DNA of 64,000 bases, from the NCBI GenBank assembly GCA_965218095.1, contig OZ244587.1:2016001-2080000 (forward strand), written 5' to 3'. A model generated the notes under the pieces. The model saw nothing but the letters and a program-made list of their open reading frames with translations, had not been told where the DNA came from and ran no database searches. The DNA comes from Candidatus Poribacteria bacterium. GTDB lineage: Bacteria > Poribacteria > WGA-4E > PCPOR2b. The position numbers were made by a program, and so were the translations under genes. Positions 1 through 64,000 of the stretch are shown one piece after another (the first letter of the stretch is position 1; each line of letters begins with the position of its first letter).

Positions 1-609
1 GCTCATTGGTGAATGTGCTTTTCGGTGGATTTGGTGTGATTAATATGGATGTCGCAGAAGTAGATGACATCTACGAAGGCAAAGTCAGATCCACCTCGCC
101 AGAGGAGGTTACGATACTGTTGAAAGTCGCTCGTCGCGTGGTTTTGTGTCGGAATATGGCATGGCGGTGGCGCAAGCGCAACACGCGGTGAGGGATTTAT
201 TTTACCTGTTGGAGGAGCGAGGGATTGACGTTGCGTTTGCCATCCACCCTGTTGCGGGACGGATGCCCGGTCATATAAATGCCTTGCCTACGGAAGCAGA
301 TATCCCGTATAATAAGTTGAAAGAGATGGATGAGATCAATCGTAACCTTGAACAAACGGATGTCTGCATCGGGATCGGTGCAAATGATGTGGTCAATCCC
401 GTCGCACGCATCGATCCGAGCAGTCCCATCGCTGCCATGCCGATTATCAATGTGGATAAGTCGAAAACGGTTGTTGTGATAAACGCAGTTTGAGCCCCGG
501 CTTTGCCGGAATCCCAAACCCGATTTTTGCCGCCCTTAACGCACTAATGTTGTTTGGGGATGGGGAGCAGATGGTTCAGGAGTTAATAAGCGTAATCAAG
601 GAAGGCTGA
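1..609 (+). pseudogene. pntB: NAD(P)+ transhydrogenase subunit beta, C-terminal part, two frameshifts
   Basis: Three frames give ...ARRVVL / YGMAVAQAQH..FAIHPVAGRMPGH..IGANDVVNP..MPIINVDK / KRSLSPGFAGIPNPIF..MLFGD; shifts near 147 and 480; runs off the left edge. Confidence 0.85.
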
Positions 610-638
610 AAAAACAGGAAAGTAGGAGTGTTGAAATT

Positions 639-1469
639 ATGCAGTACGTAATACGCAACACGGATTACGCCCCGATGGATCGGGATCTCGCTTCGCTAGG
701 GACATTACGTTTCGTCTATCTGGCGTTGTTTCTTCTGATGTTCATCGATCCGATTTCCGTGCTGGCTGAAGACAGTCTATCATCGCTTGATGTCAAAGCC
801 ATTGTCAAAAGAATTGATGAACTCTATCGTAGCGAAACCAGTCAGGCGCACATGGAGATGCAAATTGTCACGCCCCACTGGGAAAGAACCTTGGCTCTGG
901 AAGTCTGGACAAAGGGGATGGACAGGACCTTCATCTTGATTACATCGCCCAAAAAAGAGAAGGGCGTTACGACCTTGCGGATTGGGAATGAAATGTGGAA
1001 TTATCTCCCCAAGACAAACAAGGTGATGAAAGTGCCACCATCAATGATGATGGGGTCTTGGATGGGTTCTGATTTTACGAATGACGACCTCGTCAAGGAA
1101 TCATCAATGCTTGACGATTACACCTACCAACTCATCACACCGGCAGATGCCCAACCTGACCATCTCTACATTCAACTGCTGCCAAAGGAAGACTCACCGA
1201 TTGTCTGGGGCAAACTGATTGTCGCTGTCCGAGCGAGCAATCTGATTCCGGTTTGGCAGCATTTCTACGACGAAAAAGGGCGCCTGATGCGGGTCATGAA
1301 TTTCAAAGATGTCCAACCGTTTGACGGAAAGACTGTACCATCGGTCATAGAGATGATACCGCAAAACAAAGAAGGACACAAAACCGTCGTACGGTTTGTG
1401 GACGCTGAGTTTGACAAGCGGATTGACGAAAAAATCTTCACGCGCCGAAACCTTCGGAAGAGGAGATAA
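639..1469 (+). CDS. LolA-like outer-membrane lipoprotein-sorting protein
   Basis: N-terminal hydrophobic segment; MWNYLPK..SWMGSDFTNDDL motif; first gene of an ABC operon. Confidence 0.85.
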   Translation: MQYVIRNTDYAPMDRDLASLGTLRFVYLALFLLMFIDPISVLAEDSLSSLDVKAIVKRIDELYRSETSQAHMEMQIVTPHWERTLALEVWTKGMDRTFILITSPKKEKGVTTLRIGNEMWNYLPKTNKVMKVPPSMMMGSWMGSDFTNDDLVKESSMLDDYTYQLITPADAQPDHLYIQLLPKEDSPIVWGKLIVAVRASNLIPVWQHFYDEKGRLMRVMNFKDVQPFDGKTVPSVIEMIPQNKEGHKTVVRFVDAEFDKRIDEKIFTRRNLRKRR

Positions 1470-1659
1470 GTCGGGGGCGAGGACGCGTGGATGTGAGTGA
1501 ACTTGTGAAGGTTCAATGTTTCAGTAGTTCATAGCATTATGTTTTATACTCAGCATGGGCATAGATTTGTACTCCTGAACCCCTCACGTCAGCAGATTCA
1601 GGGAAAGCTTATCACTCAGAACAACATATTGGAGCAGATGACCTTTTTCGGTATACGCT

Positions 1660-2877
1660 ATGATGACACTCAAAATTGCATTCCGCAACATTTTCCGTCA
1701 AAAACGACGCACAATACTAACCGCACTCGCAATGATTGTCGGATTTACGCTCTCGTCGGTGTTCATCGGCTGGTCCGACGGCGCGTATTCCGACATTATC
1801 GCGATGTTTACGCAGAACCGCATCGGGCATATTCAGGTGCATCGCCACGGCTATCTCGATAAGCCGTCGCTCTACAAGACGATAAGTAATTACGAATCTG
1901 TAGGGCAGACCATCAGGAGCGTAAAAGGGGTGGAGGCGTGGACGCCGCGGGTGTACTCGGCGGGACTTGGTTCGGTTGGCGAAAAGAGCACCGGCGTACA
2001 AATCATCGGTATCGATGTGGCACGTGAAGTCCAAGCGACCCGATTTGATAAAAAAATCATTGATGGAAGGGAGATCTCAGCGCAGCCAGCGCGTGAAGCA
2101 GTTTTAGGTCAGGGGCTTGCGAGAAACCTTTCTGCGACGGTCGGTGACGAAATCGTGATTGTTTCGCAGGGTGCCGACGGCTCAATCGCTAACGAGTTGT
2201 ATAAGATTGTTGGTATTGCAGAAAGCGGCGACGACACCACAGATCGGATGGCGTGTTACCTCCACATCGGAGACGCGCAGGAGTTGCTTGTTCTTGAAGG
2301 ACGCTCCCACGAAATTGTTGTGATTATATCAAACATCAACCGTGTCCACAAAATTACGAAGACAATCGAAGCCGGCCTCAATGATTCAACGCTCGATGTT
2401 GCCCCTTGGCAAGAAGTCGCTAAGGCCTTCTATCGGGCGATGCAGGCGGACAAGCAGGGTGATGCTATCGGACGGGTTATCATCATGCTCATCGTCGCTA
2501 TCGGCGTATTGAATACAGTCCTGATGTCGGTGCTGGAGAGAACGAGCGAATACGGCGTGTTGAAAGCAGTCGGAACGAAACCGGGACAAATCTTTTGGTT
2601 GGTGATTTGCGAAGTGCTCATCATCGCCCTTGGTAGCATCGTTGTCGGTGCTGGACTCGGTACTGCGATTAATCATCTGCTATCAATATATGGCATCACA
2701 TTCCCACAGGAGTTTACTTACGGCGGCATCAAATTTCAGACGATGTACGCCGAAGTCAACGCACGGAGTCTCATTATTCCTGCGATTACCGTCATTCTAT
2801 CGGCAGGTATAGTCAGTATATTTCCCGCGCTGAAGGCGGCGCGAATTATGCCGGCCAAGGCGATGCGAACCCATTGA
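1660..2877 (+). CDS. ABC permease, FtsX/LolC-E (MacB-like) family
   Basis: AFRNIFRQKRRT N-terminus; NTVLMSVLERTSEYGVLKAVG motif; 4 TM layout. Confidence 0.9.
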   Translation: MMTLKIAFRNIFRQKRRTILTALAMIVGFTLSSVFIGWSDGAYSDIIAMFTQNRIGHIQVHRHGYLDKPSLYKTISNYESVGQTIRSVKGVEAWTPRVYSAGLGSVGEKSTGVQIIGIDVAREVQATRFDKKIIDGREISAQPAREAVLGQGLARNLSATVGDEIVIVSQGADGSIANELYKIVGIAESGDDTTDRMACYLHIGDAQELLVLEGRSHEIVVIISNINRVHKITKTIEAGLNDSTLDVAPWQEVAKAFYRAMQADKQGDAIGRVIIMLIVAIGVLNTVLMSVLERTSEYGVLKAVGTKPGQIFWLVICEVLIIALGSIVVGAGLGTAINHLLSIYGITFPQEFTYGGIKFQTMYAEVNARSLIIPAITVILSAGIVSIFPALKAARIMPAKAMRTH

Positions 2878-2940
2878 GGTCAGCAGTCAAGGGACAAAAT
2901 AAATTACCTTATCACGCATCACGGTTCACGGTTCAAAATC

Positions 2941-4170
2941 ATGTGGCTAATCCTCATCAAACTGGCTTGGAGAAATCTCTTTCGGAATAAACGACGCACC
3001 ATCATTGCTTCGATAGCGATTGGTATCGGTCTGGCTGCGTTAATCTTCGCCGATGCGCTGTGGGTTGGGATGGAGCGGAACATGGTCAAAACTGCCACCG
3101 CTTCGTTTCTCGGCGATGGGCAGATTCATCGGAAAGACTTCCGCGACACGCAGGCGGTCGAAATGACGATCAATCAACTCGACGAAGTAATCGAGAGCCT
3201 CTCACAAGAAGCGATTGTCCAACAGTTTACCCCCCGAACATTCGCTTTCGGGATGATTACCTCGTCGGCAAATGTCAGCGCAATTAGCCTAGTGGGGGTC
3301 CAACCATCGACAGAACGATTCTTATCCCAGATCGATGATGCAATCATAGAGGGGGCATACTTTGAAGGGGATAACAATCGCGATATTGTGATTGGTGCGA
3401 AACTAGCGGAACTGCTTGAGGTTACATTTGGCAATCGGGTCGTCGTTACCGTTGCTCAATCAGAGAGCGGCGATCTATCCCAAGAGATGTTTCGGATTTC
3501 AGGAATCTATCATCTCGGCGATGATGCAATGAGTGGGGGCATGGCGTTTGTGCGGCTGCGAAAAGCACAAGAGATGCTTGCCATCGGTGCCGGCGTCCAT
3601 GAAATTGCTCTCAAATTTACTGACACAAAATATGGACAGGATAAAGATCTTCCATTTTGGGAGCGGTATTCTCAACACGACAACGAAGCGTTAGGCTGGA
3701 CGGAAATCCTACCCCAATTGCAAGCCGCATTTGAGATGTCCAAGTATAGCAAATACATCATGGGGGTTATCCTCTTTGGTGCTGTTGTGTTCGGAATTAT
3801 CAATACGCTCTTTATGTCGCTGTATGAGCGGATGTTCGAGTTTGGCGTATTACGCGCCGTTGGCACCCGCCCTTTCGGGATGGCGCGACTGATTTTATTT
3901 GAAGCTGGGGCGTTGGCGATTGTGAGTATCGTGCTCGGTGCCATCCTCGGTTTCGTCTTGACGTCGATATTCACAAAAGTCGGCATTGATTATACCGGTA
4001 TTGAAATGATAGGCGTGACGATACAGGAACTCATCTACCCTATCATGACCATCAAACCGTTCATTTTGTATCCGATCTGGGTGTTTGTCTTCACCATTAT
4101 CACTGGACTGTATCCGGCTCAATACGCGGCGAAGATATCCCCGGCAACCGCGATGCGTAGGAGTTTTTAG
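2941..4170 (+). CDS. ABC permease, FtsX/LolC-E family (second paralog)
   Basis: AWRNLFRNKRRT; NTLFMSLYERMFEFGVLRAVG. Confidence 0.9.
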   Translation: MWLILIKLAWRNLFRNKRRTIIASIAIGIGLAALIFADALWVGMERNMVKTATASFLGDGQIHRKDFRDTQAVEMTINQLDEVIESLSQEAIVQQFTPRTFAFGMITSSANVSAISLVGVQPSTERFLSQIDDAIIEGAYFEGDNNRDIVIGAKLAELLEVTFGNRVVVTVAQSESGDLSQEMFRISGIYHLGDDAMSGGMAFVRLRKAQEMLAIGAGVHEIALKFTDTKYGQDKDLPFWERYSQHDNEALGWTEILPQLQAAFEMSKYSKYIMGVILFGAVVFGIINTLFMSLYERMFEFGVLRAVGTRPFGMARLILFEAGALAIVSIVLGAILGFVLTSIFTKVGIDYTGIEMIGVTIQELIYPIMTIKPFILYPIWVFVFTIITGLYPAQYAAKISPATAMRRSF

Positions 4171-4249
4171 TGAGCAAAAGTGACGGAAGGAAAGAACGGA
4201 AGAATCTGTTTCACGCATTACGTTTTACGTTTTGCACAAGGAACTAACA

Positions 4250-4945
4250 TTGACGAAGACTGATGTGATTGTCACAGAGCAGATTACGAAGGTGTATGCG
4301 GAAAATGGCGTACCCGTCGAAGCCCTTCGGGGAGTTGATTTAACGATTCGATCCGGAGAGTTTACTGCGTTGGTGGGACCATCTGGATCGGGGAAAACCA
4401 CGCTTCTCAACATCATTTCCGGGTTAGATGCACCGACGGAGGGGAAGGTCTGGTTGTCGGGCAAGCTACTGTCGGGCATGAGCGGCAATGAACTGTCCGA
4501 TTTTCGCCGAGACAACATTGGCTTCATCTTTCAGGCATACAATCTCATTCCCGTGCTGACGGTGGAAGAGAACGTGGAATATATTATGCTCTTGCAACGT
4601 GTGTCTAAAGCAGAACGGCATAAACGCGTCGCCGCAATGCTTGAAGAGGTTGGGCTAGCGGGATTTGCAGACCGAAACCCACCGCAGCTCTCAGGGGGAC
4701 AACAACAGCGTGTCGCCATTGCACGGGCGATGGTCTCTGAACCTACAATTATCCTCGCGGATGAGCCGACTGCGAACCTCGACTCTAGAACAGGTGCAGA
4801 CCTACTTGATATGATGAGTCACCTCAACGCGCAGACAAACATGACGTTCGTATTTTCAACCCATGACCCAATGGTGATGAAAAGAGCGAAACGTTTGATA
4901 ACGCTAAAGGACGGACAAGTTGAGAGTGACGAGATTAAAGGGTAG
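4250..4945 (+). CDS. ABC ATP-binding protein, LolD/MacB-like
   Basis: Walker [19 protein letters not shown], Walker [10 protein letters not shown]-loop STHD; TTG start after AAGGA (ORF open from 4232). Confidence 0.92.
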
Positions 4946-4964
4946 AGTGGGCATCATCAGCCAA

Positions 4965-6176
4965 ATGTATCTGTGGTGGGCGATGATCATGCTCCCAACC
5001 ATCGCCTTGGCCAACGATGAACTTCAAATCAGCGGGTACTACAAAAACTTTTCCACAGGTTTGGATTCCCCCTTGCCGGACGAACCAATTATCGGTGCGG
5101 TAAGCAACCGACTGCGACTGAATTGCACTTACGCGCCCACCAATGGGCTTTCGTTTGATCTCTCCTACAATTTCGCGCCCCGTATTCAAGACCCCTCGCT
5201 GTTTTCTGAGTCACCAATCGCAGTTGCCGCGGCTCCACTCCGCTATCGCGTTGCAGATTTTGATGCTGTTATCTATCCAGACCAGAATGATCCGGTTGGT
5301 AGTTTCGGACTCTTTCAGGATCTCGATCGCGCTTCAATCGCGTACAGCGCCGATTTTGGGGACATCACAATTGGTCGCCAAGCCATTGCATGGGGGAGTG
5401 CGCGGGTCGTAAACCCAACGGACGTTATTGCCCCCTACACCTACAACGAACTGGACACAGAGACCCGAATCGGTGTGGATGCGATTCGGGTTCAGATTCC
5501 GATTGGTGTGTTGGGAGAATTTGATACCGGCTATGTTTTCGGCGAGGATTTGGCATTTGAAAAGAGTGCCTTCTTCCTCCGGAGCCAACTGAATGCGGTA
5601 GAGACTGACTTCTCAATTTTACTGTTGGGATTTCGTGAACATCTGATGACAGGTTTTGATATGGCGCGGGCAATCGGCGGCGCCGGATTCTGGCTTGAAG
5701 CGGCTTACATTTACTCCAACGCATTCGATGGTGAAAACGGGAATGCGGAAAACTATCTCCGTGCGTCAATAGGCTTAGACTACAGTTTCGGCGGCAGGGC
5801 TTATGGGTTCATCGAATATCATTTCAGCGGCGCAGGTGCACAGGGACCTGAAGATTATCTTGCCAATCTGACCCAACCGGCGTACGCCGACGGGGCGGTC
5901 TACCTCATGGGCAGACACTACTTTGTTCCCGGATTCATCTGCCAAATCACGCCGCTCATCACGTTAAGTAGCGTGATGCTATCGAACATCTCCGATCCCT
6001 CGGTGTTCCCCTCTCTGCAGATTGAATACAACTTTGCACAAGACATCTATCTCTCCGCCGGTGGATTCATCGGGATCGGCAAACCTCCTGAAACCGAAGA
6101 CGAAGAAACACAATTCAGATCGGAGTTTGGTGGATATCCAAACCTCTTTTTTTCATCGTTCCGGATCTATTTCTGA
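4965..6176 (+). CDS. Putative outer-membrane beta-barrel protein
   Basis: Signal peptide; GRQAIAWG motif; alternating aromatic strands; C-terminal FRIYF; start uncertain (ORF open from 4920). Confidence 0.7.
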   Translation: MYLWWAMIMLPTIALANDELQISGYYKNFSTGLDSPLPDEPIIGAVSNRLRLNCTYAPTNGLSFDLSYNFAPRIQDPSLFSESPIAVAAAPLRYRVADFDAVIYPDQNDPVGSFGLFQDLDRASIAYSADFGDITIGRQAIAWGSARVVNPTDVIAPYTYNELDTETRIGVDAIRVQIPIGVLGEFDTGYVFGEDLAFEKSAFFLRSQLNAVETDFSILLLGFREHLMTGFDMARAIGGAGFWLEAAYIYSNAFDGENGNAENYLRASIGLDYSFGGRAYGFIEYHFSGAGAQGPEDYLANLTQPAYADGAVYLMGRHYFVPGFICQITPLITLSSVMLSNISDPSVFPSLQIEYNFAQDIYLSAGGFIGIGKPPETEDEETQFRSEFGGYPNLFFSSFRIYF

Positions 6177-6904
6177 ACGATGGGACGATTCTGGTTTAGG
6201 AACATAGGTACTTCTTGGACATTTTTGTGAATTTCCCCGTGAGAATTAGATGGGAATGGTATGAATGCGTGTTCGTACGAGTAGAGCCATTTAATTTTCG
6301 GAAGACCCTGTTCGTAGTGAGGCATAGCGAGAGTGTCATTAAAACGCGACTCCAATTCTCAACTCGCTTTGTAAATTTCTAGCGTTTCCATTTTTTGTTC
6401 ACCTTTTTTTACTTTTGTGCTATAATTTTGCCTCGATTGGCCTTTTAGCTTTGGGAGCGCTTGGCAGTCGAAACACGTTTCACGAGCCAGGGGCAAACCA
6501 TAAGAAGTTGCCTGGATTTACCTTCGATGGTGCCGACCCGATTACGAAGTCCAACCTGTCCCATGCTGTCTCCTGGGATGGTAGTGGTCACTCCTTCCAG
6601 TTTCGATAGCCTAGCGGCACCTTTCTCCAGGCATCTTGATGAAAGGAGTGTGGTTTTGTGGCGGGGATACAAGAACCATCATCGGATAGGTATTCAGTCC
6701 TCAACAAACCCAAATGGCTTGCGTTTTATGGACTTGATCCTTTTCTTATAACGACAATCAAAAGCAACCGAGATACAACAGTATTCCCAAGCAGGTTTCC
6801 CCTAAGGATTTTACGCAGTGAGTATTACGCACGCGATTACATCTGCGCCGCCGGAGCCTGATGTGTGATAATAGGAGAACGCAGAGAGTACATCTTGGGC
6901 TATT

Positions 6905-7200
6905 TTGTATGGTCTGGTATATGTATGGAATCAGGAGGGTAGATCGCTAAAGGCCGATTCCGCAGCCATTCGGTGTTTGGACACATCATCGGAATCAATA
7001 ATCGCCTCGGGAGATGCCAATGGAAATCTAGGTATTTGGTCTCGAAGAGGTGACAAACTGCTTAAGATGCTTCAAATATCAACAGAGAATATTTCGGCGC
7101 TTTGTGTCTCACGGTGGGCTAAAGCCGCCCTCATCGCGACAGCCGTTCAAGACAACAGCATTGTCATCTAGTCATATGACGGTGCTCGAGAACGAACCAT
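6905..7200 (+). pseudogene. WD40-repeat fragment
   Basis: IIASGDANGNLGIW and LIATAVQDNSIVI* (TAG where W is expected). Confidence 0.5.
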
Positions 7201-7329
7201 AACTACATCGGATGAACCCGCTACGCATCTCGCTTTCTTTCCAAGGGGCCTGCCTTATACCAGTTCCAGATCTAAAGGCTACTAACCCTTTTCCGAGGAT
7301 CAGTGATAGAGTATACTGTCTTCGTATTA

Positions 7330-8185
7330 GGTTCTGTTGACATTTCAAGGGAGCCATATAAGAGTGGAGACAAAGCTGAGAAATCCAAAATAACGGACAG
7401 CTAGCTTCTCAAACCGAGAGAAGATACGACGATACCATTTTATCTTGTTGATGAAACATTCAATCCGATGTCTCTCTTTGTAGATGCCTCTCTTTGTATA
7501 AGTGTTTGTCATACGTTCTTTGGTCAACACGATGACTTTTGGGCGGTATCACCGCAATCGCTCCATTCGCCTCAATAACCGCGATAAAAGCGTCTGAATC
7601 GTACCCCTTGTCTCCAATCACATATTCACTGTTATATCCGATTATCAACCCTTCCGCCTCAGTTATGTCATGTCTCTGACCGGGGGTCAGATGAATTCTT
7701 AGGGGATTGCCTAGTCCGTCAACTGTGATGTGAATTTTTGTGCTGAAACCGCCCCGAGACCGACCTAATGCTTGGTTTTCAGTGCCACCCTTTTTTTTAA
7801 GGCGCCAGCTTTTTAAGGCGCCCGCCGCAGACGGGTGAGCGCGGCAGATGGTACTGTCCACAATAAGCGACTTGATATCGGGGTCAGAGGCGAAGTGGGG
7901 GTGCATCTGTGTGAAGATACCTTTGTCGCACCATCGAGCAAACCGCTTGTAGCGGGTGTTCCATTTGCCATAGGTGTCTGGTAGAAGTCTCCATTGAGCC
8001 CCACTACGAGTCACCCACAGGACGGCTTCGACGAAGCGGCGTGTAGCAGCTTAGCAGCTTCGTCGCCAAGATGGTGGGACAGCTTAGAAGAAACCGGTAT
8101 ATCTTATTCCATTGTTCATCAGGTAAGGTTATTGGCGTCATTCTTCTATTATGCCACAACCTTATACTCAAATGTCAACAGAACC
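7330..8185 (-). mobile_element. IS5-family (IS427-like) element, copy 1, defective
   Basis: TIR GGTTCTGTTGACATTT/AAATGTCAACAGAACC flanked by TA; transposase [20 protein letters not shown]; frameshifts. Confidence 0.92.
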
Positions 8186-8315
8186 TAGGAGCCGGTTGAT
8201 CCAGATTTGGTATAAAGATGTTGATGAATATTTGGTATCGCGGCAAACAACCCATGACTGCTGAAGAGTGGAAACACATTCTGCAAACTATCCGAATTGT
8301 GGTTAGATAATAAAG

Positions 8316-8630
8316 ATGAGCATGAAATTTATAGATCTTTCCGCGGGGCTCGGCGGTTTCCATCAGGCACTTAAGCGGCTCGGTCATCAATGTGTTTTTG
8401 CATGCGAAATTGATGACCAACTCAACACGCTATACGAGAAGAATTTTGGACTCAAACCTGCTGATGAAGTCATGCGTGCCCTTCCTTCATATTCGAGAAG
8501 GCAACAGAAACAATTCCCAACATGGAAAATCCGATTCATTCGGGAGAACCGCGAGTTCTATGACACTCACAAGAATTGGATTGATAAATGGCCACCATAG
8601 ATTTTAGAAGTGCCTCAGAGTTACCAGAAA
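8316..8630 (+). pseudogene. DNA (cytosine-5) methyltransferase remnant
   Basis: KFIDLSAGLGGFH..CVFACEID..YEKNFG (motifs I-II) joined directly to variable-region sequence; catalytic PC motif absent. Confidence 0.75.
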
Positions 8631-8751
8631 TCAACCGATACCAAATTAACCAGATTGGTATTGGTTTTCCGCCTCGCATTTCCAGTCTTCCGCTCCAGCG
8701 GAGCGGTACGTGACTCATGAAATTAATTTGGTATAAAAGGATTTCATAGCG

Positions 8752-9258
8752 ATGTTAAGATACCAGCTATTTCCGAGGTCGGTGGGAATAACAAAACAAA
8801 TTCAGCAAGTCATCGAATGCTTTGATCTAACCTACGACGAAATAAAATCTCCAGAAAACCAACTAAAAAGTAACGAAGTTTTAGACATCTTGAGACCTCA
8901 TCTTGAAAATATAGAATTCACAGTTGAAACCGGAAAAGCAAGGGGGAAGAAAATTCCTGTGCCCGTTCTCTTTGGTTTGAATAATAGCGTTGACAAATCT
9001 TTCAACGCAGATGGCATAAGCAATGATGGCAGAATTGTTCTGGAAGTTGAAGCAGGCAGAGCAACTATAAATTTTGCGTTTCTTAAAGATATCTTTCAGG
9101 CCTGTATGATGCATGGCGTTGAATTTTTAATTCTGGCTGTTAGGAACAATTACAGGGGGATGGACGATTTTCAACAAGTTTACACATTTTTGGAAACCTT
9201 ATACATCAGCAGTCGATTAGTTTTGCCTCTGAAAGGTATTACTCTTATTGGATATTGA
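8752..9258 (+). CDS. Putative PD-(D/E)xK restriction endonuclease-like protein
   Basis: FNADG..VLEVEAGRA..LKDI; AT-rich; next to the MTase remnant. Confidence 0.6.
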   Translation: MLRYQLFPRSVGITKQIQQVIECFDLTYDEIKSPENQLKSNEVLDILRPHLENIEFTVETGKARGKKIPVPVLFGLNNSVDKSFNADGISNDGRIVLEVEAGRATINFAFLKDIFQACMMHGVEFLILAVRNNYRGMDDFQQVYTFLETLYISSRLVLPLKGITLIGY

Positions 9259-9344
9259 TAGTCAAACGATGTCATTTACAACCGTCATTTCCCTTGCCAT
9301 AGATTATGGATACAAGCCGGAAGTGGCAACACTTCAAGAGTTCA

Positions 9345-9707
9345 GAACTTGACGAGGGGGATCATACCAAGATTGCTGATGCCTTGGCCGAATGGCGAGA
9401 CCCAACCGTTGATAATCGGCATACGGTTTACAATCTCGAAGTTCACAACGATCACACGTATGATGTCTCTAATCTGGGGATTTGAGTGCATAACAGTTGT
9501 GTAACACCAAAGGGTCGGACTTTGACAACCCATGCTCAAGAAAGTTTGCAACGGCATGGTTTTAACAATGTCGCTGATGTTGATAATGTCATCGATCACG
9601 CCACAAGAACTACGACTCAGACTGACGGTGCAACCGTCTATATCAAAAGAGTAGGCGGTAGGCGCCGAAGGTATGACATCGTTATTGTAGACGACACGGG
9701 GGTTTGA
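9345..9707 (+). pseudogene. Polymorphic-toxin tip: PT-HINT C-terminus plus small toxin-like domain
   Basis: One frame reads TVYNLEVHNDHTYDVSNLGI*VHN-SC then RTLTTHAQESLQRHGF..; TGA at 9483-9485 where W is expected. Confidence 0.65.
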
Positions 9708-9824
9708 CTAGTCTGCGAAACCAAACAACCACCAACTTGAGAACCTTCTGACGAGGTTATTCACACCGAAATCTAACAAGCCATATGACAGCAACCGGAA
9801 ACACCCTGGAGGGACTCCACGAAT

Positions 9825-10766
9825 ATGAACGCTGAAGACGTACGACGAATCGGTGTTATCGGCGCGGGCCTCATGGGCCACGGCATCGCTCTGCAATTTG
9901 CGATCGGCGGCTACGATGTTGTGGTGGTCGACACCACCAACGACAACCTCCGGCGGGCCATGGACAACGTCCGGAAATCTCTCGATGTGCTGGCGGAGTT
10001 GGGGCTTGTCGGCCAGCAAACGGCAGCGGCAGCGCCCGACCGCATCCACACCAGTATCTCCCTCGCCAACTCGGTTGCCGACGTGGACTTTCTGGTGGAG
10101 GCCGTGTTCGAGGACCTGTCGCTCAAGCAGAGCGTCTTCGCTGACCTCGACCGCTTCGCCCCAGAGCACGCCATCTTCACCAGCAACACGTCGTCCTTCA
10201 TGACCAGCCAACTCGCGCCATCAATGAATCGACCGGACAAAATCGTCGTTGCGAACTGGTGGAATCCACCCTACTTGCTGCCCCTCATTGAGGTCGTCCG
10301 TGGGCCGGAAACCAGCGACATGACCATCGACATCACGACCGGAGTGTTTTCCAAGCTGGGCAAGCAGCCCGTAGTGCTCCAGAAGGAGTCGCTGGGGTTC
10401 ATCGGCAACCGGATGCAGTTCGCCCTCCTGCGCGAGGCACTGTCCATCGTGCAGAAGGGGATTGCGACAGCGGAGGACGTGGACATGGTGGTCAAGACCA
10501 GTTTCGGGAGACGGCTCGCGGTGGCGGGTCCCCTGGAGGTCTTCGACATCGCGGGTTGGGACACGATTTCGGCGATCATCGACCAGCTCTTCCCCGACCT
10601 TGAGACTGGAAGCGAGACGCCGGGGCTAGTGAGTGACATGGTCGAGCGAGGCGACCTCGGCATAAAGTCAGGACAGGGCTTCTACGAATGGGATGACAAC
10701 TCGGTGGCAGCACTCCGTCGGCGCATATCGCGCGCCCTGGCGAGCATCGATCAGTTTTCGGCCTAG
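9825..10766 (+). CDS. 3-hydroxyacyl-CoA dehydrogenase family protein
   Basis: GAGLMGHGIA, EAVFEDL, SNTSS, NPPYLLPLIEVV, GFIGNR. Confidence 0.92.
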   Translation: MNAEDVRRIGVIGAGLMGHGIALQFAIGGYDVVVVDTTNDNLRRAMDNVRKSLDVLAELGLVGQQTAAAAPDRIHTSISLANSVADVDFLVEAVFEDLSLKQSVFADLDRFAPEHAIFTSNTSSFMTSQLAPSMNRPDKIVVANWWNPPYLLPLIEVVRGPETSDMTIDITTGVFSKLGKQPVVLQKESLGFIGNRMQFALLREALSIVQKGIATAEDVDMVVKTSFGRRLAVAGPLEVFDIAGWDTISAIIDQLFPDLETGSETPGLVSDMVERGDLGIKSGQGFYEWDDNSVAALRRRISRALASIDQFSA

Positions 10767-10842
10767 TGCCGGGGCGAGTCCTTCACCCTCACCCAAACCC
10801 TCTTTCTCGACGGAGGGGAAACCAGAAAATAAGGAAGAAACA

Positions 10843-11274
10843 ATGGTACAGCGATTACACCACACAGGATTCGTTGTTCGGGACCGAGACAAGGCCGTCG
10901 CCTTCTACCGCGACATCGTCGGCCTCAACGTCATCAGCGAGTACGAGCGCATCGGCCCGAAAATTGACCAGGTCGTCGGGTACGAGGATGTCCACCTGAA
11001 GTTGGCCCTACTTGACCTGGGCGGCGGCCACATCCTGGAGCTCATCCAATACGTAAATCCGCCGCCAGACGAGCGCCCGACGGCGGAACGCAGTGTACTG
11101 GGGGCGGCGCACCTAGCGTTTGAGGTGAAAGACATCTCGGCGATGTTCGCAAAAATGTCAGAGGGCGGAGCGAAAATGATGAATCCGCCTGTCCAAATCG
11201 CCCCAGGCCGGATCGCCTGCTACTTCCAGGACCCGGACGGTAACTGGTTGGAGTTGATGGAGCTTGACGAATAA
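10843..11274 (+). CDS. VOC/glyoxalase family protein
   Basis: LHHTGFVV..LELIQY..HLAFEV..DPDGNWLELME; ATG after AAGGAAG. Confidence 0.9.
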   Translation: MVQRLHHTGFVVRDRDKAVAFYRDIVGLNVISEYERIGPKIDQVVGYEDVHLKLALLDLGGGHILELIQYVNPPPDERPTAERSVLGAAHLAFEVKDISAMFAKMSEGGAKMMNPPVQIAPGRIACYFQDPDGNWLELMELDE

Positions 11275-11345
11275 GGAGCCGAGTGGCTCTACCTTCACCA
11301 TCCACACGAATGCTGCGCCAGCCATCCGTTGGCGGCAAAAAAACG

Positions 11346-11386
11346 CAAAAAGCGCGGTGGGAAACCTTCCTGCCAGGCTTTTTTGT
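11346..11386. terminator. Putative intrinsic terminator
   Basis: AAAAAGC-GCGGTGGGAA..TTCCTGCCA-GGCTTTTTT imperfect hairpin after the VOC gene. Confidence 0.5.
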
Positions 11387-11759
11387 ACCCATTTTCCGTC
11401 AATCCTACAACTTTTTCAGTTATTAGAAGGGGAAATCAGGTATATCCCGCCTCCAACCATTCCTGTCAGATTGCCAATCCTGACCGAGTTAAGTGAAAAA
11501 CTCGTATCAATCCCCCTAATCGGGGCAGATGTTCCGCTCCCCACAAGAATATTTCCAGATTCAGGTCACCGTGGATGACAAATGAGGTGCTTGATCTCAA
11601 CAACGTTCGAGCGTATCCCGCGCGTGATTTCGATACGGGTTTCGATACACTTCGCTGCTCAACCCAAGTCGCTACTCAATTCAGTGCTCGTTCCGGTCAG
11701 TCATGAACGTTTACACGAAGGTTTTACTTTACATGCAACGAATGAAAAGAGAGAAACCC

Positions 11760-12254
11760 ATGAAACGATTGAACAAAGAAGTTGTCTTTTCCATTGTCTG
11801 GACCATTTTGTGGTTCCTTCACCCTCTATTACTCGTTCAGGGACTCGCTGCTGAACCTGAGCGGATTACCGTAGTAAACCTCAAACGCTTATTAGATGCC
11901 GGAGATGACGTGGTTCTGGTTGATGTTCGCAGTCAGCGCCAATACAATGCCGGACACCTCCCCGGAGCCATCTCGATGCCGTTTCCAGGTCAGATTCAAG
12001 CCAGACATCAAGAACTTCCCCCGGAGGGGCTGATTATTTTATACTGAAGCTGACAGGCGGAAGCCACAAGTGCCCGTGCGGCACGCATGTTAATGGAGGA
12101 ATTTGGTTTTCCCCCGGAGCGACTGAAAATGCTCAGAGGAGGTTTTCCCGCATGGAAGCAGGCGGGCCATCCGATTGAAAGTGCGGCGGCAGTTCACCCG
12201 AAAGGAAAACGCTTCACCCTGTGGGGTCGGATCAAATCTGGAAGTCGAATGTGA
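11760..12254 (+). CDS. Secreted rhodanese-like (seleno)protein with two in-frame UGA codons (Y-U-S-U)
   Basis: Signal peptide; LVDVRS..YNAGHLPGAIS; IILY-TGA(12045)-AGC-TGA(12051)-QAEATSARAARML..LRGGFPAWKQAGHPIE continues in frame to TGA 12252-12254. Confidence 0.85.
12056..12090 (+). promoter_or_regulatory. Candidate bacterial SECIS
   Basis: Hairpin GTGCC-CGTGC-GGCAC (12070-12084) starting 16 nt after the second UGA; small GGC-GGAA-GCC hairpin at 12056-12065. Confidence 0.55.
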
Positions 12255-12326
12255 CGGAATTTTGGGGATTCCACGATTCATTTCATTTTTGATAGCCGCA
12301 AAAGTGAGAAACTAGAACACCTAATT

Positions 12327-13435
12327 GAGGGGTGTGCATAGTAGTTCATTGGAAAACAGCCGCCATATGAGAGATATTGCGAGCAGGTAACTTCCATATG
12401 GCATTGGCAATCATAGCCACTTGCACTGATAACACCCCGATAGCTAAACAACAGCGTACATTGAAAAACCCCTTGACCGGTAACTGCTTCTGTTGAGGAG
12501 TGGTGCCTATCACTTTAGCAATCAAGTCAAACAACGGTTCAACCGAACTGCGACGTTTGCTTAAACAGAGACGCTGCTTGGGTTGGTTGATAAATCGATG
12601 ATACGCCTTGGCAAACCGTCCCTTTGTCCATCTAAGTGCCGGGGTAATCAAAGCGACTTGTGCCTTCGCCCAACAACGGATACGGTCTGCTTGGGTATAG
12701 GCATCATCGGCAGTGAGTGTCTGCGGTGAAAGTTGTGTCAGAATCTCAGACGCTTTAGCATCTATCGCCCAACTTTCGGAGACCGACGCACGGTGCACAG
12801 TTATCAGTGTTGGGAACGCACCTTGTGTGCAGATAATGTGAAGTCCGTAGCCATAGACCCAGCCATGATAACCACTCTTGCTCCACGTGGCATCGGTGTC
12901 GAGGTTGCGTAGATGTTTAGGTACTTTTCCTGCTTTGCGGTCAGTTTGATGCCAGACGGGTCCTCGTGCCTTAAATAAACTTTTGTCGGCTACCAGATGA
13001 GCCAAGTTGAATTGTTGGGACAAGTCAGTGGCATACTGACCGATAAACAATACAAATGCCTCTATCACTTCATATAATGCCTTATAGCGACGTGCAATCG
13101 TGGTTCGATGAGGGGGCTGTTGCCACCCCAGCATTTGTAACACTTCTGGGTGATTGATTAGCCACCGCCATTGCGTTTTGAAGCCATAGATGCCGTGAAA
13201 CTGCATCAACATGAAGAAAATGATAAACGAGGTGGTTGAATATGTCAATGGTTTTGCGTGTGTGACACCTGGTTTGTCAATACGGTGTTGCATAAACTGC
13301 TCAAAGAGTTGCATAATAAGAGTGACATAATCAGCCAACATTGGTCTTTGTACCATATTGGGGCTCCTTTTGCTATGATAACAATAGGAAACCCTTTTGG
13401 CTTGATTATGTCAACTATATTTATGCACACCCCTC
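12327..13435 (-). mobile_element. DDE insertion sequence (IS5/IS982-like) with apparently intact transposase at 12346-13356
   Basis: TIR GAGGGGTGTGCATA/TATGCACACCCCTC; 8-bp TSD ACCTAATT; ADKS..DATW..GYGLH..ADDAY..RSSVEPLF. Confidence 0.88.
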
Positions 13436-13587
13436 ACCTAATTGAGGGGTGGTCATAAATACGAAACATGGGGGGAAGGCGTCAATTAACGAAAAGCCAA
13501 ATCCAGTGATTGTGGGGGGCGACCATCTGCCTTTCCAAATTTCTGAGAAAGTTCAACGGTGAATAGGGAGGTGAAAGAGGAAACAAC

Positions 13588-13930
13588 GCATAGAATTTCA
13601 AGTATCCGACAAACATATTGAAGAATACCATATGCTGGGTTACACAATTTTCCGAAAGATTTTGCTGCCGTCATTGATTCGGGATCCGCGGCGAGTCAGC
13701 GACAGGGCTAAAGCAATTGCCCGCGCGAAAGGTGGTCCTCAAGTGCAGTGACTCCAGCCCGTCGCAAACAACGACCTCGATCAGCAGCCGTTCATTGAGT
13801 ACACCAAACTACCGACACTGGTTGATGCAATTGCCAAGGTGCTGACGCCACGTCATCGCTATGGAAATCGAGATGACTTTGGCATCCTTTTTGAGAATGC
13901 GGAGATGCCATATTGTACGCCATGGCACCT
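13588..13930 (+). pseudogene. PhyH-family dioxygenase N-terminal fragment
   Basis: EFQVSDKHIEEYHMLGYTIFRKIL..VQ*LQP..PYCTPWH; no start codon, internal stop, truncated. Confidence 0.55.
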
Positions 13931-14224
13931 GGTCCCCGAACGTCACCAATATCCTAGTTTTCATCGAGTGGATTCGTGAAACGGTGGGAGACAAAACTAT
14001 GGTGTTGCCCTTTACCGCCGGCGTCGAGTACGAACTGGAAATGCTGGCAAAGAAAGTGCTGTGGAAGTGGAATTGGTTCAATACGTGGACGGTACCGCCG
14101 TGGCAGGAGGGGTAGGGTAGAAATAAACGATCGCACACGCCGAGTAATTCCCGCAATAGTATTGACTAACTCATGTTATGAAGAGGTAATTGGATGGTTT
14201 GCGAATTGTTTTGGAATTTTTCTC

Positions 14225-14253
14225 TTGACTAATAAGTGATATTTTGATATAGT
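14225..14253 (+). promoter_or_regulatory. sigma70-like promoter upstream of the aquaporin gene
   Basis: TTGACT-17 nt-TATAGT. Confidence 0.6.
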
Positions 14254-14516
14254 AACCCTTACCATCTGTAGAAAAAATAGGCAAAACTGAGTTTTCACAT
14301 CGAAACGCCATTAGGTTTTGCCAAAAAAGGTCCTCGAGCACAGCGAAGGAGCGAAGTTTTTAGGCGTCGAGGGGACTCGATACAAAAAATTACGTCATCT
14401 CGAAATCTTGAATCGGGGACTTCTACTCGGGGATCAGTTTTTCTAATGATGGGGCGTAACTTAGGTTATTATAGTTAGCCACAAAACCACAATCAACTTA
14501 AACAAGGAAGGTTATT

Positions 14517-15164
14517 ATGAGCTCCAAACCTTTGATTGCCGAATTGATTGGCACCTTCGCGCTAATTTTCATCGGTGCCGGGGCGGCTGCCTTGGGCATC
14601 GGGGGAGTGGTTGGCGTTGCGTTAGCACACGGATTTGTCATCGTGGCTTTTGTCTACGCTTATGGTCATATATCAGGCACGCATATTAACCCGGCGGTGA
14701 CTTTCGGCTTGCTTATCGCTGGTGAAATAAAGATCACTGATGCAATTGGATACTGGATTGCTCAGTTGATTGGAGGCATCCTGGGGGGATTCGCACTGGT
14801 CTTTGTACTCGGGGGTAAAGCCGGTGGCTTGGGTGCAACGGTCTTAGCGGAGGGCATCTCTCCGGGTCAGGGCTTTGTTTTGGAGGCCCTCCTCACCTTT
14901 TTCTTAGTAAATACAATTCTCAATGCGGGTGTGAGCGGAAAGGCGGGTAACTTGGCTGGTGTTGCTATTGGCCTCACTTTAGCCCTGTCCCTCCTTCTAG
15001 CCCAACCGTTAACCGGCGGATCGCTCAACCCAGCGCGCACGTTAGGGCCCGCTATCGCTAGCGGTAACTACGCTGACATTTGGCTCTATTTTGTTGGTCC
15101 GTTATTAGGCGGTGCAATTGCCGCTTTACTCTACATTGGGGTGTTTAAGGAAAAGGAGGGGTAG
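14517..15164 (+). CDS. Aquaporin (MIP family)
   Basis: HISGTHINPAVT and GGSLNPAR motifs; 6 TM. Confidence 0.95.
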   Translation: MSSKPLIAELIGTFALIFIGAGAAALGIGGVVGVALAHGFVIVAFVYAYGHISGTHINPAVTFGLLIAGEIKITDAIGYWIAQLIGGILGGFALVFVLGGKAGGLGATVLAEGISPGQGFVLEALLTFFLVNTILNAGVSGKAGNLAGVAIGLTLALSLLLAQPLTGGSLNPARTLGPAIASGNYADIWLYFVGPLLGGAIAALLYIGVFKEKEG

Positions 15165-15253
15165 CCGGTTGTAGCGCCTGCTGCTAACTCCACGACACAG
15201 GCGTAAACTGAATTCTAGGTTCATCAACATTCTAACAGGCCAGCTCTGTTCAT

Positions 15254-15296
15254 ACAGGCCAGCTCTGTTCATAGCAGGGTGGGCCTGTTTTTTTTT
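15254..15296 (+). terminator. Intrinsic terminator
   Basis: ACAGGCCAGCTCTGTT-cat-AGCAGGGTGGGCCTGT followed by a T-run; 5' arm duplicated at 15235-15253. Confidence 0.75.
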
Positions 15297-15428
15297 AGGT
15301 AAAGTTACCTGAATCGGAAAAAATTGAAGGAGAGTGCAGAAGCGAAATAACTATTTCGTTGAATCGTATCGGCGCTCTTGTTAGTGTGCGAAACCGTGTG
15401 TAGGCGCAAAATTACTCGCTACGTCTCA

Positions 15429-17366
15429 TCAGATAAAGATCTTATAGGTTTGAATACCGAAGGTCATCCCGATGATTGTCCAGAGGCTGCCAATCACATA
15501 GTCACCGAGTATCAGTCCTAAAAACAGGGGAGTCACCCGCCGGTGCACCCGGAGCCCGCCGTACCGCAGAATCAAATACTTGAGCAGCCAAGTCACGAGG
15601 CAGACAGACCAAAAATAATCCATCGCATAGCTCGTCGCCAGCGCGTATCCAGCAGGGTGGAAGGGCCACCACAGGAAGCGCATCCGCATAAACATGATGA
15701 AGAAACTCACAACCGCGCCGCCTATCATGTAAGAAGTTCCAGCCCAGTCTGAATCCCATGGATTGAGTAACCAGCCTCGCAGCAGTCCAAAAGACCGCCA
15801 GCCCATCCAATATTGCGTCCTCCTCGCCTGAGTGACGACGCCATCCCGAAAAGTCATGTCCAAGTTTGCCCAAAACGCAGCTAAAATTCCCACAACAGCG
15901 GCAATCAGCATAGCGACCAGGAAACCGCGATAGTTCATTCCGGTCACGTTGGCCATTTTGAACGCCTCAATCTGGTTTGGCATCGGGTGACTCCGATAGC
16001 CTCGATTGAACCAGGCGAACAACGCAATAATCGTTAAGCTCGCCGGATCGAACCGCCGCGTCCCACCTACTGTTGTCATGATGAGTTGAGGGCTGACGAA
16101 AAGGATCTCATGGGGCGTGCCGACCTCTACTCGAACACGGGTAATCGCAACGGCAAGTATGAAATAAAGCCCGAAGAAGCACCCCGCGACCCAGACCGCC
16201 ATCCCAGCGGCAGATGCGAACACCCCAAGACAGATTATCGACCCGAGAATACCCAGCGCTGCCCATCGATAAGGCATCGGTTCGTCGGAATCGTCCAGCG
16301 TTGACTCAAGTCCAACAATCTTTTCACCGACTTCCATCAGATGGCGACGCGTCATCCATACCGCCGTGCAGAAAATTGCAATCCACGCGCCATAAGACTG
16401 CTCGTTGAGCTGAGGGAAGTGCCATGCGCCCGTTGCGGCACCAATGACCCGTTCGACCATACGGATAGCGAAGAAGAACCAGCATGAGAGCAAGAGTTCG
16501 ATCGGGAGGAAGAATACCAATCCAATCACGAATGGATACAGATAGACCCGTATCCAGGCTATCACTGTCCACGGGCGTTCTGAGAAGATGCTGGGCCAGA
16601 TCGGCGTCGCCTTGATGTACGGAATTTCGGGAAAGAGTGGATAGAGAAAGTGGATACCATTAATCAAACCGATAGTTGTGGCAATACCGAACCCTATCCA
16701 CATCATTCGATTCTTCAGGAACTTGGCACCGCTATTTTCAGAGAGCCCAAGCCGCAACTGAATCACCGGATAGGCCAGCTTCTCTTCCTCCGCCCATCGT
16801 TTCCGGACGATTGTGTTGATACAGAACATCATGAACATCAACACGAGAAAGAACAATCCCCAGAATGCGAGTGGTTTTGCCCAGATGTAGAAGTGGTATA
16901 GGGTATAAAAGGTCGACTCCCCTTTGTAGAAATCTCGGAAATTTTTTTTATCGGATACCATCAGCCAATCTGGAAGGTAACGGAAAAACAGATCTTCCCA
17001 CTCATTCTCTATCGTTGCAAACCAGAAAGGGTGACCAATGCTTCCGAACAGATTTTGCATAGAGTCCCACCCGGCTACGGTGGAGGAAACCGCCGTCATC
17101 ATGTATATAATCAGGAGTTCCACCTGCGTCAAAACAACGTTTGGGCCGAGACGCTTCAATACTCGATTGAGCAGGACAAGGGCGAAAAGGGGAAGAGATG
17201 AGCCATCAAGGGAATTGTACTTGACCTCGACGATTGTCAGCCAGTAAACATTGACAGGAATCAACAAGGTCCCGATAAGTAGGGCTCTCCATGTGACTTG
17301 AGTTGGAGAATGTTGACTTTCAGATATCTGCGCCAATTCGACGATCCCCTTTGTAGAAATTTCCAC
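15429..17366 (-). CDS. DUF6785/DUF6784 (OPT-like) membrane protein
   Basis: TWRALLIG, RWAEEEKLAYP, WWPFHPAGY, LFLGLILGD; many TM segments. Confidence 0.8.
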   Translation of the reverse strand: MEISTKGIVELAQISESQHSPTQVTWRALLIGTLLIPVNVYWLTIVEVKYNSLDGSSLPLFALVLLNRVLKRLGPNVVLTQVELLIIYMMTAVSSTVAGWDSMQNLFGSIGHPFWFATIENEWEDLFFRYLPDWLMVSDKKNFRDFYKGESTFYTLYHFYIWAKPLAFWGLFFLVLMFMMFCINTIVRKRWAEEEKLAYPVIQLRLGLSENSGAKFLKNRMMWIGFGIATTIGLINGIHFLYPLFPEIPYIKATPIWPSIFSERPWTVIAWIRVYLYPFVIGLVFFLPIELLLSCWFFFAIRMVERVIGAATGAWHFPQLNEQSYGAWIAIFCTAVWMTRRHLMEVGEKIVGLESTLDDSDEPMPYRWAALGILGSIICLGVFASAAGMAVWVAGCFFGLYFILAVAITRVRVEVGTPHEILFVSPQLIMTTVGGTRRFDPASLTIIALFAWFNRGYRSHPMPNQIEAFKMANVTGMNYRGFLVAMLIAAVVGILAAFWANLDMTFRDGVVTQARRTQYWMGWRSFGLLRGWLLNPWDSDWAGTSYMIGGAVVSFFIMFMRMRFLWWPFHPAGYALATSYAMDYFWSVCLVTWLLKYLILRYGGLRVHRRVTPLFLGLILGDYVIGSLWTIIGMTFGIQTYKIFI

Positions 17367-17486
17367 AGCGTTGAGGAAGGAAAGGAAGGAAATAGAGGTT
17401 TTCTTCCTTTCCTTCCCTTTCTTCCTGTTTTTAAGCTGATTGAATATCGCATTTTGTTGTGGTTTGAAAGTGTTATATCCCGTTCA

Positions 17487-20128
17487 TCACCACATAATCC
17501 GATATCCAGGTTTTCCCGCCAAAAAATCAACTATCAGCCATAGCCCACCTGTGAGAAATTCACCCAATACCAAGCCGAGGAAGAATGGTCCGCATCGCCG
17601 GTATAGCCCAATCCCAGCGAACCGCAAGACAACCCACTTGCAGAGCCACCCGATTAACACCGAACACCACATCAGAATCATGGGCCAACTTGGGACCATC
17701 ACAAACCCGATTGGATGCAATGCCCACCAGAGAAAGCGGGTGCGCAAGGCTGCCAGCGAAACGGTGACAATCGCACCGATGCCCATCATCAAGATATTAT
17801 ACTGGTTGGGGTCTTGGGGGTCGAGAAGCATTGACATGAAGCGGCGGAAAGCCCGGTGTGGGGCACCGAAGAAGAACCAACCACCAAGATTTGTCCCACC
17901 ATAGCGATAGATGATGTAGAGCACCACGATCGATGACAGCACCATTGAGAGCACGACGCACACCCCAACGGGAATCAAGAAGTACCGTTGACTTAGGCGC
18001 TTATTATCTACCAATTTGAACGCATCCATCACGCTCGGCATCATTGATGAACGCACGTCGAACATAAAGACCATCTCCTGATACGCAAGGATTGTGAGAC
18101 TTGCGGCACCTAGCGGGCGTGTGCCGGTAAACGGCCTGATGAGATCGGTGGGACGGAACGTCGATTGAATGAATAGCATGCCCCCTTCATAGACCAATCG
18201 CGTCATCACAATCATAATGATCAGAAACAGGCAGATTACGGTGAGGCTGACGATAAAGGATACGCCAGCAATCACGCTCCACGCAGTCATGATACCGATG
18301 CCGATCAGCAGACCAAGCCATGCTGCTCGTGGCGACATTGGCTCATTTGTTGTTGCGGTTGGCGATATAGCGGCGGTATCCGATGGGCTCGAGGCTTGCC
18401 CCCCGGCTGGCTGGAACGCGAGGCGGATCATGTCCGTGAGATGACGCCTTGCTCGCCAAAGGATGACGAGGGCGAAGAACAGAAACCCACCAGCCATTTG
18501 ATAAGCCGCAAACTCGTGGGTGACATAGATCCGTTGCCCCAATGGCAAACCGAATTGCGTCATTACGACCGCTTCCGCATGATACAACAGATAGAAGAAC
18601 CAGAGGCTAAAGGCAAGATCTGTTGGCAGTAGGTAGACAAAGCCAATCGCGCTGAAGTAGATAATCGCCGGGAGCGGACGAACGACGTGCCACGGCTTCT
18701 CCGTGAGATACTGCGAGAGACCATGGGACAGCGAGATTCGGGGAAAGATTGGGAAGTGGAAGTGAAGCCCGTTCCAGCTATGAATAAGGGCCGGCAAAGC
18801 GATGCCAATCCATACCGCGCGCGATCGAAAAAATGCCGGAATCACACGGTTTTGGTTTTCTGCGCCAAGCATTTCGATTGGCAACTGGACAAGCGGGAAA
18901 CCGAGTTGTTCACGTTCGATCCATTGGCGGCGGAGCAGGACACATACGCAGGTCATAGCAAGAAATAGCCCAAGTGCAAAAACACTCCATGCCGCTATTG
19001 GTTTTATCCAAAACTCCCAAGGTACCCAGAAGGTTTGGGATGGCGTGCCTTCAAAAAAAAGCCGTGCTGCCTTCGCGTCCATTGGTGCAAACCAGTCCGG
19101 GATATGATGAAAAAAGGTGGTGCTCCACTCATTTTCGGGGGACTGATAGTAGGTGGGCGCGACGATAATTGGAATGAGGTAGGCGGCAAAACCCAGCGAC
19201 GAAATGCCTGCACTTACCAGCGTCATCGCGTAGATAGTGACCAACTCAGCCTAGCTGAGGGGCACCCCGATGCGGTGCAGGAGCGGGTTTACTACTAGGT
19301 TCTGTTGACATTTCAAGGGAGCCATATAAGAGTGGAGACAAAGCTGAGAAATCCAAAATAACGGACAGCTAGTTTCTCAAACCGAGAGAAGATACGACGA
19401 TACCATTTTATCTTGTTGATGAAACATTCAACCCGATGTCTCTCTTTGTATAAGTGTTTGTCATACGTTCTTTGGCCAACACGATGACTTTTTGGCGGTA
19501 TCACCGCAATCGCTCCCTTCGCCTCAATAACGGCGATAAAAGCGTCCGAATCGTACCCCTTGTCTCCAATCACATATTCACTGTTATATCCGATTATCAA
19601 CCCTTCCGCCCCAGTTATGTCATGTCTCTGACCGGGGGTCAGATGAATTCTTAGGGGATTGCCTAGTCCGTCAACTGTGATGTGATTTTTTGTACTGAAA
19701 CCGCCCCGAGACCGACCTAATGCTTGGTTTTCAGTGCCACCCTTTTTTTTAAGGCGCCAGCTTTTTAAGGCGCCCGCCGCACACGGGTGAGCGCGGCAGA
19801 TGGTACTGTCCACAATAAGCGACTCGATATCGGGGTCAGAGGCAAAGTGGTGGTGCATCTGTGTGAAGATACCTTTAAGAAGAAACCGGTATATCTTATT
19901 CCATTGTTCATCAGGTAAGGTTATTGGCGTCATTCTTCTATTATGCCACAACCTTATACTCAAATGTCAACAGAACCTAGTTGGAGAAATACGAAGACCA
20001 TCAGGACACCAACCGGCAGGTTGGCAGGAAGTGAGCCATGTACCTCGAATCCAGAAATCACCGATTGGCGTGACAATGGCAAGAATTATCGTTGCGAAAA
20101 GCCCTATAAATGTGCTACGTGTGGTCAT
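17487..20128 (-). pseudogene. DUF6785/DUF6784 paralog interrupted by IS5 copy 2
   Basis: Main part 17487-19244 (RRQWIEREQLGFPL, WWALHPIGF); N-terminus MTTRSTFIGL.. at 20128-19978 beyond the IS; extra TAG near 19252. Confidence 0.8.
19298..19977 (-). mobile_element. IS5-family element, copy 2, internally deleted
   Basis: Same TIRs, inserted at CTAG; transposase jumps from YRFLL to KGIFTQ. Confidence 0.92.
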
Positions 20129-20420
20129 AATCGGCTTATGGACTTATGCCAGGACAGAAGAAGAAGAAGGGCACTTAATGCGTAAAACGTAACAGTGAAT
20201 CCGTGAATCTGCGAAGCCGAAATCTGTTAATTCAGGCACGACGCATTGGGCGGATCTATGGTATCACACATTCGGAAAAGTGTCGATCAAGAAAGTAGCG
20301 GCCTGGTAGATGTCACCTCTGCTTGATTGCACCGTGTCAATTTGCGTTCAAATTCGTTGCTGAGCCCCGATCTTCGATCGGGGTTTCTCATGGGGAATTT
20401 CCAAGGAATAGGCATTTTTG

Positions 20421-20449
20421 TTGAATTAAGATTCAAGCGTTGGTATAAT
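20421..20449 (+). promoter_or_regulatory. sigma70-like promoter
   Basis: TTGAAT-17 nt-TATAAT with a TG extended -10. Confidence 0.6.
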
Positions 20450-20519
20450 ATCAGACGAAATTACAAGCCCAAATCGGTATCAAGAATATCTAACTTCAAC
20501 CAGGAAAGGTTAATCCGCA

Positions 20520-21215
20520 ATGAACCAGACACTATCACCGCAATTAACCGACGCGTTGCGACAGTTTGATAGCGCAACAGTCGCCAATGCGATTGAACAC
20601 TTTGAGGTGCGCGACCCGACCACGGGCTACGCCAACAATGAATTGATCTGCCAAATGCCTGAAATCGTCGCACCGATGGTCGCCTACGCCATCACGGTGA
20701 CCGCCGATACCACCACGCCCGGCGATACCAGAACGTCGCGCGTCGATGATCTGGTGGAGGCGATTGATGCCGCGCCTAAGCCGTCGGTACTCGTCGTCCA
20801 ACACGTCGGGCACGACCGCAAACGGTGCTGCCTGTTCGGTGACATGTTCTGCACAGTCGCGCAAAAGCTGGGCTGCGTGGGATTTGTCACCGACGCCAAT
20901 GGGCGTGACCGAAGTGCCATCCGTCAACGCACGCCAGATTTTCATGTTTTTTCGACCGGGTGGGTCGTCTCACACGGTTACGGCACGTACCTCGACTTCG
21001 ACGTTACGGTGTCAATCTGTGGCTTGACCATTTCACCAAGCGATCTGCTCCACGGAGATGAAAGCGGTCTGGTCTCCGTCCCAATCGACATCGCCGCGGA
21101 TGTGGTGATGCGGGCAGAGGCGGTTGGCGAGGAGGAGGCGGAATATTTCGACTTCTTGGAAAGCAATCGTTTCAGCATGGAAGAACTGAAGCGCCGCATC
21201 ATCCCTCATGAGTAG
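20520..21215 (+). CDS. RraA/HMG-aldolase family protein
   Basis: DSATVANAIE, FGDMFC..GFVTD..RD, DLLHGDESG. Confidence 0.85.
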   Translation: MNQTLSPQLTDALRQFDSATVANAIEHFEVRDPTTGYANNELICQMPEIVAPMVAYAITVTADTTTPGDTRTSRVDDLVEAIDAAPKPSVLVVQHVGHDRKRCCLFGDMFCTVAQKLGCVGFVTDANGRDRSAIRQRTPDFHVFSTGWVVSHGYGTYLDFDVTVSICGLTISPSDLLHGDESGLVSVPIDIAADVVMRAEAVGEEEAEYFDFLESNRFSMEELKRRIIPHE

Positions 21216-21228
21216 GTTTCTTATATTA

Positions 21229-22152
21229 ACCCAAGTTGCGACCTATTCATCGAATATGTGAGTGAACTCAGAGCTGATTGATACTGCTAGCCAATACAAA
21301 CAAGACCACTTTCAATTCAAATCCGTGTTGCGTTACTGCATGGATTGAACGTGGAAGCAGTTTGTTAATCAAACTGCCAGCCGTCTCAACAGACTTACGA
21401 TGGTAATTAGCCAAGTAGGTCTCCCATGGTGGATACAGCCGCTTGGAATTCTTCTTGCGTACTGGCTTTAATTCGACTCCGACTGATGTAACAATATCTT
21501 CTATCTCATAATTATTGTATGCTTTGTCACCATAGCCCGGTGGCAAGTCGAAGTCAAACCACTGTAACCCTTCAACGTCCCCTGTACTGGCTGGGGTCAC
21601 AAAAAATTCAACAGGGTGTCGACTCGCAGTCACTAGCAGATGAACTTTCAAGCCATAGAAATACCGACGTTTGGACGCTTGATAGCCTCGATATGCCTTA
21701 TCGGTGTAGATTTTTGACCGACGAATGCGGAACAAACAGCAATTGGTATGGTATCCAGTGCATAGATTTTCTGTTGATTAAGTTGCACATAGCTTCGTCC
21801 CAAGATTTTGAACAATGTGGTGAACATCGGTTTAATTCGATGAAGTCGTCGGTTGAATCGACTTTTTGAAAGCATCTTGGGTATATAGCCATGAGTCTTT
21901 AGAAAGTCACAAGTGGTTTGCAAGTTTGCCCCGAAGAACAACGCAGCGACGATGCCGGTGGTCATCACTTCGGCATCAGACATCTGCGTTTGTGGGTGTG
22001 GTTTTGAGTTGAGTGCTTCTAAGAGCTTGTCACAGAGATAGAAAATGGTTGCAATTTGGATGTCCATGGGTTTCTCCTTTGAGGTATTATGGTTTGGATT
22101 ACCTCTACTTTAACGGAAAACCCATGGATTTTCAATTACTAGCAACTTGGGT
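21229..22152 (-). mobile_element. IS982-family element with frameshifted transposase (21268-22067)
   Basis: TIR ACCCAAGTTGC/GCAACTTGGGT; 7-bp TSD TATATTA; MSDAEVMT, SKSRFNRR, YFYGLKVH, GDKAY. Confidence 0.92.
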
Positions 22153-22180
22153 TATATTAGGAGTACACTGGAGGTGCTGC

Positions 22181-23104
22181 ATGACATCACCTGAAAAATC
22201 GCGAATGAAGGGCGGACTCACCCCCCAGCAAATCCAGCAGTTCAATGATGATGGTTTTTTGATCATCCGTGATCTGCTCCCACGTGAAGCAATTCAACCG
22301 TTAATCGATGAACTCCAACAGAAGATCCGTGACCTGGCCAACGAAGCAGTGCAGCGGGGACTACTCGACGCGGCGAACACCTTTGAGGATTCGCCTTTTG
22401 AAACGCGCTTGGCACAGGTGGCGGATGCCTGCTCAGATCGCAACTGGATAGGAAAACAGTTATTACAGCCGGATCTCTACGGCAAGCCCAGAACCGCCGG
22501 AATGTTCACTCTTAGAACACATCCCGCGCTGCTAGACGTTGCTGAATCATTGATCGGCTCTGAAATTCTGGCGCACCCACAATTTGCCCTCCGGGGGAAA
22601 ATGCCGGATCAGGAGGAAACGGTGATACCCTGGCATCAAGACCTGGCCTACCTGAAGCCGGAAGAATCGGGGAACACATTGGTTGTGAATTTCTGGATTC
22701 CTCTTGTGAAAGCCACAGTCGCTAATGGCTGTATGCAAGTGATGCGGGGGTCGCATTGTTGGGGCCTGCTGCCGCACAGCCATCTCATATCAACCGCCGG
22801 TCACAAAGGTTCCACAGGTATCGCCGATGTCGATCTGCCACCCTGCGAAATCGCGATGGGCGAGGTGGACGCCGGCGATGTCTTGCTGACGATGGAACGG
22901 TTGGTGCATCGATCTCTTCCCAACCGATCCAATACCGTCAGGTGGAGTGTCGATACCCGCTACAGCGAGATTGGGCTTCCGACTGGCCGTTCAAGTGTAT
23001 CTGGCTTTGTAGCCCGCAGCCGCAAAAATCCTGAGAGCGTTGCCCAATCTCATCACGACTGGAATCGGCTGTTTAGCGGATTTGGCACGCTTCAGCACCG
23101 TTGA
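22181..23104 (+). CDS. Phytanoyl-CoA dioxygenase (PhyH) family protein
   Basis: FNDDGFL, PWHQD, NGCM, LVHRS..NRS..RWS; ATG after GGAGG. Confidence 0.9.
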   Translation: MTSPEKSRMKGGLTPQQIQQFNDDGFLIIRDLLPREAIQPLIDELQQKIRDLANEAVQRGLLDAANTFEDSPFETRLAQVADACSDRNWIGKQLLQPDLYGKPRTAGMFTLRTHPALLDVAESLIGSEILAHPQFALRGKMPDQEETVIPWHQDLAYLKPEESGNTLVVNFWIPLVKATVANGCMQVMRGSHCWGLLPHSHLISTAGHKGSTGIADVDLPPCEIAMGEVDAGDVLLTMERLVHRSLPNRSNTVRWSVDTRYSEIGLPTGRSSVSGFVARSRKNPESVAQSHHDWNRLFSGFGTLQHR

Positions 23105-23382
23105 GTTGGTTATGAAGGCACGGAGCACTGAATAACACGTCCAGATCCAGGCATCAAAGTCGAAATCCTGGGAGATAGTGGCAGGACATCTTTATACACG
23201 ACTTGGTTATGGAACGGATGTAGTATTCATTGGGATTTTGGGGATCGAGGGCATTGGAGCAAAAGCTCCAACGCTCCACTGCTCGTATAATAGGTCGCAG
23301 GCACATTGATGAAATTTTGCCCCCGAAGAGATCGTGAAAATCTGCTCTAATTTCGGTCGAAGTTGGGCGGTCGTAAAAGAAT

Positions 23383-23523
23383 CAGGACTTACGCACTTGA
23401 ATGTTCCAAATTGAGCCGCAACCTGTTATGAATCCTGTATCTTGAATCGTACGCCGGATGCAGGATACAGGATGCAAAGTTCAGCAAAGACACTCATTTC
23501 TTGTAGAAACCGCGTAAGTCCTA
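23383..23523. mobile_element. MITE, copy A
   Basis: Ends CAGGACTTACGC...GCGTAAGTCCTA; 5-bp TSD AGAAT. Confidence 0.75.
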
Positions 23524-23645
23524 AGAATAAAGAAAGTCAGCAAACGCTGTGATAACTTAACTTCTTGTCTGGTATCTGCGTGGTGCGATGCTTGGAAAGT
23601 CCGTGGGAGAGTCGTGTATAGATTACGCAAAGGAGGGATAGAAAA

Positions 23646-25070
23646 ATGGTAGTTCTGTTTCCGTTTGACGATTACAGCATTCCACTGACCTATGGTCTAC
23701 AGTTGGGACTGGTACAGGGTGAGCGTCAGGGAATCGTCCTGCCGCCGGGGAAACCCGGCGACCCCGACTGTAGCAGAGTGCGATACCACGAGACAGTGAT
23801 CCGCATTGATGGGGAGTTCAGGATGTAGTACTTCGGTCTTGGCGACCAGGACGAGGTAATGCGCGTGTGTTACGCCGTGAGCCAGGATGGTATCCATTGG
23901 GAGAAACCCGCACTAGGTCTTGTGGAATACGGTGGAAGCACTGAGAACAACTTGGTAGACTTGCCTATCGGTGATTACTCCGTCATCGCAAATACTCTCA
24001 TCTACGACCCGGAGGATTCCGACCCGGATCGACACTTCAAGATGGCCTTCGAGTCCGGCAAGTATGAGAACCGTCTCGCTGTTGCCTTCAGTCCAGACGG
24101 GCTTCACTGGAAGGAGTCGCCCCGCAACCCGGTAACCAAGTACCTCTTTGAGCAAAGTGGGCTCATCAAATTCAACGGGTGCTACTACGTGAACGGTCAG
24201 TGCTCCTGGCCAAGGCCGGGGGCTCACAGACAGATGGTGACACACATGTCCTACAATTTCGAGAACTGGACTCAGTCCACGGACCTTAGCTTCCGAAGGG
24301 ACGGGACGACGTCACGGTACAGGGGCGGCGAGGAAGACAGGACCAGATGGAATGTCGGTGAGCAGGTTCACCTGGGTGCTAGCCTTTGGAACCGGGGCAA
24401 CGTGATCATCGGTTTCTACGGGATGTGGCATGGACACGAGACCGATGACTGCCGCTTTGTGACGATGGACCTGGGGCTTGTTGTCAGCGACGACGCGACC
24501 CACTTCAGGGAGCCCATTCCTGATTTCAAGATCGTCCCCGCCTACGAGGAGCCTGAGAGTACTATCGGTAGGTACTATAGTACGAGCATCGGTATGTGCG
24601 CATTGGGGCAGGGGCAGGGTTTCGAGAACGTGGAGGAGCAGACCCTGCACTGGTACTAACTGTGGGGACAGGGTCAAGTTCGTTTGGCCACGTGGCCCCG
24701 TGACCGGTTGGGATACTACGAGGTGTATTGGCCAAGGCGGCCGTCGGTGAAGATGTCGGAGGCGCCGCATTTTATCTCATGCCCGATGGATCTTGATGAA
24801 ACAGATTGTCGGGTGTTCGTCAATACTAACGGGCTTTCGGAGAACAGCTTCTTGAAGGTCGAGATCTGCGATGAGCAGTTTCGCGTGATACCGGGCTATT
24901 CAGGGGAAGCCTGTGTCCCCGTCGCAGAATCGGGGTTCAAGCAGGCGGTTGCATGGCGCGACACAGGGAACCTCGCTGGGATCGATGGGCCGATCCGCGT
25001 GCGAGTGAACTATGGGGGTTTGAGGCCGGAGGACATCCGCGTGTACGCCGTGTACGTCTCCCCATCATGA
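23646..25070 (+). pseudogene. Beta-propeller glycoside-hydrolase-like protein with two in-frame stops
   Basis: ORFs 23646, 23859 and 24684 share one frame; TAG at 23826 (FRM*Y), TAA at 24657; SQDGIHW and SPDGLHW Asp-box-like motifs. Confidence 0.75.
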
Positions 25071-25282
25071 TGTTGACGCGGGCTGGTTGCTTGCAGAGCA
25101 ACTGAGGCACCTGGCCTTTGATGCCGCACCTATATATTCTTCAGAAATTTCAACTTGGTTGGAAGCCCTTTGTATCATTTGAATAGAGTCGCAAATCATT
25201 TTTCGTCAAAATAGGGGTTCTGATCGCCAAACGGAGCGATTCCCTCAATGCCTGTTGTAAATTCTAAGCCTACCAATCAAGC

Positions 25283-27781
25283 CTAAGATGTATTGCGCCT
25301 GAGTTGGGTCGTTGCGGTTGACGGCGGCAAGCACCGGTGATCGTCACACGCTTGATAGTTGACATCCAGGTTCAATGGAAACGTCTTCTCAAGCAATTCG
25401 CCAGACTTCAGCTTGAGTTTCATCCGGATGGCGACCACCCCTTCGTAGACGGAAATCGGCTGCTCACTAAAACCGGTACGAAATGGCTTTCCCTTCGGAT
25501 ACGTCACGGACACGATTTCAACAGGAGCGTTTTGGCCGACGGATACGGTGGTGGGAATCAGCAGATCCAGGGAGGCCGGATTGGCGTTAATATGCCAGCC
25601 TTCAGCGAGCACCAGTTGTACCTCTACATCAAAGGGTGCTCCGACGGAGATCTTTTCCTTCGGTGATATTGATGCTGACAGTTTCAGTAGTTCGTTTTCT
25701 GCAGGTAAAGCGGATTGATTATCATTCACGGCTTTCGGTGGAGAAAAGATGTTAATTCCGCTCGCTTCCCCTGTCTTCAAACCGAATTGGGAAGGCTGTC
25801 CTTGTTTTGCCTCTCTAACTTTTGTCCAGTCCGTCGAAAGATAGCGGTTCACGGCAAAACACATGTGCATAAAGGCTCTGGGGGATTGCGCCATCATCCC
25901 AGCGAAGCTCTGAAGGGTTTTTTCCGCTTTGTCGAGATAGTCTTTCTTCCCAACCAACCGCGTGAGGGTGAGTAGATTGTTGACTGCTACGGCATTCCCT
26001 GATGGGAGCGCGGAGTCATACGGATTTTTGGTCCGCACCACCAGATGTGCCTGATCGGCAAGGGTGAAGTAGAATCCGCCGTTTTTGTCATCCCAGAACT
26101 GTTTGATCATTGTATCCGTCAGAGATTGGGCGTCATCTAGCCAACGCTGTTCGCCAGTTGCCTCATGCAGACTTAGCAAACCGCGCACGAGGAAGGCGTA
26201 GTCATCAAGGTAGCCATTGTATTTAACGACACCGTCCTTGTAAGTGCGCATCAACCGTCCATCGGATTTGCGCAGGCGCCTCAAATTAAACCCCGCCGCT
26301 TTCTCAGCCGCATCACGATACCGCTCATCGCCCAGCACCGCGTAGCCGTAAGCGAGTGCATCGATCATTAAGCCGTTCCAACTGGCAATTACTTTTGTAT
26401 CGAGCAGCGGTTGTTTCCGTTTCTCACGCGCTTTCAGCAACTTCGCCTTGAGCGGTTCGAGTTGTCTGTGGATGTCGTTTTCCGACTTTTTGAGTGCTTT
26501 TGCGACACTTGAGATCGGGGAGGGAAGATACAGGATATTGGTTCCGCCTTCAAAATTGGCACCCTTGTCCACGCTGTAAACCTTCATCAACAGTTTTGCC
26601 TCCCTTTTTCCAAGGATCTTTTGGATTTCATCCTTCGTCCAAATGTAGGATTTCCCCTCCTCTGTATCCACTTCCGCATCGATCGCAGAATAGAAACCGC
26701 CCTCCGCTGATATCATCTCTCGGGAAACGAACGTAAAAATTTCTTCAGCAATACGCCGGTAGCGTGGATTCTTCGTCAGTTGGTAGGTTTGCAGGTAGAC
26801 CTTCGCCAGTTGGGCATTGTCGTAAAGCATCTTTTCAAAGTGCGGCACCAGCCATCGGGCATCGACTGAATAACGGTGGAACCCGCCGCCAATCTGATCA
26901 TACATGCCGCCATACGCCATCATATCGAGCGTATGGGTAATCATTTTGAGCACGGAGTCATCAGGCTCGCGCTGATATTCACTCAACAGCAGATCAAGAT
27001 TTGTGGAGCTGGGAAACTTCGGCGCATCGCCGAAACCGCCGTATTTGGCGTCGTACCTTGATTGAAGGTTTTCCACTGCCGACGCGACCAGTTTTCGATC
27101 AAGGGGCGTTTCCTGGTCCGAAGTTTGATTGACACTCGTTGCCTGTATGACGACTTCTGTAATCTTCTCTGCCTGGGCGATGACCTCCTCCCGTCGATTC
27201 GTCCACACATCACGAAGTGCATTCAGGACTCGTGGGAAACCGGGGCGCCCCAAGCCATCCTCCGGCGGAAAGTAGGTGCCTGCATAGAAAGGCAGGAGAT
27301 CGGGCGTCAAAAAGACAGAGTTTGGCCAACCACCGTGGCCAGTCATGACCTGGGTCGCCGTCATGTAGATTTCGTCGAGATCTGGGCGTTCTTCTCGATC
27401 GACCTTGATGTTGATAAACCACTGATTCATTAGATCGGCGATGTCCGGATTCGAGAAAACTTTCCTTTCCATGACATGACACCAGTAGCAGGTCGAGTAA
27501 CCTACTGAAAGAAAAATCGGCTTATTTTCCGCCTTTGCCCGCTCCAATGCTTCGGGATGCCAAGCATACCAGTCAACCGGATTATGGGCATGCAAAAGCA
27601 GGTAAGGGCTTGTTTCATGGATGAGTTGATTCGTCCACTTCCATGTGCCATCGGGGTTTTTGAGTGCTTCTTCATGTGAATGGGCGTCCTCATCGGCATA
27701 GATAGCAACGCAAACACTGCTCGCAATGATAATTGCTCCCACAAATGAAAAGATGTTGAAAATGCGGAAATTGTGTCGCAT
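25283..27781 (-). CDS. Thioredoxin-domain YyaL/SSP411 (DUF255) protein with C-terminal DsbD-N-like domain
   Basis: Signal peptide; [39 protein letters not shown]; [19 protein letters not shown]. Confidence 0.92.
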
Positions 27782-27816
27782 ATCGATTTCTCCTTGTCTT
27801 TGATTACGTTTTAGTT

Positions 27817-28396
27817 TTACGCATTACCTTCTATCTTCGCAAATATCATCGTATCCCGTAACTCTCCCGATGGCGAAAGCTGGTCATTTCGCAGTATGCC
27901 CTCCAACTCAAACCCAAGTCGTTCGGGGATGCGTCGGCTTCTGATGTTTTTCGGATCGCAACGGATTTCCACCCGTTTCGCTCCAAGCGTTTCAAACGCA
28001 AACTTCGTAATCGCTGCTGTTGATTCGGTGATGTAGCCTTGCCCCTGAAAACGCTTCCGACACCAATAACCGATTTCAAACTTTGGAATATCCCAATTTA
28101 TCCGATGCAAGCCGCTGCTGCCGACCATCGTGTATGTGCCTTTGAGAAAGAGCAATAGCCACAGTTCTTTCCGTCCAAGAAACCGACACCAGGCACGGCG
28201 GACACTGGCCTCAGACTCCTCCAACGTGGGAATTCAACGTGGGAATTTCCTGCGCCCACGGCATCCACACCTTGAGGTCATCGAAGGTTTCGCGAACGGC
28301 AGCGTTCATTTCGTCGCCATCTCCCGGTCGAGGGGCGCGGATGGTCAAGCGTTCTGACTCAAATGATTCTGAAAAGTCGATGAGAATTGGGTTCAT
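27817..28396 (-). pseudogene. RimJ/RimL GNAT acetyltransferase, frameshifted
   Basis: ESERLTIR..WMPWA / EIGYW..GQGYITE..NIRSRRIPERLGF; shift caused by a 13-nt duplication at 28222-28247. Confidence 0.85.
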
Positions 28397-28449
28397 TGGA
28401 GTTCATCTTTTTACATGAGGCGTGATGTATCGGGTGAATCAGTATAATA

Positions 28450-28482
28450 AACCTTGCGAAGGTTCTAACCCTTCGCAAGGTT
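28450..28482. repeat. REP-like palindrome AACCTTGCGAAGGTT..CCTTCGCAAGGTT
   Basis: Related copies at 35538-35552, 44375-44408 and 46432-46456. Confidence 0.65.
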
Positions 28483-28660
28483 GGGTTTCGCTGAACAGTA
28501 TATATCAGGGGTCGCAAAAAGTCAAAACGAAAATGATCTGAAAAAATTCATTGACATAGATCCAAAATCAATATAGAGTATTAGGAGGACAGTGGAGTGA
28601 TAGTGCCATTAAAAAGAAATCGTTAAACATCAGAAGTAAAAAGAAACATTTGGAGGGAAA

Positions 28661-28915
28661 ATGAGTGATTTGAACGTTGGTATTGTTGGACTAGGCTGGG
28701 TCGCCGGCACCCATATTGAGACATTCAAGGCGGTTCAAGGTGGAAACGTGGCGGCAATCTGCTCCCGTCGTGAGCATGACGAAGCGGAATTGGAGCAATA
28801 GTACGGCACGCCGCTGAAAGCCTACACGGACTATAAAGCGATGCTCGCCGATCCGGACATTCATATCGTGGACATCTGCACGCCGCCCCCTTTTCATGCC
28901 GAACAAGCCGTTGCA
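28661..28915 (+). pseudogene. Gfo/Idh/MocA oxidoreductase N-terminal fragment
   Basis: VGIVGLGWVA..EQ*YG..MLADPDIHIVDICTP..HAEQA; TAG stop, truncated; TTGACA at 28551. Confidence 0.8.
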
Positions 28916-29019
28916 GTTGACGGTACGATTCTCGGACAACTGAACTCTGGTCGTCAGGCAACTGCAACTGCTGTCTCTGAAGCGTCATTCTCTTGAAATT
29001 GAAAAAGGAGGTGTTTGCT

Positions 29020-29229
29020 GTGCGACAAGTCACTCTTGATGAGGCAATCATCCATCTGTCTGATTTAATCGAAGCGTCCGTGAGGAGTGAAAACGTTTTC
29101 ATTACAAAAGATCATGGCACTCGGCGCTTTGGAAGCGCCAAAGGACTTGTCGTCATGACTGAGGATTTTGACGATGAGCTTCGAGATTTCAAAGAGTATA
29201 TAAAGCAAAAAGCTGGATTGATAAAATGA
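29020..29229 (+). CDS. Phd/YefM-DUF2281-like antitoxin
   Basis: VTLDEA..HLSDLIE..VFITK..RRFGSAKG..EDFDDEL.DFKEY; GTG after AGGAGG. Confidence 0.7.
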   Translation: MRQVTLDEAIIHLSDLIEASVRSENVFITKDHGTRRFGSAKGLVVMTEDFDDELRDFKEYIKQKAGLIK

Positions 29230-29388
29230 CAAAAGCGTCTATAGAACAGGGCAAAGTATTGCTTTATAGATATTCGCCAATACAAGAAACTCATAAAGCA
29301 GTGCAACTCGACTTGTTTCCTCACTAACACCTTGTCAGGGGGATTGGGGGATACGGCAGCAAATACATAACTTTTTAGGAGAAAATTT

Positions 29389-30630
29389 ATGAACGGGCTT
29401 TTCAAGCAACGACTGTTTTATGTAATCGCCGCAATGGTTTTAGTAACCCCCTGGTGTGCCTTTTCCTATAAGGGTGAGGCGGATCAGAAACTCTTTCAAT
29501 GCTTTCAACGGATACTGAAGTTGACGCACGACGAAGAAGAAGATAAACTGAAAATAGAGCGGCAACTCGTTTGGCTGACGGCGCAAGAAAAAGCAGGAAC
29601 AATCCCATCGGATAGGGTGATTGAACTAAAAAAAGAACTCCTCGATAAGTGGTCTGAAAATGCGGTGAAGTTCGCGATACAAGATTGCCTAAAGACCGAT
29701 AGGGTGATTGAACTAAAAAAACGCAGCCTCAAGTGGTCTGAAAAGGCGATGGAGTTCGCGGTACAAGATTGCCTAAAGACCGATTCAAAGGCCCAGTGGG
29801 CGGAGTTGAGGGAGTTGCCGCTGGTGGTGCAAGCCGGGATCAATATGGTAATAAGTAATTTGATGCCCAATTTGGCATTAATTAAAAAGCAGTTGGTTAT
29901 AAATGCTTGGCAACTCGATCAAAAGAGCAATGATACAAATTACAATGCCACGAAAGCGACCATGGCGAAGTTGGCAATGGACGGTGCCCTCAGGTTCCTC
30001 AGGGAGGACTGGAAAAGGGGCAGCGGTCGAGAAAAGACGCTAGTCGCGCTTGACACCATTGAAGAGCAGACGGGCATTCTGCTTAAAGCCGGTATCGACA
30101 CGAACATTTTTACCGGTACGATTGAGCAAATTGATCAAAAGCTCAGCACGACGCAACGCCCGGAACTCGCAGAAGCAGTGACTGCATTACGAAAGGCGAT
30201 TATTGCATATGGGAGTGCGCAATCAGACGTATTTTCGGACGCACTTGCCGAGAGTAAGGTATATCAAGTCATATATCCGTTTCCGAAGGTTGGCTCTACA
30301 CCCGAAGCCGACCTCGAGATGATTCGGGGGACGATTAGTGGGATACGTCAGTTTACAACAGTAATGCAAGGCTTTTTTTATGCGCGTTATCTCGGCCGCG
30401 ATGGCCCGATATTCATAGCCAATCGCAAATTCAGGTTGCCACACTTGATTACAGATCCCATTGAATTCATAATCAAGAAATTGCTGGAAGAGGGTTGAAC
30501 TCGTCCGCAGATCGAGGCAGAACTCCTGGAATTTGCAGAACTCCTGAAATTTTATGGAGAGCGGCGATATGGAGATAATTTAGAGCAAGATAAAAGACAT
30601 TTAGACAGACTTTTTAGCTTATATCAATAA
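29389..30630 (+). CDS. Secreted hypothetical protein with internal 29-aa duplication; probable premature TGA at 30496
   Basis: Signal peptide MNGLFKQRLFYVIAAMVLVTPWCAFS; frame stays open 43 codons past TGA to TAA 30628-30630. Confidence 0.6.
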
Positions 30631-30705
30631 CCCCCTGAGAACCCCTTACCCCTCAGAAAAGGGAGGTTGGGGGAAGCAAACACATAACTTTTTAGGAGAA
30701 AATTT

Positions 30706-32279
30706 ATGAACGGACTTTTCAAGCAACGACTGTTTTATGTAATTGCCGCAATGGTTTTAGGTTCTGTTGACATTTGAGTATAAAGTTGTGGCATATGAGT
30801 ATAAAGTTGTGGCATAGTAGAAGAATGATGCCAATAACCTTACCTGATGAACAATGAAATAAGATATACAGATTTCTTCTTAGCTGTCCCACCATCTATG
30901 TTGGCGACGAAGCTGCTACGCGCTGCTTCGTCGAAGCTGTCCTCTGGGTCACTCGGAGCGGCGCTCAATGGAGACTTCTACCAGACCCTATGGCAAATGG
31001 AACACTCTCTACAAGTGGTTTGCCCGCTGGTGCGACAAAGGGGTCTTCACACAGATGCACCCCCACTTCGCCTCTGACCCCGATATCGAGTCGCTTATTG
31101 TGGACAGTACAATCTGCCGCGCTCACCCGTCTGCGGCGGGCGCCTTAAAAAAAACAGTGGCACTGAAAACCAAGCGTTAGGTCGCTCTCGGGGCGGTTTC
31201 AGTACAAAAATTCACATCACAGTTGACGGACTGGGAAATCCGCTAAGAATTCATCTGACCCCCGGTCAGAGACATGACATAGCTGAGGCGGAAGAGTTGA
31301 TAATCGGATATAACAGTGAATATGTGATTGGAGACAAGGGATACGATTCGGACGAATTTATCGCGGTTATCGAAGCAAGTGGAAACCGATAAATTTCATT
31401 TATCAGTTTCCCGTATGGAGCGATTGCGGTGATACCGCTTCGCAGTCATCGTGTTGACCAAAAAACGTACGACCAACACTTATACAAAGAGAGACATCGG
31501 GTTGGATGTTTCATCAACAAGATAAAATGGTATCATCGTATCTTCTCTCGGTTTGAGAAACTAGCTGTCCATTATTTTGGATTTCTCAGCTTTGTCTCCA
31601 CTCTTATATGGCTCCCTTGAAATGTCAACAGAACCTAGTACCCTGGTGTGCCTTTTCCCACAGCGATAGAACCGGCAGCATGGGTGGGCATTATAATCGT
31701 AAGACGGGGGGATATCATTTTCACAACTCCAAGCCTGTGCCCTCTGCGGCGAAGCGGGTGTACGTCAGGGGCTACTATCGGAAGGATGGAACATATGTGC
31801 GCCCGCATTATCGGACTACGCCTGATGGCAATCCGTATAATAATTATTCGACGCGTGGCTTACGTATTTCAGTAGATCTTGGTCGCACTGCGTTGGATGC
31901 AGAAAGCATGAGTCAGTCTGCGTCGGACGGGCAGTTGGCGGCATTGATTCTCCACGCATATGGCACCAAAGCGTCGGATGACTCGATAAGGCGCAAGGCT
32001 ATGTTGGATAAGATTGAACTGGAATACGACAAGAAACTGTTCAGACAGAAGCAAGCCGCCGCAAAAGAACTGGAGACACTCTCCAAGCAGTTGCAAGCGG
32101 TGGAGGAGAAGTATAAGAAACTCTTAGCAGCCAGGGCAGCCAAGAAGAAGCGCCTGACTGAGGAGTTTATCCGATTACTTCAGGCAGGAAAAACGGACGA
32201 GGCGTTGCTGGTGGCGACGATGATCCCCGACATTGACGCGCAGGCCTTGAAGCTTTACCTTGACCTATTTCCGCATTAA
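30706..32279 (+). pseudogene. Secreted YHYH-motif protein interrupted by IS5 copy 3
   Basis: MNGLFKQRLFYVIAAMVL[IS]VPWCAFS-HSDRTGSMGGHYNRKTGGYHFHN, then VRGYYRKDGTYVRPHYRT.PDGNPYNNYST and a coiled coil. Confidence 0.8.
30760..31635 (+). mobile_element. IS5-family element, copy 3, defective
   Basis: Same TIRs and TA duplication; several indels; 36-bp palindromic insert. Confidence 0.92.
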
Positions 32280-32512
32280 CTCCAACCCGCCGGTGGTTAA
32301 ACTCCCTGAGAACCCCTTGAAACCCCCTGAGAAGGGGAGTTAACCTCGACCGCCGCTAGTTGGCAGCGCGTCAAGCGTCACTCCTCCGCAAGTTAGCCGA
32401 GAAGCACAAGCAGGAGAAGATGCGAAAGCAGAAATAGGAAGGAAAGTCGAAATGAAATATCTGCTTGATATGCATGTCTTATCGTTGATTTCTCATAAAA
32501 GGAGGCTGTTCG

Positions 32513-33457
32513 ATGACACCCGAAAAGATATTGTCTCACAAACCTGAGGTGCTTACACAGGAGCAACGTCAATTCTACTTTGATAACGGATACCTGCTCG
32601 TTGAACACATTGTGCCGCAGGATTGGGTTGAGCGCCTGATCGACGTCACGAACGAAATGGTGCAGCGCAGCCGTTCCCTGAGCAAATCAGACATGGTGTT
32701 CGATCTGGAGCCCGGTCACACGGCGGACAATCCGCGTCTTCGCCGGTTGACCAGCCCGGTCGAACATCACCCGACCTATTGGGAATTTGCTTCGCAGTCA
32801 ATCATCGCCGACGTGGCGGCCGATCTGGTAGGACCAGACGTGAAATTCCATCACTCCAAATTGAATTTCAAATGGGCAACAGGCGGCGAGGAGGTTAAGT
32901 GGCATCAGGACATTACCTACTGGCCACACACCAACTACAGTCCACTCACAATTGGTGTTTATCTTCATGATGTGGGCGATGATCAGGGGCCGCTCGGCGC
33001 TATCCCCGGCAGCCACAAGGGTGAACTCTTCAATCAATACAATACCAGCGATCAATGGGTCGGCTGTCTCAGCGACGAAGACGCCAAACGCATTGATACG
33101 GCGAAGGCCAAGTATGTGACGGGGCCGGCCGGATCCATCACGGTTCATAACTGTCGCGTGATTCATGGCTCGCGGCCAAACCTTTCCGACAGGGGGCGCC
33201 CCCTGCTGCTGAACGTCTATTCGTCAGCCGATGCCTTTACGTACATGGCCAATCCGCTGCCCAGTCGATATGAAGGCACCATTGTGCGGGGAAAACCGGC
33301 ACGCTGGGCGCACCACGATAACCGCCCATGCATGGTTCCCCCAGACTGGTCAGGGGGTTATACATCGCTGTACGCACTGCAGCAGCAAGAGGAGTGGGAT
33401 GAAGACCAGCTTGCAACGGTAGCCAAGCAGACAGCGCAGATTCGAGCAGAACAATGA
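32513..33457 (+). CDS. PhyH family dioxygenase
   Basis: YFDNGYL, KWHQD, IPGSH, IHGS.PN. Confidence 0.92.
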   Translation: MTPEKILSHKPEVLTQEQRQFYFDNGYLLVEHIVPQDWVERLIDVTNEMVQRSRSLSKSDMVFDLEPGHTADNPRLRRLTSPVEHHPTYWEFASQSIIADVAADLVGPDVKFHHSKLNFKWATGGEEVKWHQDITYWPHTNYSPLTIGVYLHDVGDDQGPLGAIPGSHKGELFNQYNTSDQWVGCLSDEDAKRIDTAKAKYVTGPAGSITVHNCRVIHGSRPNLSDRGRPLLLNVYSSADAFTYMANPLPSRYEGTIVRGKPARWAHHDNRPCMVPPDWSGGYTSLYALQQQEEWDEDQLATVAKQTAQIRAEQ

Positions 33458-33537
33458 TCATCGTGGTGAATGTTGATAGATGCCGCGCATCTCCACCCTA
33501 ACCGTAACCACCAGTTCCCCGGCGAAGGAGGATACTC

Positions 33538-35370
33538 ATGAAGGTTTATAATCCTATGGAAAAGACTGCCCAACGGATTCAACCCCTTCTCCCGCTCCTG
33601 CTAATCTGTCTGGTTGGCGAGGAATTCCTGCCTCAATATAGCCCCGCCCAAACCGACGCCCCCACCTTCGGCCTCAGTTGTCAGGGCGCCCGCTTACACG
33701 ACGTATTGAGCAACCTCGCCACCCAAAAGAGGGTCAATCTCGCGGGACTCGATGTCATCCCGCTGACCCTCACCCTCACAATCAACCTCAACGTGGTGCC
33801 CCTTGAGGCAGGACTATCCGCGCTGTTAGAGCCAAAGGGGTTCACCTTTGAAAAACGGGGCGAGATCTATTTCATTAAACAACCTCCGCCTGAAGATAGA
33901 CGCCTCTCGCTCAACATCTCCGATGGGAAACTCACCCTTGACGCGGACATGACCGACGTGAATCGGGTCATCCGGGCGTTAGCACAAGCCGGCATTAGCA
34001 TGACGAGCGCCGCCAACCTGACAGGTCAGGTCACTGCGCATCTCCAAGATCAACCGCTCGACAAAGCCCTGCCTGTCCTGTTCGTCGACTTCGCCCTACA
34101 GGTCTCGGACGGCATTTACCGGGTTGAACAGCGAGCACCCTTGCAGTACGGAGGCTCGACCTGCCTGATTGCCGACGGACGCTTCTCCGTAACAGCGTGG
34201 AACGCGAGTTTGACTCAACTGCTGGGGGAGTTAGCAGCGCGTGCACAAATCAACCTGTCGATAGTGGGGGATATTGAACGTCAAATCACACTGCGGCTCG
34301 ATAACCGAACCCTTTCGGAGATGCTAACCGATCTGGCGCAGATGACGGGACATACCTATCGCCAAATCAATGACCTCCACTTCTTTGGCAAGCCTGAGAT
34401 TAAAGTGGATGAAGTGAACCCCCTCATCGAACGCAAGACCATCTGGCTAAAACACCTGCAAGCAGAGACAGTGCTCAACCTGCTCCCGACCAACATCCCC
34501 AAGCAAAATATCACCGTCTCCCCGACGCACAATACGGTCACTATTGTCGACTCGCTGCATCTAATCCAAGAGACCGAACAGTTCCTTGCCGAACTGGATA
34601 TCGCCGACGATGCGATTCGGGGTCGCCAAGCGGGAGGGGCGATCGCCATTGATGTGGAGCGCGGCACATAACGGCTGACCGTTGACCTCTTAAACGCCCC
34701 CCGCTTCGATGTGATTCGCCAACTCTCCATCCAGACCGGAATCGATGTGGTTTTCTTAGGCGCGGGTGGAGTGGAGCCGAAGACGACAGCTTCCTCGCCA
34801 GCGGTAGCCCGTCGTCAAAACTCCCAGCCCCAGCCCAGCACATCCGCCGACACCGTGACCCTCCGACGGACCGACGCGACTCTGGAGACCGTTCTATCGG
34901 CACTCTTCTTGGGGTCAAGCTACACATACAGATGGGTCGAAACCGCCCTAGACGAAAAACCGATGCTGGTTATCGGCACGGATCAGGACGCGCCATTCGT
35001 GGAGGAGGAACTGATTGCGCTGAACTATCTGGAGGTGGCAAAAGTGATGGAGTTACTTCCTTCGTCCCTCAATGTGAAGGTCACCCCCCTCCCCGATCGG
35101 AGCGCCTTGCTAGTGGCGGGCACCACAGAGGAAATCGAGGTGTTTCGGGGTATCTCGGAGAGATTGATGTCCCCCAACCGCAGGCGATGATTCAACTCTA
35201 CCTGCTGGAGTTGACCCACGGCAGCCGTGACGAGTTAGGGCTGACCGTCAATGCCGCCGAAAATCGAACCACAATTCAGATAGAGGATGGGGGGGGGGGG
35301 TGAATTTCGACTCGCTGGCGAGTGTCCCCCAAGCGTTCAACGCGAAACTGTCCGCCTTAGTTGAGGAGAA
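33538..35370 (+). pseudogene. Secretin (T2SS/T4P, STN and secretin-N domains), truncated
   Basis: Repeated V/ITxxL..vpL..AL..LL STN-like motifs, LKHLQAE, IDVPQPQAMIQLYLLEL, AKLSALVEEN; TAA at 34669, frameshift near 35150, G12 run, barrel domain missing. Confidence 0.7.
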
Positions 35371-35625
35371 CTTGCGTTTGCATTACACATACCCAAGATC
35401 AGGAAGTTAAAGATCTTTTTGGAGATCTTTCCCCTCCCTGGAAAGCAACTTGGACGTATATCTCTCCAGATGCATGATTCTTGGATTTGCTGCTCCTGTT
35501 TGAATTCACGGGAAACGAGCCAGGCGGTTCCAGAATGAACCTTGCGAAGGTTTTCGTTGAGCTCTTAGAGGGTGTTTGAAAATTCCAGAAAAACCCTTCA
35601 CAAAGTTAACAAGGAGACATCCACA

Positions 35626-36384
35626 ATGAACATGAATCAAGCACTGCACGCGCTCGGCGTCCGGGACGACACGTTATCGGAGGAAGAGAAAAACTTCCTG
35701 GATGTAAACGGCTATCTCCCGCTTGGGACGATTCTAACCCAAGAACAGATCGCGCGTTTAATCTCTCGCTTGGACGAACTGGGGGTGTTGGAAGGAGAAG
35801 ACGCTGGCAAAGAACTCCATCAGGAAGAAGGGACGACGCGGGTGAGTAACCTCGTCAATAAAGATCTGATGTTTGAGATCGGCTTCACGCACCCGCGGGT
35901 GCTAGCCGCCATGAGGCATGTCTTGGGCAGCAGCTTCAAGCTGTCCTCTTTAGACTGTCGGATGGCATTACCCGGGCATGGCCGTCAAGCGTTTCATGCC
36001 GACTGGCGCTCGGGGGTGCAACCGGGCGATTACTACGTTTGCAACTCTATGTGGTTGCTGGATGATTTTACGGCGGAGAATGGCGCGACGCGCGTTGTGC
36101 CGGGGTCGCATCGTAGCAGAGAACACCCCAAAAATGCGATGGAGGACCCAGCGCAACCGCATCCAGAGGAAATTCAAGTAATAGCCCCTGCGGGGACTGT
36201 CGTTATCTTTAATTCGCACATCTGGCATGCTGGCGGGCTGAATCAGACGGACTCACCCCGGCACGGGATGCTTTCCTACTTCTGCCGTCGTGACCAAAAA
36301 CAGTTGACTGATCAGCGCAAATTTCTCCAGCCGGAAACATACGATCGGTTGAGTGAGGCGGCGCGGTTTATTCTGGGGGTTTGA
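35626..36384 (+). CDS. PhyH family dioxygenase
   Basis: LDVNGYL, FHADW, NGATRVVPGSH, WHAGG.N. Confidence 0.92.
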   Translation: MNMNQALHALGVRDDTLSEEEKNFLDVNGYLPLGTILTQEQIARLISRLDELGVLEGEDAGKELHQEEGTTRVSNLVNKDLMFEIGFTHPRVLAAMRHVLGSSFKLSSLDCRMALPGHGRQAFHADWRSGVQPGDYYVCNSMWLLDDFTAENGATRVVPGSHRSREHPKNAMEDPAQPHPEEIQVIAPAGTVVIFNSHIWHAGGLNQTDSPRHGMLSYFCRRDQKQLTDQRKFLQPETYDRLSEAARFILGV

Positions 36385-36501
36385 AGGTTCGGCAGCCTAT
36401 ATGCGCCGGAAGATAAGCTGGAGAACCGGAAAGTACGAACACGATCGGAGCTGTTGGGTAAAAACTGCTGATAAGGAATAAAGCAAAGAGAGGAAAAGCT
36501 G

Positions 36502-37395
36502 ATGAGTGTTATGATACAAGACAAGATCATTGATGCGCACATTCATGTTTGGACATCTGATTTTGAAAATTATCCACTGGCGCCCGGTTTCGATAAGAGT
36601 GACCTGTGGCTGCCATCCTTTACACCTGACGAATATCTTCAATACAGCCGATTAGTTAGAAATGTGCGGATAAATCTGGTGCAGATGACCTGGTACGGTC
36701 TCGACCACAGTTACATTCTAGATCTCATCGCGGCGGCCCCAGATACCTTTGTCGGAACAGGCATCGTACCAGCGGTGATAGATGTGTCGCTTGCCAGCCC
36801 GGATAAAACGATGATAGCGTTGTCTCGTCGGGGGGTGTATGCCTTCCGCGTGCGTGGGGGGCACGCACGTATGCCCATAGGCGATGTCGCGCGATGGCTC
36901 AACTATCCGGGGTACGAGAAAATGTTTGCAGCGGGCGCAGAACACAATCTCGCCCTGAGCTTTCTGATGGGCATTCACGATTTGCCGGATTTAGACCGAA
37001 TGTGTACCCGCTTTCCTGAAACACCAGTGATTCTCGATCATGTCTGCGGGGTCAGGATCAAAGATGGCGTCTTCCCTGAGGAAGCGCTTGAGACGCTCTG
37101 CCGGATGGCAAGGCATAAGCGCGTGATGGTGAAACTTGGCTCCTTTCATACTTTGGGGGACGGTAAGCCTCCCTATCTGGATCTGCTCCCGTTGATTCGG
37201 CGGGTGGTTGATGCCTTTGGTCCGGAGCGGTGCATGTGGGAAAGCGATAGCGGGGGACCCGTAACAATGAGCGACCCGCAGACTGACTATCCGGCGGCAA
37301 TTGCGCTTATCCGTGATCACGCTGACTTTTTAAGCGACTCGGAGGTGGAACAGATCCTCTTCAAGACCGCGGAAGATTTCTTCTTTAACCGATAA
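36502..37395 (+). CDS. Amidohydrolase_2 family protein
   Basis: IIDAHIHVW, VILDH, FGPERCMWESD. Confidence 0.9.
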   Translation: MSVMIQDKIIDAHIHVWTSDFENYPLAPGFDKSDLWLPSFTPDEYLQYSRLVRNVRINLVQMTWYGLDHSYILDLIAAAPDTFVGTGIVPAVIDVSLASPDKTMIALSRRGVYAFRVRGGHARMPIGDVARWLNYPGYEKMFAAGAEHNLALSFLMGIHDLPDLDRMCTRFPETPVILDHVCGVRIKDGVFPEEALETLCRMARHKRVMVKLGSFHTLGDGKPPYLDLLPLIRRVVDAFGPERCMWESDSGGPVTMSDPQTDYPAAIALIRDHADFLSDSEVEQILFKTAEDFFFNR

Positions 37396-37738
37396 GGGGT
37401 CTGCAAGTCTCTTTACCGGAGCACTGACGCACGGAACCGCGGACTGGAAGGGAAAGCACAAGTAACGTTCACCGCTATATAAATATTGCCAGTCGCAGGT
37501 GGCGTGGTCCAGACGGCGGGTAAAACCTCCAACAACTGTTGAGTTGACGCCTCGCCAGAAGATTCTCTTTGAAGAACCCTCGAATCCAGGAAATTTCTTC
37601 CCTTCTCTTTTTGCCCCTGAGTTTGTGGGAAACAACTGATCCTAATTTGACAGGGCAACATTTCACGACGATCGAACGGCGGTTTGGAGCTTCCATTGAG
37701 GCGTATTCTGGTTAGATGGATGCAAAAAGGAGAAGTAT

Positions 37739-38642
37739 ATGGTCAATACAGGAAGCCAATACGTTAACCCCGACAGGGTGGTGCTGGGGGAATGCACCCG
37801 AAAGGAGATTCGGGAAGCATTGCAGCGTGGAAAATTGAAAGCCACCATTATCCCCATTGGCACCACCGAGCAGCATAATGAACACCTGCGCCCTGAACCT
37901 GGATATCGTCCTGTCCACGTTTATCTCTCAGCAGGCTGCGCTGCAACTCTACCCACAGGTCACTGTTGCCCCGCCCTATCCGGTAGACTACTCCCCCTAT
38001 CACATGGCGCGAAAGGGCACCCTGACGCTGCGTAAGGAAACGTTGCAGGCGTACATATTCGACGTAATGGAAAGCTTGAAGACCCACAGCATTCGCACCG
38101 TTTTGGTTGTGAACGGTCATGGCGGCAATCACGGATTGCTTCAGGACGTTCTGCCGGCGTAGCGGCGAGAACTGGGTGCCACCCTGGACGAGGATTCGTA
38201 CTGGATGGGACTCACGGACGAGGACCGGGAAACCATCCTCCAGGGCTACCGAGATCTCAAAGCCGGTAAGCTGGACACAGTAGCACGGCAAACTGCTTTG
38301 AACCATGCTTCAGAGGAGGAGACCTCCGTGATGTTGGCGGCTTTCCCACAGCGGGTACGCGCCTTTACCATGGAAGCGTATGACGCCGCCGGCTTGGACT
38401 ACGCACATAATCTATCACCTGAAGTTGAGGCCTATCTCGAACCTTTCTCGAAGGAGGGTTGGCCACAGGGGGGACCGAATCCGGAAAACCCTCGTGACCG
38501 TGCCCGTCAGGAAAACGCTTTGCTTACCACCGTAGAAAAAGGCGAAGCGCTAATCTCCATCTACACTCAATTCATAGCCGGCAAATTGCAGAAAATGATC
38601 GATGCAACAGAAAACGGACTTCTCTGGCCCCCGGCTGAGTAA
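37739..38642 (+). pseudogene. Creatininase family protein
   Basis: IPIGTTEQHNEHL / VNGHGGN / HASEEETS; frameshift near 37890, TAG at 38160. Confidence 0.85.
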
Positions 38643-38718
38643 GGAACCACCAATGAACGCGACTTTAATAGAAGTACGGCACGTCCAGCGTTGCACGAAA
38701 TCCTATAGGAGGTAAAAG

Positions 38719-39586
38719 ATGAAATACAGAATAATGGGAAGAGCCGGGGGGCAGGTTAGCGAAGTCAGTCTGGGCGGTGCCTACCTGATGGGGAGCGCCC
38801 CGGATCGCGCCCAGGAAAATGCCACTGAAGTCGTTCAGCGTGCGTTCGAACTGGGAATTAATTACATTGACACAGCCCCCCTGTATGGCAGGAGTGAAGA
38901 GCTGTTGGGCGGCACCCTTGAAAGCGTGGCTCAACACTTTATATGTCGCCACCAAAGTCGGCTATGATCCGGAGGACTTTGACTACCGTCGGGACAGCGT
39001 CCTCTGGAGTCTCGAACGAAGCCTGAAACGGCTGCGCGTTCCGAAGCTATCAATTGCGCAGATCCATGAGGTCAATATGGCAGGCTGGGAGCGTATCATG
39101 GAGCCGGGAGGTACGCTGGAAGGCTTGAGGGAAGCGCAGAAACAGGGGCTGTGCGAAAGAATCGGCGTTACGGGTCGGGCCATCCCGCTCCTGGCAAGAC
39201 TTGCAGGAACTGGTGAGTTCGACACAATGTTAGTTTACCACGACTATCACCCATACTCGCAAAAGGCAGCAGAAATGGTCATCCCGTCAGCCGCCGCGCA
39301 AAAGATGGGAATTGTTATCGCTACCGTATTGGCTGGCGGCCTGTTTGCCGACGCAACCCGGCGTGTGAAGGCATTGGCGGCAATATCAGATGACGATGAA
39401 CGAGAAAGCGCCCGTCGCATCATCGAACGGCTACAGGGTGAGCCCGGCACAGTGGCGCAAAATGCCTTCCGGTACGTCCTTGCCGATTCAAGGTCCACCA
39501 CGATTGTTAGCGGCGCGGCCAATGTCGCCGAGCTTGAAGATGTTGCTCAGGCGCCGGAAATGGGCTCGTTACACAGCTTCGCATAG
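38719..39586 (+). pseudogene. Aldo/keto reductase, frameshifted near 38920
   Basis: GINYIDTAPLYGRSEELLG / YVATKVG..SLERSLKRL..IH. Confidence 0.85.
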
Positions 39587-40434
39587 ATCCGAAAACGCGA
39601 ATCGGACAGAACCTGATATTTGTCCACAAAGAAGTCTGTCGAGTATTTACCAGGTGCATTTGGTCAGAGACCGTCTGCTCGACTTCATGCACGTCCACAT
39701 TTCTCAAATAGATGGTCTGCCCCCGGGGCGCAAGCTCGCGGCAAAGCATCCAACAGGGACAATCACATTTATAGCAATCCGCTGTACATTTTTCGGTCTT
39801 CAATGTTTCCTCGTTTCTGATTGATTCGTTCACGATGAATACCAAAAAAACACCTGCGAAGTTATTGTGGGTGTTTTTTCTTTTCCCTTCCTTTTATCTT
39901 CTTCGTGGGTTATAATTCCACTCACTAGTCCACCCAAACAGCGTCAAATGTTAAATTTGATCCCAAGCGCAGTAATTGTGTGAGAAATCGTCAAGCGACG
40001 TGTCCGCAAATAGGCACTATTCTACACACCAAGAGAAGAATACAGACATCGTAGGTTTCGCCTGTATTTACGGGCATATTGAGAACGTCCGTACGCGTCA
40101 AATCCTTCCCTCATATGACTCCTGACCAAACCCATGATTTTTGACGCTTACTCCTTGATTGGTAGCTCTGCACTTAAGTGTGGAGTTGTGGCATCCGCCT
40201 TCATCGCGGGCATTCGATTCAGACCACTGTCGGACACGAACTTGGTAAGCCCTTGTCATCACAGCATTTGTGTGTCCGACACTTGTCCGACAAAGGTGAA
40301 TTGATCCCCGCTTTTGGGTTGGATGACGGCCGCCACACTTTAATGTGGTGCTACCCCTTGATTTTCGTCCAGAGTTATCGGCTCTTTTTTCTGAACCTTT
40401 TCATCTTGAGATTCGCCTTTAGTTATTAAAGGGG

Positions 40435-41804
40435 GTGAATCCGTTGGTAGAATCCGATGATGTAATATTAGCTCGCCGCAGTGCGAAAGGCGATGAGCAA
40501 GCCTTTTCCCAACTCGTACGTCGTTACGAGCGTCAGTTGGTAACACTCATACGCTATCTTCTAGGTAACGCTGAACACGCGGAGGATGTTTTGCAAGAGA
40601 CGCTCGTGCAGGCGTGGATAGGTATCCATCGATTGCGCGAGCCAAGCCAATTCGGCGCATGGCTGTTACAGATAGCTCGAAATCGCTGCCGCGACTTCCA
40701 CAGAAGTGTCCAATGGCAAGGGGAACCTACAGAGTTAGGCGTATTAGAGGAGATGGTCAATCGATTCGGGTATCAGTCGATTGGTCAACGTCGAATTATA
40801 GCGCAGGTGACAGACGCCCTCGAAGAAGTACCGTCCACTGAACGTGAGGTAGCACGGCAATTCTACCTTGAAGGATTTACCATTGCCGAAATTGCCGCAC
40901 GCAATCGTCGTCCAGAAGGAACAGTCAAACGACAATTGTTTTTTGCTAGGAACCACTTGCGTCAAACACTTAGAATTGTACATAAGCAAAGGAGCAGTGA
41001 GATGATTACACGCAAACGAGGGTCGAAAAAGCAGCCATTCCCTATTCAACACCCAGAAATTGTCATCACGGAAATTGAGGCAGAGCCTTTTTCAGTGGAT
41101 TGTCCCGAACTTCGATGGTGGTTCATCGTGCCCAAAATCGGCGAGCGAGTGCTGTATGGGACCTATGACCCGACAGCTTGGAAACTCACCGAAGTCCATG
41201 AGATACAGGTGGTCAGACCCGGCCGCGTGCATGATTTGGACGGGGTTGAGATTGACATTCACACATGGAATCCCCAAACCGGCTGGCTACCGTCAGCGTG
41301 GCAGATATACGGCCGGTTGACCGAAGAGAAGGCGGAGTATTTGGCGGTGTCACAACTTCACGATGGCAAAAGTTTTTGTACACCTTCCTCGACAAAGACT
41401 TCGATTTCGACTGGGGGCAGATGCCTCGAAAGTTGGAAGACCAGGGGCGTTTCGTGCCCCAAGCGGATGGTTCGCTCAAGCAGGTACATAGTGTTGACAA
41501 CATGGAAGCCAGCGGAGCGGGTGTTTTCTCCGTCACGGTGGGTGAAAGGCACTTTACCTGCCTCCGCGTATTTGAGTTGAATGGACCTGCCACAGAACTT
41601 GATGCGCCAATCACTGAAAGCTACGTAACTGAGGCGGGGCGCACCGTGCTGGTCCGGCATTTCTGTCACCCGGAGAAGGCAATACGTGATGACCAGGGGA
41701 ACCGGGAAGGCGTCGTCGTTGATAAAGAGGTGCAAATTGTTATTGATGGTGTCACCTTTGTTCACTGGTATGATAGCTTTTCTAACTTGGCATTTGGATT
41801 TTAG
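40435..41804 (+). pseudogene. ECF sigma factor with long C-terminal extension, frameshifted near 41370
   Basis: AEDVLQET..FGAWLLQIARNRCRD; EIA..PEGTVKRQL..AR; C-terminus continues in ORF 41265-41804. Confidence 0.8.
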
Positions 41805-41841
41805 CAAGGCGGGGCATGCCTCGCCTCTACTGGTACTTCTC

Positions 41842-42282
41842 CATATGGAGAGTCCGGATGGAGAGTCCGGCAGGACGCCCAAAGCCTGTCTTCAGTTTGA
41901 CAATGCCACTAATTCTGCGATCCATCCGCGTTAAGCACGTCGTAGCCGACACAACTAGCGTGGAAAATGACAATGCGTTGGGGGCATCGGAAACGGGTAA
42001 TTCGGCCTGTATGAGATCTGGCGGAAGTGGTACGTTTGGGGTAGCGATTTTCGGAGGGTTTAGTGGGATGCGTCTAGCGGGCGTGCAGAGATTCCTACTT
42101 GTGAGCTCAGGTGTGGCTTGAGGAGAGGATGTGAGCGTTCTATCGATTATGTTTATCGTTCTCGGCTGCACTTGGTCGCGCTCGATTGCGATATACCTGT
42201 CTGATGCAGGGCTTGGCCTAACGATATACCCCACGATCCTAGCGATCTCGCCCCTCATTCCGGGTCTGGGTGGTTTCTGCCA
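41842..42282 (-). pseudogene. Pro-rich linker fragment, probably the upstream half of the DUF4159 gene at 49148
   Basis: AELPVSDAPNALSFS..FGRPAGLS; joins in frame to the 49156 ORF at CAT ATG. Confidence 0.5.
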
Positions 42283-42446
42283 AGGAGCGAAGAATCTCCT
42301 CGTTAAGGTGCAAGAGATCCTTCACTTCGTTCAGGTTGACGGGAGAAGCGCGCGTTTTACTCGCTATAAGTTCAGTTGAGCGCCCGAAACGGTCAAGAGT
42401 TTCGGTTCAAATTGTACTTATTGGTGCAAGCAGGACATTGCCATTC

Positions 42447-43022
42447 CTACTTCCGATAAATCGTCACCTCCATCGCATCCCGTTTGACCCAGGGCAGATC
42501 TGTATCAAACCAGTGGGCCTGACTCTCGTAATGAGAACGTACATGATTGAGATAATCCGCCATCCCCGCTGCACCAATTCCCACGTTATCCGCAACAACA
42601 GTTGCCCCGTCAATGAAGCGCGATTCAATTGCTCGAAAGCAGGGAAAGTAGTTGCTGTAGTTATTGTCGAGCAGCAGGAAATCGATAGGCTCATCAATGG
42701 TTTTCAGTACTGCTGTGGCATCTCCGATTCGCGAATCGACCAGATCGCTGAAACCGGCGCGTGCAAAGTTTTCCTGCGCCTCACGGGCACGGTCAGCGTT
42801 AACCTCAATGGTGATTAACCTGCCTCTGCCGGCGGTTTTGAGTTTGGCAACCATCCAGAGCCCCGAATAGCCAATCGCAGTGCCACATTCAACAATCAAC
42901 GATGGCTGCGCTTTTCCGACAAAATTCGCGAGGAATTCTGCCTTTTCAGGTCCCAGCATCGGAATATGCTGTTCCCGGCAACGTTGATCTACTTCCTGTA
43001 ATACCTGATCAAATGGAGTCAT
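42447..43022 (-). CDS. Class I SAM-dependent O-methyltransferase
   Basis: IVECGTAIGYSGLW, ITIE, IGDA, VVADNV. Confidence 0.9.
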   Translation of the reverse strand: MTPFDQVLQEVDQRCREQHIPMLGPEKAEFLANFVGKAQPSLIVECGTAIGYSGLWMVAKLKTAGRGRLITIEVNADRAREAQENFARAGFSDLVDSRIGDATAVLKTIDEPIDFLLLDNNYSNYFPCFRAIESRFIDGATVVADNVGIGAAGMADYLNHVRSHYESQAHWFDTDLPWVKRDAMEVTIYRK

Positions 43023-43055
43023 TGGCGTTCCTTTCTTCACCTGAAAGAAGTGTCC

Positions 43056-44335
43056 CTAAAGGCGATCCACGGCGTAAGTATTTAGCAGTTTCTCGTCAAC
43101 CTCCACGCCGAATCCGGGTTTGTCGTCCAACGCAAAGAAGCCGTCGCGGGGGGTGGGACGCAAGCGGAGGTAAAGTTCATTCTCAGGGGCTTGGCGTGAG
43201 GGGCCGAAGGTTTCTGCCCGACACGGCATCGGTAGGCAGGCAATCAGGTGTAAACCCCAGGGCGTCCCACCCTGATGGGGCCAAGTCGGGATGCCTTGCG
43301 CTGCCGCTTCGTTGGCAATCTTGAGACACTCGCCGAAGCCACCCGCCCAACTGATGTCGGGTTGAATCATGTCAGCAACTTTCCAGCGCAGCAGTTCACA
43401 GAATCCGTAACGGGTAAATTCATGTTCGCCGGAAACGATCCAAGTGGAATGAATCTCCCGAACGAGTCTTCCCATGCCTTCATAGTCATCCAGAGCAATT
43501 GGTTCCTCGATCCACTTGAGATTGACATCGGCGGCAACTTCGGCGAAACGGAGCGTGTAATCCACGTCCCATCGAAGATAGATGTCCGTCATCAGTTCTA
43601 TATCAGATCCGACCGCCTGACGTGCTTTGTGTATGTTGTCGAGATTCTGTGCAAACCCTTCCTCGCCCTGGAGAGGTCCGTTTCGGAGGGGATGCTTACA
43701 GGCTGTAAATCCGTGGGTCACGTAATATTCCACATCTGCGCCGGTGGCATACGCTGGTATCTTGACCGTGGCTCATCCGTAATCAAGTTATAGGCTGGTG
43801 CGTCCAGAATCTTGCCACAGAGATCCCACAGGGCGAGGTCGATACCGCTTAACGCATAAATGACAATCCCCCGTCGTCCGTAAATCGACGTGATGTGATA
43901 GAGGCTGTCCCAGATCTCCTCCACATCAAGTGGGTCACGGTCCAGCACGAAATACTTGATATGGCGGTCAATGATGAGCGCCCCGGCAAGACCGCCACCG
44001 CCAAGTCCATAGCCCTTTAGTCCTTTGTCGGTTGTGATTTCTACCATAAGCGCCCCCGCTTGCGTGGCAAAGGGGCCACGCCAGTCAACGTGCGCCTTTT
44101 CTGGCATAGGCAGCGTCTGACGGTGTTTGTCTCCCTGGGAAAAGGCCATTGATACCATGGCGGCAGGATTCAGGTTGATATGCCAGGTCCGAATCCCCAC
44201 AATTTTGTGGCGTGTTTTCGCCCGATCCTTCCACTCAGCAGCACGAGACTGTACTTCTGCAATGAGATTAGCAGATTTGGCTGCGATGTTCGCTTCGCTC
44301 TCAGAGTCAGTGGGAAGTTGTTGTTTGTAGAACAT
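43056..44335 (-). pseudogene. Mandelate racemase/enolase superfamily dehydratase, frameshifted near 43768
   Basis: SGIDLALWDLCGK / LMTD..WIEEP..GEHE..QPDISWAGG..PH. Confidence 0.85.
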
Positions 44336-44422
44336 AATGTAATTCTCCGTTTACCTTTTGAGCGGGAGGCATACAACCTTGCAAAAATTCCAAACCTTCG
44401 CAAGGGTTAAATTGGATTCTCC

Positions 44423-45304
44423 TCAAAACGATTCTCGCGCGGCACGCTGTTGAAAGAAACGGATCAACGGTTCAACGTAAGAACCATCCGTCCGAATTTC
44501 GATATTGTCAATCTTGTTTGACCGGAAGTGCTTTCTACGCGCTTCAATTGCGTTGAGGTTGAGTTGGCGATACATTTCTCGCGCCCTCGCATCCCGTGTG
44601 TCCAGGATAATTGCCTCGTCAGTTTCCGCATCCTCTAGTTCGATCAGTCCTACGTCAGACAATACTTCTTCCCGTGCATCCTGGAGGGTAATCGAGACCA
44701 GGTCATGTCGCTTGCTCGTGACCTGCAATCGCTGTTCGTAGCCCTGGTCTTTGAAGTCGGAAATCAGGAACACAACACTCCTGCGTCGGAGGACACGATC
44801 AACATACTCCAGTGCAGCGTTGATGTTCGTCCCCTGCTGTTGTGGCTCGAAGTAGAAGAGCTCCCGAACGACACGAAGGACATGCTTTTTGCCCTTGCGT
44901 GGCGGAACAAATAACTCCACTTCATTCGTGAAGCAGATCAGACCCACCTTATCATTATTCTTGATAGCGGAAAAGGCGAGAAGCGCGGAGATTTCCGCAG
45001 CGATTTCTGCTTTTGTCTGCTGGTGTGTACCAAAGTCAGCAGAGGCGCTAGTATCGACGAGCAGCATCATCACCAACTCGCGTTCCTCGACATATTTTTT
45101 GATATATGGCTGCCCCATCCGCGCAGTCACGTTCCAGTCAATCGTGCGGATCTCGTCACCGGGCTGGTATTCACGCACTTCGTCGAACTCCATGCCTCTG
45201 CCCTTGAACACGCTTTCGTATTCTCCTGCGAAGATGTTGTTGACAAGGCGACTCGTGGAGATCTCGATTCGGCGGATCTTTTTCAGAATCTTTTTCGTAT
45301 TCAT
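44423..45304 (-). CDS. DUF58 (vWA-like) protein
   Basis: FKGRGMEFDEVREYQPGDEIRTIDWNVTAR, EEREL..LVDTSAS, ISDF. Confidence 0.93.
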   Translation of the reverse strand: MNTKKILKKIRRIEISTSRLVNNIFAGEYESVFKGRGMEFDEVREYQPGDEIRTIDWNVTARMGQPYIKKYVEERELVMMLLVDTSASADFGTHQQTKAEIAAEISALLAFSAIKNNDKVGLICFTNEVELFVPPRKGKKHVLRVVRELFYFEPQQQGTNINAALEYVDRVLRRRSVVFLISDFKDQGYEQRLQVTSKRHDLVSITLQDAREEVLSDVGLIELEDAETDEAIILDTRDARAREMYRQLNLNAIEARRKHFRSNKIDNIEIRTDGSYVEPLIRFFQQRAARESF

Positions 45305-45419
45305 AAAATTGTGCTGAATAAATTGGGCAGGTTGTCCGTCTAAAAGACAAGTGAAAGGTGAAATTAATGGGGTTCGCATCACGCATTACCTTATTATAAC
45401 ATAACGGAGGAATTTCGCA

Positions 45420-45554
45420 ATGAAAATGAGATGGCTGTGTATCGCCTGTTTTGCAGGGCTGTTGGTAATCGTTCCCACTGGTATCGCACAAGACCGACCG
45501 GCGTCGCATCGTCGGATAGAGATAATGCGGAAAATCTTTAATCGCTTGAAATAG
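45420..45554 (+). CDS. Signal-peptide ORF (44 aa), probably the frameshifted N-terminus of the downstream selenoprotein
   Basis: GGAGG RBS; MKMRWLCIACFAGLLVIVPTGIA-QD..; different frame from 45577. Confidence 0.5.
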   Translation: MKMRWLCIACFAGLLVIVPTGIAQDRPASHRRIEIMRKIFNRLK

Positions 45555-45576
45555 GGTGAAAAGATGGGAAAGAGTG

Positions 45577-46134
45577 ATGCTTCGACGAGATATAAAACTC
45601 AAAGTCGGGGACACCGCCCCTGATTTTACCCTGAAAACTTTAGATGAAAGAGGAACAGTCACGCTATCGGATTCCGAAGGGAAGAAGTCGGTTGTGCTGA
45701 TCTTCGGCAGCTACACGTGATCGCCGTTTCGTGCCCAGGCTGGGACGCTCGAAAAGATGTATCAACGGTATCGAGATGCTGCTGACTTCTACGTGGTTTA
45801 CATTCGCGAGGCACACCCAATTGATGGGTGGTGGATGGCAAGAAATGATAGAGAGGGTATCCTCATTGCACAGCCCAAAACAAAGACAGAATGCTTTGAG
45901 GTTGCACGGCTATCCGCCGAAGCGCTGGAACTTTCAATGCCGATGGTCGTCGATCGTATGGATGACCATGTAGAGAGACATTACGGTGGTTGGCCAGATC
46001 GATTGTATATCGTGGACCGAGACGGTAAGATTGCTTATAAAGGCGATAAAGGGTCAAGGGGATTCAAACCTGCTGAGATGGAAGTTACGCTTCAAAAGTC
46101 GCTCAGCATATCGGAGGACGAAATTCTGGAGTAG
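45577..46134 (+). CDS. Iodothyronine-deiodinase-like / AhpC-TSA selenoprotein
   Basis: LKVGDTAPDFTL..VVLIFGSYT-TGA(45718)-SPFR in frame with VYIREAHPIDGW..YGGWPDRLYIV. Confidence 0.85.
45730..45747 (+). promoter_or_regulatory. Candidate bacterial SECIS
   Basis: CGT-g-CCCA-GGC-TGGG-ACG hairpin; G-initiated loop 17 nt after the UGA. Confidence 0.55.
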
Positions 46135-46454
46135 ACTTTTTTAGTTGAGCAGGAGTTACGCAATTGAACACACGAAGGTTTGTAGTCAGGTGCTCGCATC
46201 CCGATCTATCGGGGCGATTTATCGGCGTCAAAACGAGCAACGTTTGCGCGAACCATGAACTCAGTCAAAATGCGCAATGCGCTACTACGAACCAGGTGTA
46301 TACCCCTAATTTGAGCCTAGCACCTAGGGGCACGGAGTAATGGGGTGAGGGGGCGAGGAGGCGAGTGTATTGAGTTCCCTCGCTCCCACGCTTCCCCGCT
46401 CCCACACATACTCGAAAGCCCAATTCCTTCCATAGGTTTAGAACCTTCGGAAGG

Positions 46455-47246
46455 TTAAATGCTCGGAGAATATACAGCCGTGCCAGGGGAATCGCGTCTT
46501 TCTGCCAGATCATCGCCGAGCGGTATGGCGCTGAATTGATGTTCGATCGTGCGATCCAGCACAGGGTCGTGCAGCCGGGCGAGAAACGTCTCGCCAACCC
46601 CCTTCGCCATTTCCTCCGGCAAGTCGTGTTGCTCCACTGTTTCGGCGACGGAATCCAGAAATGGCGCAGAACCACAATACAAGAACATCGGATCCGCCAA
46701 CAACTTGACCACCTCCATCGCCAGCAGGTATTCAAGATCGACCAGCGCAGACAACGGACAGTCCTGGAGGGATACAGTGTGTCCGCTGACTGTCACCTCG
46801 CTATAGATACGCAGGTTGTCCCAGTGGTCGTGCACCTCGTCGTAGGGCCAGGCGGTGGAAGCGATTGGATGCGGGCACATCTGCTTGGGCTTATCGGGAA
46901 ATAGGGGATCGAGCTCCCGGTCGCATTGGTCACTGCCAACGGAGATAAATATCTCCTCACCGACCCGAATCGCGACAGCCTCCGCCTCACCGCCGGTCAG
47001 CGGCCCTTGAACGTCAAACTCGGCGCTTTGCGTGAGCAGGTAGCGCCCAACGCGGAAAATGGACGGATTGGTTCGCGTCGCCATCGTAAAGTGTGCTTCG
47101 TGTTCCCGCATTTCGTCGAGTTGTTTGCGGGTCCCTTCAACATCACGTGAGGAAAACCGGGCGCCGGCGACAGAGCCGATAGGGAATGCTTGCTGCCCGG
47201 CGCCCGTTTTGCTTTGAATGGTCATATTGATTGGATGTATTTGCAT
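46455..47246 (-). CDS. DUF2848-like protein
   Basis: TGGEAE..VGSDQCDRELD..KQMCP..WPYDEV.DHWD.L. Confidence 0.65.
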   Translation of the reverse strand: MQIHPINMTIQSKTGAGQQAFPIGSVAGARFSSRDVEGTRKQLDEMREHEAHFTMATRTNPSIFRVGRYLLTQSAEFDVQGPLTGGEAEAVAIRVGEEIFISVGSDQCDRELDPLFPDKPKQMCPHPIASTAWPYDEVHDHWDNLRIYSEVTVSGHTVSLQDCPLSALVDLEYLLAMEVVKLLADPMFLYCGSAPFLDSVAETVEQHDLPEEMAKGVGETFLARLHDPVLDRTIEHQFSAIPLGDDLAERRDSPGTAVYSPSI

Positions 47247-47393
47247 GGCTTGAACTCCTTATAGCGATTTAGGATTGAAACTTCCCATCTGACACATCCC
47301 TTTCGCCCTCCTCTTGGTCTGCCTCCAACTTTGGGGGAGATACAGAGAGAGGCTTAAAACGTTCCAAACGGGAAAAACAAGCCTAATCCGGTA

Positions 47394-47795
47394 TTATAGC
47401 GGTGTGAATGCCAGGACAGTTTTCAGGTTTTCGCCCACACCTCGATGCAAAAACCTCATCTTCAACGGCGTTCCAATTTTTATATTTTCAGGGTTAAGCG
47501 CATCAACGCCTTCAATTCGTGCGACAACCCGGGGGCCCTCCGCCAACTCGATAACCCCCGAACAGTATGGATTGTTCCTGTCATATCCTTCTTCAATCAT
47601 AGAAGGCGGACCTATAGCTATGCAGGTGAAGGCAGCGAGTTTACCAATTCCCCGCATCTCTGCCCATTCCATTTCTGAGCGATAGCATGTGATACATACA
47701 GCGCGTGGCGGCACGAAAAGGGCACCACACGCGATGCACCTCGAACCCATCAGTTTTTCTTCATTGAGGAACTGTTCAAACTCGTAATCGCTCAT
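47394..47795 (-). CDS. DUF35 Zn-ribbon/OB-fold protein
   Basis: CIACG..PPRAVCITC, G.LAAFT, ELAEGPRV; follows the thiolase. Confidence 0.9.
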   Translation of the reverse strand: MSDYEFEQFLNEEKLMGSRCIACGALFVPPRAVCITCYRSEMEWAEMRGIGKLAAFTCIAIGPPSMIEEGYDRNNPYCSGVIELAEGPRVVARIEGVDALNPENIKIGTPLKMRFLHRGVGENLKTVLAFTPL

Positions 47796-47814
47796 TGGTC
47801 TTTCTTTCACGGGG

Positions 47815-49080
47815 CTATCTCCTTTCAAGAATGGTGAATGTGCAGGTGCCACCGGTACCTCCCAAATTGTGGGCGGCGCCAATGCGTAAATCCGCGATCG
47901 ATACACCCCTTTTGCCCGCCTTGTTTCGCAGTTGTTCCCATACCTCAATCAATTGTGCTGCGCCAGTCGCCCCCACCGGGTGACCTTTACACTTGAGTCC
48001 CCCGGATGTATTGATTGGCTTGGAACCCTCCAACCGGGTTAAACCCTCCCCTACTGCTTTGTATCCTTCGCCAGGCTTAAAAAAGCCGAGGTCTTCTATG
48101 TGAAGAATCTCCGCAATCGAGAAGCAATCATGCACCTCCGCAAATTGAATATCCTCAGGCGTAAACCCCGACATTTCGTAAGCCTCTTTGGCTGCGTATC
48201 TTGTAGCTTCAAAGTATGTCAAGTCATCGGCGGCATGGAGCCCTCGACCACTCGCCTGTCCAATTCCAGCGACATATAGCGGGTCGTCAGTAAAGTTTTT
48301 GGCGATCTTCTCCCCAACCAACAAGATGCAAGCAGCGCCGTCGCTGATCGGGCAGCAATCAAAAAGGTGTAGTGGCCAGGCGATAACGGGATTGGCTCGC
48401 GGATCATGAAGAAAATCCTTCTCATCGATCCAATCTGGAACCGCGCCCCCCTTGCTTTTTGCTCGTTTAATCTTCGACGCCATCATGTCCCGAATCGAGA
48501 CGTTATACTGGGCTTTCGGGTTCAAGGGTGCATTGTCATGGCTCTTTATGGTGACGTTCATCAGGTGCTCACGCGAGGCGCCATGTTTTTCAAAATAAGC
48601 GGTTGCTATAGCGCCAAACACCCCTGGAAAGGTAAATCCTGCTTTCCGCTCATAGGGGATTGCCGCCAAAGCCAATCCCTCCGCGACCTCCTCGGTGGAA
48701 CCCTTTGACATATCCTCGACCCCACCCACTAAGACCACGTCATAGAAACCCGATGCGATGGCAAAAACACCCTCCCGAAAGGCAAGCGCGCTTGAAGCGC
48801 AGGCACCTTCGGTCCGGGTTGCCGGTTTGGGGACAAGCCCGATTGAATCCGAAAGGATTGCGCCCCAATGCGACTGGTGGGTAAAAAAATCATTTGTGAA
48901 ATTGCCGAGGTACAGCGCATCAATGTCATTCGGATCGACCCCCTTATCGACGGAGGCGATCATTTCATTGAAGGCTTCAACAAACAGATCCTTAGAATCT
49001 CTATTGCTGAACATATCGAATTTCGACATGCCAGCGCCAACCATTGCGACGCCTCTTCCGAGCTTTCGTTTTTTATTCAT
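47815..49080 (-). CDS. Thiolase (SCP2/archaeal-type acetyl-CoA acetyltransferase)
   Basis: EGACASS, DCCPISDGAA, EVHDCF, KGHPVGATG, HNLGG. Confidence 0.93.
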   Translation of the reverse strand: MNKKRKLGRGVAMVGAGMSKFDMFSNRDSKDLFVEAFNEMIASVDKGVDPNDIDALYLGNFTNDFFTHQSHWGAILSDSIGLVPKPATRTEGACASSALAFREGVFAIASGFYDVVLVGGVEDMSKGSTEEVAEGLALAAIPYERKAGFTFPGVFGAIATAYFEKHGASREHLMNVTIKSHDNAPLNPKAQYNVSIRDMMASKIKRAKSKGGAVPDWIDEKDFLHDPRANPVIAWPLHLFDCCPISDGAACILLVGEKIAKNFTDDPLYVAGIGQASGRGLHAADDLTYFEATRYAAKEAYEMSGFTPEDIQFAEVHDCFSIAEILHIEDLGFFKPGEGYKAVGEGLTRLEGSKPINTSGGLKCKGHPVGATGAAQLIEVWEQLRNKAGKRGVSIADLRIGAAHNLGGTGGTCTFTILERR

Positions 49081-49147
49081 TGGAATCTCCTAAATTGGGT
49101 AATGGTCAACGACACCTTAAATGATAAATTTGGGTAGAAATTAGACC

Positions 49148-50056
49148 TTGAGCATATGGGAACCGCCCGCGATGCGTTGGAGGATATAGTTGAAGAGCTC
49201 ACGCTGGGGAATAAGGACGTCCCGCCCTTACCGCCCGGCGAGCCGGATAGACGAGTCGTCGGCAAAGGCAAAGACATTTGCGGCGTTTTCCGATTCACTC
49301 GTATCCGGCACAGGCTTTCGGATTGGTGGGTGGATGCCTGCTCGCCAAATAGATCAACGAATGCACACAGATTAAGACGGATATGAACGTTGCAGACAGC
49401 GCACCAAGGTTGACGGACGCAAACCTCATGAAATCCCCGCTGCTCTTCAGGGACATGACCCCGCTCTCGTCACGACAAGGAGACTTCTGGGTTACGAATA
49501 TACGCCCGACAGCAAGCTGGATAACCAGTTTTCTGAAGCGGAGGTGGCTGCCTTACGAAAATACCTCGTCGAAAGAGGTGGTCTTCTTCTCTTTGACGAT
49601 TGTGGAGTGAATGCCCCCGTACAAGCAATGGTTCGCCTGTTCCTGGCTCAGATGCGGCGCGTGATGCCGGAAAATCAGATTGAGCGAATACCGAACAGCC
49701 ATGAGATTTACTATAACTTTTACGTGATGGGTGGTCCCCCGACGGGATTCGATGTTTATTGGTGGGGGACGCATCCACCGAAACGGAATTTTCTCGAAGG
49801 TATCTCCGTTGGTAACAAACTGTCTGTCCTCATCGTCCGTCGTGACTACCTATGTGCAATGAGAACTGTTGGCGTCCCCGGCTATCCTGTCCATTACTGC
49901 CCCGGCGTTTACCGCTTCATGACCAACGTCGCAATCTACGCCCTGACACACGGCGCAATCGCGGATTACTCCGGTTATATCCCTGATAATCGCTTGATAG
50001 ACCGTGGTCTTCCGGCGAGTGCTCCACAATCTGTGAAAATCAAGGCTGTTGAATAG
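49148..50056 (+). pseudogene. DUF4159-domain protein, C-terminal half, frameshifted
   Basis: FRFTRIRH.LSDWW; LRKYLVERGGLLLFDDCG; IPNSHEIY..FY; NVAIYALTH. Confidence 0.7.
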
Positions 50057-50080
50057 CGTAATTTCACATCGGTGAGAGCC

Positions 50081-50785
50081 CTAGAACTTGGCTTTATGTG
50101 CGAGATAAGATGCTTCCATCTGGTTATTTGCTGTGAGCGTCTGCTCGATTTGTTCACTCAGGCTATTCAGACTTGAGCCCGGTATAGCGACGAGCATACG
50201 ATCTGCCGGGATTTCCGTGAACGTGCGCATCCCCATGCAGCCCAGCGACTGGCTTAACTCACCCCGTGCGACAGCCGAGGGAAGTACCCCACAGGCGGGT
50301 CTGCCGAACAGCGCATTCTGCGGACTGTCTTTCCAAGCTGTCGTGCCGGCGGCTTCTTGAAGCATCATCGCTTGGACGGCAGTTGTCCAGAGAATAGTGA
50401 CATCGGGCTCAAGTGGGAAACTGGCTAGAGGGCCATATACAACCCCTGGCGCCCGCCGATCAAATCTGGGAATATGAGACACTTCCTCCTCTCGGATATA
50501 CGCAATCTCACACATTTGACCGACCAAGCTCATCAACTCATCGTGCTTATCTTCGGTGAATTCAAAGCCCATGACCATTGCGCCGATTGGACAGTTTGTA
50601 TGTGCCTCGGCGCTGGCGTAGAACACCCCTTGTTCGGCACGGCGCCACAGGGCGCAGGCCGAAGGCACCTGCTCCTCCAGATGAGGAATGCCAGTCGGGG
50701 CTTTGTTTACCAAGGCAAGCGCCACAGGGGGCAGATCCAGCCCCAGGCGCTTCTGTAACATTGATGCGATTTGACTATATTTCAC
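50081..50785 (-). CDS. DUF169 protein
   Basis: LGLDLPPVAL, ACALW, NCPIG, YGPL..EPDV, PACG, SLGCMGMR. Confidence 0.85.
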   Translation of the reverse strand: MKYSQIASMLQKRLGLDLPPVALALVNKAPTGIPHLEEQVPSACALWRRAEQGVFYASAEAHTNCPIGAMVMGFEFTEDKHDELMSLVGQMCEIAYIREEEVSHIPRFDRRAPGVVYGPLASFPLEPDVTILWTTAVQAMMLQEAAGTTAWKDSPQNALFGRPACGVLPSAVARGELSQSLGCMGMRTFTEIPADRMLVAIPGSSLNSLSEQIEQTLTANNQMEASYLAHKAKF

Positions 50786-50840
50786 TGTATAATCCTCCTG
50801 TCTGTTACTTTCTGTGGTTCATGGCTAGACATAAATGGCT

Positions 50841-52130
50841 TTAATGGCTTCCCTTCTGAAGGTTACTAACCAGATCTGCTGTCTTCGCAACAATCAGATC
50901 CTCGATCTCCTTCGCAAACGGGGCGAGACGCAAGAAGTAGAAGTGTGAACCATCCACCTCGTATCCTCCTAAATCATAAGTCTTCTTGCTTGGCACATAA
51001 GCAATCAAGCCGTTGCTATACGCGACCGTAATCGTCGTCGCGGGCTGGAGCGCGTTTTTGATATGCATGCCGATCTCGGTCAAGACCTCGCCGCCGAGAA
51101 ATACCGCCCGCAGACCTTCATTAAATTGCACCATCTGAATCTCTTGTGGACAACTGCTGGGCAATCCGCCTACCTCAAATAGCTTGAGCATTTCTGATGC
51201 CCAATATTTGACGAGCGGATTGGTGTGGTTTTCTGCCTGATCACAGAGTGTAGCATCATCAGGCAGATCAGCATAAGGCAGATGATGAAACTCGCTTGTG
51301 ACACACAACTCCTCGGCATTAACTGGAATTGAATTCTGCTGAGATTGTATCACCTCGTTAGCTATTTTCCCCGATGCAGCTTCCAGTTCTTCGAGGGACG
51401 GCGTGTTGAAACCATTGTTTTCCCCTTTGAACCACGGACGAATGTTCCCTGCACAGCCGGTTGCGAAAAACGCCGGCGCTTCGGTCTGTGCACTTAATGC
51501 CCGGCATAGAAAGCTGGGGTAATCTCCACCGATCAGGTATCCGCCCCGGCTTGTTGGGTGACACCCGAAAATCGTCAGGCTGCCGATGGGTTGCCCTTCG
51601 GCATTTCTAAACCAGAGCGTGTCTAGATTTCGATCCATTGGTCCATCCGGATTCGGCGCAAATCGGACGCCACCCTCTCCATCAGGCAAACGGCGGTTGA
51701 CACCAAATTCAGATGTTCCCCGCGAAAACGCCACCTCCCCTTCGATCTGCCGATTTTTCGCTGAAACCGCAACTTGAACAAGCCGGTCTTCCAGAAATTC
51801 CGCATACCCCGCCTCGACCTCACCCGGCATCGCCATCGGATAGAAAAACGGAGCGCAATGCGTGTGTGTCGCCGTCAAAACGATCTGATGAGGTAGCAAC
51901 CCGGTGGATTCCGCAATTCGACTCTTTGCCGCCGCTGCGTAGGCGAGGTCGTAGCCGATGAGATCTGCGGTCAAGATTAATACCTCGTCTGCCCCATCGG
52001 CAATGGAAATCGCGCCCGTGGTGAGCAACTGGTAGACGCCTTCCGATTTGTGATCGCGAGAACCATAACCTGTTAACCAGACGGGTTCCTGGGGAGTTAT
52101 ATCAATGCTAGCAATACCAATCTTTGTCAT
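50841..52130 (-). CDS. Neutral/alkaline ceramidase N-terminal-like hydrolase
   Basis: DITP..LTGYGSR, ATHTHCAP, GVNRR, GCHPT, GDYP, GGYE. Confidence 0.8.
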   Translation of the reverse strand: MTKIGIASIDITPQEPVWLTGYGSRDHKSEGVYQLLTTGAISIADGADEVLILTADLIGYDLAYAAAAKSRIAESTGLLPHQIVLTATHTHCAPFFYPMAMPGEVEAGYAEFLEDRLVQVAVSAKNRQIEGEVAFSRGTSEFGVNRRLPDGEGGVRFAPNPDGPMDRNLDTLWFRNAEGQPIGSLTIFGCHPTSRGGYLIGGDYPSFLCRALSAQTEAPAFFATGCAGNIRPWFKGENNGFNTPSLEELEAASGKIANEVIQSQQNSIPVNAEELCVTSEFHHLPYADLPDDATLCDQAENHTNPLVKYWASEMLKLFEVGGLPSSCPQEIQMVQFNEGLRAVFLGGEVLTEIGMHIKNALQPATTITVAYSNGLIAYVPSKKTYDLGGYEVDGSHFYFLRLAPFAKEIEDLIVAKTADLVSNLQKGSH

Positions 52131-52502
52131 GGATTCCCTCGTTTTATTGAACTCCTAGTCCTATATTGTCGTGACATGTTGATTCCATTGAATACCAGTA
52201 TGCAAAACATACAGAATATAGTTGAATATCTTGTAGAAGGAGAGCTTTGGCTTTGGGCCTTTTGCTCATTTCTTTAAATGTGGCAAGATATAGCGGTTAA
52301 ACTTCTTAGGGGAAACCTGCTTGGGAATACTATTGTATCTCGGTTGTTTTTGATCTTCGTGTTCCGCACTCCTTTCATAAAGTGAAAGAGTATCCGAAAC
52401 GGAAATTTGGGGACATAAATTATTTCCCCTCCTTTCTCTATTTTACCACACCTTTATATTTTACTCAATATGACTTCTATGATTAACCTACGCCATTTAC
52501 TA

Positions 52503-53354
52503 GGTTCTGTTGACATTTGAGTATAAGGTTGTGGCATAATAGAAGAATGACGCCAATAACCTTACCTGATGAACAATGGAATAAGATATACCGGTTTCTT
52601 CTAAGCTGTCCCACCATCTATGTTGGCGACGAAGCTGCTACACGCCGCTTCGTCGAAGCCGTCCTGTGGGTGACTCGTAGCAGCGCTCAATGGAGACTTC
52701 TACCAGACACCTATGGCAAATCGAACACCCGCTACAAGCGGTTTGCTCGATGGTGCGACAAAGGTATCTTCACACAGATGCACCACCACTTCGCCTCTGA
52801 CCCCGATATCGAGTCGCTTATTGTGGACAGTACCATCTGCCGCGCTCACCCGTCTGCGGCGGGCGCCTTAAAAAGCTGGCGCCTTAAAAAAAACGGTGGC
52901 ACTGAAAACCAAGCATTAGGTCGCTCTCGGGGCGGTTTCAGTACAAAAATTCACATCACCGTTGACGGACTAGGCAATTCCCTAAGAATTCATCTGACAC
53001 CCGGTCAGAGACATGACATAACTGAGGCGGAAGGGTTGATAATCGGATATAACAGTGAATATGTGATTGGAGACAAGGGGTACGATTCGGACGCTTTTAT
53101 CGCCGTTATTGAGGCGAATGGAGCGATTGCGGTGATACCGCCCAAAAGTCATCGTGTTGACCAAAGAACGTATGACAAACACTTATACAAAGAGAGGCAT
53201 CTACAAAGAGAGACATCGGGTTGAATGTTTCATTAACAAGATAAAATGGTATCGTCGTATCTTCTCTCGGTTTGAGAAGCTAGCTGTCCGTTATTTTGGA
53301 TTTCTCAGCTTTGTCGCCACTCTTATATGGCTCCGTTGAAATGTCAACAGAACC
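52503..53354 (+). mobile_element. IS5-family element, copy 4
   Basis: Same TIRs, inserted at CTAG; orfA/orfB fused; frameshift near the C-terminus. Confidence 0.93.
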
Positions 53355-53504
53355 TAGCGTGAAAAGTTTCAACCGGTTCTATAAGTGATTTCTGGCAGAT
53401 TCTGTCGCGCTATCATTTGGCCAGATCTGTCGAATTTGGAAATTCGTTTACTCATTTTACCATAATCGACAACATCGGACAAGCACGAAACACACATTGG
53501 ATAT

Positions 53505-53533
53505 TGGACAGAAGACGGAAAATCGGGTATACT
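53505..53533 (+). promoter_or_regulatory. sigma70-like promoter for leuC
   Basis: TGGACA-17 nt-TATACT. Confidence 0.5.
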
Positions 53534-53737
53534 AAATGGGGTGAAAATTCAGACAAATTTTGCAAGCTATTGAGGATGTATTGATTAAGATGATGGTTTA
53601 CAGTTGAAAAAGTATGAAAAAGGAAACAGAGGCGGCCGGATCGCCCGTCGTTATTCGGCGCGACCCCTGTGTTTTATGCATCTCTGTGATGAAAGAAGTG
53701 TAAACTATTTTGCTCACTAATACATGAGGAGAAATAG

Positions 53738-55141
53738 ATGAACTCAAAAACAATGTTTGAAAAAATTTGGGACGCGCATGTTATCCACGAGGCACCGGGT
53801 CAAACGACGATTCTTTATATCAACGCGCATCTCGTTCACGAGATTACTTCTGCACAAGCCTTTGAGGGACTACGCCTTGCTAGACAACAGGTGCGCCGTC
53901 CGGATCTGACGTTTGCCACCATGGACCACAACGTTCCAACAACGGATCGGTCGCTCCCAATTAAAGATCAGATCGCCGCAAAGCAGATGGAGATGTTAGC
54001 CAGCAATTGCGCTGAGTTTGGCATCACACTGTATGATCTGCACAGCCCCAATCAGGGCATTGTCCATGTGATTGGACCGGAGTTGGGCATCACCCAACCG
54101 GGGCGGACGATTGTGTGCGGCGATAGCCACACTTCGACGCATGGCGCGCTCGGGGCACTTGCCATCGGTATCGGGACGAGTGAAGTCGAACATGTGCTGG
54201 CGACGCAGTGTCTCTTGCAGCAACGTCCCCGAACTTTTCAGATTCAGATCGATGGACAACTGGAGCGTGGCGTCACAGCAAAAGACATCATTCTGGGGAT
54301 TATCGGCAGAATCGGGATAGCTGGCGGGACCGGAACGGTGGTTGAATACACAGGCTCAACCATTCGAGCGTTGAGTGTTGAAGAGCGAATGACGGTCTGC
54401 AATATGTCCATTGAAGGGGGTGCCCGCGCTGGCATGATTGCCCCCGACGACAAGACTTACGAATACTTGGCAGGACGTGAATTCAGCCCACAAGGTAAGG
54501 CGTTTGATCTTGCTGTGGAGCGATGGAAAAAACTGCCGACGGACGAGGGCGCAGAATACGACAAATCGATTTCCATTGACGCCCTAACGCTCGCGCCGCA
54601 GGTGACATGGGGAACGAATCCGGGGATGGTGGATGATGTGACAGGCAGTGTGCCTGATCCGGAGAAAATGCCCACGCAGAATCAGAAAGAGGCAACTAAA
54701 CGGGCGTTAGAATATATGGCGCTGAAACCCGGAACACGGATAGAAGATATTCAGATTGATAAAGTGTTCATTGGTAGTTGCACCAACTCTCGCATCGACG
54801 ATCTCCGCAGCGCCGCCGAAGTCGCTAGAGGACGCAGGGTTGACCCAACGGTTAATGCGCTTGTCGTGCCGGGGTCGCAGGCGGTTAAGCGGCAGGCGGA
54901 AGCCGAAGGCTTAGATGAAATTTTCCGTTCCGCCGGCTTTGAATGGCGAGAAGCAGGCTGTAGTATGTGCCTCGGCATGAATCCAGATATTCTGATGCCC
55001 GGCCAACGATGCGCAAGCACATCAAACCGAAACTTTGAGGGCAGGCAGGGCAAAGGTGGGCGGACGCATCTCGTGAGCCCGCAGATGGCTGCGGCGGCTG
55101 CAATCGCAGGGCATTTCGTGGACATCCGGACGTGGGAATAA
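53738..55141 (+). CDS. leuC: 3-isopropylmalate dehydratase large subunit
   Basis: [46 protein letters not shown]. Confidence 0.98.
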
Positions 55142-55543
55142 AACGTGAATGCGTAAAAGACGAAACTACGGCGAGTATGCTTATCTCCCAAAAGGAGACC
55201 ACCCATGGGTATCTGGGCAGGTTATTTCGGTCTCGGCGTCCATCATACCAAAGGGGAACCGGCGACGCAGAGTAACGGTCAGCGCCGGCTTTGACGAAGA
55301 GGCAGGTTCTTCAGCGTCAATCAATCCCTCTGGATAGACGCTGACCTCGATCCCTGATTCATTTGGGTTCCACGGAGCATATACGGCGCAAGTCGGGGAA
55401 ATTTTGTGGTGTGCCTCAGATCCGCGTATGTTGATTCAACTTCCCGGTGTCTCTAACCAGTTAGATCCTGCGGCGCCGCACGGTTATCTTTTCAGGCATA
55501 AAATCTACCATTTCACATCGCATACACAAAGGAGAAAAAAATT

Positions 55544-56134
55544 ATGGAAGCATTCAAAGAGCACGTAGGACTTGCAGTGCCGCTTAATCGGATTAATGTG
55601 GACACCGATCAGATTATACCCAAACAGTTCCTCAAACGGATCGAACGCACCGGTTTTGGAGCGTTCCTTTTCTACGATTGGCGTCTGCTGGATAATGGCG
55701 AGCCCAATCCAGACTTTGTTCTGAATGAACCGCGTTATCAGGAAGCAAGCATCCTTGTTGCGGGGATGAACTTCGGATGTGGAAGCTCTCGCGAACACGC
55801 CCCTTGGGCACTGCAAGATTACGGTTTCAAGGCGATTATCGCTCCATCGTTCGCAGATATCTTCCGCAATAACTGTTATAAGAATGGCATCCTGCCGGTC
55901 ATTTTACCCGAAGGTGTCGTGGCAGACTTATTCAAGCAAATTGAATCACAGGAGGAATACAGGTTGATGATCGATCTGGAAGCACAGCAGGTGATTCAAC
56001 CTGATGGCACATCGCATTCGTTCGAGATTGGCGATTTTGAGAAACAGTGTCTGTTGAATGGGCTGGATGAGATTGGTTGGACGTTGCAGTTTGAAGCGCA
56101 AATTGCGGCGTATGAAAGCCGGATGGGAGGGTAA
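55544..56134 (+). CDS. leuD: 3-isopropylmalate dehydratase small subunit
   Basis: [34 protein letters not shown]. Confidence 0.98.
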
Positions 56135-56203
56135 ATTTTTCAATGAAGACCTACCAGACTTCAAAAACCTGTCAGGCCTACTATAGACTTTACAGGTCAC
56201 GTC

Positions 56204-56569
56204 TCACGCTTCATTTTGATCTGGGAATAAGTGAAAATCAAATTCCTTTCGTTGACTGCTCTGCACCAACTCCAACATCTGCTGACACCGACGCATCTGT
56301 CCAAGGAGTGATTTGAGATTGACCCCCAAATGCCGCTCTCCGAAGCCCTCCAGCTTTTCGCAGCCCTTCTTCCATTGGCTCTCCGTGCCCAGATGATTTC
56401 TGTTCAGAAGATGAAAGCATCCGACGCTCAGTTGGAGAAGCCCCTGATAAAAGGGACGGTCCGGACCGACCTCGAATAGCCACACATCTTCTAAAGTTTC
56501 GTGGCACTCGAAATAATCACCATCATTGAATTCTTGAACCTCCTTTTTGAGGGTTGCTTGTTTGTCCAT
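56204..56569 (-). CDS. DUF309 protein
   Basis: FN.GDYFECHETLEDVW..YQGLLQ. Confidence 0.88.
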   Translation of the reverse strand: MDKQATLKKEVQEFNDGDYFECHETLEDVWLFEVGPDRPFYQGLLQLSVGCFHLLNRNHLGTESQWKKGCEKLEGFGERHLGVNLKSLLGQMRRCQQMLELVQSSQRKEFDFHLFPDQNEA

Positions 56570-56685
56570 CGTTGTTTAAGTAACGCATGTCTCCGACTTG
56601 AGCCTGATCCGATCACAAGTCAGGTGCTACTGAGCCTTCGTCTGAAATTCGCCAAAGTCAATCTAAAAGGCCGCGGAAAGATTCC

Positions 56686-58008
56686 CTAAGCCTGTTGGGT
56701 GAATTCCTCCTCATGATACACATCCTGTAATCGTGTTGCCGTCAAGAATGCAAAGAACCCCACGCCTATGGCAATCGCGAAAGTACCTTCGTAGTCAATC
56801 CACCCGACAAGTTGACCAGCGACCAGCGGCATAAAACCGAAGGGAAATACGATCGTGTTCAGGAAGCCGAGATAAGTCGGACGATTCAGGGGCGGTGCGA
56901 TGTTGATCATATACGTCACAAAGCCGATCATCATCCCGCTCATTGATGCACCGCCGAAGGCAAAAGTCAGGAAATACCACGGCACCTGCCACACCGTTGG
57001 TAAGTATCGGACAGAAATTGCAATCATCGGCGCCGTACAAGCCAGTAATGATGTGCAAATCAGTATCCATCGAATGCCATATCGCTCTCCTATGTAGCCC
57101 CATAAAACGTTTGAGATAACACCGCTGACTGCAACAACTTGAAGGAACGCCCCAATGGTCTCATCTGGAACTTTTAATTTATCCAGTGCGTAAGGCGTGT
57201 AGAAAGGTACACACATCCTTGAGACATTTACGAAGATTCGGTACAGGATGAACCATCGATAATTTCGGTCTGTCCGAAGGAAGTGTGGTCCCTGTTTGAC
57301 GTGGCGCCAAAACGTTTTGCGCCTAGTTTGGACTGGGCGAATGGGTTCACGGATTTTTAGAAAAACAACGAATGAAATCACAATTGTGAGGACAACACTT
57401 CCGAATAGAAGCGCATAATTATCAGGAAATGCTAATCCGGATTCATCGCTCAAGACATAGGTGACGAAAAAGCCGATGAGTATGGTAAAAACCCCGCCGA
57501 TGAAATTGCCCAGGCTGAAAAATCGAGCTCTTCTCTGCGGTTCAATCGTTTTGGAAATAATATCCATGTACGGCACTGATGCAGCACCCATTGATGAAGT
57601 CCCGACGAAATACAAACAGATAAAACTCACAGCAAGTAAACTATAATTACGGGAGCCGATCAGAACCGTGCACAGGGTGACCGCCAGCCACACTGCGGTG
57701 TGGAAGAGCATGCCAATTATATAGAAAGGCATCTTACGGGAACGGTGTTCCAGCAAATTTGAGATAAACAGTTGGGGCCACATCCAACCAACCGACATAA
57801 AGGAGCCGGTCAAGCCGACAAGGGTGTTTGAGGAAGTAAGCTTATAAATAAAGGCGGAAAGAAGTGTTCTGGGATCCGTTAAGGCAAAGGACATCCGCAT
57901 AAATGTGCCTTGAAGTACAGCGATACGAAAGTTACGGTTTTGTTCACGCGCTTCGCCTTCTTTCTGTTGAGGCTGTGGCTCTGATATGTCCGTCGAAGCA
58001 ATTTTCAT
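56686..58008 (-). CDS. MFS transporter
   Basis: About 12 TM; PYMDIISKTI, RPTYLG. Confidence 0.88.
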   Translation of the reverse strand: MKIASTDISEPQPQQKEGEAREQNRNFRIAVLQGTFMRMSFALTDPRTLLSAFIYKLTSSNTLVGLTGSFMSVGWMWPQLFISNLLEHRSRKMPFYIIGMLFHTAVWLAVTLCTVLIGSRNYSLLAVSFICLYFVGTSSMGAASVPYMDIISKTIEPQRRARFFSLGNFIGGVFTILIGFFVTYVLSDESGLAFPDNYALLFGSVVLTIVISFVVFLKIREPIRPVQTRRKTFWRHVKQGPHFLRTDRNYRWFILYRIFVNVSRMCVPFYTPYALDKLKVPDETIGAFLQVVAVSGVISNVLWGYIGERYGIRWILICTSLLACTAPMIAISVRYLPTVWQVPWYFLTFAFGGASMSGMMIGFVTYMINIAPPLNRPTYLGFLNTIVFPFGFMPLVAGQLVGWIDYEGTFAIAIGVGFFAFLTATRLQDVYHEEEFTQQA

Positions 58009-58025
58009 AGGGGGTTGGGCTTTCC

Positions 58026-59341
58026 TTATTGAGAGATTTCCTCCTCGTGATACACATCTTCTAGCCGTGTTGCGATTAAGAATCCAAAGAACCCTATCCC
58101 CACGGCGATTGCGAATACACCTTCATAGCCAAGTAATCCAACAAGTTTACCAGCAATCACTGGCATAAGACCGCAGGGGAATAGTATTGTATTCATGAAA
58201 CCGATATAGGTCGGACGGATTCGGGGCAGTGCGATATTGATCATATACGTCATAAACCCGACCATCATGCCGCTCATTGATCCACCATTGAGGGCAAAAA
58301 TCAGGAGATAGAATGGTACCTGCCAAGACATCGGTAAGTAGCGAACAGAAACAACAACCAGCGGCGCCATACAAGCCATTGCCAATGTGAAAATCAAGAT
58401 CCATCGCACGCCATATTTCTCTCCGACATAGATCCATAAAGTGTTGGAGATAACCCCGCTGAACGCGCCAGTCGCAATGAACAATCCAACAGTCGATTCT
58501 GGAATTTCTAATTTGTCCAGTGCATAGGGAACATAGAAAGGTACGCACATCCCCGCAACATGGGTACAGATTCGAAAGAAGAGGAATAATCGATAATTTC
58601 GGTCTGTCCGCAGAAAGTGCGGTCCCTGCTTCAGATGGCGCCCAAGTGTTCGGCGCTCGGTTTGGACCGGGTGAAGGGGTTCGCGAATATTAAGAAAAGT
58701 AACTAACGCAGTCCCAACGGCGACAGTAACACATCCAAACAGGAGCGCATAATTAGCAGGAAATGTTAATCCCGATTTATCACTCAAGACATACCGGACG
58801 AAAAAGCCGATGAATATCGTGAAAATGCCCCCCGTGATATTGCGCAAGCTGAAAAATCGAGACCGTTTCTGTAGTTCAATTGTCTTGGAGATAATATCCA
58901 TGTACGGAAGTGTTGAGACGCCCATTGACGAAGCATCGATGAAATATAAACACAGAAAGCTTACAGCGAGTAAACTATAGCTCCGAGAACCGATCAGGAG
59001 TGTACACAGAAAAATCGCGAACCACGTTAAAGTGGGAGACTCATGCCGAGTGCGTAGAAAGGCATCTTACGGGAACGGTGCTCCAGCAGATTTGAAATCA
59101 GCAGTTGGGGCCACATCCAGCCGGCTGATATAATTGAACCGGTCAAACCGACGAAGGTGTTTGAGGCGGTGAGCTTATAAACAAAAGCGGAAAGAACAGT
59201 TGTCGAATCAGCAAAGGCGAAAGAGATCCGCATGAATGTGCCTTGCAGCACAGCAATCCAAAAATTGCGTTTTTGTTCACGCGCTTTCTCTTTTCTCTGC
59301 GGAGACGCTTGCTCTAATGTGTCCGTCGAAGCAATTTTCAT
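58026..59341 (-). pseudogene. MFS transporter, tandem paralog, frameshifted near 59035
   Basis: ORFs 59027-59341 and 58026-58925 both closely match 56686-58008. Confidence 0.85.
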
Positions 59342-59613
59342 GGGCGCCTAGTTGTCCTTAACCTCCAGGTACTGGAAAGGGTGTGTGATTCAAATGAAAC
59401 AGGGGGGATACATCCATAACGACATTGTTTGACTGTATTTTCGTCTTTTGGGTTAATCAAAAATGAATGCCCACCGGCCCCCAATTCCCTGATGCTTCGC
59501 ATCGTGGATTCTCGGTATGGAGCACCGGGACTTCGGGAGTTTTTGCGATTCTCCCCTTCCCCCCAACTTTGGGAGAATTGAGGGGGGCGGGAGCCAATGA
59601 TCTCTTTTAATCT

Positions 59614-59768
59614 CAGGACTTACGCAATTGCATAATACGCAATTGCATAAGTTGATTAACCCACAACCTGTTGTTATCCCTGTATCTTGAATCTTGCATC
59701 AGATTCAGGAGTCATGATTCAAGATACTATGAAACTACATGTTCTGCATATTGGCTGCGTAAGTCCTA
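59614..59768. mobile_element. MITE, copy B
   Basis: Ends CAGGACTTACGCA...TGCGTAAGTCCTA; 5-bp TSD AATCT. Confidence 0.78.
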
Positions 59769-59968
59769 AATCTAACAAAGTCAAGATAAGTCTTGCACAC
59801 CAAATAAATTCAGATCATAAAATTGACCACCAAAAGCCATCAACGCAATCAATGAAAATTGTTATCGTCATCAGTGGACGATCTATAATAGTATTATACA
59901 CTATGTTTCACCTTTCACGCATCATGAATCACCGTCATATTTCACAAAACTCATGAAAGGAAGCAATA

Positions 59969-60916
59969 ATGTCTAAACCGAAAGTTTTGATTGCAAGTCG
60001 TCCGGGGGCAGAAGTTGAAGGCATGCTCCAGGGTGCCCCACCGGAGGTCGAGATCCAATTCTTACCCGAAGGAGAGAAACTTGGTGATCACGTCTCAGAT
60101 GTCGAGGTTCTCTACGGTACTATCGGCGAAGAAGATTTCCCCAAGGCGAAAGTGCTGCGTTGGGTGCAACAGTCCTTCGTCGGCGTCGAATGGGCGAGGT
60201 ATCCCGCTTTCAGAGAGAGCGATGTGATACTGGTCAATAGCCGGGTGCTGTTTGGCCCCCAGATTGCTGAACACGCCTTTGCGCTCTTGCTCTCACTGAC
60301 GCGCCGCATCACAACGCAACTGGATTTCATGAGACGAAAACACTGGGGCGGAGCGCCGTGCATCGAATTGGCGGGAATGACAATGGGGATTCTCGGACTT
60401 GGCGGCATCGGTCGCGCAATCGCTGTGCGAGCAAAGGCGTTCGATTTCAAAGTGATTGCCGTCGATAAAGAGCCTATGGAAAAGCAGGATACAGTTGATG
60501 CACTCGGTCAACTCGACTGGCTACCGGAATTTCTCTCCAAATCAAATGTCTTGATGGTCTGCTGTCCAATTACGCCGGAGACCCATAAGTTCCTATCGCA
60601 CGCGCAGTTTAATCTTTTGCCGGGTGGCAGTTACCTCATCAATGTCAGCCGCGGGAAAGTGGTCGACGAGGACGCCTTAATCGCCGCGCTGGATAGCGGC
60701 AAGCTGGCGGGTGCGGGGTTGGATGTAACTTATACCGAACCGTGTCCACCACAGAGCCCATTATGGACGAAACCGAATGTGATCTTAACCTCCCATACCG
60801 CGGGGTTATCTCAGAACATCTCCAAGCGCGCCATGGGTCTATTTATCAATAACTTGCATCGCTATGTCAGAGGCGAACCGCTGGTCAACGCTGTGGACAA
60901 GCAGAAGGGGTATTGA
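59969..60916 (+). CDS. D-2-hydroxyacid dehydrogenase
   Basis: GLGGIG, INVSRGKVVDE, LDVT..EP, TSHTAG. Confidence 0.93.
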   Translation: MSKPKVLIASRPGAEVEGMLQGAPPEVEIQFLPEGEKLGDHVSDVEVLYGTIGEEDFPKAKVLRWVQQSFVGVEWARYPAFRESDVILVNSRVLFGPQIAEHAFALLLSLTRRITTQLDFMRRKHWGGAPCIELAGMTMGILGLGGIGRAIAVRAKAFDFKVIAVDKEPMEKQDTVDALGQLDWLPEFLSKSNVLMVCCPITPETHKFLSHAQFNLLPGGSYLINVSRGKVVDEDALIAALDSGKLAGAGLDVTYTEPCPPQSPLWTKPNVILTSHTAGLSQNISKRAMGLFINNLHRYVRGEPLVNAVDKQKGY

Positions 60917-61030
60917 AGGAAAGACAAAGGAAAATAAGTATGCAGGTTCATTTACCTTTACCTTCATTGCCATATATTACATCACATATCACGCATCACG
61001 TTTCACGAACATGTCTGGAGGAGGTTTACG

Positions 61031-61804
61031 ATGGTATTAAAGGATCGAATCGCTATTGTAACGGGCGGCGGTTCAGGAATTGGGCGGGGGATTGCCATCG
61101 AACTCGCCCATGAAGGAGCTGGTGTCGCTGTCGCCGACATTCAGGAAGCCCCGCGTCGTGGCAAATACCACGAACAGGATACGAGGACGCCAACCGTCGA
61201 AGAGATTGAGAAACTGGGAGCGCAGGGGATATTCATCCAGACCGATGTGGCAGATGACTCACAAGTTAATCGACTCATTCAGCAAACAGTGAAACACTTC
61301 GGCGGACTGGATATCCTCGTCAACAATGCCGGCATCTACATTCCCGGCGCCAGCCAGGAAATCACAATTGCCGATTGGGACAAGGTGGTTAGTATAAACC
61401 TGCGCGGCGTCTTTGTCGTGACGAAATTTGCGATTCCGTACTTGACAAAATCTCAATATGGGCGTATCATCCAAATTGCTTCTGTTCACGCTTACGGCGG
61501 CGGCGGCGGTCCAGCCTACGCTTCTGCAAAAGCGGCGCTCATCAACATGGTGCGTGACACCGCGCTGGAGATTGGGCAATACAGTGTCACGGTCAACGCG
61601 ATCTGCCCCGGCTATATTGAGACAGCGATTCAGGACTACCTGATCCCGGAACAGATCGAAGAAGCGAAGCAAAGAACCGTGTTGCCGCGTTTTGGTTTAC
61701 CGCGAGACATTGGCCGGGCGTCGGTTTTCCTGGCATCGGATGATGCAGAGTGGATCACTGGCGCCTCGCTGGTTGTCGATGGGGGATACATTGCCGCTGT
61801 TTAA
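61031..61804 (+). CDS. SDR family oxidoreductase
   Basis: TGGGSGIG, NNAG, YASAK, ICPG. Confidence 0.95.
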   Translation: MVLKDRIAIVTGGGSGIGRGIAIELAHEGAGVAVADIQEAPRRGKYHEQDTRTPTVEEIEKLGAQGIFIQTDVADDSQVNRLIQQTVKHFGGLDILVNNAGIYIPGASQEITIADWDKVVSINLRGVFVVTKFAIPYLTKSQYGRIIQIASVHAYGGGGGPAYASAKAALINMVRDTALEIGQYSVTVNAICPGYIETAIQDYLIPEQIEEAKQRTVLPRFGLPRDIGRASVFLASDDAEWITGASLVVDGGYIAAV

Positions 61805-61831
61805 CATTCAGTATCAGGTGGGTTTATACTA

Positions 61832-62667
61832 GGTTCTGTTGACATTTCAAGGGAGCCATATAAGAAGGGGGCCATATAAGAGTGGAGACAAAGCTGAGAA
61901 ATCCAAAATAACGGATAGCTAACTTCTCGAACCGAGAGAAGATGCGGCGATACCATTTTATCTTGTTAATGAAACATTCAACCCGATGTCTCTCTTTGTA
62001 CAGATGTTTGTCGTAATCTCTTTGATCCACACGATGACTTTTGGGCGGTATCACCGCAATCGCTCCATTCGCCTCAATAACCGCGATAAAATTGTCGGAG
62101 TCATATCCCTTGTCTCCAATCACATACTCGCTTTTATATCCAAGTATCAACCCTTCTGCTTCCGCTATGTCGTTTCTTTGACCGGGCGTCAGATGTATTC
62201 TTAGGGGATTACCCAGGCCGTCAACTGTGATGTGAATTTTTGTACTGAATCCCCCGCGAGAGCAGCCTAACGCTTGGTTTTCAGTGCCACCCTTTTTTTT
62301 TCGGCACCCGCCGCACACGGGTGCGCGCGAATGATTGTACTGTCCACAATAAGCGACTCGATATCGGGGTCAGAGGCGAAGTGGTGGTGCATCTGTGTGA
62401 AGATACCTTTGTCGCACCACCGAGCAAAACGCTTATAGAGGGTGTTCGATTTACCATAGGTGTCTGGCAGAAGTCCCCATTGAGCACCGCTACGGGTCGC
62501 CCAGAGAATAGCTTCGATAAAGCGGCGTGTTGTCGCTTCGTTGCCAACATAGATGTTGGGACAAGTTAGAAGAAACGAGTATATCTTATTCCATTGGTCA
62601 TCGGGTAAGGTTATTGGCATCATTCTTCTATTATGCCACAACCTTATACTCAAATGTCAACAGAACC
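61832..62667 (-). mobile_element. IS5-family element, copy 5 (diverged; orfA/orfB overlap at an A9 slippery run)
   Basis: Same TIRs and TA duplication; ORFs 62267-62653 and 61824-62318. Confidence 0.93.
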
Positions 62668-62874
62668 TAATTTGCAATGGATTTGGTAAGGTAGCGTATG
62701 TCTTCCGACTTGCGCCGTTGCGGATCACAAGTCAGGAAACTCCAATTGCATCGTGGGCAGGCTATGTGCTACGAATATTACTGGTTGGAACGCAAATTGG
62801 TATTAGGCCTTACAATCTACGCAATACGTGCCACACATCTCACACTATAGATCAAAATGGAAAAGGAGATTTTC

Positions 62875-63948
62875 ATGAGTCAGAAAACTTATCGTGCTGC
62901 TGCCATTGGGTATACCGGCGCAGGAAATTATGGACACGGACTTCACCTCCCTTTCAAAGAGTTGGAAAACGTCGAATTCGCTGCGGTTGCCGATCCGGAT
63001 GAAGTTGGACGAAAAGCGACGATGGAGGAAACGGGGGCATTACGCGGTTATGCCGATTACCATGAAATGCTCGACAAGGAAGAACTGGACATCGTCAGCG
63101 TCGGCCCACGCTGGACTACCGAGCGCCTTGATATGGTGCTGGCGTGCATCGAAGCGGACTGCCATATCTACTGCGAGAAGCCGATGACCGCCACCCTTGC
63201 TGATGGTGATCGGATTGTCAACGCAGCCGGGCAGAAAGGGTTGAAAGTTGCAGTCGCACATCAAGGGGTGTATCTCCTGGCGATTCAAGGTGTCAAGAAG
63301 ATACTGAACGATGGTAGGATTGGCACAGTCCAAGCGATTCACGCGCACGGCAAGCAAGACCGGCGGGGCGGCGGCGAAGACATGATCGTTCTTGGCACAC
63401 ATCTGTTCAACACAATGCGCTACTTTGTCGGAGATGTCAAATGGATGCACGCCCATGTCACGGAAAATGGGAAGGAGGTTACCCGCGCTGATGCACGCGA
63501 CGCCACCGAGCCTGTTGGTCCCGTCGCTGGTGATTGCATCAATAGCTACTTTGCGTTTGAAAGCGGCGTTTCTGGATTTTTCGATTCGCGGAAAGATCAG
63601 GTAGGCAGTAATCACTACAGCATGGAGCTCATCGGCAGCGAAGGCAGGTTATCGCTCCACGGGGGTGGTGGAGATGGGTTGGTAATCTATCCCTATTCGT
63701 GCTGGACGCCAGCCGATGCTTCTCAGAAATGGGAGCCCGTGCAGTTCGACGACATGCCTTTTTCTAGCGGCAATAACCTTGCGATCCTCGACCTGATTGA
63801 CGCAATCGAAAATGACCGGAAGCCAACTTCCAGCGCAGAGGATGCAGTTGCGGCGTTGGAGATGATCCTCGGCACCTATGAATCACAACTCACAGGGAAA
63901 CGTGTTCCTTTCCCTATTGAAAATCGTGAGCATCCGCTGCAAAGGTAA
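62875..63948 (+). CDS. Gfo/Idh/MocA oxidoreductase
   Basis: AVADPD, YADYHEML, YCEKP, LGTH; ATG after AAGGAG. Confidence 0.92.
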   Translation: MSQKTYRAAAIGYTGAGNYGHGLHLPFKELENVEFAAVADPDEVGRKATMEETGALRGYADYHEMLDKEELDIVSVGPRWTTERLDMVLACIEADCHIYCEKPMTATLADGDRIVNAAGQKGLKVAVAHQGVYLLAIQGVKKILNDGRIGTVQAIHAHGKQDRRGGGEDMIVLGTHLFNTMRYFVGDVKWMHAHVTENGKEVTRADARDATEPVGPVAGDCINSYFAFESGVSGFFDSRKDQVGSNHYSMELIGSEGRLSLHGGGGDGLVIYPYSCWTPADASQKWEPVQFDDMPFSSGNNLAILDLIDAIENDRKPTSSAEDAVAALEMILGTYESQLTGKRVPFPIENREHPLQR

Positions 63949-64000
63949 ATGTCGAATGAACTACTAAGACACGAAGACACAAAGATTTCCCCCTCATTTC

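What the first reader, a model, noticed from the sequence alone, without database searches (positions are those of the whole stretch)
11760..12254. Secreted rhodanese with a double-UGA active site (Y-U-S-U): candidate di-selenocysteine enzyme
Seen: the ORF track stops at IILY, but the DNA reads TAC TGA AGC TGA CAG GCG GAA GCC ACA AGT GCC CGT GCG GCA. The frame then continues 66 codons through the rest of a rhodanese fold (SARAARML..LRGGFPAWKQAGHPIE). Known: this rhodanese subtype has Y-C-x-C-x-x-E-x-x-S at the catalytic loop, and bacteria decode UGA as Sec using a hairpin just 3' of the codon. Both UGAs fall exactly on the two Cys positions. A GTGCC/GGCAC hairpin starts 22 and 16 nt after them, and there is a small GGC-GGAA-GCC hairpin at 12056. 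Inference: a 164-aa exported U-x-U selenoprotein. Single-Sec rhodaneses are known; two Sec two residues apart is unusual, and it raises the question of how one or two overlapping SECIS elements serve both codons. The window has many pseudogenes, but two independent nonsense hits on just these two residues is unlikely.
Basis: partly seen in the sequence, partly recalled or inferred. Interest (0 to 1): 0.92.

Follow-up and report, generated by a model that had tools for sequence, protein, structure and literature searches.

The report
Double-selenocysteine exported rhodanese, known family
This gene really does encode a small exported rhodanese enzyme with two selenocysteines two residues apart, but it is a divergent branch of a selenoprotein family already described, and the double-selenocysteine form has been noted in print before.

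Summary
Window 11760-12254 (+) reads ...ILY-TGA-AGC-TGA-CAG... in an otherwise open 164-codon rhodanese frame. It is not a pseudogene. Among 60 related genomes plus the window's own, 43 orthologous places were found. Of these, 36 keep TGA at both codons (Y-U-S-U) and 7 read Y-C-x-U. The downstream frame is under purifying selection (dN/dS 0.13-0.30). A 5-bp hairpin, GUGYC-N5-GRCAC, lies 16 nt after the second UGA in 43 of 43. The genome encodes selA, selB, selD and tRNA-Sec, and uses TGA as its commonest stop codon.

The nearest described family is the C-x-U rhodanese selenoprotein (NCBIfam NF041203, motif LYCAU). This protein scores 69.9 bits against a cut-off of 115, so it belongs to a sister clade, apparently in Candidatus Poribacteria. 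A DNA-pattern scan of other phyla gave 68 C-x-U and 11 U-x-U genes with the same hairpin at the same offset. A tree needs at least 5-8 Cys/Sec switches at the first site.

The simplest reading is that one SECIS, originally serving the second UGA, also serves the newer first one. A U-x-U rhodanese was already reported in 2007 (PMC1976440). Verdict: real, but a new member of a known kind.

The parts
11760..12254 (+). Coding sequence of the rhodanese selenoprotein: 164 codons plus a TGA stop, with two in-frame UGA codons read as Sec
   Evidence: Orthologues at 43 places. dN/dS 0.13-0.30 downstream of the UGAs.
11760..11852 (+). Signal-peptide-like N-terminus (MKRLNKE, then a hydrophobic stretch, then GLAA|EPERI). 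Export is inferred, not shown.
   Evidence: The sequence itself. The same layout appears in all 43 orthologues and in most of the wider family, some with lipobox-like Cys. AF2 models residues 4-28 as a lone helix.
11877..12164 (+). Rhodanese domain (residues 40-135)
   Evidence: Pfam PF00581, E 1.1e-15. AF2 model pLDDT 92-97 over residues 31-140. Foldseek top hits are single-domain rhodaneses such as 3nhv and 2kl3.
12045..12047 (+). UGA 1 (residue 96). It is Sec in 36 of 43 orthologues and Cys (TGT/TGC) in 7 of 43.
12048..12050 (+). AGC Ser codon between the two UGAs, with its synonymous site frozen
   Evidence: AGC in 42 of 42 Ser cases. It is one of only 4 single-codon columns among 47 degenerate conserved columns.
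12051..12053 (+). UGA 2 (residue 98). It is TGA in 43 of 43 orthologues and is the 'U' of the LYCAU family motif.
12056..12065 (+). Mini-hairpin GGC-GGAA-GCC. Its role is uncertain.
   Evidence: The outer pair covaries at two third-codon positions (GC 22, CG 7, GU 2, UG 2, AU 1, UA 1, other 4 of 39 distinct rows). The helix is broken in the C-x-U orthologues and absent from U-x-U genes of other phyla.
12070..12084 (+). SECIS hairpin: 5-bp stem GUGCC/GGCAC with apical loop CGUGC
   Evidence: Paired in 43 of 43. Pair 41-49 is CG 28, UG 13, UA 2. The codons AGT, GCG and GCA inside it never vary synonymously. The loop has G at position 2 followed by U or G, and starts 21 nt after UGA 2 and 27 nt after UGA 1. 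This fits the published bSECIS consensus of 16-37 nt (PMC13188914, passage).
12180..12251 (+). C-terminal tail beyond the rhodanese fold, conserved as AV.PKGKRfTLWGrIKS. Function unknown.
   Evidence: Trp155 is invariant, and K148, K150 and K159 are nearly invariant in 43 sequences. The model confidence here is low (pLDDT 51-57). The tail is absent from NF041203 members, which end ...YPVEEK.
12252..12254 (+). TGA used as the true stop codon of the same gene
   Evidence: 29 of 43 orthologues also end in TGA. TGA closes 1048 of 2613 long frames in the genome.

Best explanation
The gene encodes an exported, single-domain rhodanese-type selenoprotein whose active-site loop carries two selenocysteines (Y-U-S-U-Q-A-E-A-T-S). 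Both UGA codons are recoded by SelB and Sec-tRNA(Sec). Recoding is directed by one SECIS hairpin (12070-12084), whose apical loop lies 21 nt after the second UGA and 27 nt after the first.

The second Sec is the ancestral and invariant one of the wider C-x-U ('LYCAU') rhodanese selenoprotein family. The first position is a Cys that has repeatedly been swapped for Sec and is fixed as Sec in most lineages of this order, apparently Candidatus Poribacteria.

By inference, the C/U-x-U pair works as a redox or chalcogen-transfer couple outside the cytoplasm. One residue would take up a sulfane sulfur or selenium, or attack a substrate. The other would resolve the intermediate as a selenenyl-sulfide or diselenide.

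Shown here: conservation of both UGAs, the SECIS hairpin, the Sec machinery, purifying selection, and family relationships. Inferred: actual Sec insertion at both codons, export, and the chemistry.
For: 1. Both TGAs sit at the same two codons in 36 of 43 orthologous places, and the other 7 read TGY-NNN-TGA. The orthologues were found by protein similarity in 42 of 61 genomes searched, counting the window's own (f1 24 of 28 besides the window's own, f3 11 of 11, f4 6 of 7, f2 0 of 14). Identity to the window protein is 41-71%.
2. dN/dS downstream of the UGAs is 0.30, 0.28, 0.135 and 0.18 in four groups, against 0.185, 0.14, 0.19 and 0.195 upstream.
3. The hairpin is paired in 43 of 43, with CG, UG and UA at one pair.
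4. Only 4 of 47 degenerate conserved codon columns use a single codon. All four lie between UGA 1 and the end of the hairpin.
5. The Sec machinery is present: selA 605.7 bits, selB 353.7 bits, tRNA-Sec 76.6 bits (94 nt after selB), and selD 371.1 bits. selD itself has one in-frame TGA at the TCGUAAK site.
6. selD's own SECIS has its loop 19 nt after the UGA with a G-U in the loop, comparable to the 21 nt seen here.
7. TGA is a normal stop in this genome (1048 of 2613 long frames) and in this gene itself (29 of 43 orthologues).
8. Family context: NF041203 is the best NCBIfam match. Among 79 rhodanese genes recovered from other phyla by a DNA pattern, 68 are C-x-U and 11 are U-x-U, with the hairpin at the same offset. 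Two of the U-x-U genes (L100, L142) pass the NF041203 cut-off at 168 and 162 bits.
9. The tree of 116 rows needs at least 8 switches at site 1, and at least 5 are forced by well-supported branches.
10. Two assemblies from two other studies show no difference at either TGA. A 331-nt contig identical to 11669-11999 is present in a sponge metatranscriptome library.
Against: 1. There is no protein-level evidence. Nothing here shows selenium in the product or read-through of either codon.
2. The 78-nt region does not fold better than shuffled sequence (z = +0.51; 141 of 200 shuffles fold at least as well). The case for the hairpin therefore rests on conservation, in a stretch that also encodes conserved residues (T-S-A-R-A-A).
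3. No Rfam family matched (0 hits at E <= 10).
4. One near-identical contig (run X2, depth 20) carries a 1-nt insertion behind 12131. If real, it would shift the frame 26 codons after UGA 2 in that strain.
5. The mini-hairpin covariation in the U-x-U orthologues leaves room for a second RNA element.
6. Which Sec is the nucleophile is unresolved. HMMER aligns site 2 with the catalytic Cys of 1yt8 and 6mxv. The AF2 model ends the strand at Y95, so site 1 is the first loop residue. One homologue, P0090, keeps Cys only at site 1 (C-S-R).
7. The pattern scan required the hairpin, so it cannot show how universal the hairpin is.
Confidence: 0.85

Rival explanations
1. Only the second UGA is decoded as Sec. 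The first UGA is read some other way (near-cognate Trp or Cys read-through) or mostly terminates, so the full-length product is rare or carries a single Sec.
For: The SECIS spacing matches the second UGA best: its loop is 21 nt away, against 19 nt in the genome's own selD. Site 2 is TGA in 43 of 43 and throughout the family, whereas site 1 switches between Cys and TGA.
Against: TGA at site 1 is kept in 36 of 36 members of the U-x-U clades despite synonymous divergence of 0.5-0.9 upstream. A leaky stop would be expected to revert often to TGY. A loop distance of 27 nt lies inside the published 16-37 nt range (PMC13188914, passage). U-x-U arose repeatedly in other phyla.
Confidence: 0.08
2. Two RNA elements act together. 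In this lineage the mini-hairpin GGC-GGAA-GCC (12056-12065), or an alternative pairing that includes the first UGA, helps decode UGA 1, while the main hairpin serves UGA 2.
For: Pair 24-33 of the mini-hairpin covaries at two third-codon positions (GC 22, CG 7, GU 2, UG 2, AU 1, UA 1, other 4). The Glu codon in its loop is GAA in 43 of 43, although other Glu columns prefer GAG. The helix is intact in the U-x-U orthologues and broken in the C-x-U ones. RNAalifold proposes instead pairs 12-31 (CG 38, UA 4, CA 1), 13-30, 17-26 and 18-25.
Against: The helix has only 3 bp. It starts 8 nt after UGA 1, so it would lie largely inside the ribosome when UGA 1 is in the A site (established knowledge of the mRNA channel length; inference). 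The 8 U-x-U genes from Desulfobacterota and Chloroflexota lack it. The covariation follows family boundaries, so few independent events support it.
Confidence: 0.1
3. The gene is a pseudogene with two nonsense mutations, or the TGAs are sequencing errors.
For: The window holds transposase genes (DDE_Tnp_1 at 12346-13356). One related contig carries a frameshift at 12131.
Against: The same two TGAs occur in 36 genomes across four genera of family f1 and two of family f3. The downstream frame is intact and under purifying selection. Independent assemblies agree at both TGAs.
Confidence: 0.01
4. The organism reads TGA as a sense codon (code 4 or 25), so no Sec is involved.
For: Public protein sets hold read-through calls of two homologues with Trp at both sites (P0040 YWSW and P0059 YWGW).
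Against: TGA closes 1048 of 2613 frames of 300 or more codons. selA and selB have no internal stops. 29 of 43 orthologues end in TGA at the conserved C-terminus. P0040 runs on through the true stop.
Confidence: 0.01

Closest known systems
NCBIfam NF041203 'rhodanese_LYCAU', rhodanese-related (seleno)protein. [quoted passage not shown]
   Same: It is a single rhodanese domain behind a signal peptide. Sec sits at the second position of a C/U-x-U motif followed by P-x-E-x-[TS]-S-A. The same AGUGYC-N5-GRCAC hairpin lies 16 nt after that UGA.
   Different: The window protein scores 69.9 bits against a cut-off of 115, and three other orthologues score 74-81. The first position is Sec rather than Cys. 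A conserved 24-residue basic, Trp-containing C-terminal tail is added.
U-x-U form of 'rhodanese-related sulfurtransferase' reported from the Olavius algarvensis symbiont metagenome (Zhang and Gladyshev 2007, PMC1976440; passages read, figure not available)
   Same: A rhodanese selenoprotein in which 'a second Sec evolved ... resulting in a UxU motif'. U-x-U members of NF041203 from Desulfobacterota were also found here (L100, L142).
   Different: That report concerns deltaproteobacterial symbionts, and I could not see its alignment (Figure 3A). It is therefore inferred, not verified, that the two Sec positions are the same as here. Here the form is fixed across 36 genomes of another phylum.
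[quoted passage not shown]
   Same: These are bacterial proteins predicted to carry two closely spaced Sec residues.
   Different: The architecture and spacing differ. TsoB matches this protein only weakly (29.5 bits against a cut-off of 805).
Canonical thiosulfate sulfurtransferases with solved structures (GlpE 1gmx, PspE 2jtq, P. aeruginosa 1yt8) and the single-domain rhodanese BH2092 (3nhv)
   Same: The fold is the same: Foldseek gives 3nhv at E 2.2e-8 with TM 0.60-0.72, and the profile matches 1yt8 at 7.8e-30.
   Different: They have a single catalytic Cys in a C-x-x-G-x-R-[ST] loop. This protein has no Arg or Gly in the loop. It has a second chalcogen residue two positions away and an acidic Glu in the loop.

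Membership tests
Bacterial selenoprotein (SelB/SECIS-dependent UGA recoding) | In-frame UGA conserved among orthologues and aligned with Cys in homologues | tested here: met
   Both UGAs are kept in 36 of 43 orthologues, and site 2 in 43 of 43. Site 1 is Cys in 7 of 43. Both sites are Cys in the distant homologues P0029-P0031.
Bacterial selenoprotein (SelB/SECIS-dependent UGA recoding) | A stem-loop just 3' of the UGA that fits the bSECIS consensus: small apical loop with G in position 1 or 2, and the loop 16-37 nt from the UGA | tested here: met
   A 5-bp stem is paired in 43 of 43. The loop is N-G-[U/G]-G-C and lies 21 and 27 nt from the two UGAs. The consensus is taken from PMC13188914 (passage). 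The fold energy alone is not exceptional, and there is no Rfam match.
Bacterial selenoprotein (SelB/SECIS-dependent UGA recoding) | selA, selB, selC (tRNA-Sec) and selD present in the same genome | tested here: met
   All four score over their curated cut-offs.
Bacterial selenoprotein (SelB/SECIS-dependent UGA recoding) | The frame downstream of the UGA is translated (purifying selection) | tested here: met
   dN/dS is 0.135-0.30 downstream in four groups.
Bacterial selenoprotein (SelB/SECIS-dependent UGA recoding) | Selenium found in the polypeptide (75Se labelling or mass spectrometry) | not testable with these tools
   No proteomic data were available. RNA-library contigs show only that the 5' part of the gene is present in a metatranscriptome.
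NCBIfam NF041203 rhodanese_LYCAU | Whole-protein score at or above the curated cut-off of 115 bits | tested here: not met
   The window protein scores 69.9 bits (56.3 bits in the six-frame search). Orthologues L048, L060 and L066 score 74.4, 80.7 and 74.1. The Desulfobacterota genes L085, L103, L100 and L142 score 162-175.
NCBIfam NF041203 rhodanese_LYCAU | L-Y-C-A-U motif, that is Cys followed two residues later by Sec (read from the family's name and the reviews' 'CxU') | tested here: inconclusive
   Sec at the 'U' position is kept. The 'C' is Sec here, but it is also Sec in L100 and L142, which pass the cut-off.
Pfam PF00581 Rhodanese-like domain | Score above the gathering threshold (22.2 bits) and a rhodanese fold | tested here: met
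   58.3 bits. The AF2 model has pLDDT 85.3, and Foldseek hits to solved rhodaneses have probability 1.00.
Thiosulfate:cyanide sulfurtransferase (functional rhodanese) | A catalytic Cys in a six-residue cationic loop (C-R-x-G-x-[RT]), and persulfide formation | tested here: inconclusive
   A chalcogen residue is present at or next to the catalytic position. The loop is U-S-U-Q-A-E with no Arg or Lys and one Glu. Sequence alignment and the structure model disagree on which Sec is the catalytic equivalent. Activity cannot be tested here.

The most novel reading that the evidence does not exclude
The clade found here, apparently in Candidatus Poribacteria, may be a distinct extracytoplasmic enzyme with a fixed U-x-U centre that forms a diselenide. 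Its mRNA may carry a lineage-specific bipartite signal, the GNRA-like mini-hairpin plus the family SECIS, tuned to load two Sec-tRNAs within three codons. That would make it a natural model for tandem SelB-dependent Sec insertion from one locus. The recurrent switch from Cys to Sec at site 1 (at least 5-8 times) would then mark selection for a lower-potential Se-Se couple in sulfur- or selenium-rich habitats.
Probability: 0.15. Interest if true: 0.7.

Novelty: new member of a known kind. Interest (0 to 1): 0.42.

Why it matters
- **Annotation.** Gene callers cut this gene at the first UGA. 27 of the 35 database homologues found are fragments covering only 55-58% of the query, most of them 91-95 residues long, and two others are read through as Trp. 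The selenoproteome of this sponge-associated group is therefore under-annotated.
- **Biology.** The data give a clean comparative series (C-x-U, U-x-U, and one C-x-R) in which a second UGA was added repeatedly, 6 nt upstream of an existing one, without any change in the SECIS. That bears directly on how much spacing SelB/SECIS tolerates, and on why Cys is exchanged for Sec.
- **Limits.** The family, its SECIS-type recoding and the U-x-U variant are already described, so this extends known biology rather than opening a new kind.

Tried and rejected
- An Rfam scan of 11700-12400 gave no match at E <= 10.
- A single-sequence fold of 12033-12110 was no more stable than shuffles, so thermodynamics alone does not support the SECIS.
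- The search for related loci on genome contigs used the back-translated peptide pattern [LF]YCSCxAE[AN][TS], that is Cys codons. It found 11 pattern matches, none a relative. It therefore could not find UGA forms, and I replaced it with a DNA pattern.
- A genome-wide regex for TGA followed by a GUGYC...GRCAC hairpin with open frames on both sides gave mostly one repeated element (about 15 copies of the same 29-mer) and a pair at 3484186/3484200. The translations of that pair do not look like proteins, so I rejected it as a selenoprotein candidate.
- Synteny gave no conserved operon partner across families. Within genus g4, a GH88 gene lies upstream in 18 loci and a pyridine-nucleotide-disulfide oxidoreductase downstream in 11. 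This is suggestive only.
- I read MccSep, the multihaem selenoenzyme of PMC13510729, in passages. It is a different family.
- The helix 34-36/56-58 that I proposed as a lower SECIS stem is paired in only 73.5% of cells and shows no covariation. I dropped it.
- Parts of the stretch had no cover in the RNA-library contigs. That is not evidence of anything.
- Supplementary files of papers are closed. Figure 3A of PMC1976440 and the data tables of the reviews could settle whether the 2007 U-x-U positions are identical to these.
Full report
**1. The observation**

The window reads TAC TGA AGC TGA CAG GCG GAA GCC ACA AGT GCC CGT GCG GCA at 12042-12083. With TGA read as Sec, the frame 11760-12254 gives a 164-residue protein ending at a third TGA. 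Pfam's Rhodanese domain matches residues 40-135, across both TGAs (E 1.1e-15).

**2. Not a pseudogene, not an error, not another genetic code**

The window lies in a 6.35-Mb single-contig genome. I searched the read-through protein in that genome and 60 relatives. This found orthologues (E 1e-33 or better) at 43 places in 42 genomes:
- Family f1: 24 of 28 genomes, besides the window's own.
- Family f3: 11 of 11.
- Family f4: 6 of 7.
- Family f2: 0 of 14, with paralogue-level matches only.

I cut out and translated all 43.
- 36 read Y-U-S-U-[PKQHR]-A-E-A-T-S, with TGA at the same two codons.
- 7, all of family f4, read Y-C-[SG]-U.
- The three-TGA cases include the terminal stop.
- 29 of the 43 genes also end in TGA, so the same codon is read two ways within one gene.

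Genome-wide, TGA closes 1048 of 2613 stop-to-stop frames of 300 or more codons. This excludes a TGA-sense code.

Nei-Gojobori dN/dS downstream of the UGAs is 0.30 (genus g4, 165 pairs), 0.28 (g11, 45 pairs), 0.135 (g5, 6 pairs) and 0.18 (f4, 13 pairs). Upstream values are similar, at 0.14-0.195. The 3' part is therefore translated.

Contigs from two other studies span 11600-12334 with 2-3 substitutions, none at either TGA. A metatranscriptome library from a sponge holds a 331-nt contig identical to 11669-11999. This is weak evidence of transcription, because DNA can be present in such libraries.

One caveat: the contig of run X2 (depth 20) has a C inserted behind 12131. If real, it would shift the frame 26 codons after the second UGA in that strain.

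**3. Sec machinery**

The genome has the full set:

| Gene | Score (bits) | Cut-off (bits) |
|---|---|---|
| selA | 605.7 | 267.9 |
| selB | 353.7 | 242.25 |
| tRNA-Sec | 76.6 | 47 |
| selD | 371.1 | 125 |

- tRNA-Sec starts 94 nt after the end of selB.
- selD itself carries one in-frame TGA, at ...TCG-U-AAK.
- selD's SECIS is a 7-bp hairpin whose AGUU loop begins 19 nt after the UGA.

**4. The RNA signal**

I aligned 90 nt around the motif from all 43 genes. RNAalifold finds the 5-bp hairpin in every sequence. Four pairs are invariant, and one is CG in 28, UG in 13 and UA in 2.

The region also encodes conserved residues, so I looked at synonymous sites. Of 47 alignment columns with a four- or six-fold degenerate residue conserved in 30 or more sequences, only four use a single codon:
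- Ser AGC between the two UGAs (42 of 42).
- Ser AGT (43 of 43).
- Ala GCG (43 of 43).
- Ala GCA (41 of 41).

The last three lie in the stem. All other such columns have third-position entropy of 0.27 or more. Glu GAA (43 of 43) and Ala GCC (28 of 28) are also frozen.

The loop is N-G-[U/G]-G-C. It starts 21 nt after UGA 2 and 27 nt after UGA 1. This fits the published consensus of a G in the first two loop positions, often followed by G or U, with the loop 16-37 nt from the UGA (PMC13188914; passage seen).

Against this: the fold energy of the single sequence is unremarkable (z +0.51), and Rfam has no match.

The mini-hairpin shows real-looking covariation at its outer pair, which joins two third-codon positions. 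The counts are GC 22, CG 7, GU 2, UG 2, AU 1, UA 1 and other 4, out of 39 distinct rows. However, it has only 3 bp and is broken in the C-x-U orthologues. It is also missing from U-x-U genes of other phyla. I keep it as a minority hypothesis.

**5. What family it belongs to**

The best NCBIfam match is NF041203, 'rhodanese_LYCAU, rhodanese-related (seleno)protein'. The score is 69.9 bits, below the 115-bit cut-off.

Public protein sets contain the orthologues almost only as fragments. 27 of the 35 hits cover only 55-58% of the query, and most of these are 91-95 residues long. Two homologues were called under a TGA=Trp code (YWSW and YWGW).

More distant homologues have Cys at both positions (LYCDCPAE, LYCGCPLE, LYCACPLE). 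One has C-S-R (P0090). A scan of 185,579 species genomes for the all-Cys version of the motif found no relative.

In the 80 loci returned:
- 79 of 81 matches are rhodanese genes.
- 68 are C-x-U. They are mostly 'LYCAUPNE.TSARVAQ', from Desulfobacterota, Nitrospirota, Acidobacteriota, Chloroflexota and others.
- 11 are U-x-U. Three are from records named Candidatus Poribacteria, and 8 are from Desulfobacterota and Chloroflexota.

NF041203 scores for ten of these genes:

| Group | Loci | Score (bits) |
|---|---|---|
| Desulfobacterota, C-x-U | L085, L103 | 175, 168 |
| Desulfobacterota, U-x-U | L100, L142 | 168, 162 |
| Chloroflexota | L109, L113, L122 | 80-97 |
| Orthologues of the window gene | L048, L060, L066 | 74-81 |

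The window gene therefore belongs to a sister clade of NF041203. The U-x-U state also occurs inside the family proper.

A quick maximum-likelihood tree was built from 116 rows. Two rows were dropped as too short, and four as duplicates of genomes already in the set. The tree groups the 43 orthologues together (SH-aLRT 88), next to Chloroflexota forms. It needs at least 8 changes of state at site 1, of which at least 5 are forced by starred branches. Label shuffles need about 35. The root is arbitrary, so the direction of each change is not shown. Because site 2 is Sec everywhere and site 1 is mostly Cys outside this clade, the likeliest history is repeated Cys-to-Sec replacement at site 1.

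**6. How it most likely works**

*Recoding.* The hairpin is identical in place and sequence in C-x-U and U-x-U genes. The simplest model is one SECIS, evolved for UGA 2, that also serves UGA 1 six nucleotides further away. The ribosome would then need two SelB-Sec-tRNA deliveries within three codons. This is inferred, not shown.

*Location.* All 43 orthologues, and most of the wider family, begin with a signal-peptide-like or lipoprotein-like segment. Four Desulfobacterota genes fuse the domain to a cytochrome with eight CxxCH motifs. Such cytochromes mature outside the cytoplasm (established knowledge), so an extracytoplasmic location is likely.

*Chemistry.* The loop U-S-U-Q-A-E has no Arg or Lys and contains one Glu, unlike thiosulfate sulfurtransferases. 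A C/U-x-U pair suggests a redox or chalcogen-relay couple that forms a selenenyl-sulfide or diselenide. Two observations fit a role in sulfur or selenium redox chemistry but do not prove one:
- The cytochrome fusions described above.
- A pyridine-nucleotide-disulfide oxidoreductase gene directly downstream in 11 of 19 genus-g4 loci, and within 3 kb in 4 of 73 loci of other phyla.

*Which Sec is the nucleophile* is open. HMMER puts site 2 on the catalytic Cys of 1yt8 and 6mxv. The AF2 model (pLDDT 85.3) ends the strand at Y95 and starts the helix at 102, which makes site 1 the first residue of a six-residue loop. P0090 keeps only site 1.

**7. What is known, and novelty**

[quoted passage not shown] I could not see their figure.

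Two reviews list the C-x-U form with one Sec: PMC9312934 (passages) and PMC13188914 (passages). They list other double-Sec proteins (UxxU, UxxxxU TsoB, CU x 2). They do not list a U-x-U rhodanese as a separate entry in the passages I saw.

A search for 'Poribacteria' with 'selenocysteine' gave 3 papers, which I saw only as a listing. None is about this protein by its title.

New here:
- The clade and its fixation of U-x-U.
- The C-terminal tail.
- The count of independent switches at site 1.
- The comparative argument for a single shared SECIS.

The kind of system is known.

**8. Verdict**

This is a real, conserved double-selenocysteine rhodanese. Confidence that both UGAs encode Sec is about 0.85. 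Interest is moderate, at 0.42.

Noticed in passing
L086:26-1570 (+), L146:924-2594 (-), L150:975-2597 (-), L107:6543-7913 (-): Four Desulfobacterota genes fuse this rhodanese domain to a cytochrome with eight CxxCH motifs. Three of the four are U-x-U and one is C-x-U. Pfam matches are Multi-haem_cyto plus Rhodanese. Such a fusion would put one or two Sec residues next to a multihaem electron chain. L107 is cut at its 5' end by my ORF rule.
   Followed up: partly
window 12326-13356 (-) and beyond: A DDE transposase gene (PF01609) sits between the rhodanese gene and the aquaporin and DUF6785/DUF6784 membrane genes. In 7 genus-g4 loci the DUF6785 gene follows the rhodanese gene directly. Contig depth jumps from about 20 to 400-1500 at 12326, as expected for a multi-copy insertion sequence.
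   Followed up: partly
G000:C1, about 15 sites (for example 545936, 1230076, 2542825): An identical 29-nt string (TGA...GGCAC) recurs with the same flanking open frames of 53 and 42 codons on either side. It is presumably one repeated mobile element and is unrelated to Sec.
   Followed up: no
G000:C1:5447425-5448348 (-): The genome's selD is itself a selenoprotein (in-frame TGA at ...TCG-U-AAK). It has a 7-bp SECIS hairpin with loop AGUU, 19 nt after the UGA.
   Followed up: partly
window 12129-12131: In one near-identical public contig (run X2, depth 20) there is an A>G change at 12129 (M124V, also seen in run X4) plus a C inserted behind 12131. The insertion would frameshift the last 40 codons. 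It could be a strain-specific pseudogene or an assembly error.
   Followed up: no
L032, L036, L038-L041, L043-L047 (genus g4), directly 3' of the rhodanese gene: A class-I pyridine-nucleotide-disulfide oxidoreductase (Pyr_redox_2 plus Pyr_redox_dim, with a CxxxxC motif) starts within about 15 nt of the rhodanese stop in 11 of 19 genus-g4 loci. A homologue lies within 3 kb in 4 loci of other phyla. It is a possible reductase partner, although it has no signal peptide.
   Followed up: partly
P0040, P0059 (public protein sets): Two homologues are stored as read-through products with Trp at both Sec positions (YWSW, YWGW). P0040 also runs through the true TGA stop. These are gene calls made under a TGA=Trp code, so they are mis-annotations.
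   Followed up: yes
L076, L094, L136, L148 and others (proteins of about 236-320 aa): Some C-x-U rhodanese genes of Acidobacteriota and others carry a long hydrophobic N-terminal extension, which looks like a fused membrane domain. I did not scan them against Pfam.
   Followed up: no
window 12180-12251: The C-terminal tail AV.PKGKRfTLWGrIKS is conserved in all 43 orthologues (Trp invariant) but is absent from NF041203 members and from P0090. It is basic and is modelled with low confidence. Its function is unknown.
   Followed up: partly
L106:4813-6075 (+) and 12 other loci: In 13 of 73 loci from other phyla, a polytopic membrane protein of about 420 aa with no Pfam match lies about 300 nt upstream on the same strand as the C-x-U rhodanese gene.
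   Followed up: partly
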